Part shown: positions 1 to 64,000 of the stretch, piece after piece
How the letters are laid out: the number at the start of each line of letters is the position of its first letter
Numbering within the stretch: position 1 is the first letter of the stretch
Source of the DNA: a bacterium
Lineage (GTDB): Bacteria; UBA8248
DNA: 64,000 bases
Reading direction: 5' to 3'
Assembly: GCA_963692865.2 (NCBI GenBank)
Contig: OY843592.1
Coordinates: 3,808,001-3,872,000 of the forward strand
The notes under the pieces: model-generated
Seen by the model: the letters and a program-made list of their open reading frames with translations, nothing else
What the model was told of the DNA's origin: nothing
Database searches by the model: none
Made by a program: the position numbers and the translations under genes

Positions 1-22
1 TTCATAACGGGCTTCGCCGTTC

Positions 23-1201
23 TCACCCGACGTTCCCGTTCGTCAGGTGGGCGCCGATGCTCCCCCCCACCCGGGTGGCCGCCTCCTTCTCTGCCTGGAG
101 CATCAGGTGCGTGTAGCGCGCCGTCGTCGTTACCGTCGCGTGCCCCAGGAGCTTGCCGATCGTGTAGAGGCTCTCGCCGAGCGCCAGAGCCCTCGATGCG
201 TATGAGTGCCTGAGGTCGTGGAGCCGCACGTCGGAGAGTCCCGCCCGCTCCCGGAGGGGCCGCCAGTAGTAGTGAAGACCCGTGAGGTTCTTTCCCGGCT
301 TTTGTCCGGCGATCACCCACGGGTTGTCCGGCTGCCGGGGCAGCTTGTCGAGAACCCCCCGCACGGGATTCGTCAGTGGAACCATGCGGGGACCCGCCTT
401 GGCGTCCCTGAGCCTGAGAACTCCCGCCGTGCGGTCCACGTCGTCCCATTTGAGGTTCAGTATCTCGTTCCTCCGGCACCCGGTCAGCATGAGGAGCCTG
501 ATCGCCGTGATCGCGGGCGGCCAGACTGAGCCCGCCGCCTCGGCGTCTTTGAGCGACCGGCCCAGGCGGCGGTATTCCCCGGGTGTCAGGAACCGCTCGC
601 GCGGGCGCGTCCTGTAGAGTGATGGTCTTCTGCACGGGTTCCGCCCGGGCGGTACCAGGCCCCACGCCTCGGCCAGGTTGAACATCCTGGAGAGGAGATG
701 GATCGACGTGTTGGCCCGGCTCGGCGTATCGCGGAGGCGGTGATGAAACGCGGCGACTTCCGCCCGTCCGATCCGGCCCGGCGCCATCCCGCCCAGGGCC
801 GGCAGGACGTGCTTGTCCAGTATGGCGCGGTACTCCACGACGGTGCGCGGCTTCAGGTGCCTTTCCACGTAAACGCGCATGAAGCGCTCGGCAACCGCCG
901 CCAGGGTGAGCTCCTCCTCGGGCGGCTTGCGTCCGGGGTCTTCGCCCCGCTTGATGCGGTCGATGACGAGGGCGGCCTGCTTCCTCGCCTCCCCGGTCGA
1001 CAGCGCCCCGTGCCGCCCTAAAGTCACGCGTTTTATCCCCCCGGGTCCCCTGGATTGCACCACGTAGGCCTTCCTGCCCGTAGCGTGGACGCGCACCCCG
1101 AAGCCGGCCAGGTCCCGATCCCAGAAGAGGGTGTCCCGGTTTTCGGTTTTGAGCGCGTCGACGGCGCGCTTGGTGAGCCTGAACTCGCTTCTCCTGGGCA
1201 T
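23..1201 (-). CDS. Tyrosine recombinase/integrase with N-terminal arm-binding (DUF4102-like) domain
   Basis: Catalytic R (GCRRNE), K (DAKAG), HDLRH, LGH and Y (ARY). N-terminal LTKRAVDAL...WDRDLAGFGVRV. Start moved to MPRRSEF (1201), which follows a GAGGGG RBS. Confidence 0.93.
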   Translation of the reverse strand: MPRRSEFRLTKRAVDALKTENRDTLFWDRDLAGFGVRVHATGRKAYVVQSRGPGGIKRVTLGRHGALSTGEARKQAALVIDRIKRGEDPGRKPPEEELTLAAVAERFMRVYVERHLKPRTVVEYRAILDKHVLPALGGMAPGRIGRAEVAAFHHRLRDTPSRANTSIHLLSRMFNLAEAWGLVPPGRNPCRRPSLYRTRPRERFLTPGEYRRLGRSLKDAEAAGSVWPPAITAIRLLMLTGCRRNEILNLKWDDVDRTAGVLRLRDAKAGPRMVPLTNPVRGVLDKLPRQPDNPWVIAGQKPGKNLTGLHYYWRPLRERAGLSDVRLHDLRHSYASRALALGESLYTIGKLLGHATVTTTARYTHLMLQAEKEAATRVGGSIGAHLTNGNVG

Positions 1202-1218
1202 GGCCCCCCTCGTTGAAC

Positions 1219-1327
1219 ATGTCATCAAAACGCATACCGGCGGCGTCAATCGATATCGCGTTTCCGCATGAACAGGCGTGGTCTCTCCCGCCTGATATGT
1301 CATCAAAACGCATATCAGCGGCGTCAA
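1219..1327. repeat. Two 31-bp direct repeats upstream of the integrase (putative arm-type or regulatory sites)
   Basis: ATGTCATCAAAACGCATAccgGCGGCGTCAA (1219-1249) and ATGTCATCAAAACGCATAtcaGCGGCGTCAA (1297-1327); 29/31 identical. Confidence 0.75.
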
Positions 1328-1466
1328 ATATGGGCGTATTCAAGCATAAACACGGCGGTAAACGTTCGGCGACAGGGTGACGGCCTGCTTTTCTCATCCC
1401 GGATAATCGAGGAGATTCCCTTGCGGGGGCTGGTAACGAGATTCGACATGTGCTAATCATGTCGGC

Positions 1467-3821
1467 ATGAAGATTTGCACGGAAGATGTTCAGGCGGAAG
1501 TTTCGTTGGTCGAGAGGCCGGATGACCCACGGCCTCATCCCCCCGGGTTGCCCGCAACCGCAGAGGCGTACTGGCGTTCGCTGTACGAGCGGGAGCGTGC
1601 GCGCGCGGAGGCTGCGGAGGCGCGCTGCGAGGAGTTGCGGTGGAAGGAAGCCGATTCCCGCTCCCGTGCGGGCAGGCTGAAGCGGCAGTACGACAAGTGC
1701 CGGAAGAAGCTCGAGGCGGCCGCCGGGGAGGCGAAGGAAGCCCGCCGCGCGGCGAAGGACGCGCTGTCGCTCAAGGCGGAAGTGGAGCGGCTGGAGAAGC
1801 TGCTCGCGGAAGCGGGGGTCGAGCCGCGCAAGCGCAGCCCGCTCATGTCGTTGCGCATGGAGGTCGTCCGGCTTCGCAAGGAGCTCTCGGGCGTGCCGTC
1901 GCCGGGAGAGGCGGAGCGGGTGCGCAAGGCCCTGGAGGAGCGCAGGGAGACGATTCGCGCCCTGCGCAAGGAGGCCGGCCGGCGGGAGAAGGAGATTGTC
2001 CGGCTGGAGGAAGGATTGGCCCGGGAGAAGCAGAAGTCGGCGGCTCACAAGGAGACCATCCGGGAACTGGACGAGGAGGCCATCGGGCTCTACAGGAAGT
2101 TGCGGCGATTGCGCGACCAGGCGGAGGTGGTCGAGTCGTTGTCCGCGGAGGTCTACCGTCTTAAAGTCTCCCTCGGTGCTGCGGACATCGCCAGGGAACG
2201 GCTGAAGGCGCGGCTGTTGCGCGCGATGGAGGCGGCGCGCTCGAGGCCGCCGTCGCGTGGGGACGAGGAACTGCGCAAGGCCCTGGGGAGGTCGCGTCGT
2301 CAGAAGACGGCGCTCAGGTCGCTGTCCCGGGAGAACGCCCGGCTGTCCAGAGCGCTCCGCAGGTCGGAGACCCGCCGGGCACGGCTGGAGGCCGAACTCG
2401 CGAAGCTTCGCGCCACCGGAGCGGCGCTGGCGAAGAGGCTGTTCGGGCGCAAGAGCGAGCGGCAGGAGAAGCCGCGCTCGGACCGCAGGCGCGGCGGGCA
2501 GCCCGGCGCCCGGGGCCACGGGCGGACTCCCCGGCCCGCGCTCGATGAGAAGACCGAAGTCCGCAACCCGCCGGCCGATGCGCGCGTCTGCCCCTGTTGC
2601 GGGCAGCCCTACGCGGCCAACGGCGCACGTGTATCGAGCATTATCGAGATCGAGGTCTCGGCCCACAAGCGCGTCATCCACCGTCCGAGGTGGCGGCGGG
2701 GGTGCGAATGCGCATCGTCTCCCGCCGAAGTGTCGGCGCCGCCCGCGCCGCGCCTGTTCGCGGGTACGCCTTACGGGACGAGCGTGTGGGCGCTCTTCCT
2801 GTTCGAGCGCTACGCCTGCTTCCGTCCGCTGCGCCGGGTCGCCGCGTGGCTCTCCGACCAGGGGCTCCCGATCTCGGCGGGCACGCTGGGCGACAGCATG
2901 CACCGGTTCACGCCGCTGTTCGAGCCGCTGGCCGGGGCGATCCTCTCCCGCCAGAACGAGGCGGCGCTGCGCCACGGGGACGAGACGACCTGGCGCATAC
3001 AGTCGCTTCGCGAGCAGGGACGCTCGAGCCGCGCCTGGCTGTGGACGTCGGTCAGCACGGACTCCGTCTACTTCCACGTCGACCCCTCGCGGTCTGCTGA
3101 GGTCGCGATGAAGCTCTTCGGCGCGTCCGGCCGCCATACGGTCCTCGTCTGCGACCGCTACAGCGCCTACAAGAAGCTGGCGCGCGAACTCGACGGCGCC
3201 GTAATCCTGGCCTTCTGCTGGTCGCACCAAAGAAGAACCATCATCGACTGCGCCGCCGGCGAGGAGCGGCTGACGCCGTGGGGCGAGAGATGGATCGGGC
3301 GGATTGCGAAGCTCTACCGCCTGAACGATGCGCGCCTGGCCCGTTACGACCCGGGCGCCGAACGACAGGGCGCGGCGTTCGACGCGGCGCAGACTGCGCT
3401 CGAGAAGGCGCTCGATAGCCTGTTCACGCAGGCCCAAAGTGAACTGGCCGCCTTGCCGGCGCAGGCGCCCGAGGGCAAGGCGCTTCGCTCGCTGCTGAAC
3501 CACCGCGAGGGGCTGAGCGTCTTCCTCGAGCGCCCATGGGTGCCTATGGATAATAACCAATCGGAGAGATTGCTTCGGGGTCCCGTGATCGGCAGACGCC
3601 TCTCGTTCGGCTCCGACAGCGAGGCCGGCGCCCGGTTCACGGCGATGATGTACTCCGTCCTCGGTACGCTCTCGTTAAACGGCATCGACCCGCTCCGCTG
3701 GCTCGATGCATGGCTCACGGCCTGCGCGGAGGGCGGCGGCCGGGCGCCCGGTGACATCTCGTCCTGGCTGCCCTGGTCGATGAGTGAGGAGCGCAGGCGC
3801 GCCCTCAAGGCGCCGGGATGA
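1467..3821 (+). CDS. IS66-family DDE transposase (TnpC-like) with long N-terminal coiled coil
   Basis: LFGRKSE, GGQPGARGHG, CPCCG zinc finger, HGDET, VCDRYSAY, CWSH and DNNQSERLLR motifs. Exact start uncertain. Confidence 0.93.
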   Translation: MKICTEDVQAEVSLVERPDDPRPHPPGLPATAEAYWRSLYERERARAEAAEARCEELRWKEADSRSRAGRLKRQYDKCRKKLEAAAGEAKEARRAAKDALSLKAEVERLEKLLAEAGVEPRKRSPLMSLRMEVVRLRKELSGVPSPGEAERVRKALEERRETIRALRKEAGRREKEIVRLEEGLAREKQKSAAHKETIRELDEEAIGLYRKLRRLRDQAEVVESLSAEVYRLKVSLGAADIARERLKARLLRAMEAARSRPPSRGDEELRKALGRSRRQKTALRSLSRENARLSRALRRSETRRARLEAELAKLRATGAALAKRLFGRKSERQEKPRSDRRRGGQPGARGHGRTPRPALDEKTEVRNPPADARVCPCCGQPYAANGARVSSIIEIEVSAHKRVIHRPRWRRGCECASSPAEVSAPPAPRLFAGTPYGTSVWALFLFERYACFRPLRRVAAWLSDQGLPISAGTLGDSMHRFTPLFEPLAGAILSRQNEAALRHGDETTWRIQSLREQGRSSRAWLWTSVSTDSVYFHVDPSRSAEVAMKLFGASGRHTVLVCDRYSAYKKLARELDGAVILAFCWSHQRRTIIDCAAGEERLTPWGERWIGRIAKLYRLNDARLARYDPGAERQGAAFDAAQTALEKALDSLFTQAQSELAALPAQAPEGKALRSLLNHREGLSVFLERPWVPMDNNQSERLLRGPVIGRRLSFGSDSEAGARFTAMMYSVLGTLSLNGIDPLRWLDAWLTACAEGGGRAPGDISSWLPWSMSEERRRALKAPG

Positions 3822-3825
3822 CGCC

Positions 3826-4698
3826 GTGATCGAGTGCCGCTACTACGGACGCGACTTCACGAGCGAAGAGATGGCGCTGCTGCGCGCGCTGATCGCAGGC
3901 CCCCCGGCGCTCAACCGCCACGCGCTCTCCAGGGAGTTCTGCCGGCGCATCGGCTGGTACAAGCCCGACGGCGGGCTCAAGGACATGATGGCGCGGGTGA
4001 CCATGCTCGCCATGGACAAAGACGGCCGGATCACGCTACCCCCGCCGAAGTGGCGCCAGAACCGGCCCGGCCCGATCGTCTTCGGACCCGACACCGAGGC
4101 GCCCCTCATCCCGGCGCCCGGGACCCTCGACGAGGTACGCCCCCTCGATATGCGCATCGCCGTGCGCGGGACCCGCGAGGGCAGACTCTGGAACGAGTTC
4201 GTCGCCCGCTACCACTACCTCGGCTACAAGACCCTCGTCGGCGCCCAGATGCGCTACGCCGTCCTCGACCGCGGCGGCAGGCCCCTCGCCATGCTCGGCT
4301 TCTCCACCGCCGCGTGGAAGCTCGCCCCGCGCGACGCCTTCATCGGATGGACGCCCGAATTGCGCGAGAAGAACCTCCCCCTCGTGGTCGACAACCCGAG
4401 GTTCCTCATCCTGCCGTGGATCAAGATCCCCAACCTCGGCTCCCACATCCTCGCCATCGTCCGAAGGCGCCTGCCCGGAGACTGGACCGAGCGCTACAAC
4501 ACGACCCCCGTGCTCATCGAGACCTTCGTCGAGACGCCCCGCTACACCGGCGCCGTATACCGGGCCTCGGGATGGATCCGCGTCGGAACCACACAGGGCC
4601 GTGGACGCTACGACAGGCACAAACGCTTCGACAAGCCCAGGAAGGACGTCTGGCTGAGACCGCTCCGCAACAACTGGAAGCACGTCCTCAACCGCTGA
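3826..4698 (+). CDS. DUF4338 (DruA-like) protein inside the IS
   Basis: HYLGY, RFLILPW..NLGSHILA, ETFVE and GAVYRASGW..G.TQGRGR.D motifs. GTG start 4 nt after the transposase stop. Confidence 0.85.
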   Translation: MIECRYYGRDFTSEEMALLRALIAGPPALNRHALSREFCRRIGWYKPDGGLKDMMARVTMLAMDKDGRITLPPPKWRQNRPGPIVFGPDTEAPLIPAPGTLDEVRPLDMRIAVRGTREGRLWNEFVARYHYLGYKTLVGAQMRYAVLDRGGRPLAMLGFSTAAWKLAPRDAFIGWTPELREKNLPLVVDNPRFLILPWIKIPNLGSHILAIVRRRLPGDWTERYNTTPVLIETFVETPRYTGAVYRASGWIRVGTTQGRGRYDRHKRFDKPRKDVWLRPLRNNWKHVLNR

Positions 4699-5113
4699 AA
4701 CAACTCCCGTCACCCTGTCGCCGAACGTTTACACACGGCGAGCGCGCAAGAGACAACGGCCAGGAAAATATCAGCTTAAAATAAATGATAACAGATATTT
4801 ATATTAGATGAGCGCGTTCAGCCGCATCAGCGCCGGAGCGGCGAATTCATTTCAACCTTACATCTATTCTTTGGAGAAAGACGGAATGGCGCGGCCATTT
4901 TCGCAGGCCGGAAGAGTGTTTGCGCAACCGGTTTTTTATCCGGTTCGGTTGATAAATATTTCTCGATGCGCAGGGCGACATTGCAAGAGAGGGGGTAACC
5001 GGAGAGCGAGAAGCCCTGCAATGGAAGCAAAAGAAACGCGAATGAAATCAAGGACATCGAACATGAAGGAACGCGGCAACATTTTTTCAACCTCCAGTGA
5101 GGAGAAATACACA

Positions 5114-6331
5114 ATGAAGAAACTTCTGCTAGCTTTATTCGCGCTGACGCTGCTCGTGGCGTTCACCGCGCCTTCCTACGCGGCCGACTTCAAGTACAGC
5201 GGCTGGTTCCGGGTGCGCGGCATCGGCCAAGACAACCTGGACGGGAATGACGAGGATGACGACAACCGGAACAACATGGACTGGCTTTACCGCCCGAAAT
5301 TCACGGCGAAGAGCAAAAACGTCACCGCGATGTTGGAGTTCAATCTAGGCGGCGACTTCGAAGATGGCCCGGACGGTGCCGGCAAGCGGCCGGCGGTGTC
5401 CGTCAACAGATGGTTTGCCGACCACGCCATTCCGGGCAGCGCGGTCCGCATGCGTTGGGGCAGGTGGGACTTCGCCGGGCCGGACGGGGAAATCTTCGAC
5501 AACAACGGCTGGCACCGCGAACAAGGCATCGCGCTCTACGGCAAGCTCAGCAAGAACGTCTCGCTCAGCATGTTCCACACCAAGGAGATAGACGACAAAG
5601 GCCCCGACAACGAGGACAAGGCGGATTACTTCGCCAGCCTCTCCATCAAGGCGAGCCCCGCTCTCACCCTCACGCCGTGGGCGGCCAACTCCCGGGACGG
5701 AGCGGACGACAGCTACAACTACAGCTACCTCGGCCTGCACGCCAAGGGCAAGATGGGCGTGATCGGCCTGAACGCCTCGGGCGTCTTCCAGAGCGGTGAC
5801 CTCACCGACACCGAGGAGATCTCGGCCTGGGCGATCCTGGTGCGGACTACCAGCAGCTTCGGCAGGATGAAGCTCACGGGCCACCTCACCATGCTCTCCG
5901 GCGACGACAACGCCGCGGACAACGAAACCAATACATTCAAGTTCCCTTCAGGCGCCGGCTCGATCCACGGCGGCCTCTTCATGAGTTCGCGCAGTTTGGC
6001 GGGTTATGGCGCTCACTACGGCAGGAACCTGTCGCATTTGAACGGCGCGGTCGTGGTGGGAGTCTCGGTCGATTACAAGGTCTCCAAGACCTTGATGTTC
6101 CGCGGCGCCGTGTACTCCCACAACGCCGCCGAGAGTTCCACAGCGGCCGGCGCGGACGACGCGAAGGACTTCGGCACCGAGCTCAACGCGGGCCTCAAGT
6201 GGCAGATCTACCCGAGCCTCTATCTTGCCATGGATGCCGGCATCATGATGCGCGGCGATTACGGCAAGACGGCCAGCCAAGAGATCGACGACGCCTGGAT
6301 GGCCGCATGGCGGTTGAACCACAGCTTCTAG
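5114..6331 (+). CDS. Outer-membrane beta-barrel porin
   Basis: Sec signal MKKLLLALFALTLLVAFTAPSYA, amphipathic strands, C-terminal Phe (WRLNHSF), GAGGAG RBS. Confidence 0.85.
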   Translation: MKKLLLALFALTLLVAFTAPSYAADFKYSGWFRVRGIGQDNLDGNDEDDDNRNNMDWLYRPKFTAKSKNVTAMLEFNLGGDFEDGPDGAGKRPAVSVNRWFADHAIPGSAVRMRWGRWDFAGPDGEIFDNNGWHREQGIALYGKLSKNVSLSMFHTKEIDDKGPDNEDKADYFASLSIKASPALTLTPWAANSRDGADDSYNYSYLGLHAKGKMGVIGLNASGVFQSGDLTDTEEISAWAILVRTTSSFGRMKLTGHLTMLSGDDNAADNETNTFKFPSGAGSIHGGLFMSSRSLAGYGAHYGRNLSHLNGAVVVGVSVDYKVSKTLMFRGAVYSHNAAESSTAAGADDAKDFGTELNAGLKWQIYPSLYLAMDAGIMMRGDYGKTASQEIDDAWMAAWRLNHSF

Positions 6332-6372
6332 CAGCATGACGGACGTTCGCGTCCCATCCTGACGCGAAACCG

Positions 6373-6402
6373 ACCGGGGGGCTTCGGCCCCCCGGTTTTT
6401 TT
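6373..6402 (+). terminator. Rho-independent terminator of the porin gene
   Basis: ACCGGGGGGC-TTCG-GCCCCCCGGT followed by a T run. Confidence 0.85.
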
Positions 6403-6628
6403 GGTATCCGGCCGTTTCGCGCTGCCCACAGAACATAAGTCGGTCGGCGACAAGCGGGGGAAGCGCAGATGTTCGTACGACCGACATGCTCCGCAAAAGG
6501 GGAGGAGTTTCGTCCATGAGAGACGCCGCAATGCGGGCGGCCATCACGCCGAGGGATGACCAGTCAATTCGAACCCGGGATGTCGCCTTGCCCGGTCCGG
6601 GATTTTTAACCGAGAAAGGAGTCGCTCC

Positions 6629-7285
6629 ATGAAACGCATCATCGTCGCAGGCCTCGTGATCGTATTCGCAACCGGAGCCTTTGGCCATACTCCATCGGCG
6701 TCGGGAGCCGACATCAAGCCCGTATCGGCCGCGCTCGCTCCGATGCCGAAGCCCACATTGCCCCTCGGGACCGTATTAACTTGGAGCACAGGGCGAGTCG
6801 ACTACTCCCAGACGCTCGTGGCGTCCGATGAAACCACGGTTACTTTCAAGTCAAATCTAGGCTGTATTTTCACCATAGATAGCCATGCAGATTTCATAGG
6901 AGCTCCAGTGCGAGCCCTGAAGTGGACGAATTGCAGGCGAAGCAGCGGAACCGGCTCCATCAAAGTGATCTAGGGTGAAATCTGGCCCCTGAAAGTCGGC
7001 AAGAAGTGGCGCTACGAAACAAAGGGGTCAAATGACGCGGGCAGAAACGCGGGCAGAAGTTGGAGCAATAAAATGGATTGTGAAGTCAAGGAGCAGGTTC
7101 GAGTCAGCGTGCCAGCGGGCAGTTTCGATACCTATCATATTTTCTGCGAGACTGAGTACGTCAAAAGGGACATGTTCATTTCTCCCGTTCTCAAGACGAG
7201 CGTGTTTTATCAGTGGGAGCACAAGACCAGAATGAGAGATTTCTCGGGAGAGTTGATAAGCTATAAATCGGGAAAAGCCAAATAA
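6629..7285 (+). pseudogene. Exported protein of about 218 codons interrupted by one in-frame TAG (6971-6973)
   Basis: Signal peptide. The frame continues after TAG (GEIWPLKVGKKW...) directly into ORF 7073-7285 (VSVPAGSFDTY motif). AAGGAG RBS; AT-richer than the flanks. Confidence 0.7.
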
Positions 7286-7394
7286 AGGCTTCGCGACAGG
7301 GTTCGACAAGAAGGCGTGACGCCCTCGCAGGGAAAACCTTCGCGTTCACCCCGCCCACGCATGGCGCCCGAGTCCGGGCCCGCCGTTCGGCCGG

Positions 7395-7493
7395 ACGCTG
7401 CGCCACGTCTTCTAGCCGCATGACGGGACGTTTGCGTCCGCTCCTGACGCGAAAGCGACCGGGGGGGGGGCGCTTCGGCCCCCCGGTTTTTTT
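7395..7493 (+). repeat. Degenerate second copy of the porin 3' end, 3' UTR and terminator
   Basis: Encodes TLRHVF* (porin: RLNHSF*), followed by a near copy of 6325-6402. Confidence 0.8.
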
Positions 7494-7523
7494 GTGCGTG
7501 GATCGTGTGCGGGGTTGGTTTCC

Positions 7524-7660
7524 GTAGGGGCCGCATAGTATGCGGCCCGTTGCCGGAGGGGCGAAAAAAGGCCGGGTCGCATGATATGCGGCCCCTACAC
7601 ACCCTCCGGCAAGGTGGTATCCCGTCGCCCCCATACCGGCATTTCAGGCTTTTTCATCAA
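7524..7660. repeat. GTAG-type REP doublet plus MITE-end fragment
   Basis: GTAGGGGCCGCATAGTATGCGGCCC...GCGGCCCCTAC. About 7584-7656 is nearly identical to about 27374-27445. Confidence 0.75.
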
Positions 7661-7671
7661 TCTTTTACCCC

Positions 7672-10017
7672 CTACTCCCCCGCTTGCTCTCCCCTTCCAC
7701 GCCTCCCCTTCATCAGAAACGCGCCCAGGGCGGGCAGGAGCGCGATGGCGCCCACCATGTTGACCAGGAACATGAACGAGAGCACCGTGCCCATGTCGGC
7801 CTGGAGCTTGAGGGGCGCGAATATCCAGGTCGCCACCCCCACCGACAGCGTGAGGCCGGTGAGCACCACGCCCGCGCCCGTGGTGGCGAGCGCGCGCTCG
7901 TAGGCGGCGGCGAAATCGAGCCCCTCCCGCATGTGGGCGAGGAGCCGCCCGCAGATGTAGATCCCGTAATCCACGCCGATGCCGACGCCCAGGGCCACCA
8001 CCGGCAGGGTCGATACCTTGAGGCCGATCTCCAGAAACGACATCAGCGCGTAGGCGAGGAGCGAGACCAGGGCCAGGGGCGCGACGATGCAGACGGTCGC
8101 CGCCGGCGAGCGGAAAGAGAGCAGGCAGAGCAGAACGACCGCCGCGTAGACGTAGCCCAGAATCGGGAACTGCGACGCTTCTATCTCCTCGTTCGTCGCC
8201 GCCATCACCCCGACGTTTCCGGCCGCGAGGCGGAAGGCGGCCCGCCCGTCATTCTCCGCCCGGTTGAACGCCTTGACGGCGGAGACGACCCGCCGGATGG
8301 TCTGCGCCTTGTGGTCGGCGGTGTAAATGAGCACCGGCATCGCCGAGCAGTCGCCGTTCAGGAGGCCCGTGCTCGTCGGCACGAGGGAGACGGATTCCGC
8401 GAGCGCGTGGCGGTTGCGCGGGAGCGCGCGCCACTTGAGGCTGCCCTCGTTCCAGCCCGCGTTCAGCTTGCGGACGATGCCCGGCAGCGCGACCACCGAG
8501 CGCACGCCCGCCACGTTCCTCATGCGCCACTCGAACTCGTCTATCAGGCGCATCACGCGGTAATCCACGCAGCCCTGCGGTATGGTCTCCACGATCACCG
8601 TCAGCACGTCCACGCCGATGTTGAAGCGCTCGACGATGGCGGCGGTATCGCGGTTGTAGGCGGCATTCGCGCGCAACTCCGGCACCCCCTGGTGCTGGTC
8701 GCCCACGCGAACCTCGGGCGCGTAACGAACGCCCAGGATCAACAACGAGGCGGAGACGGCTATCGTAACGATTGCGGGACGCGGCCTGGCGAGGCGCGCG
8801 GCGCGGCGCCAGAAACCCGCCAACATCCGCGAGGAGCCTGCGCCCTCTCTTTCCCCTTCCGCCTTGAGATAGGAGAGGGCCACCGGCAGCAATCCCAGGT
8901 TCGTGAGGATGATCGCCGCCACGCCCAGGCTGGCGGTTACGGCGATCTCCTGAATGACGCGAACGGGAATGAGCGCGATGGCCACGAACCCGATGGCGTC
9001 GGACGCCAGCGCGACCGCGCCCGGCAGCAGCAGGCGGCGGAAACTCGCCCGCGCGGCGGGTACGCCGCCGCCCCCTTCGGCCTGAACCGCGTTCACCATC
9101 TGCACCCCGTGGCTGACCCCGATGGCGAAGACCAGAAACGGCACCAGGATCGACATCGGGTCGACGCCGAAGCCGAGACCCGCGAGCGCGCCGAGTTGCC
9201 ATACCACCGCGACGAGGGAGCACGCGAGCGGCATCGCCGTGAGGCGGGCCGAGCGGGTGTAGGCGTAGACGAAAAGAGCGGTGATCACGACGGCGATGCC
9301 GAAGAAGAGCAGCACCTGGGCCGCGCCGTCGGCAATCTCGCCCACGACCTTGGCGAACCCGATGATGTGGACTTTCGCGACGCCGCCCGCCTCCGCGTCG
9401 CGGCGGATGGCCTCGAGCGCCCGCGCGACTTCCAGGTAGTCGAGCCGCTCGCCGGTGTCGGGGTGGAACTCCTGGAGCCTCGCGCTCACCAGCGCGCCGG
9501 AGAAATCGTTCGCCACGAGCCGCCCCACGATCCCCGCCTTGATGATGTTCTCGCGCACCCGCGCAAGGCCGGCCTTCGTCGGCTTGAAGTCCGCGGGCAG
9601 CACGTTGCCCGCGACGATGCCGTCCTCGACCACCTCGTTGTAGCGCACGTTCGGCGTCACCACGGAATAGACCTGGGCGCGGTCCACGCCCGGCAGGAAG
9701 AAAACGGCGTCGTTCACCTTCTGGAGCAGGGCGAAGAATTCCGGGCTGAAGATGTCGCCCTCCTTCGCCACGAGCGCCACCGCCACCCGGTCCGCGCCCC
9801 CGAACGCGGCGCGGTGCTTGATGAAGGTGCGCATGTAGGGGTGTTCGAGCGGGACCAGCTTGGTGAAGCCCGCATCGACGCGAAGCCCAGCGGCCAGCCA
9901 GGCCATCGCCAGCGTGACGATGAGAAACGCCGCGAGCACCCGCTTCCGGCGCGAGAACAGCGCGCGCTCGATCCGGGCGGCGACCGAAGACGTTTCGGGA
10001 GAGGAGGCGTCCGTCAT
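7672..10017 (-). CDS. MMPL/RND-family transporter
   Basis: Two TM bundles with AIGVSHGVQ and GIGVDYGIY motifs and large periplasmic loops. Confidence 0.9.
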   Translation of the reverse strand: MTDASSPETSSVAARIERALFSRRKRVLAAFLIVTLAMAWLAAGLRVDAGFTKLVPLEHPYMRTFIKHRAAFGGADRVAVALVAKEGDIFSPEFFALLQKVNDAVFFLPGVDRAQVYSVVTPNVRYNEVVEDGIVAGNVLPADFKPTKAGLARVRENIIKAGIVGRLVANDFSGALVSARLQEFHPDTGERLDYLEVARALEAIRRDAEAGGVAKVHIIGFAKVVGEIADGAAQVLLFFGIAVVITALFVYAYTRSARLTAMPLACSLVAVVWQLGALAGLGFGVDPMSILVPFLVFAIGVSHGVQMVNAVQAEGGGGVPAARASFRRLLLPGAVALASDAIGFVAIALIPVRVIQEIAVTASLGVAAIILTNLGLLPVALSYLKAEGEREGAGSSRMLAGFWRRAARLARPRPAIVTIAVSASLLILGVRYAPEVRVGDQHQGVPELRANAAYNRDTAAIVERFNIGVDVLTVIVETIPQGCVDYRVMRLIDEFEWRMRNVAGVRSVVALPGIVRKLNAGWNEGSLKWRALPRNRHALAESVSLVPTSTGLLNGDCSAMPVLIYTADHKAQTIRRVVSAVKAFNRAENDGRAAFRLAAGNVGVMAATNEEIEASQFPILGYVYAAVVLLCLLSFRSPAATVCIVAPLALVSLLAYALMSFLEIGLKVSTLPVVALGVGIGVDYGIYICGRLLAHMREGLDFAAAYERALATTGAGVVLTGLTLSVGVATWIFAPLKLQADMGTVLSFMFLVNMVGAIALLPALGAFLMKGRRGRGEQAGE

Positions 10018-10027
10018 GTGGAAGAGT

Positions 10028-11002
10028 CTATTCCGCCCCGGGCAGGCGTTTGGCGCCGAACTCGCCGATCAGGAGCACCCGCCCATCGGGCAGGGCAAGC
10101 GCTTTCGAGATTCCCAAGCGCGACGTCAGCGGCTTGAAGGCCGCGTCGCGCGATACGCTGCGCCCGCCGTCGCGGCTCACCAGCAGGGCGCCTTCGAGGC
10201 CCGTGACGAGCATCAGACCCGGCTTCACGAGGAGCGCTCCCGTGAGGGTCGCCTTCGTCCGCGTGCGGACCCGGCTCCAGCTTTCACCCCCGTCGTCGGT
10301 GCGGTACATGCTGCCTCTCAAGCCGAACAGCAGCAATCGCTCCGCATCCAACGCGAGCGCGGAGAACCACGAACCCGCGTAGGGCGAGGGGAGCTTGCGC
10401 CAGTTGGCGCCGCCGTCGTCGCTTCGGTAGATCGCGCCCGCTTCCCCGGCGATGAACAACCGCCCGCCTCCCGCGGGTACGATGGCGTTCAGGTGGAAAT
10501 CGTCCCTGTCGATGGTTCGCGGCTTCCAGGTGCGCCCGCCGTCGGTGGTGCTCAGAAAATAGCCGTACGCCCCCACCGCGAAGCCGGCTCGTTCGTCGCG
10601 GAACCAGACGTCGAGCAGGGGGCGCTCTTCTTTCGGCGCGTAATGGGCGATGCGCCAGGTCGCGCCGCCGTCCCCGGTGCGCAGGATGAGCGCGTCGTGC
10701 CCGACCGCCCAGCCGAGGCGCGCATCGTGCATGTGCACGGCGGTCAGCAGGGCGCGTACCGGCACGCGGGCCTGCCTCCACCTCGAGCCGCCGTCGTCCG
10801 AGACCAGCGCGTGGCCGCGCTCGCCGACCACCACCAGCCGCGAACCGGCGGAGGCTCCGTCGAGAAGCAGGGAATGGGGCGCGAGCCGCGCCTGAACGGC
10901 CGGTTGGGCGCCAGCCGCCGCGAGGGGCAGCAGAAAGAAGACGAGGGCGGGCAGCAGACGCCGCCGCAACCTTCCCGAAACCCCGGAGACCTCCGCCGTC
11001 AT
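10028..11002 (-). CDS. YCF48-related BNR/Asp-box beta-propeller protein
   Basis: Repeated S/T-x-D-G-G-x-x-W motifs; signal peptide. Confidence 0.88.
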   Translation of the reverse strand: MTAEVSGVSGRLRRRLLPALVFFLLPLAAAGAQPAVQARLAPHSLLLDGASAGSRLVVVGERGHALVSDDGGSRWRQARVPVRALLTAVHMHDARLGWAVGHDALILRTGDGGATWRIAHYAPKEERPLLDVWFRDERAGFAVGAYGYFLSTTDGGRTWKPRTIDRDDFHLNAIVPAGGGRLFIAGEAGAIYRSDDGGANWRKLPSPYAGSWFSALALDAERLLLFGLRGSMYRTDDGGESWSRVRTRTKATLTGALLVKPGLMLVTGLEGALLVSRDGGRSVSRDAAFKPLTSRLGISKALALPDGRVLLIGEFGAKRLPGAE

Positions 11003-12357
11003 CTCCTGCCCATGCGGCGCAGCATCGCAGGCGTGAAATCCCTCTCCGTGAGATCCGGGTCGAAGGTGCCGATGGGGAACTCGTTCTTGAGGCCCAGGGC
11101 GAGGTAGCGCCCCGCCTGAAGGTCGGTGTGCACCTCGAGGGTCAAGGACAACAAGGGTTCCTCGTAATAGTTGATGACGTGGCCCTCGGACACCCGCCAG
11201 AGCTGATCCCGGTTGTCGTAGATGTCGGCGAGCAGAACCGTCCAGGAATCCTCATCCACGTAGAACCGCCGTTTCTTGTAGAGGTGGCGCGCCCCTTCCT
11301 TGAGCGTCGCCTCGACCACCCAGACCCGGTGCAGTTCGTAGCGCAGATATTTCGGGTTGACGTGCAGGGGCTTGAGAACGTCGGCGAAGGCGATCTTGTC
11401 GCTGTGGAGCTTGTAGCTGTTGTAGGGCACGTACATCTCCCGCTTGCCGATCAGCTTCCAGTCGTAGCGGTCGATGGCCCCGTTGTACATGTCGAACTGG
11501 TCGCTCGTCCGCAGCCCGTCCGACGCGGTGCCCGGGTTGTCGTAGGCGACGTTCGGCGCGCGCCGCACCCGGCGCTGGCCGGGGTTGTACACCCAGACGT
11601 GGCGCGGTTCGGCGACCTGGTTGAGCGTCTCGTAGGCCAGCAGGATTCTGCCCGCGAGCCGCGCGGGCGCCGCCACCTTCTGGAGGAAGAGAATCGCCTT
11701 GTTCGCCAGTTTCGCCTCCGTCATGCCCGGCTGCGAATAGCGTATGAGGAACGCATCCTCGAGCCGGACGAGCGTGTAGTCGCCGCTCCGGGTCACGGCG
11801 GCCTGGCCGATGACGCGCGAGGAGGCCTTCCCCCGGTAGCGCAGCAGGTGATTCCAGATCACGTGCGCGCCGTTTTTGGGAATCGGGAACGGTATGCCGA
11901 TCACCGCGCCCGTGACGCCGTTGCCGCCCTCGGCGAGCTTCGCGGTGGCGGCGACGCGGCGGGTGGCGTCGTAGATACGCTGCGGGGCGGAGGCGCTGCG
12001 CCGGGTCGGATAGACCGGAAGCCGGAGCGTGGGGTAGGTCTCCACCATCTTCTGGAGCCCGGCCGAGAGCTTCGCGCGATGTTTGTCGAGGTTGGCGCGG
12101 GTGATGGTGAAAAGGGGCTTGTCGTCCGGATAGGGGTCGGGATGGTGGTCGCCGACCTTGTAGCCGGCCGGCGGGGTCGTGATGCCGCCCTTCCACTCGG
12201 GGATGGTCCCGGCGGCGTTGCCCGCCCGTTCCGCGCCGAGGGGGGTGAGGTCCTTGCCGAGCCGTGCGATTTCATCGGCGGAAACCGCGGCGGAGGCGCT
12301 GGTCGCGACGAAGGTGAAAAGCATCGCGACGCTGATTCTCGATATGATGGTTTTCAT
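10999..12357 (-). CDS. DUF1329 periplasmic protein
   Basis: LTPLGAERAGNAAGTIPEW, IPFPIPKNG and PGQRRVRRAP motifs. Start trimmed to MKTIISR (signal peptide). Confidence 0.9.
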   Translation of the reverse strand: MKTIISRISVAMLFTFVATSASAAVSADEIARLGKDLTPLGAERAGNAAGTIPEWKGGITTPPAGYKVGDHHPDPYPDDKPLFTITRANLDKHRAKLSAGLQKMVETYPTLRLPVYPTRRSASAPQRIYDATRRVAATAKLAEGGNGVTGAVIGIPFPIPKNGAHVIWNHLLRYRGKASSRVIGQAAVTRSGDYTLVRLEDAFLIRYSQPGMTEAKLANKAILFLQKVAAPARLAGRILLAYETLNQVAEPRHVWVYNPGQRRVRRAPNVAYDNPGTASDGLRTSDQFDMYNGAIDRYDWKLIGKREMYVPYNSYKLHSDKIAFADVLKPLHVNPKYLRYELHRVWVVEATLKEGARHLYKKRRFYVDEDSWTVLLADIYDNRDQLWRVSEGHVINYYEEPLLSLTLEVHTDLQAGRYLALGLKNEFPIGTFDPDLTERDFTPAMLRRMGRR

Positions 12358-12386
12358 GGCGGTTACCCCATTTTCATCGCTGTTGG

Positions 12387-14618
12387 TCAGAACAGGTATT
12401 TGACGGTGGCGGAAACGAAGTCGCGATCGCTCACCCGGTTGTGCTTTCCGGCGCCGCCGAACATGGTGAAGCTCATGTCGAAATGCCAGCGGTTGAGATA
12501 GATCGCGCCCAGCCCGAGGGTCAGTGCGACGCGGTTTTCCACGAAAGGCCCGCCCGGGCCGGGGCTGGTGCCCTTCACGTCGTGCTGAAGCGAGATGCGC
12601 GGCGAGAGGTTCACCGCGCCGATGGCGTTGAGATACGACAGGCGCGCCGCCAGCCGGTAGCCGTAGGAGGTGGCGCTCGCGAACCGATCCAGAGGCTCCG
12701 CCGGGAGATCCTTGTGCGCGCCCGCCGGCCTGGAGGCGTCCGCCGGCATGGAATGATAGGGGTCGCCGCTGGTCTCCGTGCCCGGCCCCTCCAGGCGCAG
12801 CACGCTTCTGTCCGGCATGTCGTGCACGTACATGAGGGCGGCTTCCGCGACGAACGCCAGGCTGTTCGCCCCCAGGGTGGGGCCGAAAACCTTGGTGGCC
12901 GTGGCCTGAATCTGGCTCACGTCGCGCTCGATGTAGCCTTTGACGTACTCCTCGTAGCCGAGACCAGAGGGCGCAACCTGGTTCCGGCAGTAGGCGAAAG
13001 GACTCGAGGGCGCGCAGGGCGGTCCACCCGGATCGCTCGGCGCGGCGGTGAGCGGCGTCATGGCGGCGAAGAAGAGTTCGTTGTCGTCGATCTGCAGGGG
13101 CGCGTCCATGCGGTGGGAGAGTTCTCCCTGCAGCGCCCAGCCCGACGCCCCGAGTTGCGTGTTGAAGCTCACGCCGAGGAGCTGGATGTCCTCGGGGTAT
13201 TCGGCGAAGTAGCCCGCCGTCTTCGCGTAACGATCGACGGCCAGGAGGCCGGCCATGCTGCCCACGGTGCCGGCCACCCGTTTGGCGACCTCTTGTCTGA
13301 TCGCCGCCTGAATGACCGCCGGCGGCGTGCCTGGCGGAAACTTGGCGGTGACCGCCTTGGCGACCGCCGGGGTGATGGCCTGCGCAAACGCCCCTGGAGT
13401 TACGGAACCCGTGGCTACCGCTCCCAATGCAAAGAGGCCGTCTGTCACCCCCTGCGCCGTGCCGGTGCGTCCGCTCACGACGGGCAGACGGCTGTGGTAA
13501 TTCACGAAATAAAAGCCGAATTCGGTGTTGCCCAAGCCCTCGGCGAGGTAGCGCAGCGCGACGCCCCACTGGCCGGAATCTTCGGGTTCGTCGTCCCCCC
13601 TGCGGAATACGTTCAGGAAATGGGGGTCGAAGACCGGCTGCGCCCTCTGCGGCAGGGGCATGAGGGTCCCCGGCGCGGCGGGGCTGGGGATGTGGAAGCC
13701 CTGAAGATCCGCGTTGATCGCCTGCGTGAGGCCGCGCCCGAACACTTCATAACTGAACCCGGTGTCGGGGAAGGCGCCGAAGCCGAGCACGACTCTCTTC
13801 CCGCCCGCGCCGACGAAGTCGCTCGTCGAGAAGTAGCTGCCCGGCGGATCGATCTCGGTCTTCTCCCACTTCACCTGATAGAAACCCTCCACGGAGAGGT
13901 TCTCGTTCAGTGAGGCCGAGGCGGAGACCATCGGAACCGGCACCAGCCCGTCGCGCAACTCCGCGCCCGGCGTCCTGAGCCTGTTCACGTCGAAGGGGTT
14001 GATGACGTTGATGCTGTTCTGGATGAACGTGCTCTCGCCCCAGCTGATGACGTGATTGCCGAGGCGAAGATCCACCGGCACGCCGCCCAGGTCGAACGAG
14101 CCGGTGAGGTAGGCGTCGAGGACGTCGAAATCCTTCCCGACCCGATCTTTCGCCATGGGCGAGAGGGGGTTGCGCGCCCGCTCGCCGTTTTCGTTCTCGA
14201 AGTCGAAAAAGCCGTTCACGCGGAAGAAGGCGCCGAAATTGCGGTAGTTGAGGTCGAGCTCGCCGGTGAACTTCGACGCGTTGCTCACGACGCCGCGATC
14301 GAAGTTGAGGTTGCCGTCGTCGCCGTTGACGGAGTTCGCGGAGCCGAGGCCTTCGGCCTTGCCGATCAGGCGCTCGTCGCGGTCCCCGATGCGGAAGGTG
14401 ACGCCGTGGGAAAGCGTGATGTCGAGGCTGCCCTCGAGTTCACCCTGCCGGAAATCCTCCGCGCCCGCGGGCGCAACGCACATGAGGAAGGCCGCGGCCA
14501 GCCCGCAGGCCGCAAGGCGAAGCGGGCGAGAGGCGAGTCTCAAGACGGCGCCGGGTGAGAGACGGTCCGTCGGCAGCCCGGCGCGGGCGCGATGGGAAGT
14601 GGAATAGGCTGGGATCAT
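12387..14618 (-). CDS. DUF1302 outer-membrane protein
   Basis: NGDDGNLNFD, WGESTF, YHSRLP, EYPEDI and C-terminal DRDFVSATVKYLF. Start may be downstream. Confidence 0.88.
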   Translation of the reverse strand: MIPAYSTSHRARAGLPTDRLSPGAVLRLASRPLRLAACGLAAAFLMCVAPAGAEDFRQGELEGSLDITLSHGVTFRIGDRDERLIGKAEGLGSANSVNGDDGNLNFDRGVVSNASKFTGELDLNYRNFGAFFRVNGFFDFENENGERARNPLSPMAKDRVGKDFDVLDAYLTGSFDLGGVPVDLRLGNHVISWGESTFIQNSINVINPFDVNRLRTPGAELRDGLVPVPMVSASASLNENLSVEGFYQVKWEKTEIDPPGSYFSTSDFVGAGGKRVVLGFGAFPDTGFSYEVFGRGLTQAINADLQGFHIPSPAAPGTLMPLPQRAQPVFDPHFLNVFRRGDDEPEDSGQWGVALRYLAEGLGNTEFGFYFVNYHSRLPVVSGRTGTAQGVTDGLFALGAVATGSVTPGAFAQAITPAVAKAVTAKFPPGTPPAVIQAAIRQEVAKRVAGTVGSMAGLLAVDRYAKTAGYFAEYPEDIQLLGVSFNTQLGASGWALQGELSHRMDAPLQIDDNELFFAAMTPLTAAPSDPGGPPCAPSSPFAYCRNQVAPSGLGYEEYVKGYIERDVSQIQATATKVFGPTLGANSLAFVAEAALMYVHDMPDRSVLRLEGPGTETSGDPYHSMPADASRPAGAHKDLPAEPLDRFASATSYGYRLAARLSYLNAIGAVNLSPRISLQHDVKGTSPGPGGPFVENRVALTLGLGAIYLNRWHFDMSFTMFGGAGKHNRVSDRDFVSATVKYLF

Positions 14619-14829
14619 GCCGGTAGGTCCCCCCGTTTCGACAGGATGATTTTGTGGACGCGTATTCGTTCAAGATATATGGAACGTCTTGAGCGAGTCA
14701 AGGGAAAACGAACGCACCGGAAAGCGGCGTCTTGCGGGTGAAGACAAACGCGCAAGCGCCGGGACCGGTCGTCACGCCGGCGCGGGAAGTTCAGGGCTTT
14801 CTCTGGGAATGCCCGCCGGAGGAGCGTCG

Positions 14830-15903
14830 TCAGCGGACGCGCTTTCCGTCGGGCTCGAAGAGATAGACGTGCGCCGGATCGAACGTGACGTTGAGGCGGT
14901 CGCCCGCATGGAAGCGATCGCTCGCCTCGATGATCGCGATGGTCGGGCGCTCGGCGCCGTGTTCGAAGTAGAGCAGCGTGTCCTTGCCGAGCGGCTCGAC
15001 GAGCTGGACGGCGCACGAGAAAGCGGCTTCCTGGCTCCCCACCACCACGTGCTCGGGACGCACGCCCAAGGTGTAGTCCCCCGAAGATACGCCCGCGTAG
15101 GCGTCGGGGAGCTTGAACTCGATGCCGGCGCCCGCGAAGGCGGCGGCGCCGTTCGAGCCCTCCACCGCCCCCGGGATGAGGTTCATGGAGGGGCTGCCGA
15201 AGAAATCGGCCACGAAGTAGCTGACCGGGTCGTTGTAGATTTCGAGCGGGGTGCCCACCTGCTCGATGACGCCGTCGCGCATCACCACGATGCGGTCGGC
15301 CAGCGTCATGGCCTCTTCCTGATCGTGCGTGACGTAGACGAACGTCTTCTTGAGCTCCTCGTGGAGCCTGTCGATCTCGGCGCGCATCTCGCGGCGGAGC
15401 TTGGCGTCCAGGCTGGAGAGCGGCTCGTCCAGCAGAAAAGCGGCGGGGTCGGTGATGAGGGTGCGGGCCAGCGCGGCGCGCTGCGCCTCGCCGCCCGAGC
15501 ATTCGACGGGCAGCTTCTGAAGGAGGTGCGTGATGCGCACCATGTCGGCCACCTCGCGCACTTTCTGTTTGCGCGTCTCGGGCGGCACCTTCTTCATGCG
15601 CGGGCCGAACTCGATGTTCTCGGCTATCGTCTTGTGCGGGAACAGGGCGTGCGTCTGGAAGACCATGCCGACGCCGCGGTCGCCGGGGTCCACGTCGTTC
15701 ACGAGGCGTCCGTCGATGGTGATCTCGCCCGCGGTGGGCTCCTCGAAACCCGCGACCATGCGCAGCGTGGTCGTCTTCCCGCATCCCGAGGGTCCGACGA
15801 TGACGACGAACTCGCCTTCCTCGATGGTGAAGTCGAGGTTCTTCACGGCCTCGATGTTCCTGCCGAATACCTTGCGTAAACCCTTGAGTTCGATTCTCGC
15901 CAT
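14830..15903 (-). CDS. CUT1 ABC transporter ATP-binding subunit
   Basis: GPSGCGKT, SGGEAQR, LLDEPL and YVTHDQEEAM motifs; TOBE-type C-terminus. Confidence 0.95.
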   Translation of the reverse strand: MARIELKGLRKVFGRNIEAVKNLDFTIEEGEFVVIVGPSGCGKTTTLRMVAGFEEPTAGEITIDGRLVNDVDPGDRGVGMVFQTHALFPHKTIAENIEFGPRMKKVPPETRKQKVREVADMVRITHLLQKLPVECSGGEAQRAALARTLITDPAAFLLDEPLSSLDAKLRREMRAEIDRLHEELKKTFVYVTHDQEEAMTLADRIVVMRDGVIEQVGTPLEIYNDPVSYFVADFFGSPSMNLIPGAVEGSNGAAAFAGAGIEFKLPDAYAGVSSGDYTLGVRPEHVVVGSQEAAFSCAVQLVEPLGKDTLLYFEHGAERPTIAIIEASDRFHAGDRLNVTFDPAHVYLFEPDGKRVR

Positions 15904-15910
15904 TGTCCTT

Positions 15911-16813
15911 TTACCTCTTCACCATTCCGAATGTGAAACCTCGCACCAGGTGTTTTCGAATGAAAATGCCGATGACCATGAGCGGCAGGGTGATTCCCAC
16001 CGCCAGGGCGGCCTGATGGCCGTAGACGCGGCCCTCGTCGGAGCCTTCGTATTTCGCCAGCTGGACGGGCAGCGTCACCACGTCCACCTTCGACAGCATG
16101 AGGGAGAGCAGATATTCGCTCCACGTCAGGATGAGGATGAACAGGAACGTCGCCACGATGCCTGAGCGGATGAGCGGGAATACCACCTCGCGGATCGCCT
16201 GCCACTTGGTGGCGCCGAGAATTTCGGCGGCCTGTTCGATCTCAACGGGAACCTCGTCCACGAAGCTCTTCGTCATCCAGACGGAATACGGCAATGTAGT
16301 GATGAAATAGACGATAATCAGCCCCAGCGCCGTGTCCATCAGATGGATCGCCGAGTAGTAGAGCGTCAGCGGCGCCGCCACCACGATGGGCGGAATCATC
16401 CTGAGCACAAGGAGCTGGAACATCCGTATCTCCGATAATATCCGGTATCGCGAGACCCCGTAGGCCAGAATCGCGCCGAAGGCGACCGAGAGCGCGGTGG
16501 CGGTGATGGCGATGTAGAGGCTGTTCCATAGCGCCTGCCAGGGCTTGTTGGCCGAGTGCGACTCGTAGCGGGCTGTCTGCGATTTCTCCTCGAGGGTCGT
16601 TCGAGGACTCTGCTCCCTGCCCCACACGGCCTGGTAGTTGACCCAGGAGGCCTCATTCGACCAGTAGACCGGCGGCCAGGCGTGCCACTCCCAGTCGGGC
16701 TTGAACGAGGTGGAGACGATCCAGAAAATCGGGAACGCCACGATCACCGACCATATGAACAACATGGCGTAGCGGAAGATGGTGAACAGGCGCGCCTTCG
16801 TGACTCGGTTCAT
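15911..16813 (-). CDS. Carbohydrate ABC transporter permease (MalG-like)
   Basis: EAA loop EIEQAAEILGA; multiple TM segments. Confidence 0.92.
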   Translation of the reverse strand: MNRVTKARLFTIFRYAMLFIWSVIVAFPIFWIVSTSFKPDWEWHAWPPVYWSNEASWVNYQAVWGREQSPRTTLEEKSQTARYESHSANKPWQALWNSLYIAITATALSVAFGAILAYGVSRYRILSEIRMFQLLVLRMIPPIVVAAPLTLYYSAIHLMDTALGLIIVYFITTLPYSVWMTKSFVDEVPVEIEQAAEILGATKWQAIREVVFPLIRSGIVATFLFILILTWSEYLLSLMLSKVDVVTLPVQLAKYEGSDEGRVYGHQAALAVGITLPLMVIGIFIRKHLVRGFTFGMVKR

Positions 16814-16815
16814 GT

Positions 16816-17778
16816 CTAGGCCTCCGCGCGCGACGTTTCATGCAGGGCGTCGAGCGCCCGTTTCTCGCGGCGGAGCACGTAGATCGCCGTAAGAACAATG
16901 AATATCATGATGACCATGACGACGTAGGACATCGCCGCGCCCTTCGATATGTCGAACGACACCCAGGTCGTGAAATAGAGATAGATGGGTATCGTCTCGG
17001 TGGCAGTGCCCGGACCTCCCTGGATGAGACCCCACGTTTTCGGAAACTCCGCCATCGCCTCCAGAAAGCGGAGGATGAGCGCCAGGAAAATGACGGGGCG
17101 CAGGAGCGGAAGCTGTATCTCGCGGAAGATCTGCAGGCGGTTCGCACCAAGGATGCGTGCGGCCTCAACAGGCTCTGTCGGCAAGGAGGAGAGGCCCGCC
17201 AGCATGATGATGAAGACGAAAGGCGTCCAGTTCCATATCTCCAGCAGAATAATCGTGAAAATTGCGACATCAGGGTTCGCCAGCCAGGTGAACTTCGAGA
17301 GGTCCCCCGGCAGGAAATAGCTCAAAAACCCGTTGATGGGTCCTTTCTCGTACAAGAGCATGTCGGCGGTGTAGGCGATGACCACGGGCACCGTCAGCAT
17401 CGGGAGTATGAAGAGAATGTAGAAGAACGCCTGCCCCCGGAAAGGCTTGTACATCAGAAGCGCCAGTGCAAAACCGCAGATGAAGCAACCCAGCGTCGAG
17501 AGGCCCGCGAACAGGAGCGAGCGCCCCATGGCCTTCCAGAAACGCTCTTCGCCCAACACCTCCTGGAACAACTCGAATCCCACGAACTCCGCGTCGAACC
17601 AGGTGGAGAGATAGACCGTCCAGGAGTGGAACGAAAAGTATATCTGCAGGAGAAACACGGGTATCAGAAACGCGAAAAGGAGAATCAGCGGAGAGAGCAC
17701 GCTCCATTTGAATACGCGCACGCCCCGGGCGCGGGTGGAGCGCCTACCCTTCGGCTGCGCTATTGTGGCCGTCGCCAT
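16816..17778 (-). CDS. Carbohydrate ABC transporter permease (MalF-like)
   Basis: WNWTPF...EAARILGA EAA loop; GGPGTATET. Confidence 0.92.
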   Translation of the reverse strand: MATATIAQPKGRRSTRARGVRVFKWSVLSPLILLFAFLIPVFLLQIYFSFHSWTVYLSTWFDAEFVGFELFQEVLGEERFWKAMGRSLLFAGLSTLGCFICGFALALLMYKPFRGQAFFYILFILPMLTVPVVIAYTADMLLYEKGPINGFLSYFLPGDLSKFTWLANPDVAIFTIILLEIWNWTPFVFIIMLAGLSSLPTEPVEAARILGANRLQIFREIQLPLLRPVIFLALILRFLEAMAEFPKTWGLIQGGPGTATETIPIYLYFTTWVSFDISKGAAMSYVVMVIMIFIVLTAIYVLRREKRALDALHETSRAEA

Positions 17779-17901
17779 TCAACAAGACTCCTACGGCATC
17801 GAATGAATCGGAGCTTTCGCCGGGAAACATCCGGAAGCGATAATCGCGTCGGCGGCCGGGGCGGGCGATTACCCGCCGGCCCCGGCCGGCGAAACATGGA
17901 A

Positions 17902-17932
17902 CCTCTCCCCGGAGCCGGGCCCCGGGGAGAGG
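17902..17932 (-). terminator. Stem-loop between the substrate-binding gene and the permease (stabiliser or partial terminator)
   Basis: CCTCTCCCCGG...CCGGGGAGAGG hairpin just after the substrate-binding protein stop. Confidence 0.55.
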
Positions 17933-17943
17933 AGTTTTTCGTA

Positions 17944-19395
17944 CTACGAAGGAACGTCCACTTTCGGCATCATGGCCTTGTAGAAGGGAATCTCCCTCCT
18001 GAGCTTGCGCTTGCCGACTTTGCGGATGATCTTGGCCCACTCGTTCTGGATGTCGCCCATCACCTTCTTGGCGCCCTTCTTGCGGCCCGCGTAGGCCTCG
18101 GAGAGGTTGCGGTCGACGACTTCCTTGAACTCCTGGTAGCCGGTCACATACGGCGGCGGGCAGGTGACGAGGAGGTTGTCCTCCACGGACTTGATTCCCG
18201 GCTTGGTGTAGACCTTCGTCACCTGCGGGTCGGTCATGTGCTTGGGATGCCAGGGATCGTGGAAGGTGAACTTCGGATGGCCCACAACCTCGGCGCTGTT
18301 CTTGTAGGTGCTCATGTACATGGCCCAGGCGACGGCCTGTTTCTTGCGCGGGCTGTGCTTGTTCACGACCATGGCCATCACCGGCGCCGAGAAGGCGCGG
18401 TGGATGAGCTTGCCGGAGAACTTCGAACCCGGAACCAGGCCGTAATGCCACATGCCCCTGGTCTTGGTCTTCGCCGTGGGGCTTTCGATGAGCGCGATAA
18501 TCCCGTCCCAGTACTGGCAGGAGAAAATCTTGCCGTTGCGGATCCGGGGGATCATCTGCGGCGAACCCCAGGCGCTCGCCTCGGGGTGGGAAACCTGCTT
18601 GCGAGCAAGCCAGGTGTCGAAGGCGTATTCGGCCGCAGGCGTGTTCAGCGTGGGGTTGGCGTCGTCGTCGAACGGGAAACCGCCCGCGCTGTAGAGGTAC
18701 ATCCAGTACCAGAAGCTGCTGTTCGCCTTGTCGCGCAGGCCGCCGAAGCCGTAGAGCTCCTTGTCCGGCCTGTGGAAGTGCTTCATTACTTCGAGTTCGT
18801 CTTCCCAGGTGACGGGCCACTTGAGAGGCTTGCCGTGCTTGTCGGCGAAAGCCTTGCGCTCGTCGGGATTGTCGAACAGGTCCTTGCGGATGAACTGCGG
18901 GCAGACGTTTCCGTCCGTGGGCATCGCGTAGGTCTTGCCCTGATACTGCATGAAGGTCTCGAAGTTGCCGACCATCTTGAGGTCGAAGCCGGCGGACTTC
19001 ATATAGCCGTCGAGAGGCTCGAGCATGCCCGCCGCAGCGAGAGAGGGAATCATCATGGACTCGACGTGGAAGATGTCGAACTTGCCCGAGCGCGTGATGG
19101 CCTCGGCCATGGCGCGCTGGGGAATCTGCAGGTTGGGAACGTCGCTCACCTTGTCCATGGAGATGCCGGTGGCTTTGTTGAACTCGCGGTTCAGGTCGGG
19201 ATAGTTGCGCCAGTAGAGGCCCCACATCATTCCGTTCAGCTTGGCGCCTCCCAGCTTCTTGCCGGCCTTGATGACGGCGTCCTCCTCGGGCCCGGCCTGC
19301 GCTTTGCCCGCGCCTCCGAGAACGGCTGGACCCGCCACGGCGGTGGCCAGACCGGCTTTGAGGAGGCTTCTTCTTTTGATCTGCTTCTCGCTCAT
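17944..19395 (-). CDS. Tat-exported sugar-type ABC substrate-binding protein
   Basis: Twin-arginine signal MSEKQIKRRSLLKAG; AGGAGG RBS; RKDLF and P.TWE motifs. Confidence 0.9.
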   Translation of the reverse strand: MSEKQIKRRSLLKAGLATAVAGPAVLGGAGKAQAGPEEDAVIKAGKKLGGAKLNGMMWGLYWRNYPDLNREFNKATGISMDKVSDVPNLQIPQRAMAEAITRSGKFDIFHVESMMIPSLAAAGMLEPLDGYMKSAGFDLKMVGNFETFMQYQGKTYAMPTDGNVCPQFIRKDLFDNPDERKAFADKHGKPLKWPVTWEDELEVMKHFHRPDKELYGFGGLRDKANSSFWYWMYLYSAGGFPFDDDANPTLNTPAAEYAFDTWLARKQVSHPEASAWGSPQMIPRIRNGKIFSCQYWDGIIALIESPTAKTKTRGMWHYGLVPGSKFSGKLIHRAFSAPVMAMVVNKHSPRKKQAVAWAMYMSTYKNSAEVVGHPKFTFHDPWHPKHMTDPQVTKVYTKPGIKSVEDNLLVTCPPPYVTGYQEFKEVVDRNLSEAYAGRKKGAKKVMGDIQNEWAKIIRKVGKRKLRREIPFYKAMMPKVDVPS

Positions 19396-19546
19396 CTGGG
19401 TGTTCCTCCTTCGTTCATGGGGTAGACCGACTGGGCAAAATAAAATCCGCGTCGCGCGCTCATCGTTCGATGAGACGCCAGCCAGCGGATGCATAAACCC
19501 GCCACTCGGCCCGTATATGCAACTCATAATGCCTAGGTAACAGCGC

Positions 19547-19574
19547 ATTGTATGGAAGCTTTGATTTTTGTCAA
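19547..19574 (-). promoter_or_regulatory. Sigma70-like promoter of the ABC operon, overlapping an FNR/CRP-like box
   Basis: Minus-strand TTGACA-N16-TACAAT; TTGAT-N4-GTCAA at 19561-19574. Confidence 0.6.
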
Positions 19575-19655
19575 CACGCGAAGCGAAGCATCTCCCGTTA
19601 TTTGCAGCCTTCAAACGGAAACGCATTCGGGAAGCGACGATGGCGGAAGCAAGAC

Positions 19656-19701
19656 AAAAAACCGCCCTCCCCGGCGCGGCTCCAGAGCCGGGGAGGGCGG
19701 T
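19656..19701 (-). terminator. Terminator of the usp gene
   Basis: 15-bp stem ACCGCCCTCCCCGGC followed by T6 on the minus strand. Confidence 0.8.
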
Positions 19702-19732
19702 CGAAACTCATCGCCTGGTCGGCGTCTGATTC

Positions 19733-20248
19733 CTAGTTCCCGCTCGCCTCCGCCGCTTCGAGCTCCGCCATCTTCTGCAAGGCCACCTTGTCCCTCAACA
19801 GGAACACCGGGCACGGCGCGCGCCTCAAGACCTGCTCGGAGACGCTGCCGATCAGGAAGCGGCTCACCATGTTGTGGCCGTGCGTTCCCATGACGAGGAG
19901 GTCGAAATCCCCCGTTTCGGCGAACTGCACGATCTCCTTCACCGGCTCGCCGAAGACGACCAGGGTCTCGATGGGCACGGCCGATTCGACCTGTTTCGTC
20001 ATCACGTCGAGATTGCTCTGCAGTTCGATTCGCGTGTCCTCCAGCAGGCGGCTCGGAGAGATGGTGCCTACGAGTTCCGCGCCGTAGCCGCCGTATTTGG
20101 CCGCGTAGTCGGGGTTTCTCGCCACATGGATGGCCATGACTTCCGCGTTTCTGTTCTCGCCGATCTCCGCCGCGACCTTCAGGACGCCCCTGCTGAGTTC
20201 GGAGAAATCCACGGCTGCCAGCACTTTCTTGGGATCGTATATTCGCAT
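19733..20248 (-). CDS. Universal stress protein
   Basis: VLAAVDFS and DLLVMGTHG...IGSVSEQVLRRAPCPV motifs. Confidence 0.93.
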   Translation of the reverse strand: MRIYDPKKVLAAVDFSELSRGVLKVAAEIGENRNAEVMAIHVARNPDYAAKYGGYGAELVGTISPSRLLEDTRIELQSNLDVMTKQVESAVPIETLVVFGEPVKEIVQFAETGDFDLLVMGTHGHNMVSRFLIGSVSEQVLRRAPCPVFLLRDKVALQKMAELEAAEASGN

Positions 20249-20542
20249 GGCGTTTCCCTCCGATATGAAGAAATGTACGACGTCTTATTGTTCATTAACA
20301 AAATGCGGAGCCTCTGGAGGCCCCGCATTCAGGGATCGTTCTCGACTGTTCTGCCTGCGCGTCCCGCGATGGCCGTCCAGATGCCTTGCACCGGCTATCT
20401 TTTGTCATCCCCCGAGAGGCCGGCGCGTTGCTTCAGGGGACTAGACTCCATCACTCCATCAACCCCCTATGTTCTATTTCAAATATAGGCTCTCGCGCGC
20501 CATCTTTCAAGGAAAATCCGCACGCAGGCGGCCCCGCCCGCC

Positions 20543-21526
20543 TCAGTCGATCTCCACCACCACGTTGCCTACGTTCGCGAAATTCTCCATGATCTCGTGC
20601 GCCGCGGCGGTTTCCTCGAGCGAGAAGCGCGCGCCGATGTGGTGGGTGAGCGCGCCCGCCGCGCACGCGGCGTTGATGTCCGCGCAGGCCTGATCGATCG
20701 CCGCATCCGGCATCGTGTAGACGAACACCATGCGGATGGCCGTGTTCTCCGGCATCATCCGGTACCAGGGCAGAGCGGGTTCGGGGACGCGCGTGGAGCC
20801 GTAGGCGGCGACGGTCCCGTTTCCCTTGAGCACCCGTCGGGTGACGTCCAGGTTCTCGCCGAAGTCCACCTCGCAAATCCTGTCCACTCCTTCTCCGCCG
20901 GTGATCTCCATGATGCGCGCAGCGGCGTCCTCCTCGCGGTAGTTCACCACGTGGTCCGCGCCCGCATCGCGCGCGATCCGCGCCTTCTCCTCGTTGCTGA
21001 CAGTGGCGATGACGGTGGCGCCCCCCCACTTGGCGAGCTGTACGCCGTAGCGCCCCACGGCGCCCGCACCGCCGGTGACGAGCGCCGTCCGCCCCGCTAT
21101 CGGCCCGTCGAGAAAAAGCGCCCTGTGGGCCGTCATCGCCGGAATCGCCAGACACGCCCCCTGGGCGAAATCCACAGAATCCGCCAGCGGCACGGCCTGG
21201 CGCTCGGGCAGGACGATGAATTCGGCCGCCGTGCCGTAGGGCCTTTGCCACTGGCCGTTGAACACCCAGACGCGCTCGCCCACGCGAGAGGAATCCACCC
21301 CCTCGCCCGCGCTCTCGATGACGCCCGCGCCGTCCGAATGGGGGATGATTCTCGGCCAGCGCATCTCGCCGCGCGAACCCAGGCGCGCCTTGTAGTCCGA
21401 GGGATTGGCGCCCGAGGCGTGGAGCCTCACGCGCACCTCGCCCGCGCCCGGCTCGGGGGTCTCGATTTCGCCGAATTTCAGCACCTCTTTCGCCGGGCCA
21501 TACGCTTCATACCAGACGGCTCGCAT
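20543..21526 (-). CDS. NADPH:quinone reductase (zeta-crystallin/MDR family)
   Basis: ASGANPSD, IPHSDGAG and GGAGAVG motifs. Confidence 0.9.
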   Translation of the reverse strand: MRAVWYEAYGPAKEVLKFGEIETPEPGAGEVRVRLHASGANPSDYKARLGSRGEMRWPRIIPHSDGAGVIESAGEGVDSSRVGERVWVFNGQWQRPYGTAAEFIVLPERQAVPLADSVDFAQGACLAIPAMTAHRALFLDGPIAGRTALVTGGAGAVGRYGVQLAKWGGATVIATVSNEEKARIARDAGADHVVNYREEDAAARIMEITGGEGVDRICEVDFGENLDVTRRVLKGNGTVAAYGSTRVPEPALPWYRMMPENTAIRMVFVYTMPDAAIDQACADINAACAAGALTHHIGARFSLEETAAAHEIMENFANVGNVVVEID

Positions 21527-21596
21527 GATCTCTCCTTCAAGTGGCTCCATCGTTTGGAATCAAAATCAACCTGTTCCATCTTCGCTTCGTATCCCC

Positions 21597-22040
21597 GTAG
21601 GGAACGCGTATGGGGTTGTTGAAAATGCCCTCGCCGGGGGAGGTCGCCTTTAGCGGAAAGTCCGCTTCCGCGCGACCCCTCTCGTCAGAAGCAACCCCCC
21701 CTACCCCCCCTTGTGGGGTCGTTGAAAAACCCCTTGCGGGCCGGTCGGGATCCCACCGTAGGGGCCGCATATCATGCGGCCCGGCCTTTTCGCCTTCACG
21801 ATGCGGGTCGCATAATATGCGACCCCTACAATACCATCTTGAATGATGATCGTAGGGACGGACCCGTGTGTCCGCTCGACCCCGGAACAAGGTTTTTTCA
21901 ACAGCCCCTTGTCAGGGGGGTATAAAAAGGCGATGTCCCCCCGCCGAGCAGAGGGGGCGTTGCTTTTTCCTGCCCCCCTGACAAGGGGGGGTAGGGGGGG
22001 TTGCCTTTACCCTGCCAGGGAATTTTTCCAACAACCCCCG
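21597..22040. repeat. Nested REP/MITE mosaic
   Basis: GTAG hairpins, a CCCCCCTACCCCCCC..TTGTCAGGGGGG inverted pair, and four GGGGYTGTTGAAAA-type ends. Confidence 0.8.
21715..21908. mobile_element. MITE with GGGG(C/T)TGTTGAAAAA-type TIRs
   Basis: GGGGTCGTTGAAAAA ... TTTTTCAACAGCCCC, flanked by a TTGT duplication (21711-14, 21909-12). Confidence 0.65.
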
Positions 22041-22130
22041 AAGGAACGCAGACCCGCAGCCCCCGCGAAACGAATCCCGCCGCCAAGCCGGAGCGTATCC
22101 ATCCTCAACGAAAATGCGCCAGGAAAACCC

Positions 22131-23249
22131 TCAAGCGGCGGCGCGTTCGCGCTCTATCATCTCCTTGACGCGGGGGATGAGGTCGCGCGCGGCGCGGCGG
22201 CATTCCTCCACGTGGGGATAGCCCGAGAGGATGAACTCGTCGATGCCCAGCCGCCAGTAGCCGAGAAGCTCCTCCGCGATTTGCTCCGACGTTCCCACGA
22301 GGGCGGAGCCGCAGTTCACCCGCACCTGGGAGATACCGTTCCAAAGATGCGGCCCGACCCGGAAATCATCGAACGCGCGCGCCTGCGCGGCGGCGCCCAC
22401 CATGCTCGTGCCGGCCACCAGCGCGCCGCGCTGGGCCTTCACGGAATCATCCGCGCGGCTGAGCAGTTCATGCGTCTCCTCCCACGCTTCGGCCTCGGAA
22501 TCTCGCATCACCAGATGGGAGCGCACCCCGAAGGCGGGCGTCCGCCCCGCCTCGGCGAAAGAGGCCCGCGCGCGCTCCAGGTGCTTTCGTGTCTCCTCCA
22601 CCGGCCCTATCCAGCCGAGATAGACGTCCGACTGCGTTCCCGCGAGCTTGAGCGCCGCGGGCGACGCGCCGCCGAGGTAGAACCTGGGCGTCTCTCCCGC
22701 CGGGCCGGGCGAGCAGTGCACGCCGTCGAGCTTCACGAATTTCCCCTCGAAGCTGATCGGCTTTGGATCCTCCCAGAGCTTGCGGATGGCGGCGATGAAC
22801 TCCTCCGCGCGCTCGTAGCGCGTGTCGTGGTCGATCCGCTCACCCATCTTCTCGAACTCGCCCTTGATGCCGCCGGGCACGACGTTCAAGTCCACGCGCC
22901 CGCCCGTTATCTGGCTGAGCGTGGCCGCCATCTGGGCGAACAGGCCCGGGTTCACGAACCCCGGACGCACGGCGACGAGGAAGCGTATCTTCTCGCTTCG
23001 CGCGGCGAGCGCCGTCACCATCGTCCAGGTCTCCGCCAGGGGCGCGCCCTGGTCGAAAAGCCCGTTGGCGAAGCGCGTGGGGATGAGCATGGAGTAGAAA
23101 TCGTTCTCCTCCGCCGCCTTGACCACCTCGCTCAGGTATTCATACGTGGGCGGGCGCTCGGCCCGCAGCGTGCCGATGTGCGCGCCGTCGCCGTCTATCG
23201 GGATGAACCAGTCGAAGCGCGGCTCCGGGCGTTCGTGATTCGATGTCAT
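22131..23249 (-). CDS. LLM-class flavin-dependent monooxygenase (SsuD/SfnG-like)
   Basis: WFIP..GD, FLVAVRPG, YLGGAS, ALVGT and FILSGYPH motifs. Confidence 0.9.
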   Translation of the reverse strand: MTSNHERPEPRFDWFIPIDGDGAHIGTLRAERPPTYEYLSEVVKAAEENDFYSMLIPTRFANGLFDQGAPLAETWTMVTALAARSEKIRFLVAVRPGFVNPGLFAQMAATLSQITGGRVDLNVVPGGIKGEFEKMGERIDHDTRYERAEEFIAAIRKLWEDPKPISFEGKFVKLDGVHCSPGPAGETPRFYLGGASPAALKLAGTQSDVYLGWIGPVEETRKHLERARASFAEAGRTPAFGVRSHLVMRDSEAEAWEETHELLSRADDSVKAQRGALVAGTSMVGAAAQARAFDDFRVGPHLWNGISQVRVNCGSALVGTSEQIAEELLGYWRLGIDEFILSGYPHVEECRRAARDLIPRVKEMIERERAAA

Positions 23250-23513
23250 GCGTAAACTCCCATGCGGTTTCGGTACCGGATTCCGGCGATTCTAGTACAG
23301 ATGCGCTTGGACGGAAAAGGCCGGGGTGCGCCGCGCGGCCACTCCCCTGGTTATCATGCGCTGGCAAGGGCGGTGAACCGCTGCGGGATATAACGTAAGA
23401 ACGGAGACGAGAGAAAGGCGGCTTGGGGTGCATTTTGACTTTCCAGTCCAAAAGCGCTAGTCTCCTCATTGAGGACCCGTACTCTTTCTTACTCACCGGA
23501 GGCGGGGGGAACC

Positions 23514-23990
23514 ATGCAAAAAATCTTCGATCATTTCAAAACCAACGCCGGCGTATGGACGTTCGGGCTGTTCATGGCCGCGGTGGCGGGCGGCATCTAT
23601 CAATTCACGGTATTCATGGTCAGCGCGCAGGTCACGCCCGTCAAGGCGCGCCTCGACGCGCAAGTCGAGAGGCTCGACGCGGCGGACGGGAATACGAACG
23701 ACGCCATCGAACGCCTCGAAAAACAGATGAACGTGCGTTTCGATGGAATCAAGAAAGACATCAGGCGCAACCAGGAAGGAATCGGCCTTCTGAGAAAAGA
23801 AATAAGCGACCTGAACAAGAAAGTCGAGAGGAAAATAGATACGTTGAACAACAAGATCGACAGGCAAATCGGCCTGCTGGACCAGAAAATCGAGAAGAAA
23901 TTCGACCAGCTGGATCAGAAAATCAGCCGCCTGGACGAGAAGATGGACAAGAAGTTCAACCTCATCCTGCTAAGGCTCCCCCCGCTCTAA
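23514..23990 (+). CDS. Membrane-anchored coiled-coil protein with 7/11-residue K-I-D-type repeats
   Basis: N-terminal TM followed by KVERKIDTLNN/KIDRQIGLLDQ/KIEKKFDQLDQ repeats; GGAGG upstream. Confidence 0.7.
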   Translation: MQKIFDHFKTNAGVWTFGLFMAAVAGGIYQFTVFMVSAQVTPVKARLDAQVERLDAADGNTNDAIERLEKQMNVRFDGIKKDIRRNQEGIGLLRKEISDLNKKVERKIDTLNNKIDRQIGLLDQKIEKKFDQLDQKISRLDEKMDKKFNLILLRLPPL

Positions 23991-24061
23991 AAATAGTTTT
24001 AAGAACCCGGTCGATGGGCGCGCCGGTCTCACGCGTCCTTCCCGACAAGACCGCATCACCC

Positions 24062-24673
24062 TCAACCCAGGGTTTCACTCAGCGACACGAGTTCATCGAG
24101 CGCCTCCCTGGCGAAACGGCTCTGGAAGACGGCCTCCGCGGAAGCCCCCGGATAGACGGCCCACAGCGCGCCATCCTCGCAGAGCAAGATGGTGGTGAGA
24201 GGCCGCAAGACAATCGCGCCCACAGTCTCGTGCGCGTCGGGCCGGTTGATCCACCGGCGGAACGAGGCTTCGCCCTCCGCCGCCAGCGTGAGTTCCGAAT
24301 CCCAGAGCGGATCGCCTGAGTGGACAGTCTGAAAACCCGGACTGCCGCTTTCATTCTCCAGACAGGCGCGCTCGGCCAGCTGGAGGCTTTCCGCTTTCTT
24401 GTGGATTCTGAACGAATGAGACGCCGCGCAGGCGACGCCTATCCGCATCGCGGCGGGGCCGGCGCGGGTTTTCGCGCGATACTCGAACCATACGCGCTTG
24501 CCCGAATACTCCCCGCTCAGGCGTCCGCCTTCGAGTCGGGCCGTGCCCGCATCCAGCAGTTCGACCAGCGGCTTCATCCGGCGGGCGAGCCGGACGTCTC
24601 GAAAGAAAACGCAGTAGACGACCGCGCCGAGAACCACCGCCAGGGCAAGGAGGCTCGGCCCGTCGATCAGCAT
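24062..24673 (-). CDS. Hypothetical membrane-anchored protein
   Basis: N-terminal TM; overlaps the stop of the VOC gene. Confidence 0.6.
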   Translation of the reverse strand: MLIDGPSLLALAVVLGAVVYCVFFRDVRLARRMKPLVELLDAGTARLEGGRLSGEYSGKRVWFEYRAKTRAGPAAMRIGVACAASHSFRIHKKAESLQLAERACLENESGSPGFQTVHSGDPLWDSELTLAAEGEASFRRWINRPDAHETVGAIVLRPLTTILLCEDGALWAVYPGASAEAVFQSRFAREALDELVSLSETLG

Positions 24674-25170
24674 TCACTTTTCCCGGCATCCCGCCAGGCG
24701 GGTCGGCTGCCGGGGAACATGTCCGAATCGTGAAAGACCTCGATGCGGTTGCCGTCCGGATCCAGGAAGTAGATGCCCTCGTGCCCGCCCCACAGGCCGT
24801 TGCTCTCATCCAAGCGCAAGGGCCCCCAGACGACCTCGATGTCGGGGCGCGAGCGGATGTAGGCCACCGCGTCGTCGAACGCCCCCTGATCCGCCACCTC
24901 GAACGCCAGGTGGTGCAGCCCCACGTCACGGCGCGGCACGGTGTCCCCGCCCTCCTCGTCCACCCAGTCCTCGGGCACGCTGAATATCGCCAACTGGTGG
25001 TGGTAGTCGTCCAGGTACATGAACGCCGAGCCGAAAGGCGCCGCCGGGTGGCTGCCCGCCTCGTGGCGCGAGCGCAGCTTGAAGCCCAGCACTTCGGAAT
25101 AGAATTTGATGGCGCGATCCAGATCCCGCACCTTTATTCCTAAGTGCTGCAAGCGGATGGAGCGAATCAT
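24667..25170 (-). CDS. VOC (glyoxalase/extradiol dioxygenase) family protein
   Basis: LQHLGIKVRDL, GLHHLAFEV and YFLDPDGNRIE motifs. Confidence 0.88.
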   Translation of the reverse strand: MIRSIRLQHLGIKVRDLDRAIKFYSEVLGFKLRSRHEAGSHPAAPFGSAFMYLDDYHHQLAIFSVPEDWVDEEGGDTVPRRDVGLHHLAFEVADQGAFDDAVAYIRSRPDIEVVWGPLRLDESNGLWGGHEGIYFLDPDGNRIEVFHDSDMFPGSRPAWRDAGKSEC

Positions 25171-25397
25171 CAAAGGCCTCCAGTGAGTATGACCCCAACA
25201 AACGAAAGCGGCGCAGGATTTCTTTCGAGAATACGCGATTTGCGCACCGGAGTCATCGACACAGGGCGTCCCCTCATGGCCGATTTGCCCGCCGCCCTTG
25301 CCGAGCCGGCCCAAGTGGAGTATTCCATGAGGGCGCGGGAACCCATATCACTCGATTCCGCAATTTCACTTGTCATCCTCGAATGGAGGTCTTCGCC

Positions 25398-26183
25398 TTG
25401 CCCATCATCACGAACGAGACAAAAAGGAAATCCTACGCCGGCGAGGTCACCCTGGGCGCGGGCGTGCGCATGGCGCGAACGGTGGAGGTCGGCCTCGCCA
25501 TGAAGGCGGCGGGCTTCGACTGGCTCTTCATCGATCTCGAACACGGCCCTTTCGACCTCGAAACCGCGCAGCAGATATCCATCGCCGCCCTGACGCAGGG
25601 CATCACGCCGCTCGTGCGCGTGGCCTCGCTCGACCCGCACCTGAGCACGCGGATTCTGGACTCAGGCGCGCAGGGCATCGTCCTGCCGCACGTGAACAAC
25701 GCGGGTGAGGCCGAGGAATTCGTGCGAATCTGCAAGTTCCCGCCCGAGGGCGGACGCAGCGCGGGCGGGGGGCTGGCCCACGGGCGCTTCGAGGCCATGG
25801 ACCCGATGGCGCTTCTGAGCGGCATCAACGACGAGACGCTGCTCGTCGCCATGATCGAGACGCCCGAAGCCGGCGATCAGGCGGACGCCATCGCCGCCGT
25901 GGAGGGAATCGACGTGCTGCTCATCGGCACTAACGACCTGAGCCTGGGAATGGGCATCGTCGGCCGGCACGACCACCCCCGCGTCAACAAGGTGTATGAC
26001 CAGGTGAACGCCGCGTGCCGGAAACACGGCAAGATAGCCGGCATGGGCGGGTCCTACGATCCCCGGATGATCGAGCGCAGAATCAAGGAGGGGATGCGCT
26101 TCATCCTATCGGGCAGCGACCTCAACTTCATGAGCGCAGGCGCCAGGGCCCAGGCGGACATGATTCGCGAACTCGCGGGCTGA
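25398..26183 (+). CDS. HpcH/HpaI aldolase family protein
   Basis: FIDLEHG, MIETPEA and LIGTNDL motifs. TTG start after GGAGG (ATG at 25383 is an alternative). Confidence 0.9.
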   Translation: MPIITNETKRKSYAGEVTLGAGVRMARTVEVGLAMKAAGFDWLFIDLEHGPFDLETAQQISIAALTQGITPLVRVASLDPHLSTRILDSGAQGIVLPHVNNAGEAEEFVRICKFPPEGGRSAGGGLAHGRFEAMDPMALLSGINDETLLVAMIETPEAGDQADAIAAVEGIDVLLIGTNDLSLGMGIVGRHDHPRVNKVYDQVNAACRKHGKIAGMGGSYDPRMIERRIKEGMRFILSGSDLNFMSAGARAQADMIRELAG

Positions 26184-26241
26184 GGTTTCCGGCTGAAATC
26201 CCCATAACAATTCGCAATTTTCGAAAAACCAAGGAGAAAAA

Positions 26242-27084
26242 ATGAAACTCTTGACCTATGAATCGGACACCGGGCCACGCGTCGCCGTATTGACGGAAAA
26301 CGGCGTGGAGGACGTCGTCCCCCACACCGGCGACGCGGCGGAAGTCATCGCCCGGGGCGGGACGCCCGAAACCAGCGGCCGGCCGGTGGCGTTCGAATCC
26401 ATCAAAATGCTCGCGCCGATAGCGAAACTCGCGCGGCCCGTCATCGCCGTGGGACTCAACTACAAGAAACACGCCGACGAGGGCGCGCGCAAATACGGGC
26501 GCCCGGTGGGCGTCTACCCCGAGATTCCGGTGTTCTTCTGCAAGTGGCCGGGTTCGCACAACGGGCCCGACGGGGAGATCATAAAGCACGGGAACGTGAA
26601 CGAACTCGACTATGAGTGCGAACTCGTCATCGTGATCGGCAAGGAGGGGATCAATATCCCGCTGGATGAGGCCATGGACCACGTATACGGCTACACCATC
26701 ATGAACGAGGTCTCCGCCCGCGACGTGCAGCGCGCCCACGGCCAGTGGTTCAAGGGCAAGGCGCTCGACAGCTTCGGCCCCCTGGGCCCCTGGATCGTCA
26801 CCAGGGACGAGGCGGGCGACGGGAACAACCTGGCCGTCATCACGCGCGTGAACGGCCAGACGCGGCAGAACTCGAACACGAACGACATGATCTTCGACAT
26901 CGCCACCGTCGTCTCGGTGCTGTCCGAGAGCTTCACGCTCGTGCCCGGCGACATGATCGCCACCGGAACGCCCGAGGGCGTGGGCTTCGCCATGGACCCG
27001 CCGGGGCTTCTGAACGCCGGCGACGTGGTGGAGTGCGAGATCGAGAACATCGGCGTACTCAGGAGCACCGTCGCCGCGCCGTAA
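26242..27084 (+). CDS. Fumarylacetoacetate hydrolase family protein
   Basis: VGLNYKKH, LDYECEL, NEVSARD and ATGTPEGVG motifs. Confidence 0.92.
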   Translation: MKLLTYESDTGPRVAVLTENGVEDVVPHTGDAAEVIARGGTPETSGRPVAFESIKMLAPIAKLARPVIAVGLNYKKHADEGARKYGRPVGVYPEIPVFFCKWPGSHNGPDGEIIKHGNVNELDYECELVIVIGKEGINIPLDEAMDHVYGYTIMNEVSARDVQRAHGQWFKGKALDSFGPLGPWIVTRDEAGDGNNLAVITRVNGQTRQNSNTNDMIFDIATVVSVLSESFTLVPGDMIATGTPEGVGFAMDPPGLLNAGDVVECEIENIGVLRSTVAAP

Positions 27085-27119
27085 GATGAGGGTAATTGAC
27101 ACTGATAAAGCAGGAAGAA

Positions 27120-27455
27120 CCACTCCCGCTTTGAGGGGCATTGCCGACTGACGCGAATGGAAGAATCACTCCCCCCTTGAGGGTCTGGCTTTCCGAGGGG
27201 AAAGCCAGACGAGGAAGCCGAACCGACAGGTGAAGGCTGACTCGGTGGGGGGACATGCCACTGAAAAAGCTATCCCTCTCGCATCAACCACGTTTTACCT
27301 GTAGGTCGGACATATATGTCCGACATATTATGCGACCCGGCCTTTTTTCGCTTCTCCGGCAGCGGGCCGCATAATATGCGGCCCCTACACACCTCCGGCA
27401 AGGTGGTATCCCGTCGCCCCCATACCGGCATTCCAGGCTTTTTCAACAGCCCCCC
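27120..27455. repeat. REP/MITE mosaic between convergent genes
   Basis: CACTCCCCCCTTGAGGG, GTAGGTCGGACATATATGTCCGAC, a GTAG doublet and TTTTTCAACAGCCCC. Confidence 0.75.
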
Positions 27456-27467
27456 GGCGATCAGGCC

Positions 27468-27968
27468 TTACGTCAGCGTCTGCTTGAGGTAGGGCACGAG
27501 GCCGCCCGCCTTCACCATGTCCATGATGTGATCGGGCAGGGGTTCGGCTTGCAAGGTCTGGCCCTTCGTGAGGTTCTCGACCCTCCCCGCGATCGGGTCG
27601 ACGCGAACGCGGTCGCCCTGCGCTATCGATTCCGCGTCGGCGCAGATGAGCACGGGCAGGCCGATGCAGAGCGAATTCCTGAAAAAATTCCGCGCGAACG
27701 TCCGCGCGATAACGGCGCCCACGCCCGCGCGCTTGATGCCGCGCGGCGCCGTCTCGCGGCTCGAGCCGCAGCCGAAGTTCCGCCCGCCGACGATAACGTC
27801 GCCCGCACGCACGTTCCGGGAGAAATCGGGGTCGACCCCCTCCATGGCGTGCGCGGCCAGTTCCTCATCGGGCAGGCTCGCGTATTTCGACGGCATGATG
27901 TAGCCCGTATCGACGTTGTCGCCGAACACCCAGGCGCCGCCCTCGATGGTTTGCGTCTCGCCCCTCAT
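27468..27968 (-). CDS. leuD: 3-isopropylmalate dehydratase/homoaconitase-type small subunit
   Basis: FGDNVDT, NFGCGSSRE and FARNFFRN motifs. Substrate uncertain. Confidence 0.85.
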   Translation of the reverse strand: MRGETQTIEGGAWVFGDNVDTGYIMPSKYASLPDEELAAHAMEGVDPDFSRNVRAGDVIVGGRNFGCGSSRETAPRGIKRAGVGAVIARTFARNFFRNSLCIGLPVLICADAESIAQGDRVRVDPIAGRVENLTKGQTLQAEPLPDHIMDMVKAGGLVPYLKQTLT

Positions 27969-29230
27969 GAGATGAACTCCCTCGGGTCGGCCACGCGGCC
28001 CTTGATTGCGCTCGCCGCCACCGTGGCGGCCGAAGCCAGGTATATCGACGCCTCCGCGCTTCCCATGCGTCCCTTGTAGTTGCGGTTGGCCGAGGAGATG
28101 CACACCTCCCCGTCCCCGAGTTGCCCCGGCCCCCTGCCCGCGCATACCCCGCACGTGGTGGGCAGGAGCACGCCGCCCGCGTCGATGAGCGCGCCGAGCG
28201 CCCCGTCGTCCATGGCCTTGCGCATGATGTCCTTGCTCGCGGGCGCGATGAGAAGCTGCACCCCGTGGGCGACCCGCCTGTCCTTCAAGACCGCGGCCGC
28301 CGCCTGCAGGTCGAGGAGTTTCGCCCCCGTGCACGAGCCGATGTGCGCGCGCTGCAGGGGAGGCGAGTCCACCTCCTCCACCGGGTAGACGTTGTCCATC
28401 CTGTGGGGACACGCCACCTGGGGCGAGAGCTCCGATACGTCGTATTCATACGAGGCGGCGTAGGCGGCGTCCGCGTCCGAGGATACGGCCTCCCAGCCCT
28501 CTTCCACCCCTGCGTTTTCGAGATATTCCGCCGTCGCCTCGTCCACGTCGATGATGGCGCTCTTCGCGCTGAACTCCGCCGCCATGTTGGAGAGCGTCAT
28601 GCGGTCCTCGACGGGCAGCGCCATGAGCGCCTCGCCCTCGAACTGGAGCACCTTGTATTCCGCCCCGTCGACTTTCAAATCCTTGAGCGCGAGCAGCGCC
28701 ATGTCCTTGCCGTATATCCCTGCCGGGACACGGCCCTTGAACTGGACCCGTATCGTCTCGGGCACGCGGAGCCATACCTCTCCCTTGGCGAGCACGCCGA
28801 TGCTCTCCGTCGGGCCGATGGCCACGCCCAGCGCGCCCAGCGCCCCGGTGTTGGTGGTGTGGCTGTCGGTGCCGGTGACGAGAACGCCCGGGCGCACGAA
28901 GCCCTTCTCCGCCATGAGGATGTGGCAGATGCCCTCGGCGTCGTAGAAATGGGAGAGTTCCTGCTCGGCCGCCCAGGCTCTGGTGACGTTCAGCACCCTG
29001 GATTGCGAATCCCCGGTGGGCGGGTTGTGGTGGTCCGCTGTGAGCATGAAGCGATCCTTGTTCCAGATGGGAAGGCCCAGTTCGGCGAAGTCCTTCCCCA
29101 TGCGGAATGGTCCCTGGTTGTCGTGCATGACGTGGGCGTCGACCTTCGCCCATACGATGTCGCCCACGTCCACGCGCTCGCGCCCGCTGGCGCGGGCCAG
29201 GATTTTCTGTGTGGCGGTATCCCCGGACAA
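27965..29230 (-). CDS. leuC: 3-isopropylmalate dehydratase/homoaconitase-type large subunit
   Basis: DSHT, IGSCTG, CGVCAG and NRNYKGRMG motifs. Substrate uncertain. Confidence 0.88.
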   Translation of the reverse strand: MSGDTATQKILARASGRERVDVGDIVWAKVDAHVMHDNQGPFRMGKDFAELGLPIWNKDRFMLTADHHNPPTGDSQSRVLNVTRAWAAEQELSHFYDAEGICHILMAEKGFVRPGVLVTGTDSHTTNTGALGALGVAIGPTESIGVLAKGEVWLRVPETIRVQFKGRVPAGIYGKDMALLALKDLKVDGAEYKVLQFEGEALMALPVEDRMTLSNMAAEFSAKSAIIDVDEATAEYLENAGVEEGWEAVSSDADAAYAASYEYDVSELSPQVACPHRMDNVYPVEEVDSPPLQRAHIGSCTGAKLLDLQAAAAVLKDRRVAHGVQLLIAPASKDIMRKAMDDGALGALIDAGGVLLPTTCGVCAGRGPGQLGDGEVCISSANRNYKGRMGSAEASIYLASAATVAASAIKGRVADPREFIS

Positions 29231-29336
29231 GAAGTTCTCCTTCGATATATGGGGGTGCGCAAACCCAAGAGTCTTGTATACTCGCCTTGTCGCACACTAT
29301 CGAACGCGAAGCAAGACTTGAGACCTCGGAGGCGAA

Positions 29337-29942
29337 ATGGCCAGGGACAAGGAAATCGGCCGCAAGGCGTTCTTCACCGAAGGCCCTCTCTCCTTCATGC
29401 GCGCCTTCATGCAGGGGGTGCACCAGGGGGAGACGAGAATCCACCGCTCGGACCTGGAAGGCCCTCTCCTGCGCCCGCCGGGCGCCGCGCCGGAAGCCGA
29501 TTTTCTCGACCTCTGCACGGGCAGCGCGCAATGCGCGCTCGCGTGCCCGGCGGACGCCATCCTCATGCTCCCGCGCGAGGACGGCTCGGGCCTGGAAGCG
29601 CCCCGCATCATCCCGGCGGACGGGGCCTGCGTGGTGTGCGACGACCTCTCCTGCATGAAGGTCTGCCCCACGGGCGCGCTCACCCTCGCGCCCCGCGAGG
29701 AGATTCGCATGGGCCTGGCCGAGGTGAACGCGGAGACGTGCTACGCCTGGAACGGGTCGGATGCGGAGTGCAACTACTGCGCCACGCGCTGCCCCATCGG
29801 GGAGAGCGCGATACGGATCGAGGAGCGCGAGGACGCGAAAGGCCCCGTCATCGGCGAGACCTGCGTGGGCTGCGGCGCCTGCGAGCAGCACTGCCCCGAA
29901 TACCCGGGCGCGGTGCGCGTGTTCCCCATCGAATCCACCTAG
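29337..29942 (+). CDS. NapG/MauM-like multi-[4Fe-4S] ferredoxin
   Basis: LRPPGA..E..FLDLC followed by several CxxCxxxCP motifs. Confidence 0.85.
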   Translation: MARDKEIGRKAFFTEGPLSFMRAFMQGVHQGETRIHRSDLEGPLLRPPGAAPEADFLDLCTGSAQCALACPADAILMLPREDGSGLEAPRIIPADGACVVCDDLSCMKVCPTGALTLAPREEIRMGLAEVNAETCYAWNGSDAECNYCATRCPIGESAIRIEEREDAKGPVIGETCVGCGACEQHCPEYPGAVRVFPIEST

Positions 29943-29972
29943 AACAGAAAAAACCGGGATCACTTGCATCCC

Positions 29973-30258
29973 GGGGCTGTGGAAAAAGCCCCGATCCCGA
30001 GATTCGGCGTATGTAACCGATCGGGCAGGGAGGAAAACCACTCCCCCCTTGAGGGGCTGTTGAAAAACCCCTAGCGGATCGGGCCGATTCAATTCCCCCT
30101 TGGTCGGGATGTCAATATGTGTGTAGGGGTCGCATATATGCGACCCGCATTGTGAAGGCGAAAAGGCAGGGCCGCATGTATGCGGCCCCTACAACAGGAG
30201 CGGTAATTAAGCCGGAATGACGGCGTACCCACCCTCTTCGGGCTTCTTCAACAACCCC
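29973..30258. repeat. REP/MITE mosaic
   Basis: GGGGCTGTTGAAAAA (30053) ... TTCAACAACCCC (30258) enclosing a GTAG doublet. Confidence 0.75.
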
Positions 30259-30293
30259 ATCATTGGCGCAAAATGCGGCTCAAGCCGCGCGGA

Positions 30294-30794
30294 TCAGGAG
30301 AATTCCTCTTTCAGGATTTCATGGATGAACCGCTGGACGGCCAGGGGGTAGAACCGGATGTCCGGCGTGCGGACCACGGCGGTGTCGGTGGTCTCCAGAC
30401 GCGCGAGTTCGTTCAGCACCTTTTCCACCAGAACCTCCGGGCTCCACTCGTGGTGGGTGATCTTCAGGTGCTCGTTCTCGATGTTGAAATTGCCCGCCGC
30501 CACGGCGGGGAACGCGAAGACGCGGCCGATGAGGTCGGAATCCATCATCTCGGAATCCTTGAAAATCTCGCCGAACGTCTTCTGCGCCTGGGCGGGCGTC
30601 CACACCAGCTTGGGAGAGACCAGCAACTTGCCGGAAATCTGGACCGAACCCGCCTGCTCTTCCACCTCCGGCCCCAGCACCCGGTAGCCGAGTTCATGAT
30701 AGCCCGACACGATGCCCACGTACGGACGCTGGATGATGCGGATCTCCTCGCTCACCTGCCTGTGAAAATCGCGCTGAAAATCGTCGTCGAACAT
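30294..30794 (-). CDS. Hypothetical protein
   Basis: Host-like codon usage; GGAG RBS before MFDDDFQ. Confidence 0.7.
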   Translation of the reverse strand: MFDDDFQRDFHRQVSEEIRIIQRPYVGIVSGYHELGYRVLGPEVEEQAGSVQISGKLLVSPKLVWTPAQAQKTFGEIFKDSEMMDSDLIGRVFAFPAVAAGNFNIENEHLKITHHEWSPEVLVEKVLNELARLETTDTAVVRTPDIRFYPLAVQRFIHEILKEEFS

Positions 30795-30918
30795 CGAAAC
30801 GTCTCCGTCATGACCGAAAACCAAAAAACGCAAGCAGACGTTGATACCAAATGCCATTGCGCCAGGTCAAACAAAGCGAGACCACGGACGCGCCTCTTCT
30901 CTATTCTCTTCTTTTTCC

Positions 30919-32355
30919 TCAGGAATTGACAGCCCGCAAATCTCCCAGAATCTTTTCCGCCGCCTCGTTCGCCGATTTCACGCAATCGGGAATCCCTACG
31001 CCGCGGTAGGCGTTGCCGGCGAGAGCAAGGCCCGGCGTTGCGCTCTGTTCGCTCTCGATCCTTCGCACCTTCTCCAGGTGGCCCACCAGATAATGCGGCA
31101 GGGATTCCTCATAGCGGTAAAAGACTTTTCCTTCGGGCTCTCCGGCGACCCCCAGAATGGGCCGAAGTTCCTCGATCAGCTTACGAACCAGTTCTTCATC
31201 CGTTAGCCCCGCCCGGGAGGCGGCCTCGCCCCCGGCGAAGGCGCGGATGAGCGCCTTTCCCTCGGGCGTTCTTCCGGCGAACTTCGTGCTCGAAAAAGAA
31301 CACGCCAGAAGCGTCTTGTTCTCTGCCGCAGGCACGACGAAACCCATCGCGTGGAGCGGATGCGCCACCTGTTCGGCCCGGTAGACGAGGTTGAGCGTCG
31401 CCAATGAACCGCTCGGGATGCTCATCAACTCTCCCGAGATGCCGGGCGCAGTCTTTTCCAGCATCCGCGCCGCCACGCGAGGCGGCAGGGCGACGCAAAC
31501 CGCGTCTGTGTCCATCACCTCCCCGTCCTCAAGACGAACGCGCCAGCCTCCTTCGTTTCTGTCGAGTGATTCCGCCCGGCATCCCGTCCGGACCATAGCG
31601 CCTGAAATCTTCTCCGCCAGCGCGTCCGCCAGAACGCCCATTCCGCGCGCGAAACTCACGAACAGGCCGTACCTCGGCCCGCTCGCCGAGACGCCCTCGC
31701 CCGAACCTCGCCTCTGCATCCGCTTCCTGAGTCCCAGGATGAGGCTTCTGTGTTCGCGCTCTATCTCGTGGAACTGCGGCATGGTGGCCTGAAGGCTCAG
31801 TTCTTCGGGATCGGCCGAATAGATGCCCGCCACCATGGGCTGCGCCATCCGCTCCAGCGCCTCGCGCCCGAACCGCCTGCGCACGAAATCGGCGAGGGAC
31901 TCATCCGCATCGCCCTTCTTCCGGGGCAGGAGAACGTCCATCGCCATACGGAGCTTGCCGAGCGGGCTGAAAATCGGCGTCGTCATGAACGGGCCGATTC
32001 GGTAAGGCGCTAAAAGATAATACCCCTCCGGCACGGGGAGCAGGTCGCCGCCCCTCAAGACGAAGCTGCGCCGGTAGCGCTCGTTCGTGCCGATGAGTTG
32101 CTCACTGAGACCCAGTTCCTCGCAGAGTTCGACGCCCTCCGGTTTAGATGCGAGGAAACAGTCCGGGCCTTTCTCCATCAGGACGCCGTCTGCGATTTCG
32201 GTCTCGACCACGCCGCCGAGTCGCGGTGAAGCCTCGATGAGATGGACTTCCGTGGAGAGATTCTGCGCCTTGGAAGCCTGGAGGAGCCGGTAGCAGGCGG
32301 TGAGCCCCGTCACCCCGCCGCCGAGCACGACCACCCGCCGGGCGTCCCGGGTCAA
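30919..32355 (-). CDS. hemY: Proto/coproporphyrinogen oxidase (HemY type)
   Basis: VLGGGVTGL FAD motif, EKGPDCF, GVGIPDC. TTG start overlaps the hemH stop. Confidence 0.92.
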   Translation of the reverse strand: MTRDARRVVVLGGGVTGLTACYRLLQASKAQNLSTEVHLIEASPRLGGVVETEIADGVLMEKGPDCFLASKPEGVELCEELGLSEQLIGTNERYRRSFVLRGGDLLPVPEGYYLLAPYRIGPFMTTPIFSPLGKLRMAMDVLLPRKKGDADESLADFVRRRFGREALERMAQPMVAGIYSADPEELSLQATMPQFHEIEREHRSLILGLRKRMQRRGSGEGVSASGPRYGLFVSFARGMGVLADALAEKISGAMVRTGCRAESLDRNEGGWRVRLEDGEVMDTDAVCVALPPRVAARMLEKTAPGISGELMSIPSGSLATLNLVYRAEQVAHPLHAMGFVVPAAENKTLLACSFSSTKFAGRTPEGKALIRAFAGGEAASRAGLTDEELVRKLIEELRPILGVAGEPEGKVFYRYEESLPHYLVGHLEKVRRIESEQSATPGLALAGNAYRGVGIPDCVKSANEAAEKILGDLRAVNS

Positions 32356-33314
32356 CTTCCGCTCTCCGCCATCTTCGCGCGCACCAGGTCCGAGAGCATC
32401 TCGATGAAGGCGGGGTGCGTGCCCACCGTGGGCGCGCGGCAGAAGCGAAGCCCCGCCTCCTCGGCCGCTTCGCGCGCCTCGATGTCGAGGTCGAAGAGCA
32501 CCTCCACGTGGTCGCATATGAAGCCGATGGGCGCGAGAAGAACGGCCTTCGCGCCGGCGGCGGCGACGTTTTCGATCACCTCCACCACGTCCGGGCCGAG
32601 CCAGGCGCCGGGGGGAACGTCCGGGCTGCTCTGGAAACCGACCTCGTAGTCCTCCAAGCCCAGCTTTTGCGCCGCGAGCGCCGCCGTTTCCCGGAATTCC
32701 TCCTCATACGAAGAGGCCCTGGCCATGGAAACCGGAATGGAGTGAGCCGTAAAGATGACTCTCACATCATCCAGCCCGTCCTCTTCGGGGAGGGCTTGCC
32801 TCATCCGCTCTGCGATGGCGTCGATGAACCCCGGATGCGCATGCCAGGGCGTTTCCAGGAACTCGGTTTCGGGCGCATCTGCGCCCAGCTCTTCACGCGC
32901 CGAGGCGACGGCGCCCCGGTAGGCCTCCCAGCTGATTTTCGTGCGGTGAGGCGCCAGTATGACGCCCAATGCGCGCCGCAAGCCGCGCCCCCCCATCTCG
33001 GCCAGCGTCTCTTCGACGTAGGGCGTCCAGAAGCGATAGCCCGTGTAGACGGGAACGCCCGCGCCCGCTCGCTCCAGCGCCATCTCGAGCGCGCCCGCCT
33101 GTTTCTGGGAGAAAAACGTGAACGGGGAGACGCCGCCGAAATGTTCATAGTGGGCCGCCACCTCCCGGATGCGCTCCGAGCCGCCCGACCTCTGGCCCAC
33201 GATGCCCTCCACGTAGCAATACGCCTCGCCCGGGCATTCCTCGTAGCGGCGGCAGCAGCCCCGCGTGGGGCCGCCGAAGCCGATCATGATGATGGAATCG
33301 AACTTGTCCTTCAT
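32352..33314 (-). CDS. hemH: Ferrochelatase
   Basis: FGGP, HYEHFGGVSP, FTAHSIP and PIGFICDHVEVLFDLD motifs. Confidence 0.92.
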   Translation of the reverse strand: MKDKFDSIIMIGFGGPTRGCCRRYEECPGEAYCYVEGIVGQRSGGSERIREVAAHYEHFGGVSPFTFFSQKQAGALEMALERAGAGVPVYTGYRFWTPYVEETLAEMGGRGLRRALGVILAPHRTKISWEAYRGAVASAREELGADAPETEFLETPWHAHPGFIDAIAERMRQALPEEDGLDDVRVIFTAHSIPVSMARASSYEEEFRETAALAAQKLGLEDYEVGFQSSPDVPPGAWLGPDVVEVIENVAAAGAKAVLLAPIGFICDHVEVLFDLDIEAREAAEEAGLRFCRAPTVGTHPAFIEMLSDLVRAKMAESGS

Positions 33315-34375
33315 CCGGCCCCCGCTTCCCACTCGTGAACGAAATCGATGAGCCTCTTGACGTTGGCGACCGGCGTGCCCGGCAGAATGCCGTGCCCCAG
33401 GTTGAAGATGTGGCCCGGACGCGCGGCCCCCTGGCGCAGGACGTCCTCCGCGCGCGCGAGGATACGCTCGGGCTCCGCGAACAGGACGCACGGGTCGAGG
33501 TTTCCCTGAATTCCCATCTCGCCGATGCGCTCTCTGGCGTCGGCCAGCTCCACGCGGAAATCCACCCCCGCCACGTCGCCGCCCGCATCTGCGAACGCTT
33601 CGAGATAGGGCGCGGTTCCCGTGCCGAAATGGATGACGGGCGCGCCCTTCTCGATGCCCGCAATCAGCGCGCGGCTGTGCGGCAGGACGAACTCCCGGAA
33701 ATCCGCGGGTGAGAGGCATCCCACCCAACTGTCGAAAACCTGCACCGCCTGCGCGCCCGCGCGAATCTGTTCGTTCAGATAGATAGTCAGCCCCCGCACG
33801 AGCTTTTCCATCAGCGCGCGCCAAGCCCCCGAATCGGCGTACATGAACCTCTTGGTGTTCTCGAAATTGCGCGAGCCGCCGCCTTCGATCATGTACGACG
33901 CGAGCGTGAAGGGCGCGCCGCAAAAACCGATGAGCGGAAGGGCGGGGTTCATCTGCTCCCTCGTCTTGCGGACCGCCTCGTAAACGAAGGCGAGGCTCTC
34001 ATGCGGTTCCGCCTCCCGCAGCCGCTCCACGTCCGAAGCCACCCGAACCGGATTGTGAAGAACGGGGCCTCCCTCCAGGTACTCCAGGTCCATGCCCATG
34101 GGTTGTAAGATGAGCAGAATGTCGGAGAACAGTATGGCGGCGTCCGCCCCGATGGCGTCGAGCGCCGTTACGGCGACCTCTGCGGCCAGATCGGGCGTGC
34201 GGCAAAGCTCGATGAAGGAGACCTTCTCGCGCACGGCGCGGTATTCGCGCATGTACCTGCCCGCCTGCCGCATGAGCCAGACGGGCGTCCTCGCGCTCTC
34301 CAACCCCCGGCAGGCGCGCATGAATGCGGAATCCTCATAGCGAGGCGCGTTTTCCACCGCCGGATGCGCCGGCAT
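33311..34375 (-). CDS. hemE: Uroporphyrinogen decarboxylase
   Basis: PVWLMRQAGRY, ILFSDIL, GAPFTLASY and FNLGHG motifs. Confidence 0.96.
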   Translation of the reverse strand: MPAHPAVENAPRYEDSAFMRACRGLESARTPVWLMRQAGRYMREYRAVREKVSFIELCRTPDLAAEVAVTALDAIGADAAILFSDILLILQPMGMDLEYLEGGPVLHNPVRVASDVERLREAEPHESLAFVYEAVRKTREQMNPALPLIGFCGAPFTLASYMIEGGGSRNFENTKRFMYADSGAWRALMEKLVRGLTIYLNEQIRAGAQAVQVFDSWVGCLSPADFREFVLPHSRALIAGIEKGAPVIHFGTGTAPYLEAFADAGGDVAGVDFRVELADARERIGEMGIQGNLDPCVLFAEPERILARAEDVLRQGAARPGHIFNLGHGILPGTPVANVKRLIDFVHEWEAGAG

Positions 34376-34574
34376 GAACACCCTCCCGTGCAGCGTGTGA
34401 GAACCCGCTCCTCCGGGCGGGTCCGATGAAGCCAGTCTAATCCAAAAAGCGCGCGCGCGACTATCGGGCGAGACGTTCCCATGCAAAGCAAGGAAACCGC
34501 CGCTCGCTGGACAACGCCGGTTCAGGTAAGATACATAAGGATTCTTGATTTCGGGCGACTAGCCCCGACACCCC

Positions 34575-34649
34575 GGCGCCATAGCCAAGTGGTAAGGCAG
34601 AGGACTGCAAATCCTTTATTCCCCGGTTCGAATCCGGGTGGCGCCTCCA
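34575..34649 (+). tRNA. tRNA-Cys (GCA)
   Basis: GGCGCCA/TGGCGCC acceptor stem, GCA anticodon, GGTTCGAATCC T arm, encoded CCA. Confidence 0.97.
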
Positions 34650-34674
34650 ACATCCCTATAAGGGAGACGATCCG

Positions 34675-35310
34675 ATGGAGCAGACGACCACAGCGCCGAA
34701 CATTGAAACCAAAGAAGAGCTTCGCGAGTTCTACGGCCCGGCCAACGAGCGCAGCGTCAGGAAGCAGATGGCGAAGCTCGACGAGCACGCGAAGAACTTC
34801 ATCGCGCTCTCTCCGTTCATGGTCATCTCCTCCGCCACGGCGGACGGCGCGGACGCATCCCCCAAGGGGGACCCGCCCGGATTCGTCAAGGTGATCGACG
34901 AGGGCACGCTCCTCATCCCCGACAGACCGGGCAACAACCGCGTCGACACCATGAGCAACATCGTGGAGAACAACCACGTCGGCCTCCTCTTCCTGGTGCC
35001 CGGCATGTGCGAGACGCTGCGCGTGAACGGGCGCGCGCGCATCACGACGGACCCCGAAGTCCTCGAACCGCTCTCGGTGAAGGGCAGACTCCCCAGATCG
35101 GCGATGATCGTCGACGTGGACGACGTGTACCTCCACTGCGGAAAGGCCCTCATCCGCGCGGACCTCTGGAACGCGGAAAAACATATCGAAAGAAAGTCTT
35201 TCCCCTCGATGGGCCAGATGCTCTCCGATCAGATAGACGAAGACGGCTACGACGACGGAGAGGAAATGGACAAGGGCATCCAGGAGAGATACAGGACGGG
35301 CCTCTATTGA
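34675..35310 (+). CDS. PPOX-class split-barrel flavin-binding protein (MSMEG_1061-like)
   Basis: DASPKGDPPGF, PDRPGNNRVDT and YLHCGKA motifs. Confidence 0.88.
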   Translation: MEQTTTAPNIETKEELREFYGPANERSVRKQMAKLDEHAKNFIALSPFMVISSATADGADASPKGDPPGFVKVIDEGTLLIPDRPGNNRVDTMSNIVENNHVGLLFLVPGMCETLRVNGRARITTDPEVLEPLSVKGRLPRSAMIVDVDDVYLHCGKALIRADLWNAEKHIERKSFPSMGQMLSDQIDEDGYDDGEEMDKGIQERYRTGLY

Positions 35311-35317
35311 CGCAGTG

Positions 35318-36332
35318 GCAGGCCCCTGCGCCTGTCCTGATCGGCTCCACCTTGAACAAGGACAAATAGAGAGAAAGGACAACCACGGGGGGTTGTCCCT
35401 ACGGGTTGCGCACCTCGAAAATCACTCCGTCCTCGGGCAGGGAAACGACCCGTAGGGGGCCGTTCGCGAACGGCCCTTGCCGCTCCTGCATCAGTCGCAT
35501 CGAACCCTCGTCTTGCCTTCCGCCGTATTGCCTCACCCTGAGTAGCGGCGAAGCCGCGTATCGAAGGGCGAAATTCGCGCCCGCTGGAAAGATGCGCTCC
35601 CCCATCCTTCGATACGGCGCTTACGCGCCTACTCAGGATGAGGGTTCGGGGCGCTTGCACGGGATGAGGGCGTCAAGCGTTCCGCGAAGCCCGGCGCCGC
35701 GCGACGGGTTTGATCACCGTCATTCCGGCGCACGCCGGAATCCAGGGCCGACGAGGAAGGCGACAGCGCCGGACAACCATAAATCGACAAGACAAAAACG
35801 ATAAAGCCAAAACCAAATTCCTGGATTCCGTCAAACCCTCCCGCCTTGGGGCTGTTGAAAAACCCTGTTCCGGGGTCGGGCGGACACACAGATCCGCCCC
35901 TGCGTTTCGTTTCGCAGAGGTTGGCAGGTCGGACATATATGTCCGGCCTGCGGGAGGCGCGATGGTTTCGTAGGGGCCGCATATCATGCGGCCCGCATTG
36001 TGAGGGCGAAAAGGCAGGGCCGCATGATATGTCGGACATATATGTCCGACCTGCGGGTAAAACGTGGTTGATGCGAGAGGGATAGGTTTTTCAACAACCC
36101 CGAGAAGGGGTTGTCACCTACAAACAAATTGTCTCTCTCCGGCTTTTTCAACAACCCCGCCTTGGTCGGGTCTGACACCGGAATGACGGCGGGGGCAAAC
36201 CCCTCGAAGAGGAAAAGCGGGTTCATCGGACGGCCCTGCGCAGGGCGCGATGGTTCTGTAGGGTCAGGCCCCTGCGCCTGTCCTGATCGGCTCCGCCTTG
36301 AACAAGGACAACCTCAGGGGGTTGTCCCTACC
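35318..36332. repeat. 1-kb nested mosaic of at least six palindromic repeat families
   Basis: Bounded by direct copies of CAGGCCCCTGCGCCTGTCCTGATCGGCTCC...GGTTGTCCCTAC. Contains CCTGAGTAG..TATCGAAGG, GTCATTCC..GGAATCCAG, GTAG REPs and a MITE. Confidence 0.8.
35848..36158. mobile_element. MITE (possibly composite) with GGGG(C/T)TGTTGAAAAA TIRs
   Basis: Flanked by a GCCTT duplication (35843-47, 36159-63), extendable to CCGCCTTGG if the TIR starts at GG. Confidence 0.7.
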
Positions 36333-36360
36333 AGGATTCCTCCTCCCTGGTCGGGACTGA

Positions 36361-38276
36361 CTAATGCGTTTCTCGTAAATAAACGACCGAGAGGGGCGGC
36401 AGCGTTATCTCAACGGAATAGGGCTGGTCGTTCAAAGGCGCTGCAACGGCATGGCAGCCGTCTGGATTCCCCATGTCCCCGCCTCCGTATATCTCCGCAT
36501 CGCTGTTCAGCACCTCGACCCAATCGCCGTCGGCGGGAACGCCCATGCGGTAGTGCATCCTGGGCACGGGCGTCAGGTTCGCCGCCACGAGCAGCATGGG
36601 TTCATCCTCCGTGGCGATCCGCACGAACCCCAGCACGCTGTCATCGGCCGCATCCGCCGCCACCCACTTGAAGCCGCGCGGGTCGTAATCCCTTCGGAAC
36701 AGGGCGCGCTCCTTGTGGTACATGGCGTTCAGGTCGCGCACCCACTTCATCAGCCCCGCCCTCAAGGGCTCCTGGGCCAAGTCCCAGTCGAGCGCGCCGT
36801 CGTGATTCCATTCGCGCCACTGGCCGAATTCCCCGCCCATGAAGAGGAGTTTCTTGCCGGGCTGGGCGAACATCAGCCCGTAGAGCGCGCGCAGGTTCGC
36901 GAATTTCTGTCCGCCCTCTCCCGGCATCTTCCCGAGCAGGGAGCTCTTGCCGTGCACCACCTCGTCGTGGGAGAGCGGCAGCACGAAATTCTCGTTGTAG
37001 GCGTAGAGCAGGCGGAACGTGAGCAGGTTGTGGTGGAATTTCCGGTGGACGGGGTCTTTTTTCATGTACGCGATCGAATCGTGCATCCAGCCCATGTCCC
37101 ACTTCATGCCGAAACCCAGTCCGCCCGTATCCACGGGTCTCGATACCATCGGCCAGGCGGTGGATTCTTCCGCGATGGTCTGCACGTCGGGAAACCGGCG
37201 GTAGACCTCGGTGTTCAGGCGCCTGAGGAAAGAGATGGCTTCGAGGTTCTCCCGGCCTCCTCTTCGTTGGGAAACCACTCCCCCTCTTTTCTCGAATAAT
37301 CGAGGTAGAGCATCGAGGCCACGCCGTCGACGCGAAGCCCGTCGGCGTGGAAATACTCCAGCCAGTACATGGCGCTGCTTATCAGGAAGGCGGCCACCTC
37401 GTTACGCCCGTAATTGAAGATGTGGCTTTGCCAGTCCGGGTGAAATCCCCGCCTGGGGTCGGCGTGCTCGTAGAGATGGGTGCCGTCGAAATAGCCCAGC
37501 CCGTGCCCGTCCGTGGGGAAGTGGGAGGGCACCCAGTCGAGTATCACGCCCAGGCCGCGCTGGTGGAGATAATCGATGAGATACATCAGATCCTGAGGGG
37601 TTCCGAAGCGGCTCGTGGGAGCGAAGTAGCCCGTGATCTGATACCCCCATGAACCGTTGAAGGGGTGTTCCATCACCGGGAGGAACTCGACGTGGGTGAA
37701 GCCCATGTGGAGCATGTGCTCGGCGAGTTGGGGAGCCAGTTCCCTGTATGTGAGGGGGCGATTCTCTCCATGCGGCGCCCGCCGCCAGGAGCCGATGTGA
37801 AGCTCGTAGATGGAAATGGGCGCTTCGCGGCCGTTGCACGCGCCCCGGCACTCCATCCAGTCCCCATCGCCCCATTCGTAATCGAGACCCCAGACGACCG
37901 AGCCGCTCCTGGGGGAAACTTCGCTGTAGACCCCGAACGGATCCGCCTTCTCCGCCCGATAATCGCCGAACTGCGAGTGGATCCGGTATTTGTAGACCTC
38001 GCCCGTCCCCACGCCCGGGATGAATCCCGCCCATATGCCTGAGCTTTCCACCGGAGCCAGCGGGTGGCTCTCCTCGTCCCAGCCGTTGAAATCGCCGATG
38101 ACGCTCACGGAATCCGCGTTCGGCGCCCATACGGCGAAATGGACGCCTTCCTCCCCGCCCACCGTCATCGGGTGCGCGCCCATTTTGTCGTACAAGGTGA
38201 AATGGGACCCCTGGTTGAACAGGTACACGTCGTAATCCGTGATGTAGGAAAGCGCGGGGTAGTGGACTATGCTCAC
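36361..38276 (-). pseudogene. glgB: 1,4-alpha-glucan branching enzyme with a single frameshift near 37260 (mutation or sequencing error)
   Basis: Two ORFs join at EGEWFPNE / GGRENLEA with one base missing. [15 protein letters not shown] and [10 protein letters not shown] motifs are intact. Confidence 0.88.
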
Positions 38277-40411
38277 GGGGCCGTCTCCTCCCGCGCCACG
38301 GGCGGCTGATTACGGCCTCTCAGCAAGACCACCGACTCTCCGGCGAGAAGATAGGAATCGCCCGCGTGAATCCGCCGGTTCCACCCTTTTTCATCGACCT
38401 GGGATGTATCCATCACCACGGTCCACCTCCTGTTTCTGTCTTCCTCGAGGAAAACGAAGGGAATCGCTTCGTGATGCGCGTTCATGAGCACCATGAAGGT
38501 ATCACGATTCCCGGCCCCATGCCGAGAAAAAAGGCGCCTCTCTTCCGCTCCCCACAACCTGAAACCGAAACATTTCATGTAGTGCACATCCCACTCGTGC
38601 GCCCTCAACTCATGGCCCAGATGATGGAGCCAGACGAGTTCGGGTCTTTCCGTCTCGCGCAGGCTTTTTTGCGGAAAAAACGCCGTGCGCCGGAACGCAG
38701 GCCGGGTCCTGGTCCAACGGATGAGGTTCTGGACGAAAGAAAGCAGATCTGCGTTTTTTTCCGCCAATTCCCAATCCACCCAGGACGTCTCGTTGTCCTG
38801 GCAATAGGCGTTGTTGTTCCCCGACTGGGTGCGGCCGAACTCGTCTCCCGCCTGGAGCATCGGCACGCCCTGGGCGAGGAACAGGCTCGCGAGCAGATTC
38901 TTCTTGCGCCGCGCGCGCATGGCCGATACGAAGGGGTCGTCCGTCGAACCCTCCACACCCCCGTTCCAGCTATGGTTCTCGTCCGCGCCGTCTCTGCTCC
39001 CCTCCCCGTTCGCGCCGTTGTGCTTGTGCTGATGGCTCACCAGGTCTTCCAGTGTGAAGCCGTCATGACAGGCGATGAAATTCAGGCTCGCCTGGGGCGT
39101 CCGTCCACCGGCCTCGAAAACGTCGCTGCTTCCCGTCAGGCGCGTGGCGAACTCCGCCGCCTGGCCGAAGTCCGCGCGCCAGAACCGGCGCGCCGCGTCC
39201 CGGAACTCCCCGTTCCACTCCGTCCAGCCCTTCGGGAAATTTCCCAGCTGATACCCCCGATCGCCCAGGTCCCAGGGTTCGGCGATGAGCTTGCGCTTCG
39301 AGAGCGCCGGGTCGGCCGCGACCGCCTTGAAAAATGCGGATTCGGGGTCGAAGCCCCTCCCGCTGCGCGCGAGGGAGGGAGCGAGGTCGAACCGGAAACC
39401 ATCGACGTGAAATTCCTCCGCCCAGCAGCGCAGGCTGTCTGTGATGAGGCGCAGGACCGCCGGATGCGAGGCGTTCAGGGAATTGCCGCAGCCCGTGGTG
39501 TCGACGTAGCGGCTCTCATCCTCAGGATCCACGCGGTAATAGACCCGGTTGTCGAGCCCGCGAAACGACAGGTGCGGCCCCCTGAAATCCCCCTCTCCGG
39601 TGTGGTTGTAGGCCACGTCCAGGATCACCTCGATCCCCGCCCGGTGATACGCCTTGACCATCTCCTTGAACTCATCGACCTGGCCGCCCCTGTCGCCGCG
39701 GGTGGAAAAGCGCGCGTCGGGCGCGAAAAAGCCTATCGTCGCGTACCCCCAGTAATTGGAAAGCCCCAGTTGGTGGAGACGATGCTCCGAGACCCGGTGA
39801 TGAACGGGCAAAAGCTCTATGGCCGTCACGCCCAAATTTTTCAGGTATTCCACCACGGCCGGATGGGCAAGGCCCGAATAGGAGCCCCTGATCTCCTCAG
39901 GCACGCCTGGATGCCGCACGGTGAAGCCCTTGACGTGCAACTCGTAGACGACGGTCTCGGACCAGGGCGTCCCGGGCGGGGTGACGCCCTCCCAATCGAA
40001 GGAGGAATCCACGAGCACGCTTTTTGGCGCCGCGTGGGCGTTGTCCCCGGCGTCGAAATGGCCGATGTCGCCATGCCCGTAGCCGTACATCTCCTCGCAC
40101 CAGTGAACGTCTCCCGAAATCGCCCGCGCATAAGGGTCCAGCAGCACCTTGTGGGGGTTGAAGCGATGCCCCTGCGCAGGCGCATAGGGGCCGTGGGCGC
40201 GGAACCCGTAGGGACGGCCCGCCCCCAGGCCTTCCACCTCCACGCGCCAGACGCCGCCCTCTCGTTCGAGGGGAATCCGCGCCGTCTCCCGGCGGTGATC
40301 ATCCTCATCGAACAGGCATAGCTCGACCCCCTGCGCGTTCTCAGAGAAAACGGAAAAGCGCGCGCCCCCGTCTATCCATTCGGCGCCCAGGCGCCCCTCC
40401 GGCTGACTCAT
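38273..40411 (-). CDS. glgX: Glycogen debranching enzyme
   Basis: NYWGY, DGFRFDLA, IAEPWD, HDGFTL and GNNNAYCQDN motifs. Confidence 0.95.
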   Translation of the reverse strand: MSQPEGRLGAEWIDGGARFSVFSENAQGVELCLFDEDDHRRETARIPLEREGGVWRVEVEGLGAGRPYGFRAHGPYAPAQGHRFNPHKVLLDPYARAISGDVHWCEEMYGYGHGDIGHFDAGDNAHAAPKSVLVDSSFDWEGVTPPGTPWSETVVYELHVKGFTVRHPGVPEEIRGSYSGLAHPAVVEYLKNLGVTAIELLPVHHRVSEHRLHQLGLSNYWGYATIGFFAPDARFSTRGDRGGQVDEFKEMVKAYHRAGIEVILDVAYNHTGEGDFRGPHLSFRGLDNRVYYRVDPEDESRYVDTTGCGNSLNASHPAVLRLITDSLRCWAEEFHVDGFRFDLAPSLARSGRGFDPESAFFKAVAADPALSKRKLIAEPWDLGDRGYQLGNFPKGWTEWNGEFRDAARRFWRADFGQAAEFATRLTGSSDVFEAGGRTPQASLNFIACHDGFTLEDLVSHQHKHNGANGEGSRDGADENHSWNGGVEGSTDDPFVSAMRARRKKNLLASLFLAQGVPMLQAGDEFGRTQSGNNNAYCQDNETSWVDWELAEKNADLLSFVQNLIRWTRTRPAFRRTAFFPQKSLRETERPELVWLHHLGHELRAHEWDVHYMKCFGFRLWGAEERRLFSRHGAGNRDTFMVLMNAHHEAIPFVFLEEDRNRRWTVVMDTSQVDEKGWNRRIHAGDSYLLAGESVVLLRGRNQPPVAREETAP

Positions 40412-40657
40412 CTTTACCTTGCCTTGAAAATTTCACCGTTTTTCACGAACGAACCGCGAGTCGTCGCGACGCATCTGCTCCACAATACGCCATCCTACAC
40501 GAATTTTGTTGTGGTTTTGTTACAAGGGCTTGCCCCGCGCGTGAACTTGCCGACGCGGCATCGGGCCCTGTTTCACCTTTTCCCGGGATAAGCTGTAGAA
40601 TCCCCTCCTCCATCGAAAAGTCGAAACAGCGGAATCCATGCCATAAGGGAGAGCATC

Positions 40658-41827
40658 TTGAAGATCATCGAGGTTCGCGAGACGGTGGTTCCCATCCAGT
40701 CGGACTTGAGAAACGCCTTCATCGATTTTTCCCTGATGACGGTGAGCGTCGCCGCGCTCGTCACGGACGTGGTGCGCGGCGGCAGGCGCGTCGTCGGCTT
40801 CGGCTTCAACTCGAACGGACGCTACGCCCAGCAGGGGCTCTTGCGCGAGCGCTTCATCCCCAGGCTCCGGGAGGCGGAGCCCGAAACCCTGCTCAACGAG
40901 GAAGGCTCGAACTTCGACCCGTCCAAAATCTGGGACTGCATGATGAAGAACGAAAAGCCCGGCGGGCACGGCGACCGCTCCGTCGCCGTGGGCATCATCG
41001 ACATGGCGGTATGGGACATGGTGGCCAAGATCGAGGAAAAGCCCCTCTACCGCCACCTGGCGGACGCCTACCGCGGCGGAGAGTGCGACGAGAAGGTATC
41101 GGTCTACGCCGCCGGTGGCTACTACTACCCGGGCAAAGACGTAAATGCCCTCCAGAACGAGATGCGAAGCTATCTGGAGCGCGGCTACACCACCGTCAAG
41201 ATGAAGATAGGCGGCGAATCGCTCGACGACGACATCAGGAGAATCGAAGCGGTGCTAGAGGTCGTTGGCGAGGGGCGCAACCTCGCGGTGGACGCAAACG
41301 GGAAATTCGATCTGGAGACCGCCGTCGCCTACGCGGAGGCGCTCGCGCCCTACGATCTGCACTGGTACGAGGAGGCGGGCGACCCGCTCGATTACGCGCT
41401 CCAGGCCGAACTCGCCGGGCACTACGACAATCCCATGGCGACGGGGGAGAACCTCTTCTCCACCCAGGACGCGAGAAACCTGATCCGCTACGGGGGGATG
41501 CGGCCCGGCGTGGACATCCTGCAGTTCGACTGCGCGCTCAGCTACGGCCTGGTGGAATACCTGAGAACGCTCGATATGGCGGAGGCGCACGGCTGGTCGG
41601 CCCGCTCGTTCATCCCCCACGGCGGACACCAACTCTCACTCAACATCGCGGGCGGTCTGGGCCTGGGCGGCAGCGAGTCCTACCCCGACGTGTTCAAGCC
41701 CTTCAACGGCTTCGCCGACGGCGTGGCGGTGGAAGACGGCTACGTCGGTTTTCCCGACCTGCCCGGCCTCGGCATCGAGGACAAGGCGGCGCTCAAGGAC
41801 GTGCTGAAGGAGCTCTCCGAAACCTAG
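40658..41827 (+). CDS. tarD: Enolase-superfamily dehydratase, D-tartrate dehydratase-like
   Basis: RNAFIDF, GFNSNGRY, KPGGHG, KMKIGG and PHGGHQ match the TarD subfamily as I recall it. Confidence 0.8.
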   Translation: MKIIEVRETVVPIQSDLRNAFIDFSLMTVSVAALVTDVVRGGRRVVGFGFNSNGRYAQQGLLRERFIPRLREAEPETLLNEEGSNFDPSKIWDCMMKNEKPGGHGDRSVAVGIIDMAVWDMVAKIEEKPLYRHLADAYRGGECDEKVSVYAAGGYYYPGKDVNALQNEMRSYLERGYTTVKMKIGGESLDDDIRRIEAVLEVVGEGRNLAVDANGKFDLETAVAYAEALAPYDLHWYEEAGDPLDYALQAELAGHYDNPMATGENLFSTQDARNLIRYGGMRPGVDILQFDCALSYGLVEYLRTLDMAEAHGWSARSFIPHGGHQLSLNIAGGLGLGGSESYPDVFKPFNGFADGVAVEDGYVGFPDLPGLGIEDKAALKDVLKELSET

Positions 41828-41848
41828 ACGAACTCGGGCATCACCGCC

Positions 41849-43153
41849 TCACGACACCCGAAGCGCGACCCGGTGCATCGTGTTGTTGAGGTACCCCTTC
41901 GGGTTCCAGTCGATGGCGTGGGGCTGCATCACCCCCGCGCTGTCTATCGCCCGCGCCCAGACCTCGTAGTACCCGGCTTCCGGGAATCTGATATCGGCGC
42001 GGAAATTTTGCCAGGCGCCGTCGTTCACGGGAGCGTCCAGCGCAGCCGGTTTCCAGGTCGCGCCGAAATCATGGGAGAGCTCGACCGAGGCAACCGTCCG
42101 GTCTCCCGACCAGGCATGACCGCGCACTTGGGCGGCGCGTCCTACAGCCGCCCCGTTCGCGGGCTGCGTGATCAGCGATTTGACGGGCATCCGCTCGATG
42201 ATGACGAAATCTTTCTCCTCCACTTTCTCGCCCGGCTCGATTCTGTATCGCGGTACGCGGTAGGAGGTCCCCGTCATCTTGGGGCCATCGTGCACGACGT
42301 CTCGGAGGTAGATGCGCCGGAGCCATTTCTGCGAGCAAGACCCCGGCCAGCCGGGAACGACGAGCCGCAGCGGCGCCCCGTTCATCGGATGAATGGGTCC
42401 GCCATTCTGGCCGAAGGCGATGAGCACGCCCTCCGTCATCGCCTTGGCGATCGGCACGCCGCGCGAGATGGGCAGCTTGCCTGGCTCGCCGGAGAGGTCC
42501 CCGTCTGCGCCGACGTGGGCGGTGTAGACGACGCCGGGCCGCACGCCGGCCGCCGCCAGCACGTCCTTGAGCCGCACGCCCGTCCACTTAGAACAGGCGA
42601 CCGCCCCGTGGGTCCACTGGCTGCCCTTCACCGGCGGGTTGAAGAAGGCCCGCCCGTTGCCCCCGCATTCGATGACGAGGGCCATCGTGACGACCTCGAA
42701 CCTCGAACGAAGTTCGGCGATAGACAAGGTCATGGGGCGCTCCACGAGGCCATCGACGGTGAGGGTCCAGGATTTCGCCGACGCTTCCGGGGGCGGAACG
42801 CCGTTGTTGCGGATGAAGTGACGGGATGTCGGGGTGATCGGGTCGTCGAGCAGATGCGGCGGCGTTTCGGCGTTGAGCGGCCGCTCGTTCAGCAGCGTCA
42901 GGCCATCTTTTCCGACAAGCGCCTTCTCGTCGGCGAATGCCGCCGGAATGAACCCCGACGGCATGTTACGGTGAAACGGAATCCCCGCGCCCACCATCGC
43001 CGCCATGGCGGCAAGCCCGGCGCCCCGCAGAAAGCCGCGCCGATCGAGATACGACTTTCGCCCGAAGAAGGCGCTGTCCGCCGCTATCGGGTCAGCGGCA
43101 AAGAATTCGTGAATATCCGGGGTCTCAGAAGATGCGGATTTGTCTCCAGGCAC
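41849..43153 (-). CDS. Tat-exported molybdopterin sulfite oxidase/dehydrogenase
   Basis: DRRGFL signal, FIRNNG, IECGGNGR, PLRLVVPGWPG and WNPKGY motifs. Confidence 0.9.
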   Translation of the reverse strand: MPGDKSASSETPDIHEFFAADPIAADSAFFGRKSYLDRRGFLRGAGLAAMAAMVGAGIPFHRNMPSGFIPAAFADEKALVGKDGLTLLNERPLNAETPPHLLDDPITPTSRHFIRNNGVPPPEASAKSWTLTVDGLVERPMTLSIAELRSRFEVVTMALVIECGGNGRAFFNPPVKGSQWTHGAVACSKWTGVRLKDVLAAAGVRPGVVYTAHVGADGDLSGEPGKLPISRGVPIAKAMTEGVLIAFGQNGGPIHPMNGAPLRLVVPGWPGSCSQKWLRRIYLRDVVHDGPKMTGTSYRVPRYRIEPGEKVEEKDFVIIERMPVKSLITQPANGAAVGRAAQVRGHAWSGDRTVASVELSHDFGATWKPAALDAPVNDGAWQNFRADIRFPEAGYYEVWARAIDSAGVMQPHAIDWNPKGYLNNTMHRVALRVS

Positions 43154-43201
43154 AATGCTCTCCCATTACCGAAATCCTTTGAGAGAAAATCTTCGCGCAT
43201 T

Positions 43202-44206
43202 CTAAACGAACTCGGGCATCACCTCTTCGGCGAAGCGCTCGAGCGTCCGCAGTACGAGTTCCTGCGGCATCCCCGGCCACTGCACGCGGAACGCCATGTG
43301 GTCGACGCCCAACTCGTCGCGGTGGCGCCTGATGTCCTCGGCCACGTCCTCCGCCGAGCCGATGAGGAACCTGTCGGAGCGCAATTCATCAAGCGGCATC
43401 CGCAGCGTGTCGCTGCTCGGCAGCGCCTCGCTCTGGCCCCATTTCACGTAGACGTCGTATTTGACCGCCAGATACTCCGCGCACTCGCGAAAGGCGCTCT
43501 CCCTGTCCGCGCCGATGAACATCTCCTTGATGACGGGCGTCGCATCGGGCGCGCCCTTGCCGAGGGCTTCGCGCTCAGCGTGAAACATCTCCATCTGGCG
43601 CTTCAGGGTGTCGAAGCGCGCATGGGGGTTCAGGAACCACGCCTCTCCCATCCTGGCCGCGCGCTTCACCGCGCCGTCGCCGTTCGCCGCTATCCAGATG
43701 GGGGGCCTGGGCTTCTGGATGGGCCGCATGGTGAGGTTCACGTCTTCGAGGTTCACCACTTCGCCCTCGTAATCGAGCGTCCCCTCTTCGAGCAGGCGGG
43801 TGACGGCTTCGAGTTTCTCCTCGAACGCCTTCACGCGCCAGGGTTTCGTGAGGCCGAACGCGCGGTATTCGGGTTCGCGGTAGCCCAGCCCCACGCCGAG
43901 CACGAAGCGGCCCTTCGTCATGGCGTCGAGCGTGGCGACCTGCTCCGCCACGTCCACCGGGTTGTGAAGCGCCAAAAGCAAAATTCCCGTGCCGACCGTC
44001 ATATCGCCCGCGTGGGCCGCCACCTGGGCGACGCTCGGCCAGGTCTGCATCATCCACACGCCCTCGGTGAGGTAGTGCTGTCCGCACCACACGCTGTGAA
44101 AGCCCAAATCTCTAATCAGGCGCACCTGCTCCAGATGTTCCTCCCAGCGCCCGGCGGGGTCGTCCCCCAAAGCGTGCTGGTTCATGACGAACATGCCGAA
44201 TTTCAT
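43202..44206 (-). CDS. LLM-class oxidoreductase (possibly F420-dependent)
   Basis: WCGQHY, NPVDVAEQVATLD, GVGLGYR and PRPPIWIA motifs. Confidence 0.9.
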   Translation of the reverse strand: MKFGMFVMNQHALGDDPAGRWEEHLEQVRLIRDLGFHSVWCGQHYLTEGVWMMQTWPSVAQVAAHAGDMTVGTGILLLALHNPVDVAEQVATLDAMTKGRFVLGVGLGYREPEYRAFGLTKPWRVKAFEEKLEAVTRLLEEGTLDYEGEVVNLEDVNLTMRPIQKPRPPIWIAANGDGAVKRAARMGEAWFLNPHARFDTLKRQMEMFHAEREALGKGAPDATPVIKEMFIGADRESAFRECAEYLAVKYDVYVKWGQSEALPSSDTLRMPLDELRSDRFLIGSAEDVAEDIRRHRDELGVDHMAFRVQWPGMPQELVLRTLERFAEEVMPEFV

Positions 44207-44228
44207 ATCACCCTCTCGTTTTGTCTTG

Positions 44229-45134
44229 TCAGTCCTTGGTTCCGAAATCATCGGCCAGGGCGATCACCTTCTCCGCCGCCTCGACCACGGGGTAGTCGAT
44301 CATGCGCCCGCCGACGGAGACGCTCGCCTCCCCGCGCGCCGTCGCCTCCTCGAAGGCGGCGACCACCTCGCGCGCCTTTTCGACTTCTTCTCTCGTCGGC
44401 GTGAAGGCGTGGTTCACGACTTCCACCTGCCTGGGGTGGATGCAGAACTTACCGAACATGCCGAGCGCGCGGCACCGCACGGCGCTGGCCGCGAGGCCCT
44501 CCTGATCGTCCAGGGCGATCCAGACCGTGTCGAGCGGTTTCTCGAGACCTGCGCTGCGCGAGGCCACCGCGATTCGAGAGCGCGGGTAGTCGAAGGTGAA
44601 CTCATCAAGCGGCCACTCGACGTCCAGATCGTTGGTGTAGTCCCCCGCCCCGAAGGCGAGCTGGAAACGACGCTCTCCCGTATCGGCGGAGGCGATGGAG
44701 AAGGCGTCCTCCACGCCCCTTGCGTTCTCGAGGATGGCGAGCAGATGCGCGCTCCCCGCTTCACGGCCCGCCGCTCTCTCCGCATCGCGGATGAGCCTGT
44801 CGGCCGCCAGTATCTGGCCGGGGTTCTCCGCCTTGGGCAGCACGATTCCCCGGAGCGCAGGCCCCACCACCGCCGCGATGTCCTCCGCCCCGCAGGCGAC
44901 AGAAAAGCCCGTCACGTCGTCCAGCGGATTCACGCGCACGAAAACGTCCGCCCCGTCCTCTTCGGCTATCGTCTCTACCGCCGCCCCGAGCGCGGCGCGC
45001 GTCGAGTCCTTCTCATCGGCGGGCACGGCGTCTTCCAGGTCCAGAACGACGGCGTCGGCCCCGGCCTTGCCCACTTTCTGGAGCATTCTCTCCCTGTTCC
45101 CGGGGGCGAACAGAATCGTCCGGTAGAGTTTCAT
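44229..45134 (-). CDS. CitE/malyl-CoA lyase-family CoA ester lyase
   Basis: LFAPGN, LDLEDAV, VRVN, CIHPRQ and GRMIDYP motifs. Confidence 0.9.
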   Translation of the reverse strand: MKLYRTILFAPGNRERMLQKVGKAGADAVVLDLEDAVPADEKDSTRAALGAAVETIAEEDGADVFVRVNPLDDVTGFSVACGAEDIAAVVGPALRGIVLPKAENPGQILAADRLIRDAERAAGREAGSAHLLAILENARGVEDAFSIASADTGERRFQLAFGAGDYTNDLDVEWPLDEFTFDYPRSRIAVASRSAGLEKPLDTVWIALDDQEGLAASAVRCRALGMFGKFCIHPRQVEVVNHAFTPTREEVEKAREVVAAFEEATARGEASVSVGGRMIDYPVVEAAEKVIALADDFGTKD

Positions 45135-45197
45135 ACGTGTTTCTCCTTTTCCTTCATTATCGAAGATGACGTGTTTTTACCCCCGATGGCGGCACTT

Positions 45198-45306
45198 GCC
45201 AAGCCGGGCGAGGCGCCAGAATCCCACGTCGCCAGAACCGAGGGACCGGACTCGACCATCAACGCCTTCACGAGAACCACCTTCGAGCTCGCCGGGGAAC
45301 AGGCGG
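45198..45306 (+). repeat. Degenerate 109-bp copy of the amidase 5' coding region (46430-46538)
   Basis: Encodes HVARTEGPDSTINAFTRTTFELAGEQA versus HIARTEKLDSTINAFTRTTFDLAREQA. Confidence 0.85.
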
Positions 45307-45415
45307 CTCCAGCCCGGCCCGGCCGTCGCCACACGGCAAGGTATCGAGAGCAGTGATCGCCGGATGAGAGGCGGGCATCGGGACGCCTACCGTTCCACGA
45401 CGCCGCAACGCCGGC

Positions 45416-45730
45416 TCACGCGGACCTCGCATCCGCCAACCGTTTCTCCCCGGCCTGCTCCCTGCGAACCTGGGCCAGTTCGTAGCTCGCCTGCATGCGC
45501 ATCCAGTGGTCGGCGGTCCCCCAGCCGATGCGCTCCAGCGCGAGCGCCATGTTGGCGGACACGCCCGCCCTTCCGTTCAGCAGGCGTGAAAGCGTCCCGC
45601 GCTCGCAACCCAGGCGGGCCGCCGCCTCGGTAACGCTCCAGCCGACCTCTTCCATGCTCTCGCGGATCAGTTCGCCCGGATGCGGCGGGTTCAGCATCGG
45701 GCCCGCGCGTTCGCCTTCGCTCCCGTTCAT
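45416..45730 (-). CDS. higA: HigA antitoxin
   Basis: [13 protein letters not shown] domain, W.RMQASYEL. Confidence 0.92.
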
Positions 45731-45747
45731 CGCTCGCCTCCTTCCCG

Positions 45748-46020
45748 TCAATGGTAGTCTACCAGGTCCACGCCCACGGCTTCTCCGTCCTCGAACCGGA
45801 ACACCACGCGCCAGTTGCCGGAAACGCGCACGCTCCACTCGCCCGCCCGGTCGCCCTTCAAGGGGTGCAGCCGGAAGCCCGGCGCGTCCGCATCACCCGG
45901 GCGCGCCGCCTCCTGCAGCCGAAACAGGATGCGCCTGAGCCGCGGCGTCAAATCGGCCGGTAGCCGCGCCGGGTCGTCCCGTTCGTGGAGCGCCCGCAAA
46001 CCCTTGTGCCTGATCTTCAT
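45748..46020 (-). CDS. higB: HigB (RelE-family) toxin
   Basis: IRHKGLR and [26 protein letters not shown] motifs. Confidence 0.92.
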
Positions 46021-46026
46021 GGCGTT

Positions 46027-46055
46027 ATTGTAACGTATAGCGCTACACGCTGCAA
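46027..46055 (-). promoter_or_regulatory. higBA promoter with overlapping palindromic operator; probably leaderless
   Basis: TTGCAG-N17-TACAAT ending 6 nt before the ATG; TGTAACG-N5-CGCTACA at 46029-46047. Confidence 0.7.
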
Positions 46056-46363
46056 GCGAAACGTCTTGCGCCGGCTCGCCACCATGAGAATTGATCGAGT
46101 GTGGCGAAACTCTATCGGCGCCACACTCGCTCTTGCGGAGACGGCGCGCGCGGGAGTCGACGCGAGAACACCGGAATGCGCCGTCCGATCGCCTGAGCGG
46201 CCCGGAAACACGGTACGGACGCCCTTTGCGGTTGGTCCTCACCCCTGAAGCGCCGGTGGGATATCATTGCGTTTTCGCATGAAGCCCCGCCTTCGTTTCG
46301 GCCCCGCGCCATCTCGAATATAATCCCGCTAAATCGACGAGCAACTTTTTCTGGAGCGACCCC

Positions 46364-48037
46364 ATGAACCCCGACGAACTGCTGCACCGCCCCATCACGG
46401 AACTGTCTTCTCTCATCGAAGGCGGCGAAGCGAAGCCGAGCGAGATTGTTGAAGCCCACATCGCCAGAACCGAGAAGCTGGACTCGACGATCAACGCTTT
46501 CACGAGAACCACCTTCGACCTCGCCAGGGAACAGGCGGAGCGGCTGGACTCAGAACTCTTGGAGGGAAACTACCGGGGGCCGCTCCACGGGATCCCCGTC
46601 GCGCTCAAGGACCTGTTCGACCTGAAAGGCCACCCCACCACGGCGGGCAGCCGGATTCTGGGGAAAACCGCGGCGAGCGAAACGGCGGAGCCCGTGCGCA
46701 GGCTCATCGAAGCCGGGGCGGTGATAGTCGGGAAGACGAACCTGCAGGAATTCGCGCGCGGCGGCACCGGGGCTAACAGCGCGTTCGGCCCGGCGCGAAA
46801 CCCCTGGAGTCTGGACCACACGCCGGGCGGAAGCAGCAGCGGGTCGGCCGCCTGCGTGGCGGCGGGGATGGCGGCGGCCGCGCTCGGCTCCGACACCGGC
46901 GGCTCGGTGCGCCTGCCCGCCTCGTTCTGCAATCTGGCGGGCATCCGCTCCACCTATGGCCGGGTGAGCAGGGCCGGGGCCGTGCCGCTGGGGCTCAGCT
47001 TCGACAACGTGGGCCCCCTCGCCCGAACGGTGGAGGACGCCGCCCTCATCCTGGGAGCCATCGCAGGCCCGGACCCCAGGGACCCGACGACGGGAACCGG
47101 GCCCGCGCCCGATTTCCTGGAGACCGTGAACGAGGGCGTGCGCGGCATGACGCTGGGCGTCCCGACGAACCATTTCTGGCCGGGCGAGGACACGGAAGCG
47201 GAAGCCGTCGTGCGCGAGGCCATCGCGCGGTTCGAGAAGCTGGGCGCAAAAATCGCGGAAGTGGAAATCCCCTGGGCGCGGCTCGGCCAGGTCGCCTACG
47301 CCGCAACCGTGGGGCCGGAGGGCGCGGAATACCACCGGAAATTCCTCGAAAACCACCGGGATGGATACGTCTCGCCCGGAGCGGATTTTTTCGAGTACAG
47401 CCTCTTCATCCCGGGCTGGCGGTACGTGCAGGCGCAAAAGGCGAGAACCTTCTTCATCCGGCAGGCGGCGGAGGTTTTCAGAAAGGTGGACGCCGTGCTC
47501 ACGCCCACCGTCGCCATAGCGCCGCCCACCATCGCGGATTGTCTGGACGGCATGAAAATGTGGCCGGTGGTGAGCGACAACACGGCCGCCTTCAGCACCA
47601 TCGGCAACCCCGCGCTTCAGGTCCCTTGCGGGTTCACGAAAAAGCGCCTGCCCGTCGGCCTTCAGGTTGCGGGCAGATGGGGGGACGAGGCGCGCCTTTT
47701 CCGAATCGGCAAGGCATTGGAGGCCGACAATCCGCTCTGGCGAACGAGGCCGCCCGAGGTCGACGAGCAGCCGCCTCCTCAAGAATTCCCAGAACCACCC
47801 GCCTCAACGTCACAAGAAACTCGGGAGTCAGAGGCCGCCGCCCACGTTCTGGCCATGGCGAAAACCATGGGCTATGCGATTGATTTGGATAAAATCTCAC
47901 CGGAGGCGCTCGAACAGGGCGTCACGAACATGCTCGCGGGACTGGAAAAACTGGACGACCTCGATCTGGATGATTGCGAGCGCGCCGAGACGCTGAACCT
48001 GCTGGAGATGGATTTCGACTCGATCCCTAGCCCGTAA
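46364..48037 (+). CDS. Amidase-signature enzyme with C-terminal extension
   Basis: LKDL, GGSSSGSA and GSDTGGSVR (K-cisS-S triad). Confidence 0.92.
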   Translation: MNPDELLHRPITELSSLIEGGEAKPSEIVEAHIARTEKLDSTINAFTRTTFDLAREQAERLDSELLEGNYRGPLHGIPVALKDLFDLKGHPTTAGSRILGKTAASETAEPVRRLIEAGAVIVGKTNLQEFARGGTGANSAFGPARNPWSLDHTPGGSSSGSAACVAAGMAAAALGSDTGGSVRLPASFCNLAGIRSTYGRVSRAGAVPLGLSFDNVGPLARTVEDAALILGAIAGPDPRDPTTGTGPAPDFLETVNEGVRGMTLGVPTNHFWPGEDTEAEAVVREAIARFEKLGAKIAEVEIPWARLGQVAYAATVGPEGAEYHRKFLENHRDGYVSPGADFFEYSLFIPGWRYVQAQKARTFFIRQAAEVFRKVDAVLTPTVAIAPPTIADCLDGMKMWPVVSDNTAAFSTIGNPALQVPCGFTKKRLPVGLQVAGRWGDEARLFRIGKALEADNPLWRTRPPEVDEQPPPQEFPEPPASTSQETRESEAAAHVLAMAKTMGYAIDLDKISPEALEQGVTNMLAGLEKLDDLDLDDCERAETLNLLEMDFDSIPSP

Positions 48038-48044
48038 GAAATGC

Positions 48045-49169
48045 CTAGTCCGGCTTGAGCAGAACTTTCAGGCACTCCCCCGTGCCCGTGACCTCGATGC
48101 CCGCCTGCACCTGGGAGAGGGGCAGACGGTGGGTGAAGATGTCGTCAACCGGGAGCGTCGTCCTCAGGAGCATGTCCATCGCCGGCTCGAACTGCACTTG
48201 CGGATAGGCCCATGAGCCGCAGATGTCCACGTCCTTGTTGCACACCTGGTGGGGCCTGATCTCCACCCCGCCCGGGTCGCCGTAGTGCCCGACTTCCACT
48301 AGCTTTCCGCCCCGGCGGACGAGGTCCAGCCCCTCGGCGAAGGCCGCCGGAACGCCCGCCGCCTCGACCACCACGTCCGGCCCCACGCCGTCCGTCCAGG
48401 AGAGGACCTGCTCTTTCCTTTCTTCGGGCGTGAGCGCCGCCAGGCTCACCGTCTTCGTGGCGCCGAATTTTCTGGAGAACGCGAGTCTCTCCTCGGTCAT
48501 GTCCACCGCGATGATCTCGCCCGCCCCCATCGTCTTGAGTGCGGCCACCACGAGCAGCCCGATGGGGCCCACGCCCATGACGGCGCACCGCGCGCCCACG
48601 CCGAACCCCTCCCCCGCGTAGGGGATGCCCGGGGAGAGCGAGCGCCCCGCCGCCCTCTGGGCCACGGCCAGTGGTTCACAGAGCGTGGCCCGCTCAAGCG
48701 ACAGACCCTCGGGCAGCTTCAGGACGAAGGAGTTCCCCTGAATGTACATGTATTCCGAATACGCCCCGAAAAGGTGCGGCGCCTCGGCGGAGGTGCGGAA
48801 CCCGAACACCGTGCGGTTCGGGCACAACTGGGGCCGGTGCGGCGCGTGAATGCAGAACCAGCACTTGCCGCACGCCTGGCTGCCCGGCGTCACGGTGATG
48901 GCGTCGCCCTCCCTGATGGGGCCGCCCACGATCTTCATGTTCGAATTCGCCAGCGGCCCCATCTTCTCGATGATTCCGCTGAACTCGTGCCCCGGAATCA
49001 CCGGCCACGCCACGTTCAGGTTGCCTCCGTACATGTGCTTGTCCGAACCGCAGACGCCCACGGCGGCCACCCGCATCAACAGGGCGTCGTCCTCAATCTC
49101 GGGCATGGGGTATTCGCGCAGGGCGATCTCGCCCGGCTGTAGAATCGTGGCGGCCTGAACGGTGGACAT
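48045..49169 (-). CDS. Zinc-binding alcohol/polyol dehydrogenase
   Basis: GVCGSD, GHEF, CGKCWFC..C and GVGPIG motifs. Confidence 0.92.
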   Translation of the reverse strand: MSTVQAATILQPGEIALREYPMPEIEDDALLMRVAAVGVCGSDKHMYGGNLNVAWPVIPGHEFSGIIEKMGPLANSNMKIVGGPIREGDAITVTPGSQACGKCWFCIHAPHRPQLCPNRTVFGFRTSAEAPHLFGAYSEYMYIQGNSFVLKLPEGLSLERATLCEPLAVAQRAAGRSLSPGIPYAGEGFGVGARCAVMGVGPIGLLVVAALKTMGAGEIIAVDMTEERLAFSRKFGATKTVSLAALTPEERKEQVLSWTDGVGPDVVVEAAGVPAAFAEGLDLVRRGGKLVEVGHYGDPGGVEIRPHQVCNKDVDICGSWAYPQVQFEPAMDMLLRTTLPVDDIFTHRLPLSQVQAGIEVTGTGECLKVLLKPD

Positions 49170-49321
49170 CGAATCCCTCTCCTCGAAGTGATGGCTTTAG
49201 ACCTAAGAAAAACCGGCGCGAGCCTCTCGGCAAGTTGTGATGCGCGCTACTTTAGCGTATCTCTGATTCGCGCCACAATGAACGCAGTGGAAGCGAACCC
49301 CGAACCTGTTGAGGATACTCC

Positions 49322-50185
49322 ATGTCGCTCGATAAGACGCTCGCCATCTTCGGCTACCCCCTGGGGCATACGCTCTCGCCCGTCATGCACAACGCGGCGG
49401 CGGAGAAGCTGGGGCTGCCCTACCGCTTCACGGCCTACGAGGTGCGCCCGGACCGCTACGAGGAGGCGGTTCGCGGCGCGGCGGCGATGGGTTTCGCGGG
49501 CTTTTGCGTCACCATCCCCCACAAGGTGGCCACCTTCCGGCTGATGGACGACTTGAGCGAGGACGCGAAACTCATGGGCGCGGTGAACATGGTGACGTTC
49601 GAGGAGGGCGGCAGGCTCAAGGGCCACAACACCGACGGCGCGGGCTGGCTCCGCTCCCTGGAAGAGGAAACAGGCGTCTCCCCACAAGGAAAAAGATGCC
49701 TGCTGCTGGGCGCGGGCGGGGCCGCAAGGGCCATCGCCATCAAGCTCGCGCAAACGGGCGCCGCGCACGTCGAGATTCGTAACCGCACGGCGGAGAAGGC
49801 GGCGGCGCTGGCGGGCGAGGTGAAATCCCATTTTCCTCAAGTAGAAATTCATGGAGGCGGCCTGGATGCGCTTGAATCCGCCGCCCTGGGGCGGGATATT
49901 ATCGTCAACACGACGAGCCTGGGGATGAGCGGGGATGAGGCGCGGGAGGCGGCCTGCCCCCTGCCCGAGGAGTTCATACCGCCGGACAGCATCTGCGCCG
50001 ATGCGGTCTACAACCCGCTCGACACCCCGTTCCTGAAAGCCGCCCGGCGCAGAGGCGCGCGCGCCGTCTCGGGGGTCGGCTGGCTTTTGCACCAGGGCGC
50101 TCTGGGCTGGGAGCTTTGGACGGGCACGCAGATGCCGGTCGAACACGTGCGCGAGAAGATGCTCGAAGCGCTTCGGAACCGATAG
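49322..50185 (+). CDS. aroE: Shikimate dehydrogenase
   Basis: HTLSPVMHN, VTIPHK, GHNTDG and GAGGAA motifs. Confidence 0.92.
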   Translation: MSLDKTLAIFGYPLGHTLSPVMHNAAAEKLGLPYRFTAYEVRPDRYEEAVRGAAAMGFAGFCVTIPHKVATFRLMDDLSEDAKLMGAVNMVTFEEGGRLKGHNTDGAGWLRSLEEETGVSPQGKRCLLLGAGGAARAIAIKLAQTGAAHVEIRNRTAEKAAALAGEVKSHFPQVEIHGGGLDALESAALGRDIIVNTTSLGMSGDEAREAACPLPEEFIPPDSICADAVYNPLDTPFLKAARRRGARAVSGVGWLLHQGALGWELWTGTQMPVEHVREKMLEALRNR

Positions 50186-50218
50186 CATCCACTTGAGACA
50201 AGGAGCCTGAGAAATTCC

Positions 50219-51409
50219 ATGAGTATGCCGCTTGAGGGGATTCGCGTCCTCGATCTTTCCAGAATACTGGCGGGGCCGTTCTGTACCATGATGCTCGGCG
50301 ACATGGGGGCGGAGGTCATCAAGGTCGAAAACCCCGTCGGCGGAGACGACACGCGCGGCTGGCCGCCTTTTTACGAGGGAGGCGAGAGCAGTTACTTCCA
50401 GTCCGTGAACCGCAACAAGAAAAGCCTCACGCTGAACTTGAAAGCCGAGGAAGGAAAAGAGGTTTTAAGGGCGCTCGTCGAGAAATCGGACGTCCTCATC
50501 CAGAACTTCCGGCCCGGCGCCATCGAGCGGCTCGGCTTCGACTGGGATACCTGCCACGCGCTCAACCCCCGGCTCATTTACGCCAGCGTCTCGGGCTACG
50601 GCCAGAGCGGCCCCTCCAAGGAGAGGCCCGCCTACGACATCCTCTTACAGGGCGAAGGCGGACTCATGAGCATCACGGGGGCCGAGGGAGGCGGCGGCTT
50701 CAAGACGGGCATCGCCATCGCCGACCTCACCACCGCCATGTTCGCAACCCAGGGGATTCTGCTGGCCATCATCGCCCGCGAGAAGACGGGGGAGGGCCAA
50801 TATGTCGACACGGCCATCCAGGACGGACAGGCCGCGCTGATGAGCCACGCCGCGGGCAACTTCTTCGCCACGGGAACCCCGCCCGGACGGCTGGGGAACC
50901 GCCATCCGAGCATCGCGCCCTACCGCGATTTTCCCTGCTCGGACGGGGAACTCATCGTCGCGGCGGCCAACGACTCCTTGTGGCAGCGGTTCGCCCGCGC
51001 TATCGGCAGGGCCGATCTGGCGGACGACCCCAAATGGACCACGAACGCGGCGCGCGTCTCGGGGCGCGATGAACTCGAAGCCGAGATCGAGGAGACCATG
51101 CGGGTCAAGACCCGCACGGAGTGGGCCGAAATCGTATCGGATGCCGGCGTGCCCTGCGGGCCGGTGCGGACGATTGAGGAGTTGTGCGCGGACCCGCAGA
51201 TCCATCACCGCGAGATGGTCGTCGAGATGGAGCACGCGAGGACCGGCGTTCTGAAGGTGATGGGCAACCCCATGAAGCTCTCGGACACGCCCGGCGAACT
51301 CCGCATGCCCCCTCCCCTGCTGGGTGAACACACCGAGGAAATCCTCTCCGGCCTGTTGGCCAAGTCGGACGGGGAGATCGCCGCGCTGAAAGAAAAGGGC
51401 GTCGCATAG
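50219..51409 (+). CDS. CaiB/BaiF class III CoA-transferase
   Basis: LEGIRVLDLSRILAGP, NRNKKS, NFRPG and PPLLGEHT motifs. Confidence 0.93.
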   Translation: MSMPLEGIRVLDLSRILAGPFCTMMLGDMGAEVIKVENPVGGDDTRGWPPFYEGGESSYFQSVNRNKKSLTLNLKAEEGKEVLRALVEKSDVLIQNFRPGAIERLGFDWDTCHALNPRLIYASVSGYGQSGPSKERPAYDILLQGEGGLMSITGAEGGGGFKTGIAIADLTTAMFATQGILLAIIAREKTGEGQYVDTAIQDGQAALMSHAAGNFFATGTPPGRLGNRHPSIAPYRDFPCSDGELIVAAANDSLWQRFARAIGRADLADDPKWTTNAARVSGRDELEAEIEETMRVKTRTEWAEIVSDAGVPCGPVRTIEELCADPQIHHREMVVEMEHARTGVLKVMGNPMKLSDTPGELRMPPPLLGEHTEEILSGLLAKSDGEIAALKEKGVA

Positions 51410-51429
51410 CGTTCATGGGGAGCCAAGCC

Positions 51430-51458
51430 TTGTCAGACGCGGCCCTCGCCGATAGGAT
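51430..51458 (+). promoter_or_regulatory. Putative sigma70 promoter of the cof operon
   Basis: TTGTCA-N17-TAGGAT. Confidence 0.5.
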
Positions 51459-51503
51459 GCGGGAGAAATCGCGGACTTTACTCGATTTGAGCGGAGAAGC
51501 GCC

Positions 51504-52505
51504 CTGAGAACCGTCACGTATTCATTCAACTTCACCTTGCCCATCACGAACTGGTGCGTGAACCACTGCGGCTATTGCAGCTTTCGCAGCAGCGTTCCCC
51601 TCCTGCTTTCGATGGAGGAGTGCGAACGGCTCGCGAAGCAGGCCCATGCGCAGGGCGTGGTCGAGGCGCTCGTCATGACGGGCGAGGGAATCGACCGGCA
51701 CAAGGGCCTTAAACATCAGTTGAAAGAATGGGGGCATGACTCCTACGCCGCCTATACGGCCGAGGTGTGCAAAATGTGCCTCGAGGTCGGCCTGCTGCCC
51801 CACGCCAACATCGGCACGCTGGAGGAATGGGAATACGAGATACTGAAACCCTACAACGTCTCGATGGGCATGATGATGGAGACCGTCAGCGCAGAAGCCA
51901 CGCGCATCGCCCACCGGACGGCGCCGACGAAAACGCCCGAGGTCCGGCTCGCCTCCCTGGAGGCGGCGGGCAAGCTCGGAATAGCGTTCACGACGGGAAT
52001 CCTGGTCGGCATCGGGGAATCGCCCGAAGAGCGCGTCGAGACGCTGGAAGCCATCGCCGAGGCGCACAGCCGCTACGGACACATTCAGGAGATTATCCTG
52101 CAACCCCTCAACCCCCAGCCCCTGACGCCCATGGCCAAGTGGACCCGGCCGCCGGATGAGGAGGTCGCGGCGCTGATACCCGAAGCGCAAAGGCTCATGC
52201 CGGGCGTGCACATACAGGTTCCGCCGAACCTGGTGGACGACCTGCTCGGCCTCATCATGGCGGGGGCGGACGACATCGGGGGCATCGCGCCTGAACCGGA
52301 TCACATCAACCCGAACCGCCATTGGCCGAAACTGGGGAATCTCGACCAATCCCTCCATCAGGAAGACATCGCGCTGCGCCTGCGGATGCCGGTGTATGAC
52401 GAATTCATCGAGGCGGGCTGGTGTCCGCCCGAAACCCTGCCCGCGCTCCGCCGGATGCTGGAGCGGCGCGAAGCGCAGGAAGCCCTGCCCGTGGAGATCG
52501 CATGA
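51504..52505 (+). CDS. cofG: FO synthase subunit CofG (probable CTG start)
   Basis: VTYS..., CVNHCGYC radical-SAM motif, LLPHAN, FTTGILVGIGE and DHINP..WP. Confidence 0.92.
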   Translation: MRTVTYSFNFTLPITNWCVNHCGYCSFRSSVPLLLSMEECERLAKQAHAQGVVEALVMTGEGIDRHKGLKHQLKEWGHDSYAAYTAEVCKMCLEVGLLPHANIGTLEEWEYEILKPYNVSMGMMMETVSAEATRIAHRTAPTKTPEVRLASLEAAGKLGIAFTTGILVGIGESPEERVETLEAIAEAHSRYGHIQEIILQPLNPQPLTPMAKWTRPPDEEVAALIPEAQRLMPGVHIQVPPNLVDDLLGLIMAGADDIGGIAPEPDHINPNRHWPKLGNLDQSLHQEDIALRLRMPVYDEFIEAGWCPPETLPALRRMLERREAQEALPVEIA

Positions 52506-53755
52506 GCGTCCCCTTCGCCCATGAAGTTCTCGACGCCTTCGAGGCGGGAGAGGAAATCCCGCGCGAGGGCGCCACCACCCTGCTCGCCGAGCGGGATGCG
52601 GAGTTCACCGAGCGCCTTTACGCGACGGCGGACGCGGAGAGAAAAGAGGCCGTCGGCGACGAGGTGAGCTACGTCATCAACGCGAACGTGAATTTCACGA
52701 ACGTATGCTACACGGATTGCAAATACTGCGGCTTCTGGCGGAGGCCGAACGCGCCGGACGCCTACACGCACGACGACGACGTGCTGCGCGAGAAATTCGA
52801 GCGCGCGAGGGATTTCGGCGTGCGCGAAATCTGCATGCAGGGGGGACTGAACCCCCAGATATCCATAGACCGCTACGAGGAGGTGCTCAGGCTCGCGCGC
52901 GAAGTCATCCCCGGCGTTCACATGCACGCCTATTCGCCCGCGGAAGTCGACCACATCCAGCGAAAGACCAGGCTGCCGCTCGAAGTGGTGCTCACAAGGC
53001 TCAAGGAAGCGGGTCTCGGGTCCGTCCCCGGAACGGCCGCCGAGATTCTCGTGGAAAGGGTGAAGAAGCTCATCAGCCCGGGAAGAATCCCCGTCGAGAG
53101 ATGGTGCGAGATTATCAGAACCGCCCACGCCGTGGGCATCCCGACGACGTCCACCGTCATGTACGGCCACATCGAGAGCAGCGCCGACCTGGCCGAGCAC
53201 ATGGATATTCTCCGGAAGATGCAAAAAGATTCGCTCAAGACGGACGGAGAGGGCCGGTTCACGGAGTTCGTCCCCCTGCCCTTCATCCCTTACGACAACA
53301 AGATGGGCGAGGAGTTCGGCATCGAGGAGATGGCGGACCTCGAAACCATCCTGAAGCTCCATGCCGTCGCCCGGCTCTTCTTCCGGGGAATTATCGCCAA
53401 CATTCAGGTGGCGTGGCCCAAGATCGGTATCGACGCCGCGAAGAAGGCGCTCTCCCTCGGGGTGAACGACCTGGGTGGAACGCTGATCGAGGAGAACATC
53501 TCCAGAGAGTCGGGTTCGGAATACGGGCAAAGCCTGAGCCCCAGGCAGTTCAACGACGCCATCCTGGGAGCGGGGCGCACTCCCGTCCAGCGCACGACCA
53601 CCTACGACATCATCCGCGAAGACGACCCGCGATACCGCCGCCCGCGCGCGGATGACGAGGCGCTGCTCGGCGCCGGCTTCTCGGGCGGGAGAAAAGAAGG
53701 CGACTTCATCCCGGAAAACCACCTGGGCGTCTCGAGCGCCGAACGCCCCCGCTAA
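52502..53755 (+). CDS. cofH: FO synthase subunit CofH
   Basis: NVNFTNVCYTDCKYC, VPGTAAEIL, FTEFVPLPF and NDLGGTL.EE.ISR motifs; follows cofG. Confidence 0.92.
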   Translation: MSVPFAHEVLDAFEAGEEIPREGATTLLAERDAEFTERLYATADAERKEAVGDEVSYVINANVNFTNVCYTDCKYCGFWRRPNAPDAYTHDDDVLREKFERARDFGVREICMQGGLNPQISIDRYEEVLRLAREVIPGVHMHAYSPAEVDHIQRKTRLPLEVVLTRLKEAGLGSVPGTAAEILVERVKKLISPGRIPVERWCEIIRTAHAVGIPTTSTVMYGHIESSADLAEHMDILRKMQKDSLKTDGEGRFTEFVPLPFIPYDNKMGEEFGIEEMADLETILKLHAVARLFFRGIIANIQVAWPKIGIDAAKKALSLGVNDLGGTLIEENISRESGSEYGQSLSPRQFNDAILGAGRTPVQRTTTYDIIREDDPRYRRPRADDEALLGAGFSGGRKEGDFIPENHLGVSSAERPR

Positions 53756-53774
53756 CCGGCCGGAGAAAGAACCC

Positions 53775-55217
53775 TTGAACGAACTTCACCATCACTCCTT
53801 CAAAGACATGATGAACGACGTGGTGGACGCGGGCAGTTGCTGCGAGTGCGGAAGCTGCGTCCTCGTCTGCCCACACAACGTCATCGAATACATCGACGCC
53901 AAGCCCAAGCAGACGGCCAAGGCGAAGGCCGATTTCGATTACTGCGGCATCAGCGAGGGGGTGGGCTGCGACGTTTGCGCGTCGGTGTGCCCGAGGCTCT
54001 GGCCGAGGGAGATTCACCTGAAAGACGCCACCTTCGGTGAAACGAGGAGCGAGACCTACGAGGGAATTTTCGGCGCCTACCAGCACATCTTCATGGCGAG
54101 AACAAAGCGCGACGACGTGATGGAGCGCGCCCAGGACGGCGGCATCGTCACTGCGCTGCTCGCATGGGCGCTCGAGGCGGGCGTCATCGACGGGGCGGTG
54201 GTCTCCGCCGTCGGGGAGGACGACCCGCCGTGCGACCCGAGTCCCAAGGTCGCCACGACCTACGAGGAGATTCGCGCGAGCGCGGGTAGCTGGTACACCT
54301 ACTGCCCGAACAACCTCGCGCTCGAAGAGGTGAAAGAAAGGGATTTGAAGAAAGTGGGCTTCGTGGGCGTTCCCTGCCAGGTCACGCCCGTGCGCAAGAT
54401 GGAGCTCATCGACCCCTCCTTTCTGGTCTCGCACAAGAAAAGGCCCCAGCACATCGAGAAACAGCGCGGCTTCCTGAGAGGCTTCGCCGAGCGCGTGGCG
54501 TTCCAGATCGGCCTGTTCTGCACGGAGGTTTTCACCTTCGACCTGATGACGGAGAAAATCGAAAAGGACCTCGGCATCCCCCTCACGGAAGTGGCGAAGT
54601 TCAACGTGAAGGGGGAAGTCCTCGTGCACAAGAAAGACGGGGAACTCGTCACCTTCTCGCTCCAGGAGGCGATGGAGAACTACCAGCGCCCCGAATGCCA
54701 GCACTGCGCGGATTTCTCCGCCGAACTCGCGGACATCGCCTGCGGCGGCGTGGGAACGCGGGGCTGGACCATCGTGGTGCTGCGGACCGAGAAGGGCAAG
54801 GAGATCTGGAAAGAATTCGAAAAAGAAGGCCTCGTGGAGATCCAGCCGATACAGGAGAACCGGCGGGCCTGGAACATCCTGCACATTCTTGCGAGAAGGC
54901 AGCGCAACCGCGTGCCGACGATGGGGCCCAAGAGCGGCACGCCGGAGGGCCTCCCCCAGTACGACCCGTTCGATGGCGCCGGCTTCGCCGCGCAAAGCAT
55001 GATCGACAGCCCCAAAACGCCCGAGGAACTCGAAGAATGCCTCGCCACGGCCTATGGGGAGGAGGCGCGCCCCGTCGGCGTGCGCGGCTTTATGGCGGGC
55101 CGGCCGATTCCGGACGACCCGGGCGACCCGCCCCCCGGGGAGAAGCGCAAACTTCCACCACCCCCGAGTCCGGCCCAGGGCGGCGCGCCGCCGGGCTGGG
55201 AGCCTCAAGAGTCATAA
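53775..55217 (+). CDS. FrhB/FdhB/FpoF-family F420-interacting flavoprotein with 2x[4Fe-4S] domain
   Basis: CCECGSC..VCP, CDVCASVCP, AQDGGIVTALL, VGVPCQ, IGLFC and C..C.DFSAELADI motifs. TTG start after GGAG. Confidence 0.88.
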   Translation: MNELHHHSFKDMMNDVVDAGSCCECGSCVLVCPHNVIEYIDAKPKQTAKAKADFDYCGISEGVGCDVCASVCPRLWPREIHLKDATFGETRSETYEGIFGAYQHIFMARTKRDDVMERAQDGGIVTALLAWALEAGVIDGAVVSAVGEDDPPCDPSPKVATTYEEIRASAGSWYTYCPNNLALEEVKERDLKKVGFVGVPCQVTPVRKMELIDPSFLVSHKKRPQHIEKQRGFLRGFAERVAFQIGLFCTEVFTFDLMTEKIEKDLGIPLTEVAKFNVKGEVLVHKKDGELVTFSLQEAMENYQRPECQHCADFSAELADIACGGVGTRGWTIVVLRTEKGKEIWKEFEKEGLVEIQPIQENRRAWNILHILARRQRNRVPTMGPKSGTPEGLPQYDPFDGAGFAAQSMIDSPKTPEELEECLATAYGEEARPVGVRGFMAGRPIPDDPGDPPPGEKRKLPPPPSPAQGGAPPGWEPQES

Positions 55218-55218
55218 G

Positions 55219-55854
55219 TTGGATACCCCCGGCCTCACAGACAAAAAACCGGCGCTAAGCATTTCTCTCGATGAGGCGCTGCGCAAAAGGCGCTCCATCC
55301 GGCATTTCACGGGAAAACCCGTTCCGATGGAGATACTCGAAACCGCCCTCTCCGCCGCGTGCCTGGCCCCCAGCCCGCACGGGACGAGTCCGTGGCGGTT
55401 TTGCATCCTCGATTCCAAGGAGGCGAAGGAAACCCTGGCCGCCGAGATGGGCGAGGACTTTCTCCGCGACATGGAAGCGGAGGGCGTTCCCGAAGAAGAG
55501 CGCCGACGCCGCCACCAAGGGAGCATCCGTTTGCTCACCGGCGCGCCCGCGCTCATCATGGCGGCGCTCTCCTTCGCGGACCTGGACGTTTACGAAGAAC
55601 CCGCAAAACAGACCAACGAGTGGATGATGGCCGAACACAGCCTGGGCGGCGCTCTTCAGAACCTGATGCTCGCCCTGGCGGCGCAGGGAGTGGGTTCGGT
55701 CTGGCGCTGCGCTCCCCTGTTCTGCCCCGAAACGGCCCGTAAGGCCCTCGATTTGCCCGCCGACTGGGTTCCCAGGGCGCTCATCGTCGCGGGCTATCCC
55801 GCACAGCAGCCCCCTCCCAAAGAAACGCCCGAGCCGGTGCTGATCGTCCGATGA
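55219..55854 (+). CDS. Nitroreductase similar to the FbiB C-terminal domain (putative dehydro-F420 reductase)
   Basis: RRSIRHF, APSPHGTSPWRF, GGALQNLML and W.CAPLFCP motifs; cof operon context. Confidence 0.8.
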   Translation: MDTPGLTDKKPALSISLDEALRKRRSIRHFTGKPVPMEILETALSAACLAPSPHGTSPWRFCILDSKEAKETLAAEMGEDFLRDMEAEGVPEEERRRRHQGSIRLLTGAPALIMAALSFADLDVYEEPAKQTNEWMMAEHSLGGALQNLMLALAAQGVGSVWRCAPLFCPETARKALDLPADWVPRALIVAGYPAQQPPPKETPEPVLIVR

Positions 55855-56807
55855 GTTTTTCCGGTCCGGTCGTTGCGCTCGCAGGCGGAGTGGGCGGCGC
55901 CAAGCTCGCCGTCGGCCTCGCCCATGCGCTCCCCGAGGGGGCGCTCACCGTCATCGTGAACACGGCGGACGACCTGGCGCTCCACGGCCTGCACATCAGC
56001 CCCGACATCGACACCGTGATGTACAATCTGGCGGGCATGTCCAACCCCGAGACGGGCTGGGGCATCGACGGCGACGGAACGAGCGCGCTCGACCTCCTGG
56101 GACGCTACGGAGGGCCGACATGGTTCCGGCTGGGCGATATGGACCTGGCGACCCACATCCGCAGAACCCAGCGCCTGGCCGAGGGCGCGCGCCTGACGGA
56201 GGTGACGCGCGAACTCACAGCCTCCCTGGGCGTAAAAGCGAACATCCTGCCCATGACGGACTCCCCCATCGCCACGCGCGTGAAGACGCCGGAAGGGGAA
56301 CTCGAGTTTCAGGACTACTTCGTCGCCAGGGGAACGCGGCCGAGCGTACGCGGGGTGCGCTTTCAGGGGGCGGATGAGGCGCGCGCAACGCCCGAGGTGA
56401 TGCGCGCGTTCGACGAGGCGCGCGCCATCGTGTTCTGTCCATCGAACCCCATTGTGAGCATCGGCCCCATTCTCGCGATATCGGATATCCATGAGCGCCT
56501 GCGCCGCGCGTCCGCGCCGCGCGTGGGGGTGAGCCCCATCATCGGGGGCGCCGCCCTGAGAGGCCCCGCCGCCGAGATGCTGAAAAGCCTCGGGCACGAG
56601 GTATCGGCTCTGGGCGTCGCCCGGATTCTCAAGGACGTGCTCGACGGGTTCGTCGTGGACACCGAGGATAAAGCCCTTGTTTCATCCATCGAGGAGATGG
56701 GGCTTGAGAGCATCGCGCTTCCCAGCATCATGTCCGACATTGATTCAAAGAAAAAACTGGCCCAAGGCGTTTTGGCGTTCGCCTCGTCGATGCAAAAGAT
56801 GGCATAA
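55851..56807 (+). CDS. cofD: 2-phospho-L-lactate/PEP transferase
   Basis: LAGGVGGAK, NTADD, SPDIDT, LGDMDLATH and PSNPIVSI motifs. Confidence 0.95.
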   Translation: MSFSGPVVALAGGVGGAKLAVGLAHALPEGALTVIVNTADDLALHGLHISPDIDTVMYNLAGMSNPETGWGIDGDGTSALDLLGRYGGPTWFRLGDMDLATHIRRTQRLAEGARLTEVTRELTASLGVKANILPMTDSPIATRVKTPEGELEFQDYFVARGTRPSVRGVRFQGADEARATPEVMRAFDEARAIVFCPSNPIVSIGPILAISDIHERLRRASAPRVGVSPIIGGAALRGPAAEMLKSLGHEVSALGVARILKDVLDGFVVDTEDKALVSSIEEMGLESIALPSIMSDIDSKKKLAQGVLAFASSMQKMA

Positions 56808-56856
56808 GAGGTTTCAGGTATACTGAAACACGTTTTCTCTTACCAAACCGGGATGG

Positions 56857-57513
56857 ATGATGAATCTTCCGAGCCGTTGCGTCGCCCTGATACCGGTCCG
56901 CGATTTCAGAACCGGAAACTCGAGGCTCGCCCAGACTCTGGACGAGAACACAAGAAACCAGTTGGGCCGCTGGATGCTCGAGCGCGTCCTGAAAGCGGTC
57001 GGTTCTGCGGAGCGCGTCGATGAAATCGCGGTGCTGAGCGATTCCGCGGAAGTCCTGACTCTGGCCGGTGAATACGGCGCGGTCGGCTTGCTCCAGGAAT
57101 CAGGCGGGCTGAACAACGATCTGGAAACCGGACGCTCTTGGGCGAGGGGGAGAAACGCTTGTTCCTTGTTCATCGTCCACGGAGATTTGCCGTTTCTGAC
57201 GAGCGAGGAAGTGAACGCTTTTATCGAAGAGCGTGAACTTTCGGAAAATGCAGGGAGCGACATACGCATCGCCCGCTCGAAAGACGGCGGCACGACCGCG
57301 CTCTTCACCCGGCCGATCGACGCGATTCCCTTCCTGTTCGGGGAGCGGAGCTTCGAGAAACACCACTCCGCAGCGAGGAGATACGGCCGCGAGGCGCAAT
57401 CTTTTGAATCGTTCGGCTTCGCGCACGACATCGACTCGCCCGAGGACCTCGAATTCCTGCTCTCTCGTGAAAGGGAAGCGCCGGGGTGGCTGGCTTCCGC
57501 TCCCATGAGATGA
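56857..57513 (+). CDS. cofC: Phospholactate/PEP guanylyltransferase (CofC/FbiD)
   Basis: LIPVR....NSRLA, GLNN, GDLP, GGT, FG..SF..H and DIDSPEDL motifs. Confidence 0.88.
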   Translation: MMNLPSRCVALIPVRDFRTGNSRLAQTLDENTRNQLGRWMLERVLKAVGSAERVDEIAVLSDSAEVLTLAGEYGAVGLLQESGGLNNDLETGRSWARGRNACSLFIVHGDLPFLTSEEVNAFIEERELSENAGSDIRIARSKDGGTTALFTRPIDAIPFLFGERSFEKHHSAARRYGREAQSFESFGFAHDIDSPEDLEFLLSREREAPGWLASAPMR

Positions 57514-58271
57514 AAAACGTCGAAATCATCCCCGTCGCCGGCTTGCCGGAAATCAAGGAGGGCGACGCGCTTGCGCCCCTGATCCTGAATGCGCTCGAAA
57601 CGGGCGGCGTGAGAATCCGGGATCGGGACGTGCTCGTTCTCGCGCAAAAGATCGTCAGCAAGGCCGAAGGCAGGGTGTTGGATCTGAAAAGCGTCGAGCC
57701 GTCCCAGGAAGCCCTCGAAATCGCGGACCGCGACGGGCGCGACCCCAGGCTCGTCGAGGCGGTGCTCAGAGAGTCGAACGAGATCGTCGTCGCTTCCGAG
57801 CGCGCGCTCATCGCGGAGCACCGCTCGGGCGCGGTATGCGCCCATGCGGGGATAGACCGCTCGAACTTAAGAGGCAGCGAAGATGAGGCGCTGCTTCTGC
57901 CCCGCGACGCCGACCTCTCCGCCCGGAAACTCCATGAAGAGATCCAAAGCGCGGCGAACGCCTTCGTTCCCGTCCTCATCGCCGACACCCAGGGGCGCGC
58001 TTTTCGCCGGGGCGTCGTCGGCGTGGCGATAGGGTGCGCGGGGCTGGAGCCCCTGGTGGACTTGAGAGGAGAGAAAGACCGCAGCGGCCGCACGCTCGAA
58101 ATCACCATACTCGCGCACGCGGATGAAATCGCCGCGGCGGCCAGCCTCGTGATGGGACAGGACAAGCAGGGCGTTCCCGCCGTCCTGATTCGCGGACTCA
58201 AGTATCATGAGGGAGACCGACCCGCGCAGACGCTCTACCGCACGAAAGAAGAAGACCTGTTTCGCCCATGA
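57510..58271 (+). CDS. cofE: F420-0:gamma-glutamyl ligase
   Basis: KIVSKAEGR, AGIDRSN, DTQGRAFRRG and ADEIAAAA motifs. Confidence 0.93.
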   Translation: MKNVEIIPVAGLPEIKEGDALAPLILNALETGGVRIRDRDVLVLAQKIVSKAEGRVLDLKSVEPSQEALEIADRDGRDPRLVEAVLRESNEIVVASERALIAEHRSGAVCAHAGIDRSNLRGSEDEALLLPRDADLSARKLHEEIQSAANAFVPVLIADTQGRAFRRGVVGVAIGCAGLEPLVDLRGEKDRSGRTLEITILAHADEIAAAASLVMGQDKQGVPAVLIRGLKYHEGDRPAQTLYRTKEEDLFRP

Positions 58272-58301
58272 GATCACAACCTTTCATATAAGGATGCGCC
58301 C

Positions 58302-58634
58302 ATGGCCATACTTCACTGGAACGACGTCGAGGAAAGACAACTGAACGACATCATCCGCGGCAGAATCGTCAAGACCGACAACGTGATGGCGTGCCGGATC
58401 ACGGCGAAGACCGGAAGCCCCATCAAAACCCACACCCACGAGTTCGACCAGATAACGCACATGATCCGGGGAAAGCTGAAGTTTCACTCGGGAGACGGGG
58501 ATTACAAAGTCGTTCAGGCGGGAGACGTCATGATCTTTCCGGCGGGAACCCCGCACGGCGGAGAAGTCCTCGAAGAAGCGGAGTACATCGACATGTTCTC
58601 GCCGCCGAATCCCGATTTTCAGTGGGATAAATAA
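58302..58634 (+). CDS. Cupin domain protein
   Basis: HTHEFDQ, GDVMIFPAGTPHG and DMFSPP motifs. Confidence 0.88.
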   Translation: MAILHWNDVEERQLNDIIRGRIVKTDNVMACRITAKTGSPIKTHTHEFDQITHMIRGKLKFHSGDGDYKVVQAGDVMIFPAGTPHGGEVLEEAEYIDMFSPPNPDFQWDK

Positions 58635-58659
58635 AAACGGGGCCTGAAACCGCCTTCCG

Positions 58660-60130
58660 TGGGGGCTGTTGAGAAACCCGGTTTCGGAAGAAGGCGCCTT
58701 TGACACTCCCTCATCGGTCGCGTCAAGCCCTCGTCCCGCTCGGTGACGGAGCTCCCCAGCACCCCCTCACCCTGAGTAGCGGCCCTTCGTCAAGCTCGGG
58801 ACAGGCTCCGCCCTCCCCATTTTCCTCACCCTGAGTAGCCGCCGAAGGCGGCGTATCGAAGGGCAATCCCGATTGAAGAATGAGGGATTGTCCCGAATCC
58901 GTAGAGAAGCAATTTTGAGTTGTGCGCGCGCTTTTGAATTTCACTCCCCCCTTGAGGGGGCTGTTGAAAAATCCGTCCCTCTCGGATCAACCACGTTTTA
59001 CCCGTAGGGGCCGTTCGCGAACGTGGGGCGTTCATCAACGCCCCGCCCCGGAGAAGAAACGGGCGCTTCACGAAGCGCCCCCACGGTCGTCTTTCAAGAG
59101 GGTGTGTAGGTCAGACATATATGTCCGACATATCATGCGGCCCGGCCTTTTCGCCCCTCCGGCGGCGGGCCGCATGATATGCGGCCCCTACACCGCCCGT
59201 ATTCGACCTCGATGGTCTTGAAGTTCACTCCCTCCTCGCGAGCAATACCGATTAACACGCAGTATGGAAACACTCCCCCCTTGAGTGGGAGTCGGCAAGA
59301 CGAGGGCGAAGCCCGAGGTCGCGCCGGTGGGGGGAGCTTTTGATTTTATCACCATGTCCCCCGCCGAATCGGCCTTCGCCAAGGCTCGGCCTCTTCGTCT
59401 GGCTTTCCCCTCGGGAAGCCAGACCCTCAAGGGGCTGTTGAAAAATCCGTCCCTCTCGGATCAACCACGTTTTACCCGTAGGGGCCGTTCGCGAACGTGG
59501 GGCGTTCATCAACGGTCCTCTCCGGTGGAAAAACGGACGCTTCCCGAAGCGTCCCTACGATCGTCATTCAAAATGGTATTGTATGTTGGACATATATGTC
59601 CGACATATCATGCGGCCCGGCCTTTTCGCCCCTCCGGCGGCGGGCCGCATGATATGCGGCCCCTACACCGCCCGTGTTCGGCCTCGATGGTCTTGAAGTT
59701 CACTCCCTCCTCGCGAGCAATACCGATTAACACGCAGTATGGAAACACTCCCCCCTTGAGGGGGAGTCAGTGAGCTAAGGGCGTAAGCCCGAAAGCGAAC
59801 TGGTGGGGGGAGCTTTTGATTTTATCACCATGTCCCCCCGCCGAATCGGCCTTCGCCAAGGCTCGGCCTCTTCGTCTGGCTTTCCCCTCGGGAAGCCAGA
59901 CCCTCAAGGGGGGAGTGAAATTCGGTGTGTTCCTTCTGTGGACTTTTTCAACAGCCCCGCATCGGTCGGGTTCGTGCCTTCGATACGCGGCTTCGCCGCT
60001 ACTCAGGATGAGGCGGAGAGGGGTTTTTCAACAGCCCCGCATCGGTCGCGATTGACCCCCGATACGGCGCGCAAGCGCGCCTGCTCGGGATGAGGGAGAT
60101 GAGAGAGGGGTGGGGCTTTTTAACAACCCC
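58660..60130. repeat. 1.5-kb REP/MITE mosaic including a tandem duplication of about 475 bp
   Basis: Units 58957-59430 and 59431-59907 both start GGGGCTGTTGAAAAATCCGTCCCTCTCGGATCAACCACG and end GCCAGACCCTCAA. Confidence 0.85.
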
Positions 60131-60195
60131 CTGCGGGACAGCTTCGGTGCCGAATGAGAAGAACCGACACTCCCCGAATCGGGAGAACCGGCACT

Positions 60196-60405
60196 CTAGC
60201 TCTTGAATCGTCTGAGATTCGTATTTTTCTTCCCGGGCTCCCTCCGGCTCATCCGCTCCAGGACAAGGCCGGCTTCGAGCGCTTGCTGGTTGAAGCGAAA
60301 CTCCTCCCAGGTGCAACGGGCCAGCAGGTGCGGGGGAAGGCCGTAGGTCTTCGCCTGAAAATGAATGACCGCCAGCAGTTCCTTGCTATACGCGCGGAAA
60401 CGCAT
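60196..60405 (-). CDS. Second (T-like) segment of the phage tail-assembly chaperone
   Basis: Overlaps the upstream chaperone ORF in the +1 frame at TTT-C; positioned after the tail tube gene. Confidence 0.55.
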   Translation of the reverse strand: MRFRAYSKELLAVIHFQAKTYGLPPHLLARCTWEEFRFNQQALEAGLVLERMSRREPGKKNTNLRRFKS

Positions 60406-60778
60406 CGCCTTCCGGCGCGCCCTCCTCTGGGGCCGGAGCCGCCGCATCGTTCTGAAGCGTCATGACGGCGGTGAATATGGCGTCGGCGTCCGCCGGGGCG
60501 AGTTCATGGATGCTCAGTTCATCGGGCAGGCAACGCCCCGGCTCCTTATCCGTCATCGAGCCGCGCTCGGGAACGAAGCAGCGCCTCAGGATGCAGTGCG
60601 CCCACTCCCCCGTAAGCGCGTATCGCTCCTCCTCTCCCGCAGCGCCGTCAGCGGCGCCCGCGAAGAGCTTCGGGTACGCCGCCATGTCCAGGAGATTCGG
60701 CGCGCGCACGAAGCCCTTGAGCCCCGAGGGCAGGGTGATGGGCCTGCGCCCATGGTTTCTGTATTCCGAAATTTCCAC
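60386..60778 (-). CDS. Putative phage tail-assembly chaperone
   Basis: Small protein directly after the tail tube gene; ITLPSG motif; GGAGG RBS. Confidence 0.6.
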   Translation of the reverse strand: MEISEYRNHGRRPITLPSGLKGFVRAPNLLDMAAYPKLFAGAADGAAGEEERYALTGEWAHCILRRCFVPERGSMTDKEPGRCLPDELSIHELAPADADAIFTAVMTLQNDAAAPAPEEGAPEGDAFPRV

Positions 60779-60850
60779 GATTCCTCCCTTTCGTTTTCGC
60801 TGAATCGAGACTTGACCAAGGTGAAGAAGCAGCCGCCTTCCAGACGGAGA

Positions 60851-61990
60851 CTAGGCGAAGACGATGGAAATCTCGTCGTCCCCCGCATTGCGCGCCAGGC
60901 GGAAAGGCGCATCGTAGGCCAGCAGGCCGTCCCGGTCCGAAAAGCCCATATCCGCGTACTGGCATTTGGGCGCGGTGATGGCGCAGACGTTCCCGGCCCT
61001 GTGGCCGACCTGCACGCTCAGGGGGAGATGCGCGCCGCTTTCCCAATCGGCGAACACGTCCTCGGTGGCCTTGAGCACGGCCTCGGGGTCGAAAGAGCCC
61101 GACGGCGCGCGGCCCGTCACCACGGCGTTCACGTGTCCGCCCGATGCGTTGGCGCTCTGGCGCAGGACAACCTCGTTGTTCATGGCGAAGCGGATGTTCG
61201 CCACGTCGAAATGGAAGCCTCCGAACGAAAAGCCGCTCATGAGGATGGGTTCGGGCGTCTGCCCGTCGTAGGACGCGCCGCCCGGGAGCGGCGCATCGCT
61301 CACCTCGAAATCGGCCGCCTCGAACTCCCAATCCACCGTGGGCACGCCGTCCAGGGGACAGTTGATGGAAAAACTCCCCATGCAGCCCAGATACATGACT
61401 TGCAAGCCGTCGATGAACGCCGTGATGCAGATTCTCGTATAGCTCGATTTGTCGGAGGCGGGCGCATAGGCGACGGAAGCGCCATCGACGACCGTCTCCT
61501 TCATCGCGCACGCCCTGAACAACAGGCCGTAATCGGGCGCGACGCCCGCGATGCCTGAGCCGCGCAACTCGGTGGCAAAGGAAATCTGCGCGGAGCGTTT
61601 TCCGGGAATCGACGGGAAAGGCGAGAGGCTCGCATCCTTCACCGCGCGCTCCAGTTGCTCCACGCCGATCTCGTGGGCGAAGTTGCCCGCCCGGAACAGT
61701 TCCGAGGCCGCCGCCGGCCGATCCAGCAAGTAGGCCGTGCCCGCGGCGGGGGCTGTGTCCCAGGCGGCGTCCACCGTGAGCGTGTCCGTGGCCGCGTCGA
61801 AATCGCTCACCTTTCTCCTTTGGCCAATGCCGACCCCCCGGATCGTGCGCAGCACCGAGCCGTTCCAGAAATCATCATCCTCCGCGAGCGCGGCGTCCAC
61901 CAGGGTGGAGGCGTCGGCGGAATCCGCCGCCAGCTCCTTCTCTTCCGTCGCGCCGATAGTCTGTCGATCCATCAATATCGTATCGCCCAT
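60851..61990 (-). CDS. Phage major tail tube protein with an inserted domain
   Basis: ISFATELRGSGIAGVAPDYGLLFRAC, YLGCMGSF, RAPSGSFDP and GDDEISI resemble siphophage tail tubes; AGGAGGAG RBS. Confidence 0.75.
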   Translation of the reverse strand: MGDTILMDRQTIGATEEKELAADSADASTLVDAALAEDDDFWNGSVLRTIRGVGIGQRRKVSDFDAATDTLTVDAAWDTAPAAGTAYLLDRPAAASELFRAGNFAHEIGVEQLERAVKDASLSPFPSIPGKRSAQISFATELRGSGIAGVAPDYGLLFRACAMKETVVDGASVAYAPASDKSSYTRICITAFIDGLQVMYLGCMGSFSINCPLDGVPTVDWEFEAADFEVSDAPLPGGASYDGQTPEPILMSGFSFGGFHFDVANIRFAMNNEVVLRQSANASGGHVNAVVTGRAPSGSFDPEAVLKATEDVFADWESGAHLPLSVQVGHRAGNVCAITAPKCQYADMGFSDRDGLLAYDAPFRLARNAGDDEISIVFA

Positions 61991-62060
61991 CCCGTGTTCT
62001 CCTCCTTCCGTTTTGAGGCGAAGGCGCATCCTTCGCCGGTTTTCATGGCCTTTTCTTCGT

Positions 62061-62594
62061 TCAATCCCGCCGAATCCGCTCTACCGCCCGAATCCGTATT
62101 TCGGCGTAATGGCAAAGCACGTTCCCGAACGTCCTCAGTTCAATCAGGTCCACCTGCGGGGGCTGAAGGCGCTCCAGGGAGGGGACGCGCGGCGCTCCCG
62201 ATTCATCGAGAAGGCGAAGCGCCCCCTCGTCCCTGAAGCGGTCGCAAATCTCCTCGATCAGATCCTGGAAGGCCAACTCGCTGCCCGCCGCGTCCTCTGC
62301 GCTCATGATGCCGAAGAGCAGGAACGTGTGGGTTCGCCTGCCGAGGCCCGACGGGAGGAAGCCGCCTGCCGCGTTCGAGCCGATGGATGCGGCCTCCTCC
62401 CCGGCTCTCTCGCGCGTCAGCACCCAGCCCCTGATTTGAGCGACGCCGCCGCCCGCCTCCCACCGGAAAAGGTCCAGATATTTCCCCAGGTCGGCCGACC
62501 AGCGCTGATGGCCGTGCACCCGGCCCGCCTCCGGTACGCTCGATATTTCCGCCAAAACGGCGTCGCCGATTTCCCTGTATCGTGATTTAGCCAC
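62061..62594 (-). CDS. Putative phage tail terminator/completion protein
   Basis: GRVHGHQR, FQDLIEEI.D.F and VLCHYAEI motifs; synteny. Confidence 0.65.
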   Translation of the reverse strand: MAKSRYREIGDAVLAEISSVPEAGRVHGHQRWSADLGKYLDLFRWEAGGGVAQIRGWVLTRERAGEEAASIGSNAAGGFLPSGLGRRTHTFLLFGIMSAEDAAGSELAFQDLIEEICDRFRDEGALRLLDESGAPRVPSLERLQPPQVDLIELRTFGNVLCHYAEIRIRAVERIRRD

Positions 62595-63096
62595 CGATTT
62601 TCCTCGCAATTTCATCCATCAGTTGACCAATGCGCCCCTCGATCCAGCCCTGGTTTTCCTCGAAGGCGCGCGTGAACATGCGGCGTTCCCGTATCCCCCG
62701 CCGGGCGATAGCGCGGGCGACGAGGAAGGCGACGCTCTCGAAATCGTCACCCCGCGACTCCAGGTTCCGGACCACCCAGAGGTGCAGGGGCGAACCCTCC
62801 CTCCAAGGCGGCATTGCGCTTCCCGGACGGCGTCCGAATTCCACGGGGTCTGCATAAGGAGCGCGCGAGGCGACAACACCGCGCAACTCGCCCGGAATAT
62901 CACCTTCGATTTCGACGAAAATGCTCCCTCGCAGATTTCCACTTGCGCCGATGGACGTTCGCGTCATTACCTCGCGCCTGAGCATTCCGGTGATCTCGGC
63001 CATCGCTTCGCGCGCGAGACGGAAAACCTCCTCTTCTTCCCGCGCGTTTGGAGGCGTTTCCGCCAGGGCTTCCAGCGTTGCGCTCCGATGATTCAC
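62587..63096 (-). CDS. HK97 gp10-like tail completion/neck protein
   Basis: SGNLRGSI, YADPVEFGRRPG and ARAIARRG..R.MF motifs. Confidence 0.75.
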   Translation of the reverse strand: MNHRSATLEALAETPPNAREEEEVFRLAREAMAEITGMLRREVMTRTSIGASGNLRGSIFVEIEGDIPGELRGVVASRAPYADPVEFGRRPGSAMPPWREGSPLHLWVVRNLESRGDDFESVAFLVARAIARRGIRERRMFTRAFEENQGWIEGRIGQLMDEIARKIGG

Positions 63097-63114
63097 GTCG
63101 TCTCTCCTCTCCGC

Positions 63115-63825
63115 CTAGCGATCCCCGGACGCGCCGTGCGTGAAGTATTCGCCGCGCCCCAGCGAGAGAAGCGCGTCCCAATCGAGAGACGCGCCGGCCG
63201 GACCCGCCACTTCGCCCTCCTTGCGGCCGAGATGGTTCTGGTATTTGCGCTCGAGCTCCCGGCCCAGGCGCGTGTATTCCGAAGACTTGCTCTGGTAGTC
63301 CACCGAATCCGCCGCGAGGGTCGGGTTCGAGGACTGGGCGAAGCGGCGGGCCAGCAGGTGGCAGCCCTCAGCGGCGGCCAGCCACGCTACGGCGGTCAGG
63401 TCGTTTTCGGGTACGCTCGTGCGCGCGTCGTCGGCCGTGTGCTTGATCGCGTAAAACAGGCGGAGCGTGTGGCCCATTTGAGGGGAGAAGTAGATGAGCC
63501 TGAACCTCGCCGCCGGGGTTCCTTTCGCATAGATGATCCAGGCGCTCCGCCGCAGGTAGGAGGGCTTTCTCTCCCCCTGGGGATATTCCACCTCCCGGAT
63601 GAAGGAGAGGGAATCGTCCCAGTCCTCCGGCAGGGGAAAATCGAAAGTTTCGCTGTCGCCCGCGTAATCGGCGAACGAGACGAGCGGCCTGTCCTTGCTG
63701 TAGCGCGTGAGCGCCGCGTTCACCAGATCGGCGTAGTCCGCCTCCTCGACCCCGAATTCCCGTGGCAGCGCGCCCGCCTTCAACAAAACCTTCACTTCCT
63801 TGATGATCGTCTGCCTGCCGGCCAT
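63115..63825 (-). CDS. Putative phage head-tail adaptor
   Basis: ALTRYSKDRP, VEYPQG and ADSVDY.SKS.EY motifs; position upstream of the gp10-like gene; GAGGAGGAG RBS. Confidence 0.65.
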   Translation of the reverse strand: MAGRQTIIKEVKVLLKAGALPREFGVEEADYADLVNAALTRYSKDRPLVSFADYAGDSETFDFPLPEDWDDSLSFIREVEYPQGERKPSYLRRSAWIIYAKGTPAARFRLIYFSPQMGHTLRLFYAIKHTADDARTSVPENDLTAVAWLAAAEGCHLLARRFAQSSNPTLAADSVDYQSKSSEYTRLGRELERKYQNHLGRKEGEVAGPAGASLDWDALLSLGRGEYFTHGASGDR

Positions 63826-63856
63826 TTTTTCTCCTCCTCCTCGTTCTCTCGCGGCT

Positions 63857-64000
63857 TCAAGTCTTGAGCGTGAGCCTGGCCTCGAACGTAAACGAAGGCT
63901 CCTGCCCGCCGACGGACCACGCGAGCCGGAGCCAGGGGCCGACGTTCGCGAGCTTGACGAGGGTCTTGCCGGCCGAGGTGATTTGGGCAGGCCTGGTATG
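63857..64000 (-). CDS. Partial small virion protein (3' end; runs off the window)
   Basis: Translates ...GPWLRLAWSVGGQEPSFTFEARLTLKT*. Confidence 0.55.
   Translation of the reverse strand, partial: HTRPAQITSAGKTLVKLANVGPWLRLAWSVGGQEPSFTFEARLTLKT

Follow-up and report, generated by a model that had tools for sequence, protein, structure and literature searches.

The window analysed here, a stretch of 64,000 nt of contig OY843592.1 (GCA_963692865.2; Bacteria; UBA8248; positions 3,808,001-3,872,000, forward strand), carries an IS66-family insertion sequence of 3375 bp (window 1358-4732), in which a long transposase gene is followed by a gene, hereafter ORF2, coding for a DUF4338/DruA-family protein whose GNAT-fold domain is a sister of the Mom protein of phage Mu. 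We estimate at about 55% the probability that this element is a recently active insertion sequence in which ORF2 is an integral partner of the transposase, marking DNA or a protein, and not a cargo gene.

Boundaries and mobility of the element

As the first-pass annotation had read from the letters, perfect 26-bp terminal inverted repeats and an intact 8-bp target-site duplication enclose both genes (Table 1), which are the sole two genes between the repeats with family matches. At any given pair of positions, the probability that an exact 8-bp duplication arises by chance is 1 in 65,536, and the runner-up inverted pair within 1000-5200 has 25 nt at 80%. A second copy, located elsewhere on the same contig, is identical over 3375/3375 bases, and its flanks (tCCGACAA and cCCGACAA) are alike at 7/8 positions. 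The intact ends and duplication, together with this identical copy, support the view that the insertion is recent and that the DUF4338 gene moves as part of the unit.

Elements of the IS66 family typically have the end motif GTAA and generate an 8-bp duplication. The hallmarks of IS66-type elements, namely, an 8-bp target duplication and inverted repeats some 20-30 nt long that begin with GTAA, are present here and in at least 12 relatives, whose ends, found de novo, follow a GTAA[ACG]CGTT... pattern; a query with the window's own end sequence recovers close variants only. Among sequencing runs kept as contigs, the contigs are interrupted precisely at 1358 and 4732, the behaviour that a repeat should show. 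In these contigs, the ORF2 part gathers several-fold more summed depth than the transposase part, contributed by relatives that are at least 90% similar. An RNA-library run also contains contigs of a relative at 90-95%, which is no proof of transcription. The window copy is situated upstream of a P4-type integrase, about 157 bp from its start, if this start is the ATG at 1201; homologues of this integrase, sought within the fetched flanks, occur at 4/40 loci only and define no insertion rule.

Table 1. Features of the insertion sequence, in window coordinates
Feature	Positions	Strand	Details
Target-site duplication, left copy	1350-1357	.	ACACGGCG; same letters at 4733-4740, read directly
Terminal inverted repeat, left	1358-1383	+	GTAAACGTTCGGCGACAGGGTGACGG; 26 nt, 100% complementary to right arm
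IS66-family DDE transposase, 784 aa	1467-3821	+	PF03050, NF033517
Transposase N-terminal arm, ~344 aa, outside IS66 model	1467-2498	+	Weak coiled-coil-type matches (SMC, EzrA, Cnn_1N)
Zinc-finger-like CxxC...CxC and DDE catalytic region, aa 345-784	2499-3821	+	Conserved columns
ORF2, DUF4338/DruA-family protein, 290 aa	3826-4698	+	PF14236 match
ORF2 N-terminal domain, winged-helix-like, aa 1-75	3826-4050	+	
ORF2 GNAT-fold, Mom-like domain, aa 101-290	4126-4698	+	Fold and profile comparison
Terminal inverted repeat, right	4707-4732	-	Pairs with 1358-1383
Target-site duplication, right copy	4733-4740	.	Exact 8-bp repeat of ACACGGCG, read directly

The transposase and the known IS66 groups

The transposase matches DDE_Tnp_IS66 (PF03050; 1.3e-54, 186 bits, cut-off 23.1) and NF033517 'IS66 family transposase' (7.4e-85, 285 bits, cut-off 180), the latter covering residues 345-752 only. 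Its N-terminal arm, which appears to be coiled-coil-like, is the fastest-evolving part of the protein (dN/dS 0.42-0.70). The invariant or near-invariant columns comprise C375, C378, C413, C415, D505, D563, C584/W585/H587 and N696/N697/E700, among which D505, D563 and E700 presumably form the DDE triad.

The canonical IS66 group (e.g. IS66, IS679) is organised as tnpA-tnpB-tnpC. Our element shares with it a DDE_Tnp_IS66/NF033517 transposase above the curated cut-offs, the GTAA ends and the 8-bp duplication, but differs by the extra arm of about 344 residues and by the DUF4338 gene that follows. No tnpA or tnpB lies inside the ends, and a genome-wide search for TnpB_IS66 (PF05717) gave 0 matches (controls were positive in 3/14 genomes), so that the lack of canonical accessory genes, noticed in the first reading, holds genome-wide for tnpB. 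Since the genome has no IS66 tnpB and contains an identical second copy, the two-gene unit must have moved recently without the canonical helpers. The ISBst12 group of the family consists of single-ORF elements, the transposase being their sole gene; our element resembles them in having an IS66-type transposase that works without tnpA/tnpB, but unlike them possesses a coupled and more strongly conserved second gene.

ORF2: anatomy, family and constraint

ORF2 starts 4 nt past the transposase stop codon (3819-3821), the likely start codon being the GTG at 3826; its reading frame is open over 3784-4698, and a start at the more upstream GTG (3784) would instead create a 38-nt overlap with the transposase gene. 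The protein matches PF14236 (DruA/DUF4338) with an E-value of 6e-38 (131 bits, cut-off 27), a family that gathers 8410 representative clusters at E<=1e-3. In the RefSeq entries matched here, such proteins are labelled 'DUF4338 domain-containing protein', or the domain is hidden within an 'ISAs1 family transposase'. ORF2 is under tighter constraint than its partner (dN/dS 0.11-0.28 vs 0.30-0.38 for the transposase), its GNAT core and N-terminal domain being equally constrained. A complex prediction with transposase residues 345-784 and ORF2 returned a score of 0.00, uninformative in either direction.

Kinship with phage Mu Mom

ORF2 has the GNAT fold that defines the GNAT superfamily, and the earlier suggestion of a GNAT/Mom-like protein is borne out by fold and profile comparison with controls. 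Phage Mu Mom (PF25680; PDB 8bv8) is itself a GNAT, and draws on Gly-tRNA(Gly) when it modifies adenine in double-stranded DNA. When the ORF2 and Mom families were compared profile to profile (hhalign), the match was clear (E 1e-5, probability 82%, 152 columns; controls 0.2-0.65), whereas the single Mom sequence gave a weak hhalign result (E 0.019, probability 2.4%), the clear result coming from the family profile only. The Pfam Mom model, which gives Mu Mom itself 253 bits, found no ORF2 match at E<=10, and a PDB sequence search with the ORF2-family profile yielded nothing (best E 0.9).

ORF2 and Mu Mom share 13% identity. Six of the seven residues of the Mom active-site set (H58, Y59, R111, S124, D149, R151 and Y159, in the published numbering) have counterparts in ORF2, namely, H130, Y131, R192, S206, E/D236 and Y245, R151 facing the non-conserved P238. 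The counterparts of R111 and S124, both essential in Mom, are kept in 40/40 and 39/40 sequences, respectively. The essential HTH-like insertion of Mom (~175-209) is, in the alignment, mostly opposite gaps in ORF2, with W181 at a gap; ORF2 has its N-terminal winged-helix-like domain in place of this insertion. Both also differ in genetic context, Mom being located in a phage late operon and ORF2 in transposons.

Association with five transposase families

Had other copies lacked the DUF4338 gene, the two-gene architecture proposed in the first-pass annotation would have been in doubt. Among 35 further full-length ORF2 copies from the same small phylum, 34 are directly preceded by IS66 transposase sequence; with the identical second copy and the ends of the relatives, this makes the architecture real, recurrent and mobile. 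A catalogued IS66 subgroup whose second ORF has a known role was not found in the literature, to which the search was confined. The partnership is not peculiar to IS66 and extends to at least five insertion sequence families: in another class, 17/18 loci have the ORF2-type gene next to, or fused with, an IS66, IS4, ISAs1, ISKra4 or IS1634 transposase. In-frame fusions occur with at least three transposase families and obligate adjacency with five, the ORF2 sequences cluster by partner family, and the copy number reaches 14 per genome. ISAs1-type fusions lack the N-terminal domain and keep the enzyme core alone beside the DNA-binding domain of the transposase. No literature linking DUF4338 and IS66 was found, the accessible part of that on DUF4338 contains nothing on transposons, and a search by title for IS66, GNAT and transposase found no such pairing.

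Possible roles of ORF2

Three roles had been offered for the DUF4338 gene, i.e., transposition cofactor, self-protecting DNA modifier or mobile defence cargo; the first is favoured by our analysis, and a defence cargo of the Druantia type is disfavoured. ORF2 is probably an integral and catalytic partner in transposition rather than defence cargo. In the mechanism that we propose, the element, devoid of tnpA/tnpB, encodes two coupled proteins, a long transposase (coiled-coil-like arm, zinc finger and DDE core) and the DUF4338 protein, the latter presumably made in step with the former given the 4-nt spacer. ORF2 would reach the DNA of the element via its own N-terminal domain, or via the transposase where both are fused, and may use an activated acyl donor, either acyl-CoA or, like Mom, an aminoacyl-tRNA. 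Its target could be either DNA or a protein belonging to the transposition complex, and the modification would license or restrain transposition. Dam methylation controls the transposition of IS10 and IS50, the mark being set by a host enzyme. By analogy, the transposase could here be gated by a mark on the DNA of the ends or promoter, but the element would encode its own modifying enzyme.

The kinship with Mom, the conserved catalytic residues and the high conservation of ORF2 would also suit a cargo gene, merely spread by the insertion sequence, for a Mom-like DNA-hypermodifying enzyme acting in trans to shield the host replicon from restriction, and Mom is itself described as an anti-restriction enzyme in the accessible text of PMC13219725. 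However, the in-frame fusions and the obligate adjacency are unexpected of free-standing cargo, and the clustering by partner family, the retention of the enzyme core next to the transposase in ISAs1-type fusions, and the lack of a Mu com-like regulator inside the ends make this explanation doubtful. Alternatively, ORF2 might be an architectural cofactor devoid of catalytic activity, which attaches to the ends or the transposase and aids complex assembly, its GNAT fold serving only as a scaffold or an acyl-CoA sensor. The winged-helix-like domain, the fusions placing ORF2 next to the DNA-binding domains of transposases, and the loss of the essential insertion and R151 of Mom are consistent with such a function, but the near-universal conservation of the R111 and S124 counterparts and a GNAT core as constrained as the N-terminal domain render it improbable.

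With regard to anti-phage defence, ORF2 and DruA of type I Druantia have PF14236 in common, the Pfam family named after DruA, and DruA is called a GNAT domain in the accessible part of PMC10853773. ORF2 matches the PADLOC DruA model only marginally, however (E 4.2e-4, 17.5 bits, residues 153-245, i.e., about 90 residues), and is shorter (about 290 residues vs 407 model positions). The repeat-bounded unit contains the transposase and ORF2 with no further gene, hence none of DruB-E, and the partners are transposases instead, which makes a mobile Druantia-related defence cargo very unlikely. No assigned function of DruA was found in the literature, and the accessible text of the YprA/Druantia preprint covers neither its fold nor transposases. 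Finally, a GNAT-type toxin acting on charged tRNA and stabilising the element by addiction is scarcely credible, despite the GNAT fold and the binding of charged tRNA by Mom-like enzymes (accessible text of PMC13219725), as the ends enclose no gene of antitoxin size that could be its partner, and stable transposase fusions and a copy number of up to 14 per genome fit a toxin poorly.

Significance

To our knowledge, little is understood about the few accessory proteins that insertion sequences have, and what TnpA and TnpB do in canonical IS66 elements is unclear. In the element described here, a single enzyme-like module replaces these helpers. This module surpasses the transposase in conservation and turns up alongside five unrelated families of transposase, in many cases as a fusion, which argues for a general layer of transposition biochemistry that has escaped description; transposase-linked Mom-like genes point to an undescribed helper of transposition. 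As a tentative and rather speculative extension, DUF4338 proteins might be Mom-like enzymes dependent on charged tRNA or acyl-CoA that set a covalent DNA mark at transposon ends or targets, DruA being a domesticated version of the same activity; if so, at least five families of insertion sequences would own a built-in chemical switch for transposition. The relationship to Mom, for which DNA modification with a charged tRNA was demonstrated recently, provides a concrete and testable chemistry, as well as a lead on DruA as a component of Druantia.

Organisation and mobility of the element

The perfect 26-nt inverted repeats delimiting the element, recognised from the sequence by the first-pass annotation together with the 8-bp duplication around the transposase and DUF4338 genes, form the longest such pair in window positions 1000-5200, where the runner-up is 25 nt at 80%. 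Between these ends lie two genes with family matches, namely, the transposase, which also scores 285 bits over residues 345-752 against the NCBIfam IS66 transposase model (cut-off 180), and ORF2. The most likely start of ORF2 is a GTG, since homologues begin at the equivalent position, 4 nt past the transposase stop codon; the recurrence of this spacing in relatives suggests that the two genes are translationally coupled. Between the left end and a neighbouring integrase gene are direct repeats that may belong to an integrative element, as its arm-type or promoter repeats. The ORF just right of the element, whose true start is probably later because a signal-peptide-like stretch is internal to it, may encode an outer-membrane protein.

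Features of the element and its immediate surroundings (window positions)
Feature	Positions	Details
P4-type tyrosine integrase gene	23..1201 or ..1327, minus strand	Phage_integrase, Arm-DNA-bind_3
53-nt direct repeats	1197-1249, 1275-1327	77% alike
Target-site duplication	1350-1357, 4733-4740	ACACGGCG, directly outside the inverted repeats
Terminal inverted repeats	1358-1383, 4707-4732	perfect 26-nt pair
Transposase ORF	1467-3821	784 aa; DDE_Tnp_IS66, 1.3e-54
ORF2	3826-4698 (most likely)	290 aa; Pfam DruA/DUF4338, 6e-38
ORF right of the element	4808-6331	507 aa; no Pfam match

That the whole is a recent mobile unit, as had been proposed, is borne out by a second copy elsewhere in the same genome (G000; 8 contigs, 97% complete), identical at 3375 of 3375 bases and flanked by tCCGACAA and cCCGACAA. 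In L002 (3-1015), this copy adjoins ThiF-like and DUF6527 genes. A search of the whole of G000 for PF05717 (IS66 TnpB), which detected the family in 3 of 14 genomes used as controls, returned zero matches, and the element therefore moved without this canonical helper being supplied in cis or in trans. The genome also holds a 177-bp remnant of an ORF2 3' end (L003, C1:2340556-2340732; 81% identical), probably what is left of an older, since decayed, copy of some related element.

The transposase, ends and duplication place the element in the IS66 family. However, it lacks both tnpA and tnpB of the canonical group, and carries two genes whereas the ISBst12 group has a single one, in agreement with the distinct two-gene architecture initially suggested. 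Our literature search found no report linking DUF4338 to transposons; members may be catalogued in ISfinder.

Distribution and partner transposases

Among 51 species genomes of the phylum, a profile built from 40 ORF2 sequences (A1) found matches in 14, G000 counted; with G000 set aside, 11 of the 22 other genomes of the genus are among them. There are up to 14 matches in a single genome. The 36 regions fetched around matches contain 35 full-length ORF2 copies. The first-pass annotation had raised the question of whether DUF4338 accompanies other copies, and it does: IS66 transposase sequence lies directly upstream on the same strand in 34 of the 35 (L075 being the sole exception), unbroken and full-length in 22 and split or truncated in 12, and the GTAA[ACG]CGTT-type ends found de novo in relatives enclose both genes. 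Perfect 8-bp duplications flank at least 12 related elements. Two of these come from a genome of Candidatus Foliamicus (Pseudomonadota) and encode an ORF2 and a transposase that are 76% and ~57% identical, respectively, to those of the window. A general tendency to insert upstream of integrases was not supported, a homologue of the integrase next to the window's copy lying within the fetched flanks of 4 of 40 loci.

In genome G026, a related element forms three tandem dimers (L055, L056, L057) with 3421 bp from start to start, that is, the 3413-bp element plus 8 bp; both copies in L055 are bordered on each side by an identical 8-bp sequence (GACTGTCG), an arrangement reminiscent of head-to-tail IS dimers. 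In three sequencing runs kept as contigs (X1, X3, X4) and examined over window 1000-5100, the contig depth summed over ORF2 (~3877-4561) was several-fold to twenty-fold that of the transposase gene. Near-identical ORF2 genes are common to many related elements of the same communities, the transposases of which have diverged.

A phmmer search of 1.84 billion representatives with ORF2 yielded 8410 clusters at E<=1e-3, and 993 when the threshold was set to E<=1e-30. Of the 16 longest representative matches, ten are proteins that also contain a transposase domain, with IS66 DDE followed by DruA (P0111, P0127 and fragments), or DruA followed by Tn5-type DNA-binding, DDE and dimerisation domains (P0137, P0148, P0196, P0201). 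Thiodictyon plasmids carry DUF4338 inside a protein annotated 'ISAs1 family transposase', and as a stand-alone copy among integrase, IS91 and IS4 genes. On one of them, pTs485 (L015, 5348-11333), an insertion splitting a DUF2235 gene contains a DUF4338 gene, a site-specific integrase, and IS91-family and IS4-family transposases, hence several candidate partners.

In the class to which the Foliamicus genome belongs, 15 of 400 sampled genomes gave ORF2 matches; two of these genomes, unpublished, were left out of all later counts. Pfam was run on 18 loci from 11 genomes, and NCBIfam on 15 ORFs taken from 11 of these loci. A transposase was present in the same or adjacent ORF at 17 of the 18 loci; at the eighteenth, the contig has 330 bp left downstream. 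These transposases represent the families IS66 (preceding ORF2 in L093 and L095, following it in L110 and L124), IS4 (adjacent in L121; fused in L112, L135, L136, L137 and L138), ISAs1 (GNAT core alone fused, without the N-domain, in L126, L129, L130, L132 and L133), ISKra4 (L108) and IS1634 (L120). A partial DUF4338 ORF beside ISAzo13-type transposase fragments (DDE_Tnp_ISAZ013) in L136 (3457-4629; G201) may point to a sixth partner family or to a mere pile-up of elements.

When 29 ORF2-type sequences were placed in a maximum-likelihood tree, they grouped by partner family: the tree implies 10 label changes, where 9 is the minimum and shuffled labels average 19.1 (0 of 200 shuffles as low), although relatedness inflates grouping of this kind. 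The IS66-downstream and IS66-fused forms make up one clade (support 92/95). The picture is one of old and stable partnerships rather than random hitch-hiking.

Relationship of ORF2 to Mom

The AlphaFold2 model of ORF2, computed from the 40-sequence alignment (pLDDT 92.8), shows a C-domain (101-290) joined through a linker to a small N-domain (1-65). One paper, on another subject, describes DUF4338 as a GNAT domain (PMC10853773). The A1 profile had no match among PDB sequences, nor did the Pfam model of Mom, the DNA-modifying GNAT protein of phage Mu (PF25680), match ORF2. Since sequence methods alone do not reach the connection, profiles were compared with each other, using an alignment of Mu Mom and ten phage homologues. 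The earlier guess of a Mom/GNAT kinship gained support, as hhalign aligned ORF2 with the Mom family at E 1e-5 (probability 82%) over 152 columns across the whole GNAT core, compared with E 0.41 and 0.2 for reversed profiles, and 0.28 (against ORF2) and 0.65 (against Mom) for a RimI control family (14 sequences, same phylum).

According to a 2026 paper, Mom modifies adenine in dsDNA with Gly-tRNA(Gly), and its putative active site comprises H58, Y59, R111, S124, D149, R151 and Y159, among which R111, S124 and R151 are essential (PMC13219725). In the hhalign alignment, taking the paper's numbering as the GenBank protein plus 10, as deduced from matching residue identities, these correspond in order to ORF2 H130 (conserved in 39/40 sequences of A1), Y131 (30/40), R192 (40/40), S206 (39/40), E236 (D in 20/40), P238 (not conserved) and Y245 (37/40). 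Most of the essential HTH-like insertion of Mom is aligned with gaps. Within the GNAT superfamily, ORF2 therefore stands beside the Mom family as a sister and is not one of its members.

Proposed function of ORF2

In all seven pairwise comparisons, dN/dS was lower for ORF2 (0.11-0.28, with constraint on both domains) than for the transposase (0.30-0.38 for the core, aa 345-784; 0.42-0.70 for the N-terminal arm, aa 1-344). We infer that ORF2 is a partner of the transposase in the transposition of the element itself, because its constraint is the tighter, fusions recur in either order, it sits beside the transposases' DNA-binding domains, its N-domain is lost exactly where a transposase domain can substitute, and the ends enclose no other gene. 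A competing reading is that of anti-restriction cargo acting in trans.

The conserved Mom-type residues further argue for ORF2 being an enzyme; the rival here is an inert architectural cofactor. By analogy with Mom, its substrate may be DNA and its donor a charged tRNA or acyl-CoA, and a mark on the element's ends or target could gate transposition, in the way that IS10 and IS50 are gated by host Dam methylation. Druantia-type defence cargo and a GNAT toxin are further alternatives; the PADLOC DruA model matches ORF2 at no better than E 4.2e-4.

An enzymatic ORF2 working with its transposase would provide a chemistry open to testing, both for this apparently widespread and so far unexplained partner of transposases and for DruA, the Druantia protein that gave the family its name.
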